32,000 bases of DNA from an archaeon GW2011_AR10 (GTDB lineage: Archaea; Iainarchaeota; Iainarchaeia; Iainarchaeales; GW2011-AR10), in the NCBI GenBank assembly GCA_000830275.1, contig CP010424.1, positions 1,020,001-1,052,000 on the forward strand, in the 5' to 3' direction. Below the pieces are notes generated by a model. That model was not told where the DNA came from and ran no database searches. It saw only the letters and a list, made by a program, of their open reading frames with translations. The translations under genes were made by a program, and so were the position numbers. Shown one piece after another: positions 1-32,000 of the stretch (position 1 is its first letter; the number at the start of each line of letters is the position of its first letter).

Positions 1-68
1 TTTTACCAGAATCCGAAGCTGAAAGGGGCCTCGACATAATTGATGACTCGCTTAACGAATTGAAGTGA
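1..68 (+). CDS. C-terminal fragment of an unidentified upstream gene (runs off the 5' window edge)
   Basis: The frame starting at position 3 is open to TGA at 66-68 (...LPESEAERGLDIIDDSLNELK*). It ends 5 nt before the next start codon. Too short to assign a family. Confidence 0.3.
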   Translation, partial: LPESEAERGLDIIDDSLNELK

Positions 69-73
69 GCTGA

Positions 74-1105
74 ATGGATGTAAAGCTGTTACACAAGCTA
101 ATTGATGCCTACGGCATAAGCGGCGATGAAGAGGAAGTAAGGGAAATAATAAAAAAAGAAATAGAGTCTTTCGTTGACGAGCTTTACGTTGACAAAATGG
201 GCAACCTCATTGCCCACAAGAAGGGAGCCAAGCCGAGAGTAATGCTTGCAGCCCACATGGATGAAGTGGGCCTAATGGTTAAGAGCATTGATGAAACCGG
301 AAAAATGAGAATGTCAATGATTGGTTTCATTGAGCCTGCAAGCCTCGTTGGGCAAAAAGTTCACATAAAGACAAAACCCCCGTCAAAATCAATTGACGGA
401 GTAATTACTACAAGAGAGCTCCAAGAGGCAAGGGAAATGGAAGAGCTGCCGAAAAACATATCGGAGCTATATATTGATACTGGCTTAAACATGGAGCAGC
501 TTAAAAAAGCAGGAGTAGAGATAGGTGATTATGTAATTCCTGAGGAGAAAGCCTTTTTTCTCGGCTCAGAGGAATTTATTTCAGGGAAAGCTATTGATGA
601 CAGGGTTGGATGTTACATCTTAATTGACCTAATTAAAAGACTGAAAAACATAAAGCACGACTTATACTTTGTTTTTACGGTTCAGGAAGAGATAGGGCTG
701 TATGGTGCAAAAACCTCGGCCTTTTTTGTTGAGCCTGATTGGGCTATTGCTGTTGATGTCACAAGTGCGAAGGATGCTGATAAGCCCCGCACCAACATTG
801 TAGGTGAGGGCCCTTGTTTGACGATTAAAGACTCGGAGATGATTGCCAACAAGTGCATCAATGACTGGTTAAAGGAAATTGCCAAGAAAAAGAGCATTCC
901 GCTCCAGCTTGAGGTGGCAGATGTGGGCACAACCGACGCAATGAACATAAGCATTTCCCGTTCAGGTGTTCCTTCTACTGTTATTGGGGTTGCAGTAAGA
1001 AACCTTCACACAACAGCGAGCTTTGCAAGCCAGAAGGACATAAAGCACTGCATTGAATTGCTGTTTGAACTGCTGAAAAAGCCCCCCAAAATCTGCATGG
1101 TGTAA
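74..1105 (+). CDS. M42-family (TET / FrvX-type) metallo-aminopeptidase
   Basis: 343 aa. The motifs AHMDEVGLMV, GKAIDDRVGC and FTVQEEIGLYGA match the metal-ligand motifs of peptidase family M42. The N-terminus LIDAYGISGDEEEVR is typical of the family. Confidence 0.9.
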   Translation: MDVKLLHKLIDAYGISGDEEEVREIIKKEIESFVDELYVDKMGNLIAHKKGAKPRVMLAAHMDEVGLMVKSIDETGKMRMSMIGFIEPASLVGQKVHIKTKPPSKSIDGVITTRELQEAREMEELPKNISELYIDTGLNMEQLKKAGVEIGDYVIPEEKAFFLGSEEFISGKAIDDRVGCYILIDLIKRLKNIKHDLYFVFTVQEEIGLYGAKTSAFFVEPDWAIAVDVTSAKDADKPRTNIVGEGPCLTIKDSEMIANKCINDWLKEIAKKKSIPLQLEVADVGTTDAMNISISRSGVPSTVIGVAVRNLHTTASFASQKDIKHCIELLFELLKKPPKICMV

Positions 1106-1164
1106 TTCAACATCCTTGTAAGCCTCTTTTAAAATTTTAGCGGTTCTATTTATCGGAGTCCATT

Positions 1165-1878
1165 ATGTTTGAGCGTCTTTGGGAAATTGATTTCTTCCGC
1201 GGCATTGCAATTTCAATGATGGTTTGGTTTCATTTCCTGTGGGACCTGAACTATTTTGAGATAATAAATGTAAGCCTTTACTCTGGCTTTTGGGGCCTGT
1301 TCCAGAAAGCAACTGCAGGGCTTTTTCTTTTTTTGATTGGTGTTTCCCTTACCTTGAGTTATAACAGAAAAAAACACGGCTTCTCAATGAGGTTCTTGCT
1401 GCGGGGAGCCAGAATTTTTGCATGGGGGCTGGCCATAACGCTCTTCTCGGTGCTTTTTATTCCATCTGATATAATTTTTTTTGGAATCCTTCATTTGATT
1501 GGTGTTTCAATTATTCTGTCAATCCCCTTTATTAGCGGAAAGCGTTTGCCTCTCCTGCTTGGCTTGTTTGTTGTTCTTTTGCCGCTCTTTTTTGATTACC
1601 AGAGCATAAGCCTTGACTTCCTTGTATGGGCTGGTTTTTCTTCCTCCCCTCCAAGCCTTGACTTTGCCCCTGTTTTTCCGTGGTTTGGTGCAGTGCTTTT
1701 AGGCATTTCAGCAGGCAATTTTTTGTATTCAGGCGGCACTCCAAAATTTAAGCTCAAAAACCCAGGGAACAAGGTTGTTTCTTTTGCAGGGTTTCTTGGC
1801 AAGCATTCGCTTTTCATTTATTTCATTCACCAGATGGTTCTCTTTCCACTGGTTTTCCTGTTCTACAAATTTTTTTGA
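1165..1878 (+). CDS. DUF1624 (heparan-alpha-glucosaminide N-acetyltransferase-like) polytopic membrane protein
   Basis: 237 aa with multiple hydrophobic helices. The N-terminal W-E-I-D-F-F-R-G-I-A-I-S-M-M-V motif is typical of the DUF1624 acyltransferase-like family. Confidence 0.65.
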   Translation: MFERLWEIDFFRGIAISMMVWFHFLWDLNYFEIINVSLYSGFWGLFQKATAGLFLFLIGVSLTLSYNRKKHGFSMRFLLRGARIFAWGLAITLFSVLFIPSDIIFFGILHLIGVSIILSIPFISGKRLPLLLGLFVVLLPLFFDYQSISLDFLVWAGFSSSPPSLDFAPVFPWFGAVLLGISAGNFLYSGGTPKFKLKNPGNKVVSFAGFLGKHSLFIYFIHQMVLFPLVFLFYKFF

Positions 1879-1988
1879 GCAACCAGAACAATCCGCTGCT
1901 TATGCTTTCATGTTTTGCTACCGCCATGCGATTGATTTTTATGTTGTCGCCTTCAATTAATACCTAGGCATAAATACTTTTTTCTAGC

Positions 1989-2993
1989 GTGGTGTTTTTT
2001 TTGGCTTCAATCAAAACGGTCGGTTTGACTAAGAAATTCAAGGATTTAACCGCGGTTGACTCCGTTGATTTGGAGATTAAGAGTTCAGAGCTGTTTGGCT
2101 TGCTGGGCCCCAACGGAGCAGGCAAGACCACTTTCATTTCAATGCTTTCAACAACGCTTCTTCCAACTACCGGCAGCGCAACCCTCAACGGCTTCGATGT
2201 TGTAAGGGAAGCTGACAAGGTCAGGTCCAGCATTGGCATTGTTTTTCAGGACCCAAGCCTTGACACAAGGCTTACTGCTGAAGAAAACCTTTACCTCCAC
2301 GGAATGTTTTACGGAATGAGCGCCGAGGAAAGAAAGGAACGGATAAAGTTTGTGCTAGAACTTGTGGACTTGTGGGAAAAAAGAAAACTGGAGGTTAGAA
2401 CGTTTTCCGGTGGAATGAAAAGGAGGCTTGAGCTTGCAAGGGGCTTAATGCACAAGCCAAAAGTACTTTTTCTTGATGAGCCCACGCTCGGCTTAGACCC
2501 GCAGACAAGGCAGCACATATGGAAATACATCAAGAGACTGAACAGAAAAGAGAAGCTAACAGTCATTTTAACTACGCATTACCTTGAGGAAGCAGACTTT
2601 TTATGTGACAGGGTTGCCATAATTGATTTCGGGAAAATTGTCGCGCTTGACACCCCTTCAAACCTGAAGAAAAATATTCGGGGCGATGTCATCTGCCTTA
2701 AGTCATCTGATGACAAAGCCTTGAAGGAAGCTCTTTCAAAGAAACTGAAAAGAGAAATCGCTGTTACAGAAGATGATGGCGAGCTGTGCTTCAATGGTTC
2801 ATCTGAAGATCTGCCAGGGATAGTAAGGGTTGCAGACAAAAGCAAAATCAAGCTTTACTCAATGGAGCTCCACAAGCCAACACTTGAAGATGTCTTCCTG
2901 CACTTCACTGGCAGGAATATAAGGGAGAGCTTGCTTGGCAAATCAGACCAAGGAACTGCTTATCTGAGAGACTTTCAGAGGATTGTCAGATGA
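1989..2993 (+). CDS. ABC transporter ATP-binding subunit (ABC-2 / DrrA-type exporter)
   Basis: Walker A GPNGAGKTT, signature FSGGMKRRLELA and Walker B VLFLDEPTLGLD, with a C-terminal extension as in DrrA-like ATPases. The track start is GTG, so the true start may lie a few codons downstream. Confidence 0.9.
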   Translation: MVFFLASIKTVGLTKKFKDLTAVDSVDLEIKSSELFGLLGPNGAGKTTFISMLSTTLLPTTGSATLNGFDVVREADKVRSSIGIVFQDPSLDTRLTAEENLYLHGMFYGMSAEERKERIKFVLELVDLWEKRKLEVRTFSGGMKRRLELARGLMHKPKVLFLDEPTLGLDPQTRQHIWKYIKRLNRKEKLTVILTTHYLEEADFLCDRVAIIDFGKIVALDTPSNLKKNIRGDVICLKSSDDKALKEALSKKLKREIAVTEDDGELCFNGSSEDLPGIVRVADKSKIKLYSMELHKPTLEDVFLHFTGRNIRESLLGKSDQGTAYLRDFQRIVR

Positions 2994-3739
2994 ACACTAG
3001 CGGGTTTTATGGCTTGTGGCTCAGGGAACTGCTGCGGTTTTTTAGGTCAAAAACCAGAATAATTGGAACGCTCGGCATCCCATTTTTCTTTATACTTGTT
3101 TTTGGCTTTGGCCTAAGTTCGTTTGTTTCGGTTGAGGACACAACTTATTTTCAGTTCATTGTGCCAGGAATGATGGGCATGACTCTGTTGTTTCAGTCAA
3201 TGTTCGGCGGATTAAGTGTTATTGAGGACAAACAATTTGGTTTCTTTAAAGAAATTTTGGTTGCCCCGATTCCTAGGCCATTGGTTGTTTTAGGGAAAGC
3301 GCTTGGCACTGCAACAGTAGTAACAATTCAGGCAACGATGGTTATGGTTGCAGCGATGTTTCTTGGATTTTCATTCAATTTTTCTCTTCCAAGCATAGTT
3401 CTGGCGCTGTTTTCAATGTTTTTGGTTTCAACAGGCTTTGTTGGGTTCGGCTTGATTTTCGCAGCCAAAACAAATGACCCTCAGAGCTTTCAGATAATAG
3501 TAAACTTCCTGATTTTTCCACTGTTCCTTTTGGCGGGAGTTTTTTTTCCATTGGACAGCGTTCCTGGCTGGATGCAAGCAGTTTCTTTTCTGGATCCCTT
3601 AACTTACGGAGTTGATCTGCTTAGAGCAGCTTTAATAGGGTTAAGCTTTTTCCCAACATGGTTGAGCATTTCTGCCCTGCTGTTGTTTGATGCAATAGCG
3701 CTGCTTATTGCTTCCAGCTTCTTTTCACAGGCAGATTAA
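2990..3739 (+). CDS. ABC-2 type transporter permease
   Basis: 249 aa with about 6 TM helices. ATGA start/stop overlap with the upstream ATPase. Typical ABC-2 membrane-domain layout. Confidence 0.85.
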   Translation: MNTSGFYGLWLRELLRFFRSKTRIIGTLGIPFFFILVFGFGLSSFVSVEDTTYFQFIVPGMMGMTLLFQSMFGGLSVIEDKQFGFFKEILVAPIPRPLVVLGKALGTATVVTIQATMVMVAAMFLGFSFNFSLPSIVLALFSMFLVSTGFVGFGLIFAAKTNDPQSFQIIVNFLIFPLFLLAGVFFPLDSVPGWMQAVSFLDPLTYGVDLLRAALIGLSFFPTWLSISALLLFDAIALLIASSFFSQAD

Positions 3740-3816
3740 TCAGCCAAAAGAACAATCAAATAAATTTGAATTTTTAAAGCAAGTTTATTAAAATTTTGTT
3801 TTATTTGAATATTTGT

Positions 3817-3936
3817 ATGAAGCACATAGTTATTGCGCCATTCGATGGTGATTTAGGCGCCATATTGGATGGAATAAAGGAATTCACTACCGAAAAAATT
3901 GTTTTGACTCAACCCAAAAGATGCTTTGGCTTTTAA
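3817..3936 (+). pseudogene. 39-codon ORF that may be the N-terminal remnant of a Rossmann-like (DUF6293 / Csa3-CARF-like) regulator
   Basis: Hand translation: MKHIVIAPFDGDLGAILDGIKEFTTEKIVLTQPKRCFGF*. The first ~32 residues follow a beta-strand / Gly-loop / helix / beta-strand pattern typical of a Rossmann-like N-terminus. The frame then stops abruptly just before a highly structured non-coding stretch. Confidence 0.25.
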
Positions 3937-4200
3937 GTCGCGGTTTTTGGTCTCGGTGTCTTTTCAACACTTTGTCAAGTGAAATAAAAACACCTGTTTT
4001 CTTTTTGACAAAGTGTTGCGTTGACGGGTTCATGACGTCCATTAAATGTTGGGATACCCCTGCCTTTAGGCAGAGGAGGACGTCACAAAAGCACCTCCTG
4101 GTGGGGAACCGAGCCTGAACCGAAATTCAGGCCCGATGAAGGGAAACGTCTAAATCATACTTATTATGTCCAAATAATTTAGACGATTCTAGTATGTTTT
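3937..4200 (+). ncRNA. Structured intergenic region; candidate non-coding RNA of unassigned class
   Basis: Perfect 14-bp inverted repeat CAACACTTTGTCAA / TTGACAAAGTGTTG (3965-3978 / 4005-4018). 7-bp stem GACGTCC / GGACGTC (about 4034-4083) enclosing CTGCC-TTTA-GGCAG. 7-bp hairpin GCCTGAA-CCGAAA-TTCAGGC (about 4111-4130). 9-bp stem CGTCTAAAT / ATTTAGACG (about 4147-4185). The region is locally more GC-rich than its flanks. The strand is not established. Confidence 0.3.
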
Positions 4201-4228
4201 GGTGCATTTTCTTTTTAAACCTTTCCTG

Positions 4229-5176
4229 TCAGACGTCTTCTATCCCTTTTTCGCTTATCACGAAGAGGGCTTCTCCGTCAGGCAGTGAAGGGGAATCCAC
4301 AAGCTTTGCAACTCTTTTGTTTTCCTTGCTTTTCCTCAAATAAATTCTTGTTTTCGAGGCGTGTGCAAGCACGTTGCCTCCAATTGGTTGAGTCGGGTCA
4401 CCAAACAATATGCCTGGGTTTTCCATAACTTGGTTTGTTACCAGTATTGCAAGGTTGTTCATTTCAGCAAGCTTTGCTAATGTTCTCAGGTGCTTGTTTA
4501 GTTTCTGTTGCCTTTCAGCCAACGTGCCCCTGCCAATAAACTCTGACCTAAACTGTGCTGTGAGGGAGTCAACTATCATCAGCCTAATGTTTTTTTCTTT
4601 CACTAGGTCAGCTGCCTTTTCAGCCAGAAGCATTTGGTGATCTGAATTGTAGGCCCTGCTTATGTAAATGTTCTTTAGCACTTTTTCCGAGTCAAGTCCG
4701 TACCGCTTTGCAATTGCAATAATCCTCTCCGGCCTGAAGCTGTTTTCAGAGTCAATGTAAATGCAGTTACCGGCCAAACCACCTTTATCTTTCGGCATCT
4801 GAACCGTTACTGCTGTCTGAAAACACCATTGAGTTTTTGAAGAAGCAAATTTCCCATAAACTTCTGTTATTGATTGGGTTTCAATGCCTCCTCCTATAAG
4901 TGAGTCCACTTCCTTGCTGCCCGTAGTTATTTTCCCGATGTTTTCCCTTCTTTTGGCTATCTTGTCAGCAGTTTCATAACCCATTTCAAGTGCATCCCTT
5001 GCTGCCTTAATTGCTTTGTCAGCTGTTACCTCTCCCAATCCAGCTACTTCAACGAGTTCCATTGGAGATGCAACAGCAATTGTTTCAAGGCTCTTGTAGC
5101 CAGCAGAAATTAGTTTTTCAGCGCCCTGCGCTCCAATTCCAGGCAGGTCACTGATTGATTTGATTTCTTTTCCCAT
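4229..5176 (-). CDS. radA: DNA repair and recombination protein RadA (with an atypical Walker A motif)
   Basis: 315 aa. N-terminal HhH domain (LPGIGAQGAEKLISAGY), GGIETQSITEVYG, Walker B LMIVDSLTAQFR, and the NLAILVTNQV and GGNVLAHAS motifs are all RadA hallmarks. Confidence 0.9.
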   Translation of the reverse strand: MGKEIKSISDLPGIGAQGAEKLISAGYKSLETIAVASPMELVEVAGLGEVTADKAIKAARDALEMGYETADKIAKRRENIGKITTGSKEVDSLIGGGIETQSITEVYGKFASSKTQWCFQTAVTVQMPKDKGGLAGNCIYIDSENSFRPERIIAIAKRYGLDSEKVLKNIYISRAYNSDHQMLLAEKAADLVKEKNIRLMIVDSLTAQFRSEFIGRGTLAERQQKLNKHLRTLAKLAEMNNLAILVTNQVMENPGILFGDPTQPIGGNVLAHASKTRIYLRKSKENKRVAKLVDSPSLPDGEALFVISEKGIEDV

Positions 5177-5361
5177 TCCACCACTCCTGTGGCTGTTTTT
5201 TGAGGAACGCGCTTTGGGAAACGCTTCCCCTTTACAGGCCGCATAAGAATTAGATTAAAGGGCTTTTAAATAATTTCTGCAGTGCAGTTCCGGTGCGCTA
5301 AAAACTTTAGCCCCCTTCTTTTGGATTTTCTCTTTTTAGTAAACTTCGGCGTGCAGTTTTT

Positions 5362-6663
5362 TTATTGTTTGAACTGAATGCTCCGGGCAACCAATTCTTT
5401 TTCCCCGCCAAGCCCTTTCTTTACCCGTGCCTCAACCGTTGCTTCCCTGCCAACAACCTTTTCCTTTATTTCCTCGATTAATGCGTCAGGGCCTTTTTCT
5501 TCAAGCTCTTTCTTCATTTCTTCCCTGCTTTTCTCGATGAGTGTTTCAGCTTGTTTTCCGAAAAAAACGCAGCGCATGCTCCCGCTCTTGTCTTGCAGTT
5601 CAACCGCAACTATGAGGTTAATGTTTGGTTCTTCCACTTCGCCGCACTGCTCGCACACGTACCCTTCGCCTATCTGCTCCACTTTTTTGCTGCAGTTTGG
5701 GCAGACAAGGTAATGCAGTTTTCCTGGCAGGATTTCCTTTATTTTTGCTTTAACCTCAATGGTTTCTCCTTCCTCAAGTTTTGCAATCTCTTTCCTTTCT
5801 GCTCCAGAAACAACTGTGTCAAGTTCAAAGCCTCTGGGGTTTTGGAGAATGCGAGCCTGCCAGCCAAGTTGCAGCTCAACTCCGCGCAACCCGTCCTTTG
5901 TGTAAGCTCCTTCAATTTTCACGAGCATTCCTTGCCTCAGTTTTTTTGCCTCTTCCACCAAGTCATTCCACGCAGTGCACCTTGCAACAGCTGTTTCATC
6001 TGCAAGCTCAAAGCTCAGTAACTTTCCGTTCCTTCCTTCTCTTTCAAAGCTCCGTTCATCGAAAACCCTTGCAATTTTTCCAAAAACATCTGCGTTGTCA
6101 ATCCCTGCCTTCAGTTCCTTCACCTTCAACACAGCAGTGTTTGGCTCCGGGAACGCAGCATTTTTTTTCTTGTTCAAAATGAATTGCCCGCCATAATTTA
6201 GGCTCAACTGCTTTTTTTCGTTGTAGGTTGAAACAGAACAGTTTTTCAGAAGAAGTATGTCGCCTCTTTCAACTTTTTGCTCCCAGAGTTTTGCCACGTC
6301 GTGATGCCATAAAGTCAAGCGCACCTCCCCAGAATCGTCTGCCACAAGCAAATTGCAAAGCAGGCCCTTCTTTCCGTTCTTTTCAAAGCTTTTAGGCGAG
6401 AAAACATGCATTACTCTTGCAAGAACATCAACATTGTCCGTGCCTTCCTTTAGGCCAGCCACCTTTGTTTCAGTGCCTGAATCAAAGTCAAGGTTAACCC
6501 CCAACTCCTTTGCAATCATGAACGCGGCTCCTGACTCAGTCAACAAGCCTGAAAACCTGCTTTTTTTCTCGTCAATCATCCGCTGAACTTCCTCCCTGCT
6601 CTTAGAGGAAGCCTCAACTATTTTTCCTACCGCTGATTCAATGCTTTGAGTTGAAGGAGACAA
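5362..6663 (-). CDS. Replication protein A-type ssDNA-binding protein (multiple OB folds plus a zinc ribbon)
   Basis: 433 aa. The N-terminal helical domain (SREEVQRMIDEKKSRFSGLLTESGAAFMIAKELGV) is typical of archaeal RPA. OB-fold segments repeat, and a C4 ribbon CPNCSKKV...CEQCGE sits in the last OB fold. The track start is TTG. Confidence 0.8.
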   Translation of the reverse strand: MSPSTQSIESAVGKIVEASSKSREEVQRMIDEKKSRFSGLLTESGAAFMIAKELGVNLDFDSGTETKVAGLKEGTDNVDVLARVMHVFSPKSFEKNGKKGLLCNLLVADDSGEVRLTLWHHDVAKLWEQKVERGDILLLKNCSVSTYNEKKQLSLNYGGQFILNKKKNAAFPEPNTAVLKVKELKAGIDNADVFGKIARVFDERSFEREGRNGKLLSFELADETAVARCTAWNDLVEEAKKLRQGMLVKIEGAYTKDGLRGVELQLGWQARILQNPRGFELDTVVSGAERKEIAKLEEGETIEVKAKIKEILPGKLHYLVCPNCSKKVEQIGEGYVCEQCGEVEEPNINLIVAVELQDKSGSMRCVFFGKQAETLIEKSREEMKKELEEKGPDALIEEIKEKVVGREATVEARVKKGLGGEKELVARSIQFKQ

Positions 6664-6842
6664 ACAAAACCCCTAATATTAATTGCCTTAAATCCTTTTT
6701 ATTGTTTCTAAAAAAATTATGTATACTGGTTTTTTCACTTTTGGTTTCTTTTTTCACGTTCACTGGCCGTTATTTCTGGAATTTATCTGGAGTTTACTAA
6801 GATTTTTATATGTTCTTATTCCCATATATTTGAGTAATTCGC

Positions 6843-7622
6843 ATGAAGCAGGGAAAAGTTTACTCCAAAATATTAAGCAGAATTTCATCTGACGGCGGGC
6901 TAACCTTCCTTGTAATTGATCCCCCGAACCAGCCCCCGCAAAAAGCAGGGGAAATTGCCAGAACCGCGGAAGAAGCAGGCGTTGACTTCATTACAGTTGG
7001 CGGCAGCGTTGGAGCGCAAGGCGACCTATTGGACCACACAATCAAATCAGTTAAGGAAAATTCTTCTCTCCCGGTAATCCTGTTTCCAGGCAACATTGCA
7101 ACTTTAAGCAAGTACGCTGACGCAGTTTACTTCATGTCAATGCTGAATTCAATTGACCCTTACTATATTTCCGGCGCCCAAATCGCTGCTGCCGGCCCGC
7201 TGAAAAAACTTGGCCTAGAAATAATTCCAACTTCCTATATTGTAATAGAGCCCGGCAGGGCAGTCGGCTGGGTGGGAAGAGCACAGCTCATTCCAAGGAA
7301 TTTGCCTTACCTTGCAGGAATAACCGCGCTTGCTGGAGAATACATGGGTTCAAAGCTTGTAATACTTGAGTCAGGCGGTGGTGCCGAATCACCTGCACCA
7401 AAACAAATGGTTGCGGCGACAAAAAAACAAATCGATGTGCCGTTGATTATTGCAGGCGGCGTGCGGAACGAAAAATTTGCTTACGAAACAATTAAGGCAG
7501 GAGCCGACATAGTGCATGTCGGAACAGCTGCTGAAGAAAAAAACCGCAACTCCAGCAAATTAAAGCAGGCCATTTCAAAAATCACGAAAGCAGTGAAAAA
7601 AGCCGGCAAAGAAAAACGCTGA
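6843..7622 (+). CDS. Geranylgeranylglyceryl phosphate synthase (PcrB/GGGPS family)
   Basis: 259 aa TIM-barrel pattern: FLVIDPPNQ, DFITVGGS, PVILFPGN, LESGGGAESP and IAGGGVRN-like PLIIAGGVRN. It carries a Lys-rich C-terminal tail. Confidence 0.8.
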   Translation: MKQGKVYSKILSRISSDGGLTFLVIDPPNQPPQKAGEIARTAEEAGVDFITVGGSVGAQGDLLDHTIKSVKENSSLPVILFPGNIATLSKYADAVYFMSMLNSIDPYYISGAQIAAAGPLKKLGLEIIPTSYIVIEPGRAVGWVGRAQLIPRNLPYLAGITALAGEYMGSKLVILESGGGAESPAPKQMVAATKKQIDVPLIIAGGVRNEKFAYETIKAGADIVHVGTAAEEKNRNSSKLKQAISKITKAVKKAGKEKR

Positions 7623-7623
7623 T

Positions 7624-8136
7624 TCAGGAAACAATTGCAGTGATTTTTTCCGCGTTTACTGAGTAAAATTCTGCAAAAGCCCGTTTTCCTAAAAAACCGC
7701 AGCCAGTAACCTCAATTTCTGCTGTTTCTCCTGGCATTAATTCCTTCAGGTTGCAATTTGCACACTCAATTATTTCCATGTTATAGAATTTTGAGAACAA
7801 TCTTTCAGCGTCAGCATTCCCTACATTTTTTACCAAAAAAATTGTTGTAAATATTTTTGGGCAGGCAGTAATTTTTCCCAAAACTTCTACTTCAAGCACT
7901 GTTTGCTCTAGTATCTCGTATTCAAGCGCTGCTTTTTGCTCCACAATATTCTTGTCTGAACCCCCCATATACTTTCCTTCATCAGTTTCAGTCTCCTGCC
8001 CGGCACCGCGTTCCTGTATTGAATAGCCTGAGTCAACAAATTCCACAAGGCCTTCACTGCCAGGCCTTAAAACAGCAACTGCAATTATTGCAGCTGCCAC
8101 CAGAAATATTGCAGCCAAAAATTTTTTCTTTTCCAT
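7624..8136 (-). CDS. Membrane-anchored or secreted hypothetical protein with a CARDB-like beta domain
   Basis: 170 aa. N-terminal anchor KKKFLAAIFLVAAAIIAVAVL. An FLVKNVGNADAE motif resembles CARDB-type Ig-like domains. Same strand as the upstream 521-aa gene and 51 nt from it. Confidence 0.55.
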   Translation of the reverse strand: MEKKKFLAAIFLVAAAIIAVAVLRPGSEGLVEFVDSGYSIQERGAGQETETDEGKYMGGSDKNIVEQKAALEYEILEQTVLEVEVLGKITACPKIFTTIFLVKNVGNADAERLFSKFYNMEIIECANCNLKELMPGETAEIEVTGCGFLGKRAFAEFYSVNAEKITAIVS

Positions 8137-8187
8137 TGCACTAACCCAGTAAAATGTGGCTTCAATGCAGGTTCACTGCATTTTGTT

Positions 8188-9753
8188 CTATGAACCCAAT
8201 GAGAGCTTTGCGTTTAACGCTGCTTCCTCAACTTTCAATTCCACTTTATTTGATTCAATTTCATTCAGCATTGTATCACTCGAAACAATTGCTTTCACTG
8301 AAAAAGTCCCTGCCCCTTCGAGCCTTGCAAATATTTCTGCCACAACTTTTTCTCCGGGCAAAACGCTTTCAAAGAAATCAATGCTGCCCTCACTGCTCGA
8401 ATAAACCCACGAGCTTGGAATGCCTTCAAGTGCAACTTTGACGTTTTGTGCTTTCACATTCCCGGTATTCTCTATTTCCACAATGAATTTTGCAACAGAA
8501 TTAAGTCCTGCGAATCCATCATTAGAGCCACTCCCCCAATTTTCATCTGAACTTAAAGGGAAAGTTTTTCCACTTAAGGCAATAACCGATATTGCAGTGT
8601 CAACAGCATTGCTTTTGTTGGTTTTTCTTCCAAAGCTGCCGTCACCATTTTGGAGGCCGTTAAGGCACTCAATAGTTTTCTCTGCCTTTTCTGTTTCATT
8701 CCATTCACTAAAAGCAATGCCCCCTAAAGCTGTTCTAAAACCATCAACAATGCACCCTTCTTCGTCCTGCTGCAATGAAAGCCAGGCAATTGCGTTTTCA
8801 ATGGCTTCATCCCTTGCATGTTTTGCAGCAGCCAGCGCAATAATTGCTTCCTCAGTAAAATCAACTGAGCCAGCGGAATCATATGCATTGTAGCCAAAAC
8901 TGCCGCCGGGCTGCTGTACCGACAGCAAATAATCAATAGGGGAATTCCCCTGCTTTTCAGGCAGCTCCTCCCCTGCCTGAGAAAAAGCAACAATAACCCA
9001 GGAAGTTGTATCAACGTCCGATGAAGGGGTCCCGCTCTTAAAGCCTCCGTCCTCTTGCTGGGTTTCTGCCAGTTTTTCAATGCTTGTTTTCCCTGAAACA
9101 GAAAAGCTTTCAAGTTTCCTTCCTGTTGAAATAAGCGCAATAACCGCAAGAGCAGTTTGAAGGCCATCCCCAAAAGAAGCATCGCTTTCCTGTTTCTCAA
9201 TGAAGTAATCCTGCGCTTTTGCAATAACCGCCTGAGGCAAAACCACATTACTATCCGCTGAAATGCCCAAAGCCATCAGAGCAAAAGCAGATTGAAAATC
9301 GTTACTTCCTATTTCGCCATTTTCTTTCTGCCTGTCAGAGAGCCATTCAATTGCATCCTCGATTTTGCCTTCCTTGTAGTCAAGGGAAACAGTGTCAGAA
9401 TCCAGAGGTGTGTAATCGCTTATTCCAACAATTGCTGGCGCATTGTTCACTGAAAACTGCCAATAGCTTGAAAAATCATCAGAGGTTCTTATGCCATCAA
9501 CACCATTTACGAAAGCTGCTTCCTTCAATCCATCTCCATCAAAATCAAAGAACTGAAGGTCAAGGCCAAGGCTTTTCTGGTTTGCTACAGCCACGAAAGC
9601 TGAAAACGCATTTGCATCCTCCATGATTGTTACAGTTTCCGATACATCTGTTATCCCGCTTTCCATTGGAAAATTATACAAAACAGTAACGTCTTTCCCG
9701 TAAGCTGCTCCGAGCAAAAAAATAACGCAAAAAAGCAGGAAAACTTTTTTCAT
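8188..9753 (-). CDS. Secreted protein: DUF4430 (transcobalamin-like) domain, prenyltransferase/terpene-cyclase-like alpha-alpha toroid repeats, and a CARDB-like domain
   Basis: 521 aa with signal peptide MKKVFLLFCVIFLLGAAYG. The N-terminal domain has NAFSAF...FVNGVDGI...YWQFSVNNAPAIVG...DTVSLDY, matching the DUF4430 pattern. Five repeats of type Q(K/Q)E(N/D)G.(F/I)G follow (QKENGEIGS, QQEDGGFKS, QQPGGSFGY, QQDEEGCIV, LQNGDGSFG). The C-terminus has FIVEIENTGNVKAQNV. No CGEQ thioester motif is present. Confidence 0.7.
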   Translation of the reverse strand: MKKVFLLFCVIFLLGAAYGKDVTVLYNFPMESGITDVSETVTIMEDANAFSAFVAVANQKSLGLDLQFFDFDGDGLKEAAFVNGVDGIRTSDDFSSYWQFSVNNAPAIVGISDYTPLDSDTVSLDYKEGKIEDAIEWLSDRQKENGEIGSNDFQSAFALMALGISADSNVVLPQAVIAKAQDYFIEKQESDASFGDGLQTALAVIALISTGRKLESFSVSGKTSIEKLAETQQEDGGFKSGTPSSDVDTTSWVIVAFSQAGEELPEKQGNSPIDYLLSVQQPGGSFGYNAYDSAGSVDFTEEAIIALAAAKHARDEAIENAIAWLSLQQDEEGCIVDGFRTALGGIAFSEWNETEKAEKTIECLNGLQNGDGSFGRKTNKSNAVDTAISVIALSGKTFPLSSDENWGSGSNDGFAGLNSVAKFIVEIENTGNVKAQNVKVALEGIPSSWVYSSSEGSIDFFESVLPGEKVVAEIFARLEGAGTFSVKAIVSSDTMLNEIESNKVELKVEEAALNAKLSLGS

Positions 9754-9801
9754 TTCACCACAGCAATTATATTTAAATAAATTTCTTAAATAGAACTTTT
9801 T

Positions 9802-9830
9802 GGATAATGATTATTACTCTTAAGGATAAT
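9802..9830. promoter_or_regulatory. Candidate operator in the divergent promoter region (GGATAAT direct repeat plus ATAAT-G-ATTAT palindrome)
   Basis: GGATAAT occurs at 9802-9808 and 9824-9830. A near-palindrome ATAATGATTAT lies at 9804-9814. The site sits between the divergently transcribed 8188-9753 gene and the ArsR-type gene. Confidence 0.25.
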
Positions 9831-9855
9831 ATGTTTTAAGGTTTTAGTGGTTCAA

Positions 9856-10362
9856 ATGGATTTGTTTAAGGCTCTAGGAAACCAGAACAGGAGAAGCATC
9901 CTTAAACTTCTTCTAAGGAAAGAGTTTCACGTTTCTGGCCTGGCCAAAGAGCTTAACATTTCTGTGCCTGTTTGCCTTAAGCACATAAGAGTTCTTGAAG
10001 GAGTTGGCCTTGTTGAAAGAACAGCAATCGGAAACAGCCACATGATTCAGCTAAGGAAAGAGGCACTTAAAAACCTGGACAGCCTATGGCCCTTGTTCGA
10101 GAAATCACTTGTTTTGGAGGTAAGCGAGGGAACATCAATGCTTGATGCCTTGAAAAAAATTTCCAGCCTGAAGTTCAAGAAAACCCCGACAGGCTACTTT
10201 ATTACATCAGTTGACGGAAAAGAGGGAGTTTACACTTTTGAGGTTGATGGTGAACTGCCAAAGTATTCCGCAGATAAGTTCAAGATAAAAAAAGACATTG
10301 AAGTTGAACTAAAAAGGCTTGTTCCGGTTGTTGGGAAAAAAATCCAGATTAAGGTCAGCTAG
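9856..10362 (+). CDS. ArsR-family winged-HTH regulator fused to a DUF4430-like C-terminal domain
   Basis: The N-terminus DLFKALGNQNRRSILKLLLRKEFHVSGLAKELNISVPVCLKHIRVLEGVGLVE is a canonical ArsR/SmtB wHTH. The C-terminus EVSEGTSMLDALKK...GYFITSVDGKEG.YTFEVDGELPKYSADKFKIKKDIEVE follows the DUF4430 pattern. ATG is at 9856; the track ORF opens at GTG 9847. Confidence 0.7.
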   Translation: MDLFKALGNQNRRSILKLLLRKEFHVSGLAKELNISVPVCLKHIRVLEGVGLVERTAIGNSHMIQLRKEALKNLDSLWPLFEKSLVLEVSEGTSMLDALKKISSLKFKKTPTGYFITSVDGKEGVYTFEVDGELPKYSADKFKIKKDIEVELKRLVPVVGKKIQIKVS

Positions 10363-11263
10363 ATTTTTCCTGTTTTTCCAGCTCATAAACTGTGGCTGCA
10401 ACTGCCTTCTCAGTTGAATAAGCCGGCTTCCATCCAATCGCAGTTATTTTCTTGATGCTGTAATGCCTTTCTCTCACCAGCCTGTTTATGTGCTCTGTTG
10501 AAAGAAAAGTTTTTTTGCCAAAAAGCTTGTAGGCAAATGCAGCAATCCTTGCAACAAAAGCAGGAATTGTTTTGATTTCCTGCTTCAATCCAAGCTGTTT
10601 TTTAAGCAGAAGCACTAGTTCCCTGAGTTTCATCGGCTTTTCCTCCGCAACAATGAAAACCTCTCCAATGCTTTCCTCTTTTCCAAGCAAAAAAACTAGC
10701 GCACTAACCAAGTCATCAACGTAAACAACCTGCCAGTAATTGTTGCCGTTTCCAATCAAGGGAACTTCTTTCCTGACAAGCCCAATTATTTCATGCCAAT
10801 ACTTGTTTGGGCCTAACACTAAAGCACTCCTTACAACAGTTACAGGCAACGCCTCTTGATAGGCAAGCACTAGTTTTTCAGCTTCCGCCTTGCTTTCCTC
10901 ATACCTTGTTTCAGGTTTTAATGGAAAGGTTTCATCAACAATTCCAGTGGTTTTTCCAGCCACTCCTGTTGAGCTCAAGTAAATAAACTGGCTTACCCTG
11001 CTTTTGGCGGCTTCCTCAAGGATGTTCTTTGTTCCCTGCACGTTCACCTCAAAAAGCGTTGGCGAGCTTTCATCAAGCTCTGCAGCGAGATGGTAAACAA
11101 TTTCAATGCCATTCAGTGCTCTCTGCACCCGCTCCCTGCTTGTAATGCTTTGGCCTTCAACTGCATCAAAACTTGTCACTTTGTGGCCCTTAGCCGAAAG
11201 TTCCCTTGCAAGCCTGCTGCCAATGAAGCCCCTGCCACCAGTAACTAAAATATTCATTTCCAA
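10355..11263 (-). CDS. NAD-dependent epimerase/dehydratase (extended SDR family)
   Basis: 302 aa. N-terminal Rossmann motif ILVTGGRGFIGSRL and the typical extended-SDR layout. Substrate not assignable. Confidence 0.8.
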   Translation of the reverse strand: MEMNILVTGGRGFIGSRLARELSAKGHKVTSFDAVEGQSITSRERVQRALNGIEIVYHLAAELDESSPTLFEVNVQGTKNILEEAAKSRVSQFIYLSSTGVAGKTTGIVDETFPLKPETRYEESKAEAEKLVLAYQEALPVTVVRSALVLGPNKYWHEIIGLVRKEVPLIGNGNNYWQVVYVDDLVSALVFLLGKEESIGEVFIVAEEKPMKLRELVLLLKKQLGLKQEIKTIPAFVARIAAFAYKLFGKKTFLSTEHINRLVRERHYSIKKITAIGWKPAYSTEKAVAATVYELEKQEKSS

Positions 11264-11305
11264 TCACTATTAAGAATAACAAAACAGTATTTTAAAGGTG
11301 TTAGA

Positions 11306-12331
11306 GTGTTGGAAGTAAACGGAGAATCAGGGGGCCAAATGCTGCGCTCAAGCCTTGGGTTAAGCGCCCTGCTAAGAAAGCCGGTCACTATTTACAACAT
11401 AAGGGCCAAGCGCCCTAATCCTGGTTTGCAGGCACAGCACCTAACTGGCTTGAACACACTAAAAATTCTTTCAAGCGCAAAAGTGCATGGAGCCGTTAAG
11501 GGCTCAATGAAAGTTGTTTTCAAGCCCGAACAGTTTTCAGGCGGAAACCTGAATGTGAATATCGGCACAGCCGGCAGCGTAATGCTTTTAGTGCAAGCAG
11601 TGATGCTGCCATCAATGCTGAAAGAGACAAAGCTGAGAATCTTTGGAGGCACTGATGTCCCTTTTGCTCCAAGCTTCAATTACTCTGAAAAAGTTTTGTT
11701 TCCTGTCCTATCAAAAATGAATGCAAGGTTCAGCGCTTCGCTTGTTTCAAGGGGCTTTTACCCAAAAGGCAATGGCAGCATTTCTTTCAAGTCCCTGCCG
11801 GCAGAGCTTCCGCTAAATCCAATAAAACTAACAAAGAAAAAGAAAGTGAAATTCGTATGGCTTTTTTCTCATTCAGCTTCTCTCCCGCAGGAGGTTGCAA
11901 GGGTGCAGGCGCTTGCCGCAAAAAACACCCTTAAAGAGCTCGGCATAGAAGTGGTTGAAAGGATTTCCTCCAAGCAGCAGGGCACTTCAATTGGTTCAGC
12001 AATTGACCTAATAGCCAAAGCAGGGCCTGCATCTATTGGTGCAAACGCTTTAGGTGCAAGGGGCAAGCCAGCTGAAGAAGTAGGCAAAGAAGCAGCAGAA
12101 AAACTGTTGAAAGAACTTAACTCAAATGCTGCTGTTGACTCGCACTTGGTCGACCAGCTGATTCCGTTCATGGCGCTTGCAAAGGGCAAAAGCGAAATTC
12201 TTTGCCCAGAGCTTTCAGAGCACACAAAAAACAACATAGCAGTTGCTGAAAAATTTCTTGGAGTCAAATTCAATTCAGTTCAGGAAAACAATGCAGTAAA
12301 ACTCTGGGTGGAAGGGGCTGCATTCAGTTAA
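11306..12331 (+). CDS. rtcA: RNA 3'-terminal phosphate cyclase
   Basis: 341 aa. GESGGQMLRSSLGLSALLRKPVTIYNIRAKRPNPGLQAQHL and the C-terminal DSHLVDQLIPFMALAKG are characteristic RtcA motifs. The track start is a non-ATG codon. Confidence 0.85.
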   Translation: MLEVNGESGGQMLRSSLGLSALLRKPVTIYNIRAKRPNPGLQAQHLTGLNTLKILSSAKVHGAVKGSMKVVFKPEQFSGGNLNVNIGTAGSVMLLVQAVMLPSMLKETKLRIFGGTDVPFAPSFNYSEKVLFPVLSKMNARFSASLVSRGFYPKGNGSISFKSLPAELPLNPIKLTKKKKVKFVWLFSHSASLPQEVARVQALAAKNTLKELGIEVVERISSKQQGTSIGSAIDLIAKAGPASIGANALGARGKPAEEVGKEAAEKLLKELNSNAAVDSHLVDQLIPFMALAKGKSEILCPELSEHTKNNIAVAEKFLGVKFNSVQENNAVKLWVEGAAFS

Positions 12332-13392
12332 AGCCTTGGCCTTGCCTCTATTAACAAATCCTTTAACAAGAGGCTGGCTTTTTCAACTGAAAGAAGGTCA
12401 AGCAGCTTTTCATCATTCACTACTCCAGTGCCTTTCCCGGCAATTTTTGGTGAAACAAAGAGCATCACTTTGTCAACAATCCGTTCCCTTAAAGCAGAGG
12501 AATTGATTTCAGAGCCCCCTTCAACGAGAATGCTTTGAATTCCTGCTTTTCCAAGCTGTGCAACCAAATCCCTTAAATCAACTTGTCCATTTCGTTCCCT
12601 AACAGTAATTACCCCAACGCCTTTTCTAACAAGTGCCTCAATTCTTTTGCTCGGCGCACTTGCAGTGCACGCGATAACCGTTTTTGCGTTTCCGCCTAAA
12701 ACTCTTGCCTTCAGTGGCACTCTCGCCTTCGAATCCACTACCACTCTTAAAGGGTTCCTGAAAGGAGCAGTTCTAGCAGTTAGCAGCGGGTCATCCTTTA
12801 CAACAGTGTTGACTCCCACCAGAACTGCGTCAAACTCATTTCTAAGCAAGTGCAATAGCTTAATGCTTTCCTTCCCAGAAATTATTTTCCTTCCTTTTCC
12901 CCAAGCAATTTTTCCATCAAAAGTAATAGCGGACTTAAGCAGCACAAAAGGTGTCCCCGTTCTATGAAACTTGAGGAACCCTTCATTGAGTTCTTCAGCT
13001 TCAGCTGAATTCACTACTTTAACTTTAATGCCTGCTTTCCTCAATTGTTTCAGCCCGCGGCCGTTCACTAATGGGTTTGGGTCCCTTAAAGCAACAACAA
13101 CGCGTTTAATGCCGGCTTCAATTATTTTTTCAGTGCAAGGCCCCTGTTTTCCGTAATGGCAGCATGGCTCAAGCGTAACATGCATTGTTGCGCCTTCAGC
13201 CCGTTTCCCAGCATCCTCTAATGCAATCGCTTCAGCGTGCGCTCCACCAAAGCGCTTGTGGAACCCTTTTCCGACCACAATTCCTTTTTTTTCTATCACG
13301 CATCCGACCTTTGGGTTTGGCTCGACAAAGCCCCTTCCCCCTTCAGCCAAATTCAATGCAAGCTGCATTAACTCTTTTTCTCTCATTTGCAT
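12328..13392 (-). CDS. ribD: Bifunctional riboflavin biosynthesis protein RibD (pyrimidine deaminase plus reductase)
   Basis: 354 aa. Deaminase zinc motifs HAEAIAL and LEPCCHYGKQGPC, followed by a RibD_C-type reductase domain. Its stop codon shares TTAA (12328-12331) with the convergent rtcA stop. Confidence 0.85.
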   Translation of the reverse strand: MQMREKELMQLALNLAEGGRGFVEPNPKVGCVIEKKGIVVGKGFHKRFGGAHAEAIALEDAGKRAEGATMHVTLEPCCHYGKQGPCTEKIIEAGIKRVVVALRDPNPLVNGRGLKQLRKAGIKVKVVNSAEAEELNEGFLKFHRTGTPFVLLKSAITFDGKIAWGKGRKIISGKESIKLLHLLRNEFDAVLVGVNTVVKDDPLLTARTAPFRNPLRVVVDSKARVPLKARVLGGNAKTVIACTASAPSKRIEALVRKGVGVITVRERNGQVDLRDLVAQLGKAGIQSILVEGGSEINSSALRERIVDKVMLFVSPKIAGKGTGVVNDEKLLDLLSVEKASLLLKDLLIEARPRL

Positions 13393-13426
13393 CGCACTTC
13401 CACGTCCGAATCCTCTGCCAACTGTG

Positions 13427-14242
13427 TCACATCAGGAAAGCATTCAGCACTTCAGGCCAAGCAATTGATGCAACAACCCCGAGAAAAACAAACGGGGCAA
13501 ATTTCGGCAGGTTCCTGTAAACCTTTACTTTATTAAAACCCAAAGCCTTAATGCGTTCCTGCAGCTTTTTGTCTATTACTCCCTTCATGCCTGCATTGAT
13601 TTTATTCGCTTCTTCTTCTTTCAAAAAATCTGATGCAAGAATGTCGTCTTCTTCCAGTTCCCCAATTTTTACCTCTTCCAAGAAAAACTCTTTTCTGATG
13701 CCGCGCTCCAATGCAAGGAATGCCAGCGCAAAAACCATTGGAATGCCCAGTGCAACAGCATAACTTATTGGTGCAATTCCTGCTGAAACCAGAAAATAAA
13801 AATAAACCACAAGCACCACGCCAAGAAAAATGCTTTTCCTAATGCCAGCTGAGTTGAATTTCCAGTCAATCCCTTTCCTTGCATATTTCATTACGTAAAA
13901 TACTGCAAGGAAAACAACTGCTGTTATTCCTGCAACAATCAGCACGCTCAAAATAAACACTGTGCCATTAAGAAAAGGCATAAGCAGTGCGGTTCCCGTG
14001 AAGAGCTTAACATCCCCGCCGCCAATTTTTCCAAAGTAGTAGAGGGCAAATCCCACAGCAAAAACAATGCCTGCAACAAGAAACGCGTTCAAGTCAAATT
14101 CAATTAGGTTGAAAATCACTCCCAATGCAATCATTGGGTATGTTATTCTGTCAAAAATCAGGCCTGTCTTAATGTCAGCGTAAGCTGCAAGCGCTGTTCC
14201 AGCCAGAACAAGTGCCTGCCTTAAAAAAAGCAGTTCCATCAC
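13427..14242 (-). CDS. A24-family aspartic prepilin/preflagellin peptidase (PibD/EppA/FlaK-like) with a C-terminal soluble extension
   Basis: 271 aa polytopic protein. First catalytic Asp context AYADIKTG and second catalytic motif GGGDVKLF (the GxGD motif of the A24 family). The start lies 5 nt downstream of the srp54 stop on the same strand. Confidence 0.8.
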   Translation of the reverse strand: MMELLFLRQALVLAGTALAAYADIKTGLIFDRITYPMIALGVIFNLIEFDLNAFLVAGIVFAVGFALYYFGKIGGGDVKLFTGTALLMPFLNGTVFILSVLIVAGITAVVFLAVFYVMKYARKGIDWKFNSAGIRKSIFLGVVLVVYFYFLVSAGIAPISYAVALGIPMVFALAFLALERGIRKEFFLEEVKIGELEEDDILASDFLKEEEANKINAGMKGVIDKKLQERIKALGFNKVKVYRNLPKFAPFVFLGVVASIAWPEVLNAFLM

Positions 14243-14247
14243 ACCAA

Positions 14248-15594
14248 CTACCTCAGCTTCAGTTTTCTCTTCTTTTCGAAACCCCTGAATTTTTTCAGCA
14301 GCCCCTGAACGCCACCTTTTTCAAGCTTTTTTTGGTCTATGCCCTTAAACTGCTTGAACACTTTGGCCATGTTCTTGTACTGCTTTAACAGCTCCCTGAC
14401 TTCTTGCTGTGTTTTTCCCGCGCCTTTTGCAACCCTTGCAATCCTGCTCCTGTTAAATTTTTCTGGGTCGTTCCGTTCTTCCTCCGTCATTGAGTCAATC
14501 ATTACTTTAAACCCATCCAGTTTTTCCTCTCCAACCTCAAGCATTTCTTTTGGGAGTTGTGCCCCCAAACCCATCATGTCCATTACCTTACTTAATGGCC
14601 CCATTTTTCTGGCTGCCTTCAGCTGCTTGTAAAACGTTTTAAGAGTGAAGTTTTCTTCCATCAACCCCTCCAAGTCAAGCTCTTCCTCTTCCTGCACTTC
14701 CTTTGCTTTTTCCAGCAGTGACTGCAAATCCCCATAACCCATTATCCTGCTCAAATACCGCTGCGCGTCAAAAGCCTGCAAGTCATCGGGTTTTTCCCCG
14801 GTTCCCAAAAAAAGGACAGGCGCCTTGGTCTCATGGCATGCTGCAAGCACCCCACCCCCCTTGGCTGAACCATCAATTCTTGTAATAATGATGCCGTTTA
14901 CTCCAACAGCTTCGTGAAATGCTTTAGCCTGCTTTTTCGCGGTCTGCCCCATGTCCGCTCCTATCACGAGCCAAGTATTGGTTGGCTTAAAAGCATTTCC
15001 AATTTCCTTTATTTCTTTGGTGAGTGCCTCATCCAGCGCATTTCTTCCTGCTGAGTCACAAACAACCAAGTCAAATCCCTTAAATTGCTTAACCCCCTTT
15101 TCTGCAACCACTGCAGCATTTTTCTCTCCTCTCATTCCAAAAAATTCTGCCCTTGCGGTTGCTGCAACCTGCTGTAATTGCTCGAATGCAGCAGGCCTGA
15201 ACGTGTCAGCTGCAATTACCCCCACTTTTTTGCCGCGCTTTGCATACCACCTTGCTATTTTTCCAATCGAAGTTGTTTTTCCGCTGCCAAAAAGGCCAAC
15301 CATTAAAATCCTTTCAGGGTTTTCAGGCACTTTGGGTGTGCCGCCGAGAACCTCTGCAAGCAAATCATAAGTTGTTTTGATTAAGTGCTCTCTTCTGTTG
15401 ATGCGTGAAGGCAAATCCTTGAACGCAGATTCCTCTATTTTCCGGCTTAACTCCAAAACTAGGTTTACTTCCACGTCAGAGCTTATGAGGGCGCGCTGGA
15501 TGTCCTTAACCGTTTCCTTAACCGTTTGCTGGTCCAGAACGCTTGAATTCCTCAAGCGCTCCATTGCTTTCCTGAGCTGCTCTCCCAAACCCAT
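14248..15594 (-). CDS. srp54: Signal recognition particle protein SRP54
   Basis: 448 aa. N domain, then a G domain with [20 protein letters not shown] and DSAGR, then a Met-rich M domain (KVMDMMGLG). Confidence 0.95.
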
Positions 15595-15671
15595 TAAACC
15601 ACTTAAAAACTATTCAACAAAAAAGCATTTAAATTAGGCAATTCCACTGTTTTTTTTGGCATATAACGGCT

Positions 15672-16619
15672 ATGTGCTTCAACAAGTTTTTTATTCTGCA
15701 AGTTCGTTTGTTTTTTGTGCCTAGAAGAAATTTCAAGTTTATGCCAGTGCATTTTCTGTGGTTCAAATCAAGGCTCGATAAAGGCCACCCTAGAACCCGA
15801 ATAGCCAAAGAGTTTTCCAAAAGGTTCGGCGGCAATGAAACTACGATAAAATCATATTTATCAAGATATTTTCCAGAAAACCTCACACTGGAGCAGGCAT
15901 TGTGGGAGTACAGGAAAACAGTAAAAACCCGTGAACAGAGAAGTGAAATTGCAAGGAGAAGAGCTGCTGCAAAGACTCCTGAACAGAGAAGTGAAATCGC
16001 AAGGAAAAGAGAGGCTGTAATGACTCCTGAACAGAGAAGTGAAAGAGTTAGGAAAGCTGCTGCTGGAATGACTCCTGAACAGAGAAGTGAAATCGCAAGG
16101 AAAAGAGAGGCTGTAATGACTCCTGAACAGAGAAGTGAAAGAGTTAGGAAAGCTGCTGCTGTAATGACTCCTGAACAGAGAAGTGAAAGGTCAAGGAAAG
16201 CTGCTGCTGCAAGGACTCCTGAACAGAGAAGTGAAATTGCAAGGAAAGCAGCAAGAATGCAAAGGTATAATTTGGTTAAAGACGTTATTTATGTTGAAGA
16301 ACTTCCTTTGCTGAATCGGTTATCTGAACGTGAGAAGGCAATAAAATTTGTGGAGTTATCTCCAGTTATTAGAACTATTGTAGGCAAGTTTAGGCGGAGA
16401 GCTGATTATGAAGATATTTTGGGGGTCGTAAATCTTGCAGTTGCCGAGTCCTTGGCTAAATGGGACAAGAGAGTGGATTTAACAAAACTGGTTGAAGACT
16501 CGGCGAAACTCCATTTAATAAAGTACTTTGGGCAACTAAAACGGTGGAATATTAGGGAAATTCCTATTGGCGATATTCGCAGTATAGATGCTTTGGTTGG
16601 TCTTGTGAAACACGAATAA
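15672..16619 (+). CDS. Orphan DNA-binding-like protein: N-terminal HTH-like segment, seven 16-aa basic repeats (TPEQRSE[IR]ARK...), and a helical C-terminal domain
   Basis: 315-aa track ORF. The first 23 codons look non-protein-like, so ATG 15741 (MPVHFLWFKSRLDKGHPRTRIAKEF...) is a plausible true start. The repeats keep the reading frame exactly. Confidence 0.6.
   Translation: MCFNKFFILQVRLFFVPRRNFKFMPVHFLWFKSRLDKGHPRTRIAKEFSKRFGGNETTIKSYLSRYFPENLTLEQALWEYRKTVKTREQRSEIARRRAAAKTPEQRSEIARKREAVMTPEQRSERVRKAAAGMTPEQRSEIARKREAVMTPEQRSERVRKAAAVMTPEQRSERSRKAAAARTPEQRSEIARKAARMQRYNLVKDVIYVEELPLLNRLSEREKAIKFVELSPVIRTIVGKFRRRADYEDILGVVNLAVAESLAKWDKRVDLTKLVEDSAKLHLIKYFGQLKRWNIREIPIGDIRSIDALVGLVKHE
15927..16262 (+). 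repeat. Seven in-frame tandem copies of a 48-nt unit, including a near-identical 96-nt double unit
   Basis: GAACAGAGAAGTGAAA recurs at 15933, 15981, 16029, 16077, 16125, 16173 and 16221, an exact 48-nt period. 15975-16070 and 16071-16166 differ at a single position. Confidence 0.9.
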
Positions 16620-16683
16620 TTCGGTTTTAATTCACTTGACAAAGTATTGAACCACTTGCTTCTGTTAGAAGCCTCAAAACATG

Positions 16684-16708
16684 CCACCAACTTCAGTAGG
16701 TGGTTTTT
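16684..16708 (+). terminator. Hairpin plus T-run downstream of the repeat-protein gene
   Basis: CCACC (16684-16688) pairs with GGTGG (16699-16703) and is followed by TTTTT (16704-16708). Confidence 0.3.
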
Positions 16709-16866
16709 GGCATCAGGCAATTTTGCGGTTTTAAAACCTTTTAAAAAAAGTTTTATCAAAAAGGGGCTGCGCCAAAAACTTTTAAAATTAAAAGCAGCTT
16801 ATTTGAATAGCTTCCCGCCTAGCAGAAAGAAAAGAAAAATATAAAGAAAAAGAATCAACTGAAACA

Positions 16867-17034
16867 TTAGTTGATTTCAGCCTTTTCCCCAGCTTTTTTT
16901 CTCCTGAAATTGGCGTAAGCCCTGAACTTTGTTTTAGTCCATGGCTCTGGCTGCTTTTTTCTGAGCTTGAATTCTTCTGCAAGCAGCTTCTGCCTTAAAG
17001 CTTCAGATGGTTTGGGGAAAACAAATTCAGACAT
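16867..17034 (-). CDS. Small basic hypothetical protein (55 aa), tightly coupled to the upstream TRAM gene
   Basis: Hand translation: MSEFVFPKPSEALRQKLLAEEFKLRKKQPEPWTKTKFRAYANFRRKKAGEKAEIN*. ATG at 17034 lies 6 nt after the TRAM stop (17041). It is absent from the supplied track, presumably because of its size. No family recognised. Confidence 0.4.
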   Translation of the reverse strand: MSEFVFPKPSEALRQKLLAEEFKLRKKQPEPWTKTKFRAYANFRRKKAGEKAEIN

Positions 17035-17040
17035 TGTTTT

Positions 17041-17388
17041 TTACTCCTTGCTCTCTTCTTCAAAGTCGTCCTCTGAAGAAAAATCTTCCTCAGCTTCTTC
17101 AGACTCTTCCTCTGGTTCCTTTGAGCCTTTTGCTTTGCTTGCTGGAGCTGAAGCAGCGGACTTCTTTCCTACTACCTCTCCAAAGGAAACCTTGCCTCTA
17201 ACAGCATTTATCTTGACTTTTACCTTGTCTCCTTTCTTGGTGTTAGGAACGATAACCACAAAGCCCTCAATTTTGGCTATTCCGTCTCCTTTTTCTCCAA
17301 CGCTCTCAATTTCAACGTCGTATTCCTGCCCTTCCTTTACTGGAACAGGTTTTCTGAACCTTAAGTCATTGTATTTACTGAAAGCCAT
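17041..17388 (-). CDS. TRAM-domain RNA-binding protein with an acidic C-terminal tail
   Basis: 115 aa. KEGQEYDVEIESVGEKGDGIAKIEGFVVIVPNTKKGDKVKVKINAVRGKVSFGEVV is a canonical stand-alone archaeal TRAM domain. The tail is rich in E/D/S. Confidence 0.85.
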   Translation of the reverse strand: MAFSKYNDLRFRKPVPVKEGQEYDVEIESVGEKGDGIAKIEGFVVIVPNTKKGDKVKVKINAVRGKVSFGEVVGKKSAASAPASKAKGSKEPEEESEEAEEDFSSEDDFEEESKE

Positions 17389-17539
17389 ATTTATTTCTCC
17401 TCCCGTAGAAACTGAAAGGACGCCTTGAACACCAATTATGAAAGTGCCCTAACACAGCGCTTTAAAACACTCAAAATTAGTAATTCTTTGGGTCCAATCC
17501 TGTACTATATATGCCATTGAACTCTATTTAAAGCTAACG

Positions 17540-18787
17540 TTAACCCAAAACCCGCTCAATTATGTACTTTGGCTTGAATTCCACAAGGTCTTCGTAGTTT
17601 TGGCCTGTTCCGATGAAAAGAATGGGTTTTCTGAGCTTAAAAAGCAAAGAAATCGCTGTTCCACCCTTAACGTCAGCGTCAATCTTTGTCAAAATGAAGC
17701 AGTCCAGCTTCAATGCTTCATCGAATTCCTTTGCCTGCTGCAGGAGTGCTTGGCCAGTGAAGGCTTCTCCAACGTAAACCTTCAAGTCCGGCTTTACTAC
17801 CCTGGCTATTTTTTTGAGTTCCTCCATGAGATTCCTGTTTGTTTCCTGCCTTCCAGCAGAGTCAATAAGCACAACATCAGTGTTTTTTGCCTTAGCTGAC
17901 CCAACTGCATCAAATGCAACAGCCGCAGGGTCAGAGCCATACTTGTGCTTTACAACATTCACTCCAAGCCTTCCAGCGTGTTCCTCCAACTGCTCAATGG
18001 ATGCGGCCCTGAACGTGTCAGCAGCAGCCCAAACAACCTTCTTGCCTTTCTTTTGCAGGGCATACGTTAGCTTTGCAATGCTTGTGGTTTTTCCAGCTCC
18101 ATTCGGGCCCAAAAAAAGCACAATGAACGGCTTCTTTTTCTCCATCTCCTTGAATATGTCAATGTTTTCGGTTTCCATTATTTTGTGAAGGGCTTTTCGT
18201 AATTCCTCTTTCAGTGCAGTTGAAACATCTTGCTTCGAGGAGAGCTCTTTCCCGACAAGGCTCTCCTTAATCAGCGAGACAATTTCTTTGGCAGCATCCA
18301 GTTCAACGTCGCTTTCAAGCAGTGAAAGCTCGAACTCATCCAATAACTCTTTAATGTCTTTTTCTTTTATCTTAATTTTTCCGGTTAGAATTGCTTTGGC
18401 TTTCTCCGCTAAGCCAACCCTTGCCTTAAGTTCTCTTTGCTTTTCGCCCTTTGCTTCCTTCAATCCCTTTTCTTCTTCAACCCTCACTGGTTGCTCTTCT
18501 AATTCAGTTTTTTCAGCTGCTTTTTCGGTTCCTTCAAGTAACTCCTGTTCTGGAGCCATGATGCTTGTTTCTTTTCCTTCAACGCCTGCCATTCCAGCAG
18601 GTTTTGCCTGAGGCAATTTTTGCAAACCTTCTCTAATAGGTTTTGGCGTAGCCTCTTTTTCGTAAACCTTTTGTTGAAAAGGTTTTGCCTCAGCTCCAGC
18701 AGTTTCCACGATTTCCTGTTTTCGTTCAACCGCTTTCCTTATTTTTTCAGTAAAATTAGAGATTTTTTTCTTTAAGAAATCAAACAT
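17540..18787 (-). CDS. ftsY: Signal recognition particle receptor FtsY
   Basis: 415 aa. Charged N-terminal A region, then an NG domain with GPNGAGKTTSIAK, DTFRAAS and DSAGR. Confidence 0.95.
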   Translation of the reverse strand: MFDFLKKKISNFTEKIRKAVERKQEIVETAGAEAKPFQQKVYEKEATPKPIREGLQKLPQAKPAGMAGVEGKETSIMAPEQELLEGTEKAAEKTELEEQPVRVEEEKGLKEAKGEKQRELKARVGLAEKAKAILTGKIKIKEKDIKELLDEFELSLLESDVELDAAKEIVSLIKESLVGKELSSKQDVSTALKEELRKALHKIMETENIDIFKEMEKKKPFIVLFLGPNGAGKTTSIAKLTYALQKKGKKVVWAAADTFRAASIEQLEEHAGRLGVNVVKHKYGSDPAAVAFDAVGSAKAKNTDVVLIDSAGRQETNRNLMEELKKIARVVKPDLKVYVGEAFTGQALLQQAKEFDEALKLDCFILTKIDADVKGGTAISLLFKLRKPILFIGTGQNYEDLVEFKPKYIIERVLG

Positions 18788-18798
18788 TCCTAACCCTG

Positions 18799-19248
18799 TT
18801 ACCTCAGCTTTCTTTCCTGCTCTGCCTGAATCCTTCTTCCCGTCTGGATAATTCTGCCCAGCTGGTTCAAGTTGTTTGCTGTTTTCTGCTGCTCGCCCCT
18901 GCTAAATTCAATCATTTTCCTGAGCTGCTCCATTTTCTTTTCCAGCTCTTCAACTGCTTCAGAAACCGCCTTGTATGCCATGACGTTTCCGGCAATCGAG
19001 TACAGCACTTTTTTTTTGTCCTTCACTTCAACGTTGGCGAAAACCCCTGAGCCAAGTGGCACCAGAACTCGGTTTTCCTTTTCAGATTTTTGGATTTCTT
19101 TAACCGCGTCAATTGCGCCGGATGTTTCTTGCATCAGCTCTTGCACGGCAGCAAGCCTGATTTGAATTTCGTTCAGCTTAATTCTTTCTCGTTCGTAGGC
19201 TTCCATTAACTGCTGTGCAGTCATCGTAACCTCTTTTTTTTCAGCCAC
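18799..19248 (-). CDS. pfdA: Prefoldin alpha subunit
   Basis: 149 aa with a coiled-coil / beta-hairpin / coiled-coil layout (VLVPLGSGVFANVEV core). It holds the conserved position between LX and FtsY. The track start is GTG 19248; ATG 19224 is an alternative. Confidence 0.85.
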   Translation of the reverse strand: MAEKKEVTMTAQQLMEAYERERIKLNEIQIRLAAVQELMQETSGAIDAVKEIQKSEKENRVLVPLGSGVFANVEVKDKKKVLYSIAGNVMAYKAVSEAVEELEKKMEQLRKMIEFSRGEQQKTANNLNQLGRIIQTGRRIQAEQERKLR

Positions 19249-19467
19249 CTACTTTTCCCCCCTGACTTCCTTTAACTCCCCAATCGCTATGTTTCTTCTC
19301 TTCAGCCTGTTCCTTGAGCCAAAGAGGGCCAAAACCTTTTCGGCAGCGTCATTCTCGTTAACTGCACTGACTTCCATTGAAAACTTTTTCTCTTTTCCTT
19401 TTTGAACAAACTTCCCTGAAACCTCAAACCTTTTTGCGTTTCTTTCCATTGCGCTCACTTCCAGCAT
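19249..19467 (-). CDS. rplX: Ribosomal protein LX (eL20 / L18Ae family)
   Basis: FEVSGKF...FSMEVSAVNENDAAEKVLALFGSRNRLKRRNIAIGELKEV matches the LX family pattern. The first ATG is at 19467, while the track ORF opens at TTG 19473, overlapping the aIF6 stop. Confidence 0.8.
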   Translation of the reverse strand: MLEVSAMERNAKRFEVSGKFVQKGKEKKFSMEVSAVNENDAAEKVLALFGSRNRLKRRNIAIGELKEVRGEK

Positions 19468-19469
19468 AT

Positions 19470-20132
19470 TCAATCTCCACTTAATCCTTCATTAATTCTA
19501 AGCACCTCGTATGAAGTTGTGAATTCCCCTATCAGCGCTCCCTTGCTGTTCGCAACAATGTCATTGCCTATGAATTTGTCGCCGTAGTTAGCGCTTGTAG
19601 GCTGGCCCCTAACCCCAAAAATTTTTTCAAGTTCTCTGAACTCATCCTGTTTAATATTTGGGTGCACGATAAACCCTTTATTTGTTACTGTTGTTGCTGC
19701 CCCAGCAAGATTTGAGCCAGCAACAGTCATCCTAGAAAAATGCACGCCAAAGAATTTTTCCAGCCCTTCAACAGTTTTCTTTCCAATCAACGGGCTCGCA
19801 ATTCCTCCATTCTCGTTAACTGCAATCAGGTTACCTAAAGCGTGAATTCCCTCCAGTTTCTTTGCTTGCATTCCATGCCTTTCCAAGAAAGCAACTTCTT
19901 CCTCAATCACTGTTTCAGGCAAAGCAATCATTTTCCCAAGCATTACAGAGAGCACCCCCAAAAGCGGTGAACTCGCAAGGCTTGCCTTAACCACTTTTGC
20001 CCCGAGCTTTTCCTCAATTCCGGCAAGCTCTTTTTTCTCGATAGAGAAAGGCACCAAAAAAAAGTCCTCGGATGCAACAGCAAAAACCCCGACAAAAGGG
20101 CTTCCCCTAATTGTTTTCTTCAAAAAATGCAT
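19470..20132 (-). CDS. eif6: Translation initiation factor 6 (aIF6)
   Basis: 220 aa with five-fold pentein-type repeats (GSPFVGVFAVASE, SSPLLGVLSV, LGNLIAVNENGG, AGAATTVTNKG, IGNDIVANSKG). Confidence 0.9.
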   Translation of the reverse strand: MHFLKKTIRGSPFVGVFAVASEDFFLVPFSIEKKELAGIEEKLGAKVVKASLASSPLLGVLSVMLGKMIALPETVIEEEVAFLERHGMQAKKLEGIHALGNLIAVNENGGIASPLIGKKTVEGLEKFFGVHFSRMTVAGSNLAGAATTVTNKGFIVHPNIKQDEFRELEKIFGVRGQPTSANYGDKFIGNDIVANSKGALIGEFTTSYEVLRINEGLSGD

Positions 20133-20165
20133 TTGCCTTCCCTTTAAGCTTATATAAGGCTGCCA

Positions 20166-20672
20166 CTATCTCCCAACTTTTCTCTTGATGTCCACTGCCC
20201 GCGCTGCCTTCTCTTTTTCTTTCTTCTCTTTCCTAAGAGCTTCTTTTGCTTCCTCTTCCTCTGTTTTTCCCTCTTTTTTGCCTTCCTTCTTCTCTTCCTT
20301 TCCCTCTTTTTTTGCTTCTGCTTTCTCTTCCCTTTTCTTCTTCCTGTCCTTTTCCTGCTCTTCCTTTCTTTTCTTGAATTCCTCTATTTCCTTGCTCCCC
20401 TTAAGGAAAACCCTTGCCTTTTTTTCCTCCAGCAAAACAGTTACATCAATTCTCCTAGGAATGTTTTTAGAGTGCTTGCTCAGAAAAGCGTTCACTTCTT
20501 CCCCCAAAAAAACGCTCTCCGCCTTCGAGTGCTTTACCGCGAACCTCTTGATTTCCTTAACAGCCTTTCTGACTCTCTTGCTTGTAGGCTGCCTGAAAAC
20601 ACTTGCCAAAGAAACAACAAAAGACGCTTCTCCTTCCCTCATTCCAATCCCTCTCAGATTTTTTTTCCTCAT
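20166..20672 (-). CDS. rpl31e: Ribosomal protein L31e with a long Lys/Glu-rich C-terminal extension
   Basis: The core FVVSLASVFRQPTSKRVRKAVKEIKRFAVKH...IPRRIDVTVLLEEKKARVFL matches L31e. About 70 residues of K/E-rich tail follow. The track ORF opens at GTG 20732; in-frame ATGs at 20672 and 20642 are more likely starts. Confidence 0.8.
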   Translation of the reverse strand: MRKKNLRGIGMREGEASFVVSLASVFRQPTSKRVRKAVKEIKRFAVKHSKAESVFLGEEVNAFLSKHSKNIPRRIDVTVLLEEKKARVFLKGSKEIEEFKKRKEEQEKDRKKKREEKAEAKKEGKEEKKEGKKEGKTEEEEAKEALRKEKKEKEKAARAVDIKRKVGR

Positions 20673-20733
20673 TTTTGTATGCAAGTTAAATTCTCTGTTC
20701 CAGGTGCCCACTAAACATAATTTCTTCAGCACC

Positions 20734-20988
20734 TCACTTATCTTTCAGCCTTCTCCGTGCACCGCTCTTAACCCTTTTAACGTTCCTATTCTTTCCCTGC
20801 TCTGCCTGCTTTTTCTTGAAGGTTAAGCCAAGGTTTGTGCTGCGCCAGTGCCTGTGCTGCCTCTTGTTCCAGATGCGCTTGCCTGCCTTCTGCATAACCC
20901 AAACAGGTGCATTGGTCAGCCCCGGCCCAATGGATTTCCTGGCGGAAATAAGGAAATCCTTTTTCTCTGCTTCCTTGTTCTTGCTCAT
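20734..20988 (-). CDS. rpl39e: Ribosomal protein L39e with a basic C-terminal extension
   Basis: The NAPVWVMQKAGKRIWNKRQHRHWRSTNL core matches L39e. At 84 aa it is about 30 residues longer than typical L39e. Confidence 0.8.
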   Translation of the reverse strand: MSKNKEAEKKDFLISARKSIGPGLTNAPVWVMQKAGKRIWNKRQHRHWRSTNLGLTFKKKQAEQGKNRNVKRVKSGARRRLKDK

Positions 20989-21033
20989 TTTTTAAACCCT
21001 CATAAACATTTTTATGTTCCTATCGTTCTGCAT

Positions 21034-21096
21034 TATAGCAAACAGCTTATATTTTTGAACTTTTTATTGCTGTTTGCTAGTTGCAAAATGCAATTT
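21034..21096 (+). repeat. Copy A of a 63-nt hairpin element (11-bp stem, 22-nt loop, adjacent mini-palindrome)
   Basis: Stem TAGCAAACAGC (21036-21046) / GCTGTTTGCTA (21069-21079), then TTGCAAAATGCAA. The 26-nt core 21067-21092 is identical to the reverse complement of 24553-24578. Confidence 0.85.
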
Positions 21097-21159
21097 CAAT
21101 GTCCAATTACTTAAGCGTTTTGCTATAACTTTCTATTACCCTGTCTGCATTCCTTATTT

Positions 21160-21471
21160 TCATTTTCTCTTGATTTTGAAATCCTTTTTTGAACCCAATT
21201 GCGCCAGAACCTGCTTCAGTTGTTCCTCGCTTAGTTTTCCTTCAATGTTCCCGCTTCTTGCATGGTAAAGAATTGCCTGCACTGCATTCAGGTAAAGCTC
21301 TTTGTTCACAAGCCTGACATTGTTTAGCCGCTCCCTTGCTTCCTCGGTTAAAACACTCTTCACCATGGAGTTCAACTGCATTTCAGCCTGAAGCCTTTTC
21401 TGTTCCTCCTTTTGTTTCCTGAAATAATTTTCCTTTAGCTGTGAGAGCTCCTCAAAGTTCTCTTCACTCAT
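21160..21471 (-). CDS. PDCD5/TFAR19-like dsDNA-binding protein (MTH1615 family)
   Basis: 103 aa. LTEEARERLNNVRLVNKELYLNAVQAILYHARSGNIEGKLSEEQLKQVL matches the family pattern. It holds the conserved position between S19e and L39e and has an ATGA overlap with the S19e stop. Confidence 0.8.
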   Translation of the reverse strand: MSEENFEELSQLKENYFRKQKEEQKRLQAEMQLNSMVKSVLTEEARERLNNVRLVNKELYLNAVQAILYHARSGNIEGKLSEEQLKQVLAQLGSKKDFKIKRK

Positions 21472-22052
21472 TTCTCTTTTTTCTCCTCTTTTTTGTGCTC
21501 CTTCTTCTGGTCTTTTTTCTTCTCTGTTTCCCTTGCTCTTTGCTCTTGTGCTCTCAGCGCTTCCCTTGTTTCCTTTGCTGCCAGGTCAGCTTTCTCTTTC
21601 CCCTTAACTTCCACTGCTTCCTTCTTTTTGTGCTTTAAGTGCTCTTGCACTTCCTTTGATTTCTTCACCAAAAGGCTTTCTCCTTTGCCGGTAATAATGC
21701 GTCCTTTCTTGGCTTTCTGTATGAGGCCCTCTTTTTCAAGCAGCTGAAGGCAAACCCTTATTATTTTTCCCGAAGCCATTCGCTTTTTCTCCGGTTTAAC
21801 TCCGCGGTTCTTTCTCCCGCCATAATAGCTTCTCAGGCTCCCGGTTCCAACAGGCCCATCACGGTAAACGCGGTAAAGAACTGAAGCGTTCCTCACAAAA
21901 AACCAGTCAGGATTTTGAGGGGCCCTTTCAACGTGCTGGCCTGTTTTCACGAAGTCAGCCCAAGCAGGCTTTTCCAGTTTTCCCTCAAATCCCTTTGCAA
22001 CCTCTTTAATGAGTTCCGAGGCCGGAACATCAAAAACTCCCAAAAAATCCAC
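21468..22052 (-). CDS. rps19e: Ribosomal protein S19e with a Lys/Glu-rich C-terminal extension
   Basis: The core DVPASELIKEVAKGF...PAWADFVKTGQHVERAPQNPDWFFVRNASVLYRVYRDGPVGTGSLRSYYGG matches S19e. About 60 residues of K/E-rich tail follow. GTG start. Confidence 0.85.
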   Translation of the reverse strand: MDFLGVFDVPASELIKEVAKGFEGKLEKPAWADFVKTGQHVERAPQNPDWFFVRNASVLYRVYRDGPVGTGSLRSYYGGRKNRGVKPEKKRMASGKIIRVCLQLLEKEGLIQKAKKGRIITGKGESLLVKKSKEVQEHLKHKKKEAVEVKGKEKADLAAKETREALRAQEQRARETEKKKDQKKEHKKEEKKEK

Positions 22053-22186
22053 TTCCCGCTCCTTTCAGAGCATTTGTTCAAGCTGTTTCCAGCGAACTCC
22101 AATTCCAAAAGAATCAGAGCCTTAATAGAAGAATTCTCCCAGAAAAAGGTTTTAAAAGGTTGCTTTGGCCGATTAAGCAGGACCCT

Positions 22187-22777
22187 TCAAGGTTCACAGT
22201 CTGCTTTAGTTGAAAAAGAGTCAGGCCTGTAAATTTTCAGTGTTCCGGTTGCAGTTAACAAATCCTCTCTGCCCTGGGTTTCAAGCCAGCCATCAGTTGA
22301 AGTTTCAGTCAAGTAATCATTTATCTGCCAGCAAATGGCATCATTGAATTTTGCCCAATAATTGTCGAGCGCATTACTAGCATTGCTTCCTGTAATTGCA
22401 ATTCTTAAATCCTGAATGTTTGGGTTTCCAATTCCACCAGGATAGCTGTCAGCATAAAACCTGTATTCTCTTGGGCCTCTAGTAAAGTTGTCGCTAAGCA
22501 CTAAGCCCCCAACAAATTCTGACTCGCATTTCCTTTCAGTTGCATCCCAACTGCACTCAAAATAAAAGCCGTCAATTGTAAAATTCTCTATCGCAGGATC
22601 GCAGATAGTTGAACTGCTGTGCCTTATGCAGATGCTGTTCGCAGCAGTTTTTGCCGCCTCAAAGCCACTGCTTGGAGCAAGGCCGCTAATCAACGCAACA
22701 ACTATTGCCGCAACAAGCACCACTCCCCCAAGCAAAAGAAGGTACTCCACTGCTGCCTGCCCTTTCACCGCATTCAT
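22187..22777 (-). CDS. Class III signal-peptide (archaeal type IV pilin-like, DUF361-type) protein 1
   Basis: The N-terminus MNAVKG-QAAVEYLLLLGGVVLVAAIVVALISGL has a short basic leader, Gly at -1, a QxxxExxxL motif and a hydrophobic helix. The globular part is Cys-containing and paralogous to the next gene. Confidence 0.75.
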   Translation of the reverse strand: MNAVKGQAAVEYLLLLGGVVLVAAIVVALISGLAPSSGFEAAKTAANSICIRHSSSTICDPAIENFTIDGFYFECSWDATERKCESEFVGGLVLSDNFTRGPREYRFYADSYPGGIGNPNIQDLRIAITGSNASNALDNYWAKFNDAICWQINDYLTETSTDGWLETQGREDLLTATGTLKIYRPDSFSTKADCEP

Positions 22778-22820
22778 TCATTACAAGAAACGCTTTTGCC
22801 GTATTTATTTGTTTTGGTTT
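22778..22820 (-). promoter_or_regulatory. Putative promoter (AAATAAATAC box) of pilin-like gene 1
   Basis: The minus-strand sequence upstream of ATG 22777 reads CAAATAAATACGGCAAAAGCGTTTCTTGTAATGA-ATG. The A/T box starts about 30 nt upstream. Its layout parallels the sequence upstream of gene 2. Confidence 0.35.
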
Positions 22821-22832
22821 GCGCTTAACGTT

Positions 22833-23600
22833 TTAGGAGATTTTGGTTAACTCAACATCGTCAAATAAAATTTGGTGGGGTTTTGGCACTCCTATAAAAG
22901 ACCCGCCAGATTCCGATCTAACTCCAATTTTCACGCTGCTTAAACCAGAAGAAATTGTTTTTTCAACACACAACTGCTGGTAAGTGGAACTAGTATCTAA
23001 AAGTTGCTCGCTTCCATCAAGGTAAACTTTGGCGGTTTTTCTGAAACTAGCGCCTCCTTCACGCACATAAGCGCACAGCCTGTAAGTTCCTGCTCCATAG
23101 GTTGCCAAATCAACTGTTTGTGACAGGCCGCTTCCAAACCAGCCAACGCCGTTCCATGAACCGGTTCTAGGTGCCGTTTCGTTCCGTCCCCCGAATCCAG
23201 TGCCTCCCCCGAACTGGTCACTTGCCCATAACCCCAAGTTCTCAAAGCTTGGCTCTGAAATTGCTACAGCAGCACCAGGGCTCCCACCAATTGCATAGCT
23301 TTCTTCCCTGCACAGTTTTTCAATAGTGCTCCATTCACAGTCAAATGTTTCTTCCTGAATTTTAACTTTTTTCCCTTCGATTGGGTCAGGCAATCCTGTA
23401 AAAGGATCTACATGGGTTGGGTCCCCATCGCATTCTGTTTTGCTTAATGCTTTCACGCATGCAGCATCAGCAGCTGTCTTTCCTGCTTCATGGGTGCTTC
23501 CTGCCGGAAGGCTGCTGATTATTGCGATTGCAATGCCTGCAACAAGCACTATGCCCCCCAAAAGCAGGAGGAATTCAGGAGAACCTTGCCCTCTGTTCAT
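22833..23600 (-). CDS. Class III signal-peptide (DUF361-type) protein 2 with a C-terminal lectin/CBM-like beta-sandwich domain
   Basis: The N-terminus MNRG-QGSPEFLLLLGGIVLVAGIAIAIISSL is an exact QxSxExxxL motif. The C-terminal ~140 aa (WASDQFGGGTGFGG...GSWNGVGWFG...YRLCAYVREG...LFDDVELTKIS) resembles carbohydrate-binding jelly-roll modules. Confidence 0.75.
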   Translation of the reverse strand: MNRGQGSPEFLLLLGGIVLVAGIAIAIISSLPAGSTHEAGKTAADAACVKALSKTECDGDPTHVDPFTGLPDPIEGKKVKIQEETFDCEWSTIEKLCREESYAIGGSPGAAVAISEPSFENLGLWASDQFGGGTGFGGRNETAPRTGSWNGVGWFGSGLSQTVDLATYGAGTYRLCAYVREGGASFRKTAKVYLDGSEQLLDTSSTYQQLCVEKTISSGLSSVKIGVRSESGGSFIGVPKPHQILFDDVELTKIS

Positions 23601-23640
23601 TGCATTAAAGAAGTGCTTTTGAAATATTTAATTTTTTGGG
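23601..23640 (-). promoter_or_regulatory. Putative promoter (AATTAAATAT box) of pilin-like gene 2
   Basis: The minus-strand upstream sequence is AAAAAATTAAATATTTCAAAAGCACTTCTTTAATGCA-ATG. It shares CAAAAGC..TTCTT..TAATG spacing with the gene 1 upstream region. Confidence 0.35.
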
Positions 23641-23939
23641 TTTTCCGATTCCGCGCTTGTTTTTCTTTCAAAGCCGCATTCGAGGCACTTAATCAGCAGA
23701 ATTGTTCCCTGCTTTGAGTGCTGTGCATTGTTTTCTTTCTTCAAAAAAGAACCGCATTTTTTGCAGAACCGTTTTTTCAGCTCGCTTGGAATCGTTGCCT
23801 TGTTTCTTGTGCTGATTTTTCTCGCAAGATTGATGTAGCGCCTGCTTCTTTCAGGGTGCCTTGAAAAGTTTTTTTCAGCTAACTCAAATAACCGAAAAAT
23901 TCTTTCAAGCGCAATTTCCTGCTGCTTATTTTTTTTCAC
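23628..23939 (-). CDS. rnp4: RNase P protein component 4 (Rpp21 / Rnp4)
   Basis: QQEIALERIFRLFELAEKNF...RRYINLARKISTRNKATIPSELKKRFCKKCGSFL...IKCLECGFER has the N-terminal helices and CxxC...CxxC zinc ribbon typical of Rpp21. The likely start is GTG 23939. The track ORF extends to 24008, deep inside the Nudix gene. Confidence 0.8.
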   Translation of the reverse strand: MKKNKQQEIALERIFRLFELAEKNFSRHPERSRRYINLARKISTRNKATIPSELKKRFCKKCGSFLKKENNAQHSKQGTILLIKCLECGFERKTSAESENPKN

Positions 23940-24432
23940 GCCCCCACCACTTGAAGAGTGCCCTGAATGAAGGAGTAACCTTGTTTTCTTTAACCAGCTC
24001 TCGCACATCGTAAAGCCCGAAAAATTGCCCTTCAGCCATTTTTTCTGTGTGTATCTTTATTCTGCCGTCATGCACGACAGTGAACAGAGTAATCAATTCC
24101 CTGTTGCGTCCGTCCCCAAAATCCGTTTTACCGAACTTTATCGGAAGCAAACCAGCAGAAAAACTGAGGTTTAACTCCTCTTTCAGGCCGCGCAGTGCAG
24201 CTTCCTCATAGCTTTCATTCAATTCCACTTGCTTCCCTACACTAGACTCCCACAAATTAGGGTAAAGGGGCTTGTCAGGCAACCGCTTCTGGAGGAAAAG
24301 CTTTGCCTCCCGGTTGAAAACCCACACGTGCACCGCGCGGTGAAGCGCCCCCATCTCATGCACCTCGCTTCTCGGCGCTGTTCCAACAACCCGGTCCGTC
24401 CTGTCCACCACTTCAACCAGTTTTCCATCCAT
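23926..24432 (-). CDS. Nudix-fold protein related to type 1 IPP isomerase (IDI-like)
   Basis: 168 aa. LHRAVHVWVFNREAKLFLQKRLPDKPLYPNLWESSVG resembles the IDI-1 / Nudix N-terminal pattern. The Nudix box is degenerate (GKQVELNESYEEAALRGLKEELNL), and the IDI catalytic Cys context (NSCC) is replaced by ESSV. Confidence 0.65.
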   Translation of the reverse strand: MDGKLVEVVDRTDRVVGTAPRSEVHEMGALHRAVHVWVFNREAKLFLQKRLPDKPLYPNLWESSVGKQVELNESYEEAALRGLKEELNLSFSAGLLPIKFGKTDFGDGRNRELITLFTVVHDGRIKIHTEKMAEGQFFGLYDVRELVKENKVTPSFRALFKWWGREKK

Positions 24433-24548
24433 GAAAAAAATAAGTGGTTGCTTTTTTTAAAGTGAACTATTTTTTTTGTTTTTTCCGCTAATTCAGCACC
24501 GTGCCAGGCTTTTTTGATATACGACAAAATGCTTATGTATTTGAACAA

Positions 24549-24611
24549 AAACTGCATTTTGCAACTAGCAAACAGCAAATTAATGATCAAAAATCAAAGC
24601 TGTTTGCTATA
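24549..24611 (-). repeat. Copy B of the 63-nt hairpin element (inverted relative to copy A)
   Basis: Stem TAGCAAACAGC (24566-24576) / GCTGTTTGCTA (24599-24609) with a 22-nt loop, preceded by TTGCATTTTGCAA. The 26-nt core 24553-24578 is the reverse complement of 21067-21092. Confidence 0.85.
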
Positions 24612-24613
24612 CG

Positions 24614-24621
24614 TTTAAATA
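24614..24621 (+). promoter_or_regulatory. TATA-like box (TTTAAATA) immediately after repeat copy B
   Basis: TTTAAATA lies at 24614-24621, about 155 nt upstream of the micro-ORF ATG. This implies a leader of roughly 130 nt if the box is used. Confidence 0.3.
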
Positions 24622-24775
24622 CTACTTTAGTGTTTATTATTTCGTTGATGGAGGCTGGGTTCGTAAGAACCTTGATTGCCGGTTGGAATGAAAGAAAATT
24701 TGCAGGGGCTAATTCTTCTAACCCGTTTCGGCGGGCTTAGAATTCTTCACACTTTAACTTTAAAGGAGGGTTACA

Positions 24776-24850
24776 ATGGCTAAGAAAAGGTCTTCAAGCT
24801 CAAGAAGCAGCTCAAGCTCAAGAAGCAGATCAGGCTCAAGAAGTAGATAA
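24776..24850 (+). CDS. 24-codon Ser/Arg-rich micro-ORF (MAKKRSSSSRSSSSSRSRSGSRSR) with a strong Shine-Dalgarno sequence
   Basis: GGAGG lies at 24764-24768, 7 nt before ATG 24776, with TAA at 24848-24850. The body is three 18-nt tandem repeats (24794-24847). Two hairpin terminators follow. Whether it is translated is untested. Confidence 0.4.
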   Translation: MAKKRSSSSRSSSSSRSRSGSRSR

Positions 24851-24885
24851 ATTTGCTGTTAAAGCAAATGTTCTTTTTTAATACC

Positions 24886-24912
24886 GCGGGCTTTGCCCGC
24901 CCTATTTTTTTT
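24886..24912 (+). terminator. GC hairpin plus T8 run downstream of the micro-ORF
   Basis: GCGGGC-TTTG-CCCGC (24886-24900) is followed by CCTA and TTTTTTTT (24905-24912). A second stem, ATTTGCT/AGCAAAT (24851-24869), is followed by a T-rich stretch. Confidence 0.5.
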
Positions 24913-25000
24913 GGAATTATTTATTGCGCGACAAAAAAGAACCTAATAACAACACCCGCTTAATTTTATAAAAAAAGAAACAAATGATTTAATTTGCGAA

Positions 25001-25822
25001 TCAGTTTTTTGCTTTATCCCATAAAAACTGAAAATATTTCTCATAAGATTCTGCCAATTCTTTATTGTGAACAAGTATTCCTATGGGCTTCTCAACCCAA
25101 AGAAGAATCCCTATCTGGTCATTTCTTATAATTGTTTCTGATAATGGTTCAAAACCTTTAGCGTAGAATTTAATTTCAGCATGGGGGTAATGGCCAGTTG
25201 CTCTAACTTTCTTTGTCCACTCCCTTAATGATTCATTAAACAAAAGCTTGGCTTTGATTTTCTTCCTTGCCCTTTTTTGATGGTAGTCAATCCAAAATGC
25301 ATCACCCATCATTACAGATTCAAGAGGCGAACCAATGGTGTGGTGTTCTTTGCCTCCTGCTTCCAGCAACTCAAAAAGAATTTCCCGAATCCCGCGAATC
25401 CCTCTAAACATCATAACCTCTGGTTTTTCTTTAGACAATCCTTGCTTAGCCAAAAGCTCAGGAAGAATTTTTTCAAATCTTTCTTTTTTCTGGTCAATAT
25501 AATCTAGGATGTGCTTTGGGTTTGTGGGCTGGTAATTATTTCTCTTTCCTTCTTTCAAGTAGGTCACAAGGCCTTTGTCAATCAATTTGTTCAGAGTCAT
25601 ATGCACAACAGAATTATGCAGATTTGTCTTATCCAGAATCGGGCCAGCAGTTGAAGAGCCTAATTCTAGCAAGGCTATATAGACCTTTATTTCAGCATTA
25701 GTCAAACCAATATCTTCCAGTATCTGGGGGTCCATATTATTATAGCTGCTCTCAACCCTATTAAACCTTTCTATTATCCTCCTTTTTTGGAGAATAACTG
25801 AATAAATACCACTTCTACTCAT
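25001..25822 (-). CDS. TrmB-family transcriptional regulator
   Basis: ILEDIGLTNAEIKVYIALLELGSSTAGPILDKTNLHNSVVHMTLNKLIDKGLVTYLKEGKRNNYQPTNP is a canonical TrmB wHTH, followed by a coiled-coil and a C-terminal effector-like domain. An alternative start is ATG 25735 (MDPQILEDIG). Confidence 0.8.
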   Translation of the reverse strand: MSRSGIYSVILQKRRIIERFNRVESSYNNMDPQILEDIGLTNAEIKVYIALLELGSSTAGPILDKTNLHNSVVHMTLNKLIDKGLVTYLKEGKRNNYQPTNPKHILDYIDQKKERFEKILPELLAKQGLSKEKPEVMMFRGIRGIREILFELLEAGGKEHHTIGSPLESVMMGDAFWIDYHQKRARKKIKAKLLFNESLREWTKKVRATGHYPHAEIKFYAKGFEPLSETIIRNDQIGILLWVEKPIGILVHNKELAESYEKYFQFLWDKAKN

Positions 25823-25887
25823 TATACTTATTACAAAGAAATTTATTGCAAAGAAACCTCCTTACAAAAACCTCAAAGTGACTTCCA

Positions 25888-26247
25888 ATGCTTGTAAACG
25901 TCCTTGCTCATATCCTGGCATTAGATTTTGCTTATTTCATTCCATTTGTTATGAACAACCTGTTCTGGATTTTTGTTCTAGCGGCAATTGGGGTTTTCAT
26001 TTATGGAAAAAACCCGATAGTTGGGGCAGTATTTGTAGCAATTTACTTATACGCTACCTTTGATTTTGTCGCATTGTTCGGTTGGGTTTTCAGAAAAGGT
26101 TTTTTTTGGGCACCAATGCTAGTTTTCCTTTGCTTAATAGTGTTTGATAATTTCTTCCAGAATATAAAGTGGCTTTCTCCCAGAAGAGCAGCTTTCGCTG
26201 GAACCATATTTTACTTATCATTAGTTTTCATTAACGTTGTGCTGTGA
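25888..26247 (+). CDS. Small hypothetical membrane protein (about 4 TM helices)
   Basis: 119 aa and strongly hydrophobic with helix-length segments. Divergent from the TrmB gene. No family recognised. Confidence 0.5.
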   Translation: MLVNVLAHILALDFAYFIPFVMNNLFWIFVLAAIGVFIYGKNPIVGAVFVAIYLYATFDFVALFGWVFRKGFFWAPMLVFLCLIVFDNFFQNIKWLSPRRAAFAGTIFYLSLVFINVVL

Positions 26248-26432
26248 TAAAAATGGTGTTCTTCAAAAGCTTCCTCCACGCAGTTTTGATTTCAATTGCA
26301 ATCCTCTTTGGCAGCGCTCTGCTGTTCGGCTTCCAGTCAGTTTCCTTCATTGCCTCAATAGCATACTCGCCAGTGGGCTTCATAATTATACTCTTAACCT
26401 TCTTTCTGGAATTAGTTGGAATTAGGTGGTAA
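26244..26432 (+). CDS. Small hypothetical membrane protein (2 TM helices)
   Basis: 62-aa track ORF overlapping the previous stop. The likely ATG is at 26253 (MVFFKSFLHAVLISIAILFGSALLFG...). No family recognised. Confidence 0.4.
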   Translation: MIKMVFFKSFLHAVLISIAILFGSALLFGFQSVSFIASIAYSPVGFIIILLTFFLELVGIRW

Positions 26433-26444
26433 ATACATGTTCTT

Positions 26445-26565
26445 GGAAACCCATGAAGGCCGAGCCAGTGCCATGCAACGCATTCGCATCTTGCCGGCTG
26501 AGGCAGTACTACAGTCCCACTGAAAGTGGGACACGTACAAGGTGCCGGCTGACTTTTCAGCCGAA
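26445..26565 (-). ncRNA. GC-rich structured region directly 3' of tRNA-Gly; candidate non-coding RNA or structured trailer, class unknown
   Basis: Extended hairpin at 26502-26546: GGCA/TGCC, GTAC/GTAC and GTCCCAC/GTGGGAC stems with a 5-nt loop. A second hairpin GGCTGA-CTTT-TCAGCC lies at 26547-26562. GCCGGCTGA is a direct repeat at 26493-26501 and 26544-26552. The region is visibly more GC-rich than neighbouring DNA. The strand is not established. Confidence 0.3.
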
Positions 26566-26636
26566 TGCAGCCGCGGGGATTCGAACCCCGGCTGAGACCT
26601 TGGAAGGGTCTAATGCTACCACTACACCACGGCTGC
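26566..26636 (-). tRNA. tRNA-Gly (anticodon UCC)
   Basis: Minus-strand read: GCAGCCG-UG-GUGU-AGUGGUA-GCAU-U-AGACC-CUUCCAA-GGUCU-CAGC-CGGGG-UUCGAAU-CCCCG-CGGCUGC-A. It forms a full cloverleaf with a 4-nt variable loop, a canonical T-loop and no encoded CCA. Confidence 0.9.
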
Positions 26637-26662
26637 CTTCACTACAATTCTGCCTTAATTTG

Positions 26663-26670
26663 TTTAAAAA
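26663..26670 (-). promoter_or_regulatory. TATA-like box for tRNA-Gly
   Basis: The minus strand reads TTTTTAAA, 27-34 nt upstream of the tRNA 5' end (26636). Confidence 0.4.
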
Positions 26671-26679
26671 AGTTAATGG

Positions 26680-26687
26680 TTTAAATA
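26680..26687 (+). promoter_or_regulatory. TATA-like box for tmk (leaderless spacing)
   Basis: TTTAAATA lies 22-29 nt upstream of ATG 26709. Confidence 0.4.
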
Positions 26688-26708
26688 GAACCTTGTTGTT
26701 TATTTTTT

Positions 26709-27335
26709 ATGGTTGGCCCTGCTTTCATTGTCTTTGAGGGAATTGACGGCGCGGGAAAAACCCTTATGTTGAAGCTTTCAAAAGAGTTTTTGCTGGAAAA
26801 GGGGGTGCCAGCAAAAAAAATTCTTTTAACAGCGGAACCAACTTCCAGTTCCTATGGGAAAAAACTCCGCAGTCTTTTATCAGAAGAGCAGGACCCAAAA
26901 GCAAACGCCAGGGTTTTTCTTGAGCTTTACCTGAAAGACAGGAAAGAGCACTTGAGTGAGGAAATCCTCCCTGCCTTGGATAAAGGAAAAATTGTTTTAT
27001 GCGACCGCTTCAAGTACTCCACTATTGTTTACCAGGGGGTGCAGGGCATTCCGGTTATGGAACTTATTGCAGCTCACCGTGGAATGAGGGTGCCTGATGC
27101 AGTCTTCATTTTTGACTTGCCGGAAGAAGTAGCGTTAAGAAGAATAAACAATTCTAAAAGCAGGTCAATTGAAAAATTCGAGAAAAAAGAATTTTTGCTG
27201 AAAGTAAGGCGCGGCTTCCTTGAACTGCGGAAGATTTTGCCTGAGGAAAACATTAAGGTATTCAATGCTGACAAACCAAAGGAAAAAGTGTTTGAGGAAG
27301 TGAAAGCAGAGCTTTCAAAGCTGCTCGGCTTCTGA
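26709..27335 (+). CDS. tmk: Thymidylate (dTMP) kinase
   Basis: 208 aa. P-loop FIVFEGIDGAGKT, the DRF/DRY-type motif LCDRFKYST and a LID-region arginine cluster. Confidence 0.85.
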   Translation: MVGPAFIVFEGIDGAGKTLMLKLSKEFLLEKGVPAKKILLTAEPTSSSYGKKLRSLLSEEQDPKANARVFLELYLKDRKEHLSEEILPALDKGKIVLCDRFKYSTIVYQGVQGIPVMELIAAHRGMRVPDAVFIFDLPEEVALRRINNSKSRSIEKFEKKEFLLKVRRGFLELRKILPEENIKVFNADKPKEKVFEEVKAELSKLLGF

Positions 27336-27336
27336 G

Positions 27337-29052
27337 CTAAAGGCGTTTTGCCAGAAAAATGAACACTCCTGCAATAACTGCAATGAATGCCACTCCAACA
27401 ATTCCTGCAATAACCAAATAGTTTTCTAATTCTGCGCTTCCACCATTGCTGCCGGAAACTTCAATGCCAACTGGCTTCTCGCTTATTTCCACTTCCCCTG
27501 GTTTTTCTTCTGGCACAACTATTTCAAACTCTCTCAGTTCCGGGGCCTCAATTGAAAGCAGGAATTTTTCCGGCTTAACCCCTTGCACTTCCAGCACAAC
27601 AGTTTTTGTTTGCCCTGCTTCAACGCTGACAGTTTCGCTTGCAAGCTGCCTGCTCTTTAATGAAAGCCTCAGTGCAGCGCTTCCATCTTTTCCCCCGCTG
27701 TTCTTCAGTTTCACTTCAATTGATAGGGTTCCTTCCTTGATGAACGGGCTAACGTCAAGGATTGAAACTCTGCTTTTCTCTTCCATTTCGGTTTCTTCCG
27801 GAAAAACCTCAACGCTGAACGAAATGTTCTTGTCGGGAGTCAAAAAAATCATTCCGTATTTGGTGAAGTACCCTTCCCTGCCTTCTGCCGGGGTTACGGC
27901 TTTCCATGAAATGGTTTTTTCCTCTAACGGCTTGAACCACTCAAGCCTTGACTGGTTTTCCGCCTGAATGTCCTGGTGGAATAACAGTTCTACAGGAATT
28001 ATTATGTTTGCTGCTTTCCTGTTTTTGACCACTGCCTTTACCTCAAACTCTTCATTCAATCCAACCCTTTCAGGTTTAATTATTTCTACTTCCACCAAGT
28101 CCTCAAAGAACTTTATGCCGTTTACTTCAACCTCCGGGTTGTGCAGGGTGCTTTCAACGGTTATTGGCTGCCTGCTCACAGTTGTTGTCTGCAGGTTTAC
28201 TGATTGGTTTGCGTCCAGTGTTTTTGCAAGCGTGAAGTGTGCTGCATCAAGGTAGCCGGCCTCTCCATAGGTTGAGTCAACCCCAATCCAGCCGCTGTTT
28301 CCAAGAATTACTTCAAGCCAGCCGTGGTTTCCAAACAGTTTCCCGTCAAAGCTAACGCCTGAAACATACCTTGTGGGAATGCCCTTGATTCTGGTAAAAG
28401 CAGCTGTAAGATTGGCAAACTCGTCGCATACTCCTCTTCGCGAATTGTAGGTGCTTTTAGCGCTCCAAGTGCCATTGTAGTAGTTTTCAAAATCGTAAAC
28501 AATGTTTTGGTTAACCCATTCAGCGATCTCCCTTATTGATTCAAGCTCCGAATCACTTTCAAACTCCAGCCTTGTCTTGCTTTCAAGTTCCTTGTCATTA
28601 ACCTCAATGTAGTCTGTTTCCTGTAGGAAAGACTGCATTCCCTCAAAACCAGAGCTTATGTTAAAGTCTTCCCCTAGTTCAACGCTTGAGCGAGTCTTAA
28701 GCCTTGCCCGCACCTCAATTTTAAATGTAGGAGTGCCTGCAAACTCTTGCAAGTCATTCACTTTGAATACCGCGAACTTGTTTGGGCCTTCAACCTCATG
28801 GGTTGCTTCAATCACTTCTGTGCCAATCAACAGTTTTTCATTTATCCATATAACTTCCTGCGTTTCAGTGTCGTTCAAAGTCAAAAATTTTAATTCAAGA
28901 GTGTCACCGCTGCTTATTTCCCCTGAAAAGCTGCCTTCAGCGCTCAGCAGAACGTTGACATCCATTTCCTTTACAGAGGATGGCCTGAACTCGAGTGCGC
29001 TTGCCTGAACAAGCAGAAAACTGAAGGCAAGTGCTGCAAAGAATTTTTTCAT
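27337..29052 (-). CDS. Secreted, C-terminally anchored transglutaminase-like cysteine protease-fold protein with Ig-like (CARDB-type) domains
   Basis: 571 aa. Signal peptide MKKFFAALAFSFLLVQASA. Transglutaminase core triad contexts RRGVCDEFANL (Cys), GNHGWLEV (His) and GVDSTYGE (Asp). Beta-rich domains follow, with a C-terminal TM helix LVIAGIVGVAFIAVIAGVFIFL. Confidence 0.8.
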   Translation of the reverse strand: MKKFFAALAFSFLLVQASALEFRPSSVKEMDVNVLLSAEGSFSGEISSGDTLELKFLTLNDTETQEVIWINEKLLIGTEVIEATHEVEGPNKFAVFKVNDLQEFAGTPTFKIEVRARLKTRSSVELGEDFNISSGFEGMQSFLQETDYIEVNDKELESKTRLEFESDSELESIREIAEWVNQNIVYDFENYYNGTWSAKSTYNSRRGVCDEFANLTAAFTRIKGIPTRYVSGVSFDGKLFGNHGWLEVILGNSGWIGVDSTYGEAGYLDAAHFTLAKTLDANQSVNLQTTTVSRQPITVESTLHNPEVEVNGIKFFEDLVEVEIIKPERVGLNEEFEVKAVVKNRKAANIIIPVELLFHQDIQAENQSRLEWFKPLEEKTISWKAVTPAEGREGYFTKYGMIFLTPDKNISFSVEVFPEETEMEEKSRVSILDVSPFIKEGTLSIEVKLKNSGGKDGSAALRLSLKSRQLASETVSVEAGQTKTVVLEVQGVKPEKFLLSIEAPELREFEIVVPEEKPGEVEISEKPVGIEVSGSNGGSAELENYLVIAGIVGVAFIAVIAGVFIFLAKRL

Positions 29053-29074
29053 TTAATAGGAATATCCGCCACAA

Positions 29075-31186
29075 CTATTTAATTTTAACTTTTTTTGGCA
29101 GGCCCCCGCTGGTGTAAATTCCTAACGCCAGCAGCACCAAGTGCTCCACAATAATGGCAACTACTGTAATTGTTGGGTCAGTGAATGCGTTGAACACCAA
29201 GGGAAGTACTCCTGCAACCCAAGCAACAGCAAGCTTTTTGGCAGTGTGCAGTGGCCAGAGCCTTTCTCCGACAATGTAGGTTATTCCAACCAAGGAAAAG
29301 AACGAGAACACTATTATGAGGACATACGCAAAGTCCATTGAAGCGTTTTCTCCGAACACTTCTTCAATAAGCTGTGTTTCAACCGGAATAATCGGGGTTA
29401 CTTTTGGCCTTGCAAAGAACTCATCCTCTTTTTGCAATGACTGATTGTAAACCCTGAAAACAGTGTTACCTGGTTCTTCCACAATGAATTCAATCGGCTG
29501 GCCCTCCCTTACCTCAACAGTGAGAATGTTTCCGCTCGGCGGGATTATTTCAGCTGCAAACCCGAAAAGCTCTCTAAGGGTTGGATGCAACACCAGGATT
29601 CTCTGCACGTCTCCAACTGATAGGAGCCTGTCAAAGCTCAAGTACACTAGGTTGCTGGTCTGGTCAATTGGATTTGTTGAATCCTGCACTTCCTGGAAAT
29701 CAGAAATCAAGTCAAAGTCCGAGTCAATCAAATTTGTATTGGTTCCAAGACGAATTTCCTCTTCATCTGTTAAGCCATCGCCATCAGAGTCAAGCAAGCC
29801 AGTGCCGGTTTCCACCTGCTGGCATTCAGCGCCCTCAACGCATGCTCCCTGAACGCACACAAGGCAGCCAGTGCATTGCCCAGTATCTTTCCTGAAATCG
29901 TTGCAGTCCTTGTCCCTTGTAATGCAGTCTCCGTCCTGGTCAGCTAATGTCTTGCGGCAAAAGCTTCCATCACCGCTGCCGCCTCCTCCGCCGCCCCCAC
30001 CGCCTCCGCCCCCGCCACCATCACCGCCACTGCCAGAGCCGCAGTCTGCAGAGCAGTTGTCCTGGTTTTCGCCTGCATCACAGGAGCCGTTGCCGCAGGT
30101 TGGAAGGGGTTCGCTTACCACGATTAAGCCAGTAAGGCTTGGGTTAGTGGAAGAAAAGTACTGGAACGTGCCAGTGGAATTGAATATTCTGCTGAAAGCT
30201 GAATTAGGCGCAATAATGCCACTATCCCATTTGCCGTCAGGGTTAGGGGAAGTACCGGAAGTAGAGCTTTGGTTCACTGTGTCAAGGTTAATCCAAGTGA
30301 CAGTTCTTCCAACAGCAATTGAGGCATTTGAAGGGGAAAACCCAGAACCATTAATGAAAATGTGCGTAGAGTCCTCCACACAGTTATTGATTGGCGCATT
30401 AGAGCATGAAGCGCTGCAAGTGCTCGGCGCATTGCATTGGTCAATTGTGCATGTAACTGAATCAGGGCAGTCAGAATTTAGGATGCATGGGTTTGTTACA
30501 ATTCCGGAACAGCAGAAGCCAGATGAAACTGGTTGGGTTCCGCAGAGGCAGGGTTCGCTTACCGGCCCACTAGGGCAAGAATCAAGCACAACATTGCTGC
30601 ACTGCGCACTGCACGTTCCAGCGTTAACGCAAATATCTGTTGTAAGGGAATTGGAGTCATTGCAGCCAGCATCGTTAAAGCATGCAATAGGCGAACCGCA
30701 GCTGCTTACATTAGCTGAAGGCAAGGTAACTGTTACGGAAACATTTTGTGCATTGGAATTGCTTACAAGACCATTGTAAAGGTTCAGGTCGCTAACCCCC
30801 TGCCCTATCACATTCAGCTTAACCGTTGCAAGTGCCCCATTAGCAGGATTAATTTCCCCTGCAATTGTTCTAGTGCAAGCAACTTTCCCTACGTGGCCTG
30901 GTGCAAAAGTCCAGTCAGATGAGTCAGTGCAGAACTGTTCGCTTGGAGAGGAAAGGTTTCCTAAAAGTTTAGTGAAAGTGATGCTGTTGTAGGAGAGAAT
31001 GCTGCTCTTGAAGTTTAGGTCAAACTGGTAGCCGTAAAGGTTGTTTACGTTTGCAGCAACAACATTTACATCAACCGTTTGCCCTACTGTTAATTGCTGG
31101 CTTGAAACAACCGCATTGATGTTGCCTGCGCCAAAAACACTGCTAGCAAACAGCAGAACAAAAAAAACAATAACTGGTTTCTTCAA
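29075..31186 (-). CDS. Large multidomain surface protein: cohesin-like, Cys-rich modules, cupredoxin-like domain lacking Cu ligands, poly-Gly linker, TSP3/dockerin-like Ca-binding repeats, and a C-terminal triple-TM anchor
   Basis: 703 aa with a TTG start. Signal peptide present. Cohesin-like segment at aa ~22-157 (LYGYQFDLNFKSSILSYNS). Repeated C..D..C.D....T.D.C.N.(G/S)TC.A.C.N modules. Cupredoxin-like aa ~275-358 (AVGRTVTWINLD...GTFQYFSS) without the His/Cys/Met ligand set. CGNGSCDAGENQDNCSADCG motif. A run of 14 Gly (nt 29978-30019). DSDGDGLTDEEE and DSDFDLISD acidic loops. Three hydrophobic helices at the C-terminus. Confidence 0.75.
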   Translation of the reverse strand: MKKPVIVFFVLLFASSVFGAGNINAVVSSQQLTVGQTVDVNVVAANVNNLYGYQFDLNFKSSILSYNSITFTKLLGNLSSPSEQFCTDSSDWTFAPGHVGKVACTRTIAGEINPANGALATVKLNVIGQGVSDLNLYNGLVSNSNAQNVSVTVTLPSANVSSCGSPIACFNDAGCNDSNSLTTDICVNAGTCSAQCSNVVLDSCPSGPVSEPCLCGTQPVSSGFCCSGIVTNPCILNSDCPDSVTCTIDQCNAPSTCSASCSNAPINNCVEDSTHIFINGSGFSPSNASIAVGRTVTWINLDTVNQSSTSGTSPNPDGKWDSGIIAPNSAFSRIFNSTGTFQYFSSTNPSLTGLIVVSEPLPTCGNGSCDAGENQDNCSADCGSGSGGDGGGGGGGGGGGGGGSGDGSFCRKTLADQDGDCITRDKDCNDFRKDTGQCTGCLVCVQGACVEGAECQQVETGTGLLDSDGDGLTDEEEIRLGTNTNLIDSDFDLISDFQEVQDSTNPIDQTSNLVYLSFDRLLSVGDVQRILVLHPTLRELFGFAAEIIPPSGNILTVEVREGQPIEFIVEEPGNTVFRVYNQSLQKEDEFFARPKVTPIIPVETQLIEEVFGENASMDFAYVLIIVFSFFSLVGITYIVGERLWPLHTAKKLAVAWVAGVLPLVFNAFTDPTITVVAIIVEHLVLLALGIYTSGGLPKKVKIK

Positions 31187-31308
31187 TAAATCCCCTGTAT
31201 TCTAATGCCCTTTTTCATATATTAACTTTTTGAGGCAATTTTTTTGTTCCAGCTTGTCCAGCAATTCTTTTTTAAGCGTACTCTGCCAAGAATTCTTAGC
31301 GGCTTAAT

Positions 31309-31414
31309 GGGCTCGTGGTCTAGTGGCTTGTTCCGCCAGTTGATTGCTGTGGAACCCATCAATGACAACACGTTTACATCGTGTAGGTCGGCAGTTCGAA
31401 TCTGCCCGGGCCCA
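31309..31414 (+). tRNA. tRNA-Val (anticodon UAC) interrupted by a ~32-nt insertion (putative non-canonical intron) in the D-loop
   Basis: Acceptor GGGCUCG / CGGGCCC plus discriminator A. D-stem GUCU (31318-31321) / UGAC (31363-31366). Anticodon arm ACACG-UUUACAU-CGUGU (anticodon at 31375-31377). Variable loop AGGUC. T-arm GGCAG-UUCGAAU-CUGCC. The total is 106 nt, with 41 nt between the D-stem strands where 8-10 nt are expected. Confidence 0.8.
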
Positions 31415-31535
31415 TTCGGCTGAAACCTCAGCAGGCAAGGTGCAGAAAACCAGTTTTTCCGGTTTCTGTTCACCCACTTTTTGCTAATTGTGAAGCCAAA
31501 AAATATTTATATTAGAAAGGCCATGCTCTCTTTAA

Positions 31536-32000
31536 ATGAAGAAACCAAAACTGTTTTTAGTTTTGATTGCACTGGTTTTTTATTCTGCAGCTGTTTCAGC
31601 TGCTATGGCAAGCAGTATTTCACAGTATGGTATAACTTGGACATTTGACCAAGAGTATGAGACAGGCCAGTTCGTTAACGGCGATTATTGGGTGCTGGGG
31701 CCTGTGACTGTGACGAGTGTGACACCGGTATGGGATGGCAATAAGAATGGGTCAATGCTTGACCCTGTGCCGGGCGCGGATCAATCATATGATACAAGAA
31801 TTAATGATTGGTATAGATACAACGATAGCACTCGGGTGAGGTTTCCCACAACTATCAACGGCATTAAGTCACTCATATCTGTTAGAGGAGTGGACAATTA
31901 CAATTACTCCAGTAGTCAAAAGAGCGCCGTACATAGCGCAGCAGTTTTAACAATCGTGAATGAGGCTGTTCCTGCTGGAACATTCAGACCGGCTTTTGTT
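31536..32000 (+). CDS. Secreted hypothetical protein, N-terminal part (continues past the window end)
   Basis: Hand translation from ATG 31536: MKKPKLFLVLIALVFYSAAVSAAMASSISQYGITWTFDQEYETGQFVNGDYWVLGPVTVTSV... It has a signal peptide and is open to the window edge (155 codons). It is not in the supplied track because it has no stop. Confidence 0.6.
   Translation, partial: MKKPKLFLVLIALVFYSAAVSAAMASSISQYGITWTFDQEYETGQFVNGDYWVLGPVTVTSVTPVWDGNKNGSMLDPVPGADQSYDTRINDWYRYNDSTRVRFPTTINGIKSLISVRGVDNYNYSSSQKSAVHSAAVLTIVNEAVPAGTFRPAFV

Follow-up and report, generated by a model that had tools for sequence, protein, structure and literature searches.

Two tandem modular pilin-like genes at the Rpp21-S19e junction of the archaeon GW2011_AR10

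Two adjacent genes of the archaeon GW2011_AR10 encode what we read, with a probability of roughly 0.6, as modular type IV pilin-like proteins of the DUF361 (Gln+1) class. They lie between the genes for Rpp21 and ribosomal protein S19e in the 32,000-nucleotide stretch of DNA analysed here, referred to below as the window. AR10 is an uncultured organism, a tiny groundwater archaeon of the Diapherotrites, with a closed genome of 1.24 Mb. The two genes, their parts and their flanks are as follows, in the direction of transcription:

23628-24008, minus strand: Rpp21, an RNase P subunit (PF04032, E = 2.6e-13), the upstream flank of the insertion
[quoted passage not shown]
23589-23600, minus strand: leader peptide MNRG of gene 2, as read from the sequence
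23301-23588, minus strand: residues 5-100 of gene 2, the pilin module, with an N-terminal hydrophobic helix and a compact domain of four cysteines, from family alignment, profile search and model
22836-23294, minus strand: head of gene 2, residues 103-255, a predicted eight-stranded beta sandwich, possibly CBM jelly roll-like
[quoted passage not shown]
22760-22777, minus strand: leader MNAVKG of gene 1
22514-22777, minus strand: leader and pilin module (residues 7-88) of gene 1, from paralogy and family alignment
22190-22513, minus strand: head of gene 1, residues ~89-196
21468-22052, minus strand: ribosomal protein S19e (PF01090, E = 4.6e-44), the downstream flank

A preliminary description of this DNA had held that both open reading frames begin with class III signal peptides of the DUF361 type, and this was confirmed by profile comparison. 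Taking the Pfam gathering score of 23.7 bits as the mark of membership in PF04021 (Class_IIIsignal, the former DUF361), we found that gene 2 scored 26.1 bits and that gene 1 scored 23.7 bits, exactly at the threshold; the two are the only class III signal-peptide ORFs in the 32-kb window. Each protein starts with a short leader whose last residue is Gly; Gln follows at +1 and Glu at +5, and then come ~20 hydrophobic residues. Gene 1 opens with MNAVKG followed by QAAVEYLLLLGG... (leader/helix boundary MNAVKG/QAAVEYLLLLGGVVLVAAIVVALI), and gene 2 with MNRG followed by QGSPEFLLLLGG... (boundary MNRG/QGSPEFLLLLGGIVLVAGIAIAII). From this pattern, prepilin peptidase is predicted to cut the gene 2 leader after Gly4, so that the mature protein would start with QGSPEF. 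A comparison with TIGR04205, the class III proteins of the archaeosortase D/PIP-CTERM system, gave 14.1 bits against a cut-off of 65 bits and covered the signal peptide alone.

The same combination of leader Gly, Gln+1, Glu+5 and hydrophobic helix is found in the DUF361 proteins of Methanococcus maripaludis that are EppA substrates, which include EpdA-C, the major pilin MMP1685 and the larger MMP0600, MMP0601 and MMP0709 (PMC3875500, PMC2910488). The likeness extends to gene arrangement, as pilin genes in that organism are scattered away from the assembly genes and larger paralogues are adjacent, with MMP0600 and MMP0601 apparently in an operon (PMC3875500, PMC2910488). Unlike the M. maripaludis proteins, those encoded in the window belong to a DPANN-centred four-cysteine subfamily and bear orphan C-terminal heads.

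The module that follows the leader is shared between the two proteins. Residues 5-91 of gene 1 and residues 3-106 of gene 2 are 40% identical (E = 5e-11), which bears out the earlier impression of tandem paralogues, and we infer that the pair arose by tandem duplication. A cysteine pattern common to both ORFs had also been pointed out, and it holds across the family: C48, C57, C88 and C97 of gene 2 are invariant in 12 aligned family members, and the corresponding module of gene 1 has C50, C59, C75 and C84. A profile search with the shared module recovered 769 proteins; the best 120 of these were mostly 80-120 aa long, and many of that 120 are named class III signal peptide-containing protein and come from Diapherotrites. 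The 124 proteins that were collected had a median length of 95 aa, with 4 or 6 mature cysteines in 108 and a length of at least 150 aa in only 10; the C..C...C..C pattern was present in 91 of the 124 proteins collected, nearly all family members. This short four-cysteine pilin family occurs mainly in DPANN archaea, usually as a stand-alone module, and the first ~95-100 residues of gene 1 and gene 2 are a complete copy of it. A structural model of gene 2 places two helices in this part of the protein, at residues 8-29 and 37-53, together with a hairpin and one more helix (mean pLDDT 51, with only residues 11-20 at ~84).

Among the relatives, P0004 has two further class III genes and a Peptidase_A24 gene as neighbours. 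An ILEI domain is present in P0006 (E = 5.9e-14) and a weak beta-helix match in P0011, so head swapping on the short-pilin carrier recurs.

In the preliminary description one of the two proteins carried a head, whereas we found that both do. The ~105-aa head of gene 1 matched no Pfam family and is not similar to the gene 2 head. The added domain in gene 2 had been described as a Gly/Trp-rich beta domain, and it is present as such: it spans residues ~103-255 (153 aa), ends with ILFDDVELTKIS, and is predicted to be all-beta with eight strands. In a word-indexed search with this head, the protein itself was the sole match. An exhaustive phmmer search of gene 2 against 1.84 billion representatives gave matches through the N-terminal module only and none to the head. 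The best Pfam match to the head (E up to 10) was PA-IIL, with E = 0.053 and a score of 14.3 bits where the cut-off is 21 bits, and the PDB sequences yielded only noise at E = 0.17.

We modelled gene 2 with single-sequence AlphaFold, both at full length and as the head alone. Having no alignment depth, both models reached a pLDDT of only 51-53, and the fold matches obtained with them by Foldseek are therefore taken as weak. These matches were dominated, for both models, by CBM, lectin and receptor-binding jelly rolls, with E values of 1e-4 to 5e-3, TM scores of 0.35-0.5 and RMSD of 4-10 Å from models at pLDDT ~52; at E = 3e-4 to 5e-3 they included CBM22, CBM35, CBM36, CBM61 and CBM70, the BC2L-C lectin, the iota toxin Ib pore protein and Cry domains. 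The gene 2 head resembles the CBM jelly rolls in its size (~130-150 aa), its all-beta prediction, its terminal FDDVELT strand and the top Foldseek matches of both models, and differs from them in having no sequence-profile match and models at pLDDT ~52. The lectin/CBM-like head that had been proposed agrees with all-beta models and weak jelly-roll matches, but no significant Pfam, PDB-sequence or database homologue backs it. As the head lacks sequence relatives and the low-confidence models match jelly rolls only weakly, a lectin identity is plausible but unproven. In one metagenomic variant of gene 2 (P0131) there is a frameshift within the head, and so the head may be dispensable, or the frameshift may be an assembly error.

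Both proteins, then, combine a complete pilin module with a C-terminal module that is absent from most family members, although in neither case is the extra module a recognisable functional domain with a significant Pfam family. With an unrelated C-terminal domain in each of the two, and not in gene 2 alone, both proteins count as modular and pilin-like. The modular pilins PilB (with a vWA module) and PilC (with a ConA-like lectin module) of Streptococcus sanguinis have a similar design, in that a small complete pilin bears a grafted C-terminal module and one organism has two differently headed modular pilins (PMC8179133, PMC9934059). The gene 2 head may have a parallel in the lectin-type head of PilC (PMC8179133, PMC9934059). 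The S. sanguinis proteins differ in their N-terminus, which is of the IPR012902 type and not of the archaeal PF04021 type found in AR10, with homology that does not go beyond the general class III design. Their heads are recognisable domains with demonstrated ligands, whereas the AR10 heads match no family and are putative binding modules; and their genes lie in the pil locus, whereas those of AR10 are orphans beside ribosomal genes.

The AR10 gene pair is real and unusually placed, yet its products are unremarkable representatives of an already known class of proteins and do not amount to a new kind of system. It extends the idea of modular pilins, documented mainly in bacteria so far, to the archaeal PF04021 family, and provides a compact, closed-genome case in which one short-pilin module is reused as the carrier for two unrelated heads. 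To this the same locus adds a nearby candidate peptidase and strain-level mosaic variation in an exposed loop region. The attachment of DPANN archaea to surfaces or partner cells is little known, and variable-headed pilins are plausible determinants of its specificity; gene 1 and gene 2 are concrete constructs for cleavage and ligand-binding tests.

The window had been described as having no assembly ATPase or platform gene. This holds, as neither was found in the window or in the adjoining 10 kb of each flank (~50 kb, with the flanks taken from other AR10 assemblies), but the description was incomplete, as the window does contain a prepilin peptidase gene:

13427-14242, minus strand: Peptidase_A24 prepilin (class III signal) peptidase (PF01478, E = 8.8e-13)

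This gene lies 5 nt downstream of SRP54 and 8 kb from the pilin pair and has both catalytic Asp motifs, ADIKTG and GGGDVK; its product, which may be EppA-like or FlaK/PibD-like, is the candidate processing enzyme for the gene 1 and gene 2 proteins. AR10 is among the DPANN genomes listed as having type IV pili (PMC8561730).

If the two proteins are modular pilins, each gene would probably be transcribed from its own TATA-type promoter into a leaderless or near-leaderless mRNA. The product would enter the membrane by its N-terminal hydrophobic helix, and an A24 prepilin peptidase, possibly the one encoded 8 kb away, would remove the leader of 4-6 residues after the Gly. By way of the short-pilin module the protein would then join a type IV-like filament, within it or at its tip, with a shaft made mainly of short pilins encoded elsewhere, and the heads (~105 and ~153 aa) would face the exterior of the cell as modules for ligand binding. 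The gene 2 head may most likely be a CBM/galactose-binding-like beta-sandwich, and a glycan is for that reason the best guess at its ligand. The earlier suggestion that the organism depends on cell-cell attachment is speculation.

The proteins could instead, though we consider it unlikely, be surface-anchored binding proteins and not filament subunits, as has been proposed for the class III-signal sugar-binding proteins of the Sulfolobus bindosome. The class III signal peptide and helix would then only tether the protein to the membrane or form a short pseudopilus stalk, and substrate capture or attachment to a surface would fall to the heads. Archaeal non-pilin binding proteins widely carry class III signal peptides, with 4364 candidates in a 2026 preprint (10.64898/2026.04.22.720090). 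Assembly genes are absent from the surroundings, and the large DUF361 proteins MMP0600, MMP0601 and MMP0709 of M. maripaludis are dispensable for piliation, which counts against filament subunits (PMC3875500). In the Sulfolobus bindosome and in similar archaeal proteins, as here, a class III signal and helix are joined to a globular extracellular binding domain (10.64898/2026.04.22.720090). The bindosome heads, however, are solute-binding proteins of ABC transporters, whereas neither AR10 head matches a solute-binding protein family, the heads are small and beta-rich or unmatched, and no transporter is linked. Moreover, the AR10 carrier goes beyond a mere signal peptide, being a full stand-alone pilin of ~95 aa that includes the four-cysteine domain. 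We find it very doubtful that one or both proteins are the major subunits of a distinct filament of their own, as opposed to minor or tip subunits. Each gene does have a well-formed promoter, and archaea such as Haloferax express several pilins, each of which may form a distinct filament; but a head of 105-155 aa on every subunit would be hard to fit into the packing of a ~95-aa family, no short non-modular pilin adjoins the pair for comparison, and the bacterial modular pilins that have been studied are minor and located at the tip (PMC8179133, PMC9934059).

The modular pilin genes had been said to interrupt an adjacency of Rpp21 and S19e, and this adjacency proved to be common in archaea. 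Among the 59 archaeal loci with enough upstream sequence, Rpp21 lay at most 500 bp upstream of S19e and on the same strand in 34, with a spacer of 63-475 bp, and the pair is therefore regarded as an insertion at the Rpp21-S19e junction. The junction varies among the closest sampled relatives. Within the four closest lineages it is empty in L007, where Rpp21 and S19e are 174 bp apart and the pilin gene is absent, and is occupied by unrelated small ORFs in L008. In lineage L009 a tandem pair of class III genes immediately precedes S19e and has only the class III N-terminus in common with the AR10 pair. We infer that the junction is a boundary between transcription units. A recent foreign origin of the cassette was rejected, as its G+C of 0.41-0.50 is like that of neighbouring genes. 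The true start of Rpp21 is likely to lie further downstream than the ORF start, beside the NUDIX stop codon. With S19e as query, the GTDB species representatives gave a single locus, from Woesearchaeota, at 53% identity.

Each pilin gene is preceded by a promoter-like element:

23625-23643, minus strand: gene 2 promoter-like element, AAACCCAAAA followed by TATA-like AATTAAATA
22802-22820, minus strand: gene 1 promoter-like element of putative function, A-rich AAACCAAAAC followed by TATA-like AAATAAATA

The likeness of the two upstream regions, also remarked on before, amounts to 30 matches in 43 ungapped positions, and in both the TATA-like box ends precisely 24 nt ahead of the ATG. The gene 2 box contains the Rpp21 stop codon (23628-23630). 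In the same window Tmk, a transglutaminase-like gene and NUDIX have TATA-like boxes at comparable upstream distances. The preliminary description had gone on to place the pair inside a super-operon, expressed alongside the ribosomal genes. Judged by the TATA box of its own before each pilin gene, such co-expression is not supported, and the junction is normally a spacer. It seems improbable to us that transcription reads through from NUDIX-Rpp21 into S19e, in which case adhesin levels would follow growth-rate-controlled ribosomal expression. Such coupling would fit the shared strand of every gene from NUDIX through FtsY (S19e being followed by PDCD5-like, L39e, L31e, aIF6, LX, PfdA and FtsY genes), the short gaps of 27 nt from the Rpp21 stop to the gene 2 ATG and 55 nt between gene 2 and gene 1, both without a T-run, and the pair upstream of S19e in L009. 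It is opposed by the standard distance of both TATA boxes, by a T5 run downstream of gene 1, by the spacer in the 34 loci, which suggests separate units, and by the state of the junction in L007 and L008; furthermore, class III genes in DPANN archaea may be numerous enough for three occurrences near the cluster to arise by chance. Insertion at a permissive inter-operon boundary is the simplest explanation for the proximity to ribosomal genes. A more elaborate scenario strikes us as a long shot: that within a DPANN subclade the junction is a recurrent docking site for tandem modular pilin pairs, with heads exchanged between lineages, exposed cysteine loops reshuffled between strains by recombination and adhesin supply tied to growth through the position of the genes in front of the S19e string, and with the gene 2 head forming a new glycan-binding family without sequence relatives. 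We found no structured RNA in the region, a tRNA-Gly being the sole Rfam match in the window.

The idea that the two ORFs are spurious, or are pseudogenes in decay, is effectively refuted. The frameshifted variant P0131 would suit such decay; on the other hand, both ORFs reach the Pfam gathering score, share their module with the 769-protein family and are intact in several independent assemblies. Gene 1 also differs from its counterpart in a second strain at one nucleotide outside the following tract:

22556-22722, minus strand: mosaic hypervariable tract of gene 1, CDS nucleotides 56-222, codons 19-74

Within the tract, 39 aligned columns differ from the second strain (33 substitutions and a 6-nt indel), whereas the two strains are otherwise 99.3-99.96% identical over 11 kb. 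The tract has a dS of 0.41 and a dN of 0.18, and the rest of gene 1 a dS of 0. Hypermutation by a diversity-generating retroelement (DGR) was rejected, as all substitution types occur and are not A-specific, dS is 0.41 and a template copy is lacking; neither the window nor L001 contains the tract a second time. Gene conversion, with gene 2 or a silent copy within the window as the source, was likewise rejected, as no donor was found. An allele of gene 1, P0003, is 90% identical. The mosaic tract spans the first three cysteines of the gene 1 module and recalls the variable exposed regions of bacterial pilins.

Two adjoining open reading frames between Rpp21 and S19e carry the DUF361-type class III signal peptides that the preliminary description had read in them:

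22187-22777, minus strand: gene 1, ORF of 196 aa, AJF60628.1 (exact-sequence match)
22833-23600, minus strand: gene 2, ORF of 255 aa, AJF60629.1 (exact-sequence match)

The host, archaeon GW2011_AR10, belongs to the Diapherotrites within DPANN (Candidatus Iainarchaeum sp. is a second label), and the proteins lie on a contig of 1,241,428 bp. In some source records both are already called "class III signal peptide-containing protein". Against the Pfam class III signal peptide family PF04021 (formerly DUF361), gene 2 scored 26.1 bits and gene 1 scored 23.7 bits, exactly the gathering score. Gene 1 begins MNAVKG followed by QAAVEYLLLLGG and gene 2 begins MNRG followed by QGSPEFLLLLGG; in both, the leader is short and polar with Gly as its last residue, positions +1 and +5 are Gln and Glu, and ~20 hydrophobic residues follow, features known from the DUF361 pilins processed by the prepilin peptidase EppA in Methanococcus maripaludis (PMC3875500; PMC2910488). 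When the six reading frames of the whole window were scanned for this pattern, no further ORF with such an N-terminus turned up.

Paralogy between the two proteins (40% identity, E 5e-11) is confined to the ~100 N-terminal residues; their remainders do not align to each other. Using gene 2 as a phmmer query in an exhaustive search of 1.84 billion representatives, we recovered 11 proteins, most of 83-118 aa, all matching only its N-terminal part and sharing four invariant cysteines (C48, C57, C88 and C97 in gene 2 numbering). A profile built from this alignment found 769 proteins, the best 120 of which were mostly 80-120 aa long with PF04021, under names that include "UPF0333 family". In a set of 124 proteins, median length was 95 aa, the leader usually had five residues, the mature part contained four or six cysteines in 108, and only 10 reached at least 150 aa. 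The part shared by genes 1 and 2 is thus a full short pilin and more than a signal peptide. Beyond it lies an additional domain, or head, of 153 aa in gene 2 and ~105 aa in gene 1; the preliminary description had recognized the former and missed the latter. Other long family members carry an ILEI domain as head (P0006, E 5.9e-14) or match a right-handed beta-helix weakly (P0011), and the gene for one short member (P0004) has a Peptidase_A24 gene and two further class III genes as neighbors. A pilin carrier with an added module is the architecture for which Raynaud et al. use the term "modular pilin" in bacteria (PMC8179133); the S. sanguinis protein PilC bears a lectin module, and modelling places PilC at the tip of the pilus (PMC9934059).

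Two gene neighborhoods are recorded here as side observations. On an unrelated aquifer contig (L003), a cohesin-domain protein is encoded beside class III signal-peptide genes of the same family as the pair (2972-4312, 4343-4831, 6001-6801), and a cohesin/TSP3 protein at 29075-31186 in the window lies 5.5 kb from the pilin pair, which may be coincidence. Outside the window, some 8-9 kb past its position 1, contig L087 (786-2400) carries two adjoining DsbA/thioredoxin-like genes and then a glutaredoxin gene, which might be relevant to disulfides of the Cys-rich pilin modules.

We then considered what the heads could be. In the exhaustive search, the head region of gene 2 (residues 103-255) was matched by nothing except the protein itself, no PDB sequence matched, and Pfam gave nothing significant (best PA-IIL, E 0.053, under its cut-off); the gene 1 head likewise matched no Pfam family. 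AlphaFold models of full-length gene 2 and of its head alone had pLDDT of only 51 and 53, respectively, because alignment depth is absent, and both contained eight predicted beta strands. In Foldseek searches of the PDB, the hit lists of both models consisted mostly of beta-sandwich carbohydrate-binding modules (CBM22, 35, 36, 61, 70), two lectins (BC2L-C and EclA), Cry toxins, the iota toxin Ib pore protein and the lambda gpJ tail fibre, at E values of only 1e-4 to 5e-3 and TM scores of 0.35-0.5. A jelly roll is thus our best guess for the fold of the gene 2 head. The lectin or CBM-like head proposed earlier is thus consistent with the all-beta models and weak fold matches, but found no counterpart in Pfam or among PDB sequences.

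A candidate processing enzyme is encoded in the window:

13427-14242, minus strand: Peptidase_A24 prepilin peptidase (E 8.8e-13)

Its two catalytic Asp motifs, ADIKTG and GGGDVK, are present, and the gene starts 5 nt downstream of the SRP54 stop codon, a gap suggesting that it is probably co-transcribed with SRP54. We favor, at a probability of roughly 60%, a reading in which the pair are modular DUF361-type pilin-like proteins that an A24 peptidase would process and that would be displayed along a type IV-like filament or at its tip, each paralogue presenting its own, different binding head. The main rival is that the products are displayed as membrane-anchored binding proteins with no filament. 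No assembly ATPase or platform gene was found in the window, as already noted from the sequence, or in 10 kb past either end; AR10 is among the DPANN genomes with type IV pili in a published comparison (PMC8561730), and scattered pilin genes are normal in Methanococcus (PMC3875500). Grafted heads as an idea, the protein class and the signal peptide were all known before; the new details are a four-Cys carrier family with orphan heads, a variable slot between Rpp21 and S19e, and a mosaic tract in gene 1.

Gene order on the minus strand is NUDIX, Rpp21, gene 2, gene 1, S19e, PDCD5-like, L39e, L31e, aIF6, LX, PfdA and FtsY, with SRP54 and Peptidase_A24 farther on. We compared 80 metagenomic S19e loci and one from GTDB, annotated with the window proteins and an Rpp21 profile, and for the junction count kept only those whose sequence upstream of S19e extends for 700 bp or more (59 loci). 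Rpp21 lay upstream on the same strand with a gap of 63-475 bp in 34 of the 59 and 767 bp in one, and was not detected upstream in 24. Therefore, the adjacency assumed in the preliminary description is real and widespread, and the few-hundred-bp spacer suggests a boundary between transcription units and not an operon interior. Four lineages whose S19e cores share 65-69% identity differ in what the junction holds:

Contents of the Rpp21-S19e junction in four lineages
L007: empty, 174 bp
L008: two small ORFs, unrelated
L009: two tandem class III signal-peptide genes, 2-673 and 706-1359, directly upstream of S19e
AR10: gene 2 and gene 1

The junction is thus a variable slot. In the L009 pair (S19e core 66% identical), the N-terminal ~45 residues are nearly identical to each other, the heads are different and both proteins lack the four-Cys domain; the contig stops within the first class III gene, so Rpp21 is out of view there. 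In a Woesearchaeota genome (L006), a class III gene instead follows L31e. The G+C content of the AR10 pair resembles that of neighboring genes. Separately, S19e and L31e have long Lys/Glu-rich C-terminal tails (21468-21630 and 20166-20330) that recur in L007-L009, while the proteins are shorter in most other loci.

The 43 nt upstream of the two start codons are 70% identical without gaps, and both hold an A-rich stretch plus a TATA-like box (AAATAAATA / AATTAAATA) ending exactly 24 nt before the ATG. Boxes of this kind stand at comparable distances upstream of several genes in the window, including NUDIX, Tmk and the transglutaminase-like gene, and we infer that the boxes are genuine promoters of leaderless transcripts. 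The similarity had been taken as a sign of tandem duplication; it holds up as a similarity, but promoter consensus may account for it as much as duplication does. The Rpp21 stop codon falls within the gene 2 box, a T5 run follows gene 1, and S19e is preceded by a Shine-Dalgarno-like GGAG and, ~100 nt upstream, by what may be its own TATA box. These sequence signals lend no support to the suggested coupling to ribosomal gene expression.

A near-identical strain from another sample (contig L001) is 99.3-99.96% identical to the window across 11 kb, with gene 2 and most neighboring genes 100% identical. Between the two strains, gene 1 has 39 differing aligned columns (33 substitutions and a 6-nt indel), all confined to CDS nt 56-222 (22556-22722, codons 19-74), from the helix end through the first three cysteines of the pilin module. 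Within this tract dS is 0.41 and dN 0.18, compared with a dS of 0 in the rest of the gene. Recombination seems to have brought in a diverged allele here, and the tract fits a surface-exposed region; DGR-type mutagenesis was rejected, as every substitution type is present, dS is high and there is no local donor copy. A gene 2 variant from one metagenome (P0131) has a frameshift after residue ~150 that truncates the head, its tail being read in the frame of ORF 22997-23245; it represents either genuine loss of the head or a mistake in assembly.

Several repeats were also observed. A palindromic MITE-like element of ~100 nt occurs in two inverted copies, 21030-21135 (plus strand) and 24511-24616 (minus strand), with 63-nt arms 87% complementary and 3452 nt apart, bracketing PDCD5-like, S19e, both pilin genes, Rpp21 and NUDIX. 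Of the two, the one lying between L39e and the PDCD5-like gene is missing in L001; the other is present in L001 and in contig L002. The element has a long predicted hairpin (-30.1 kcal/mol, z -5.2) and no Rfam match. Seven tandem 48-nt units (15879-16310), corresponding to a 16-aa repeat, lie within a 315-aa ORF at 15672-16619 (plus strand) that matched nothing in Pfam. Finally, a 44-nt inverted repeat, 80% complementary (26543-26586 and 31394-31437), encloses the genes for thymidylate kinase, a 571-aa transglutaminase-like protein and the cohesin/TSP3-repeat protein (703 aa); its first arm overlaps the end of tRNA-Gly(TCC) at 26566-26636, and its second, where no tRNA was called, contains a tRNA T-arm lookalike, GTTCGAATC.
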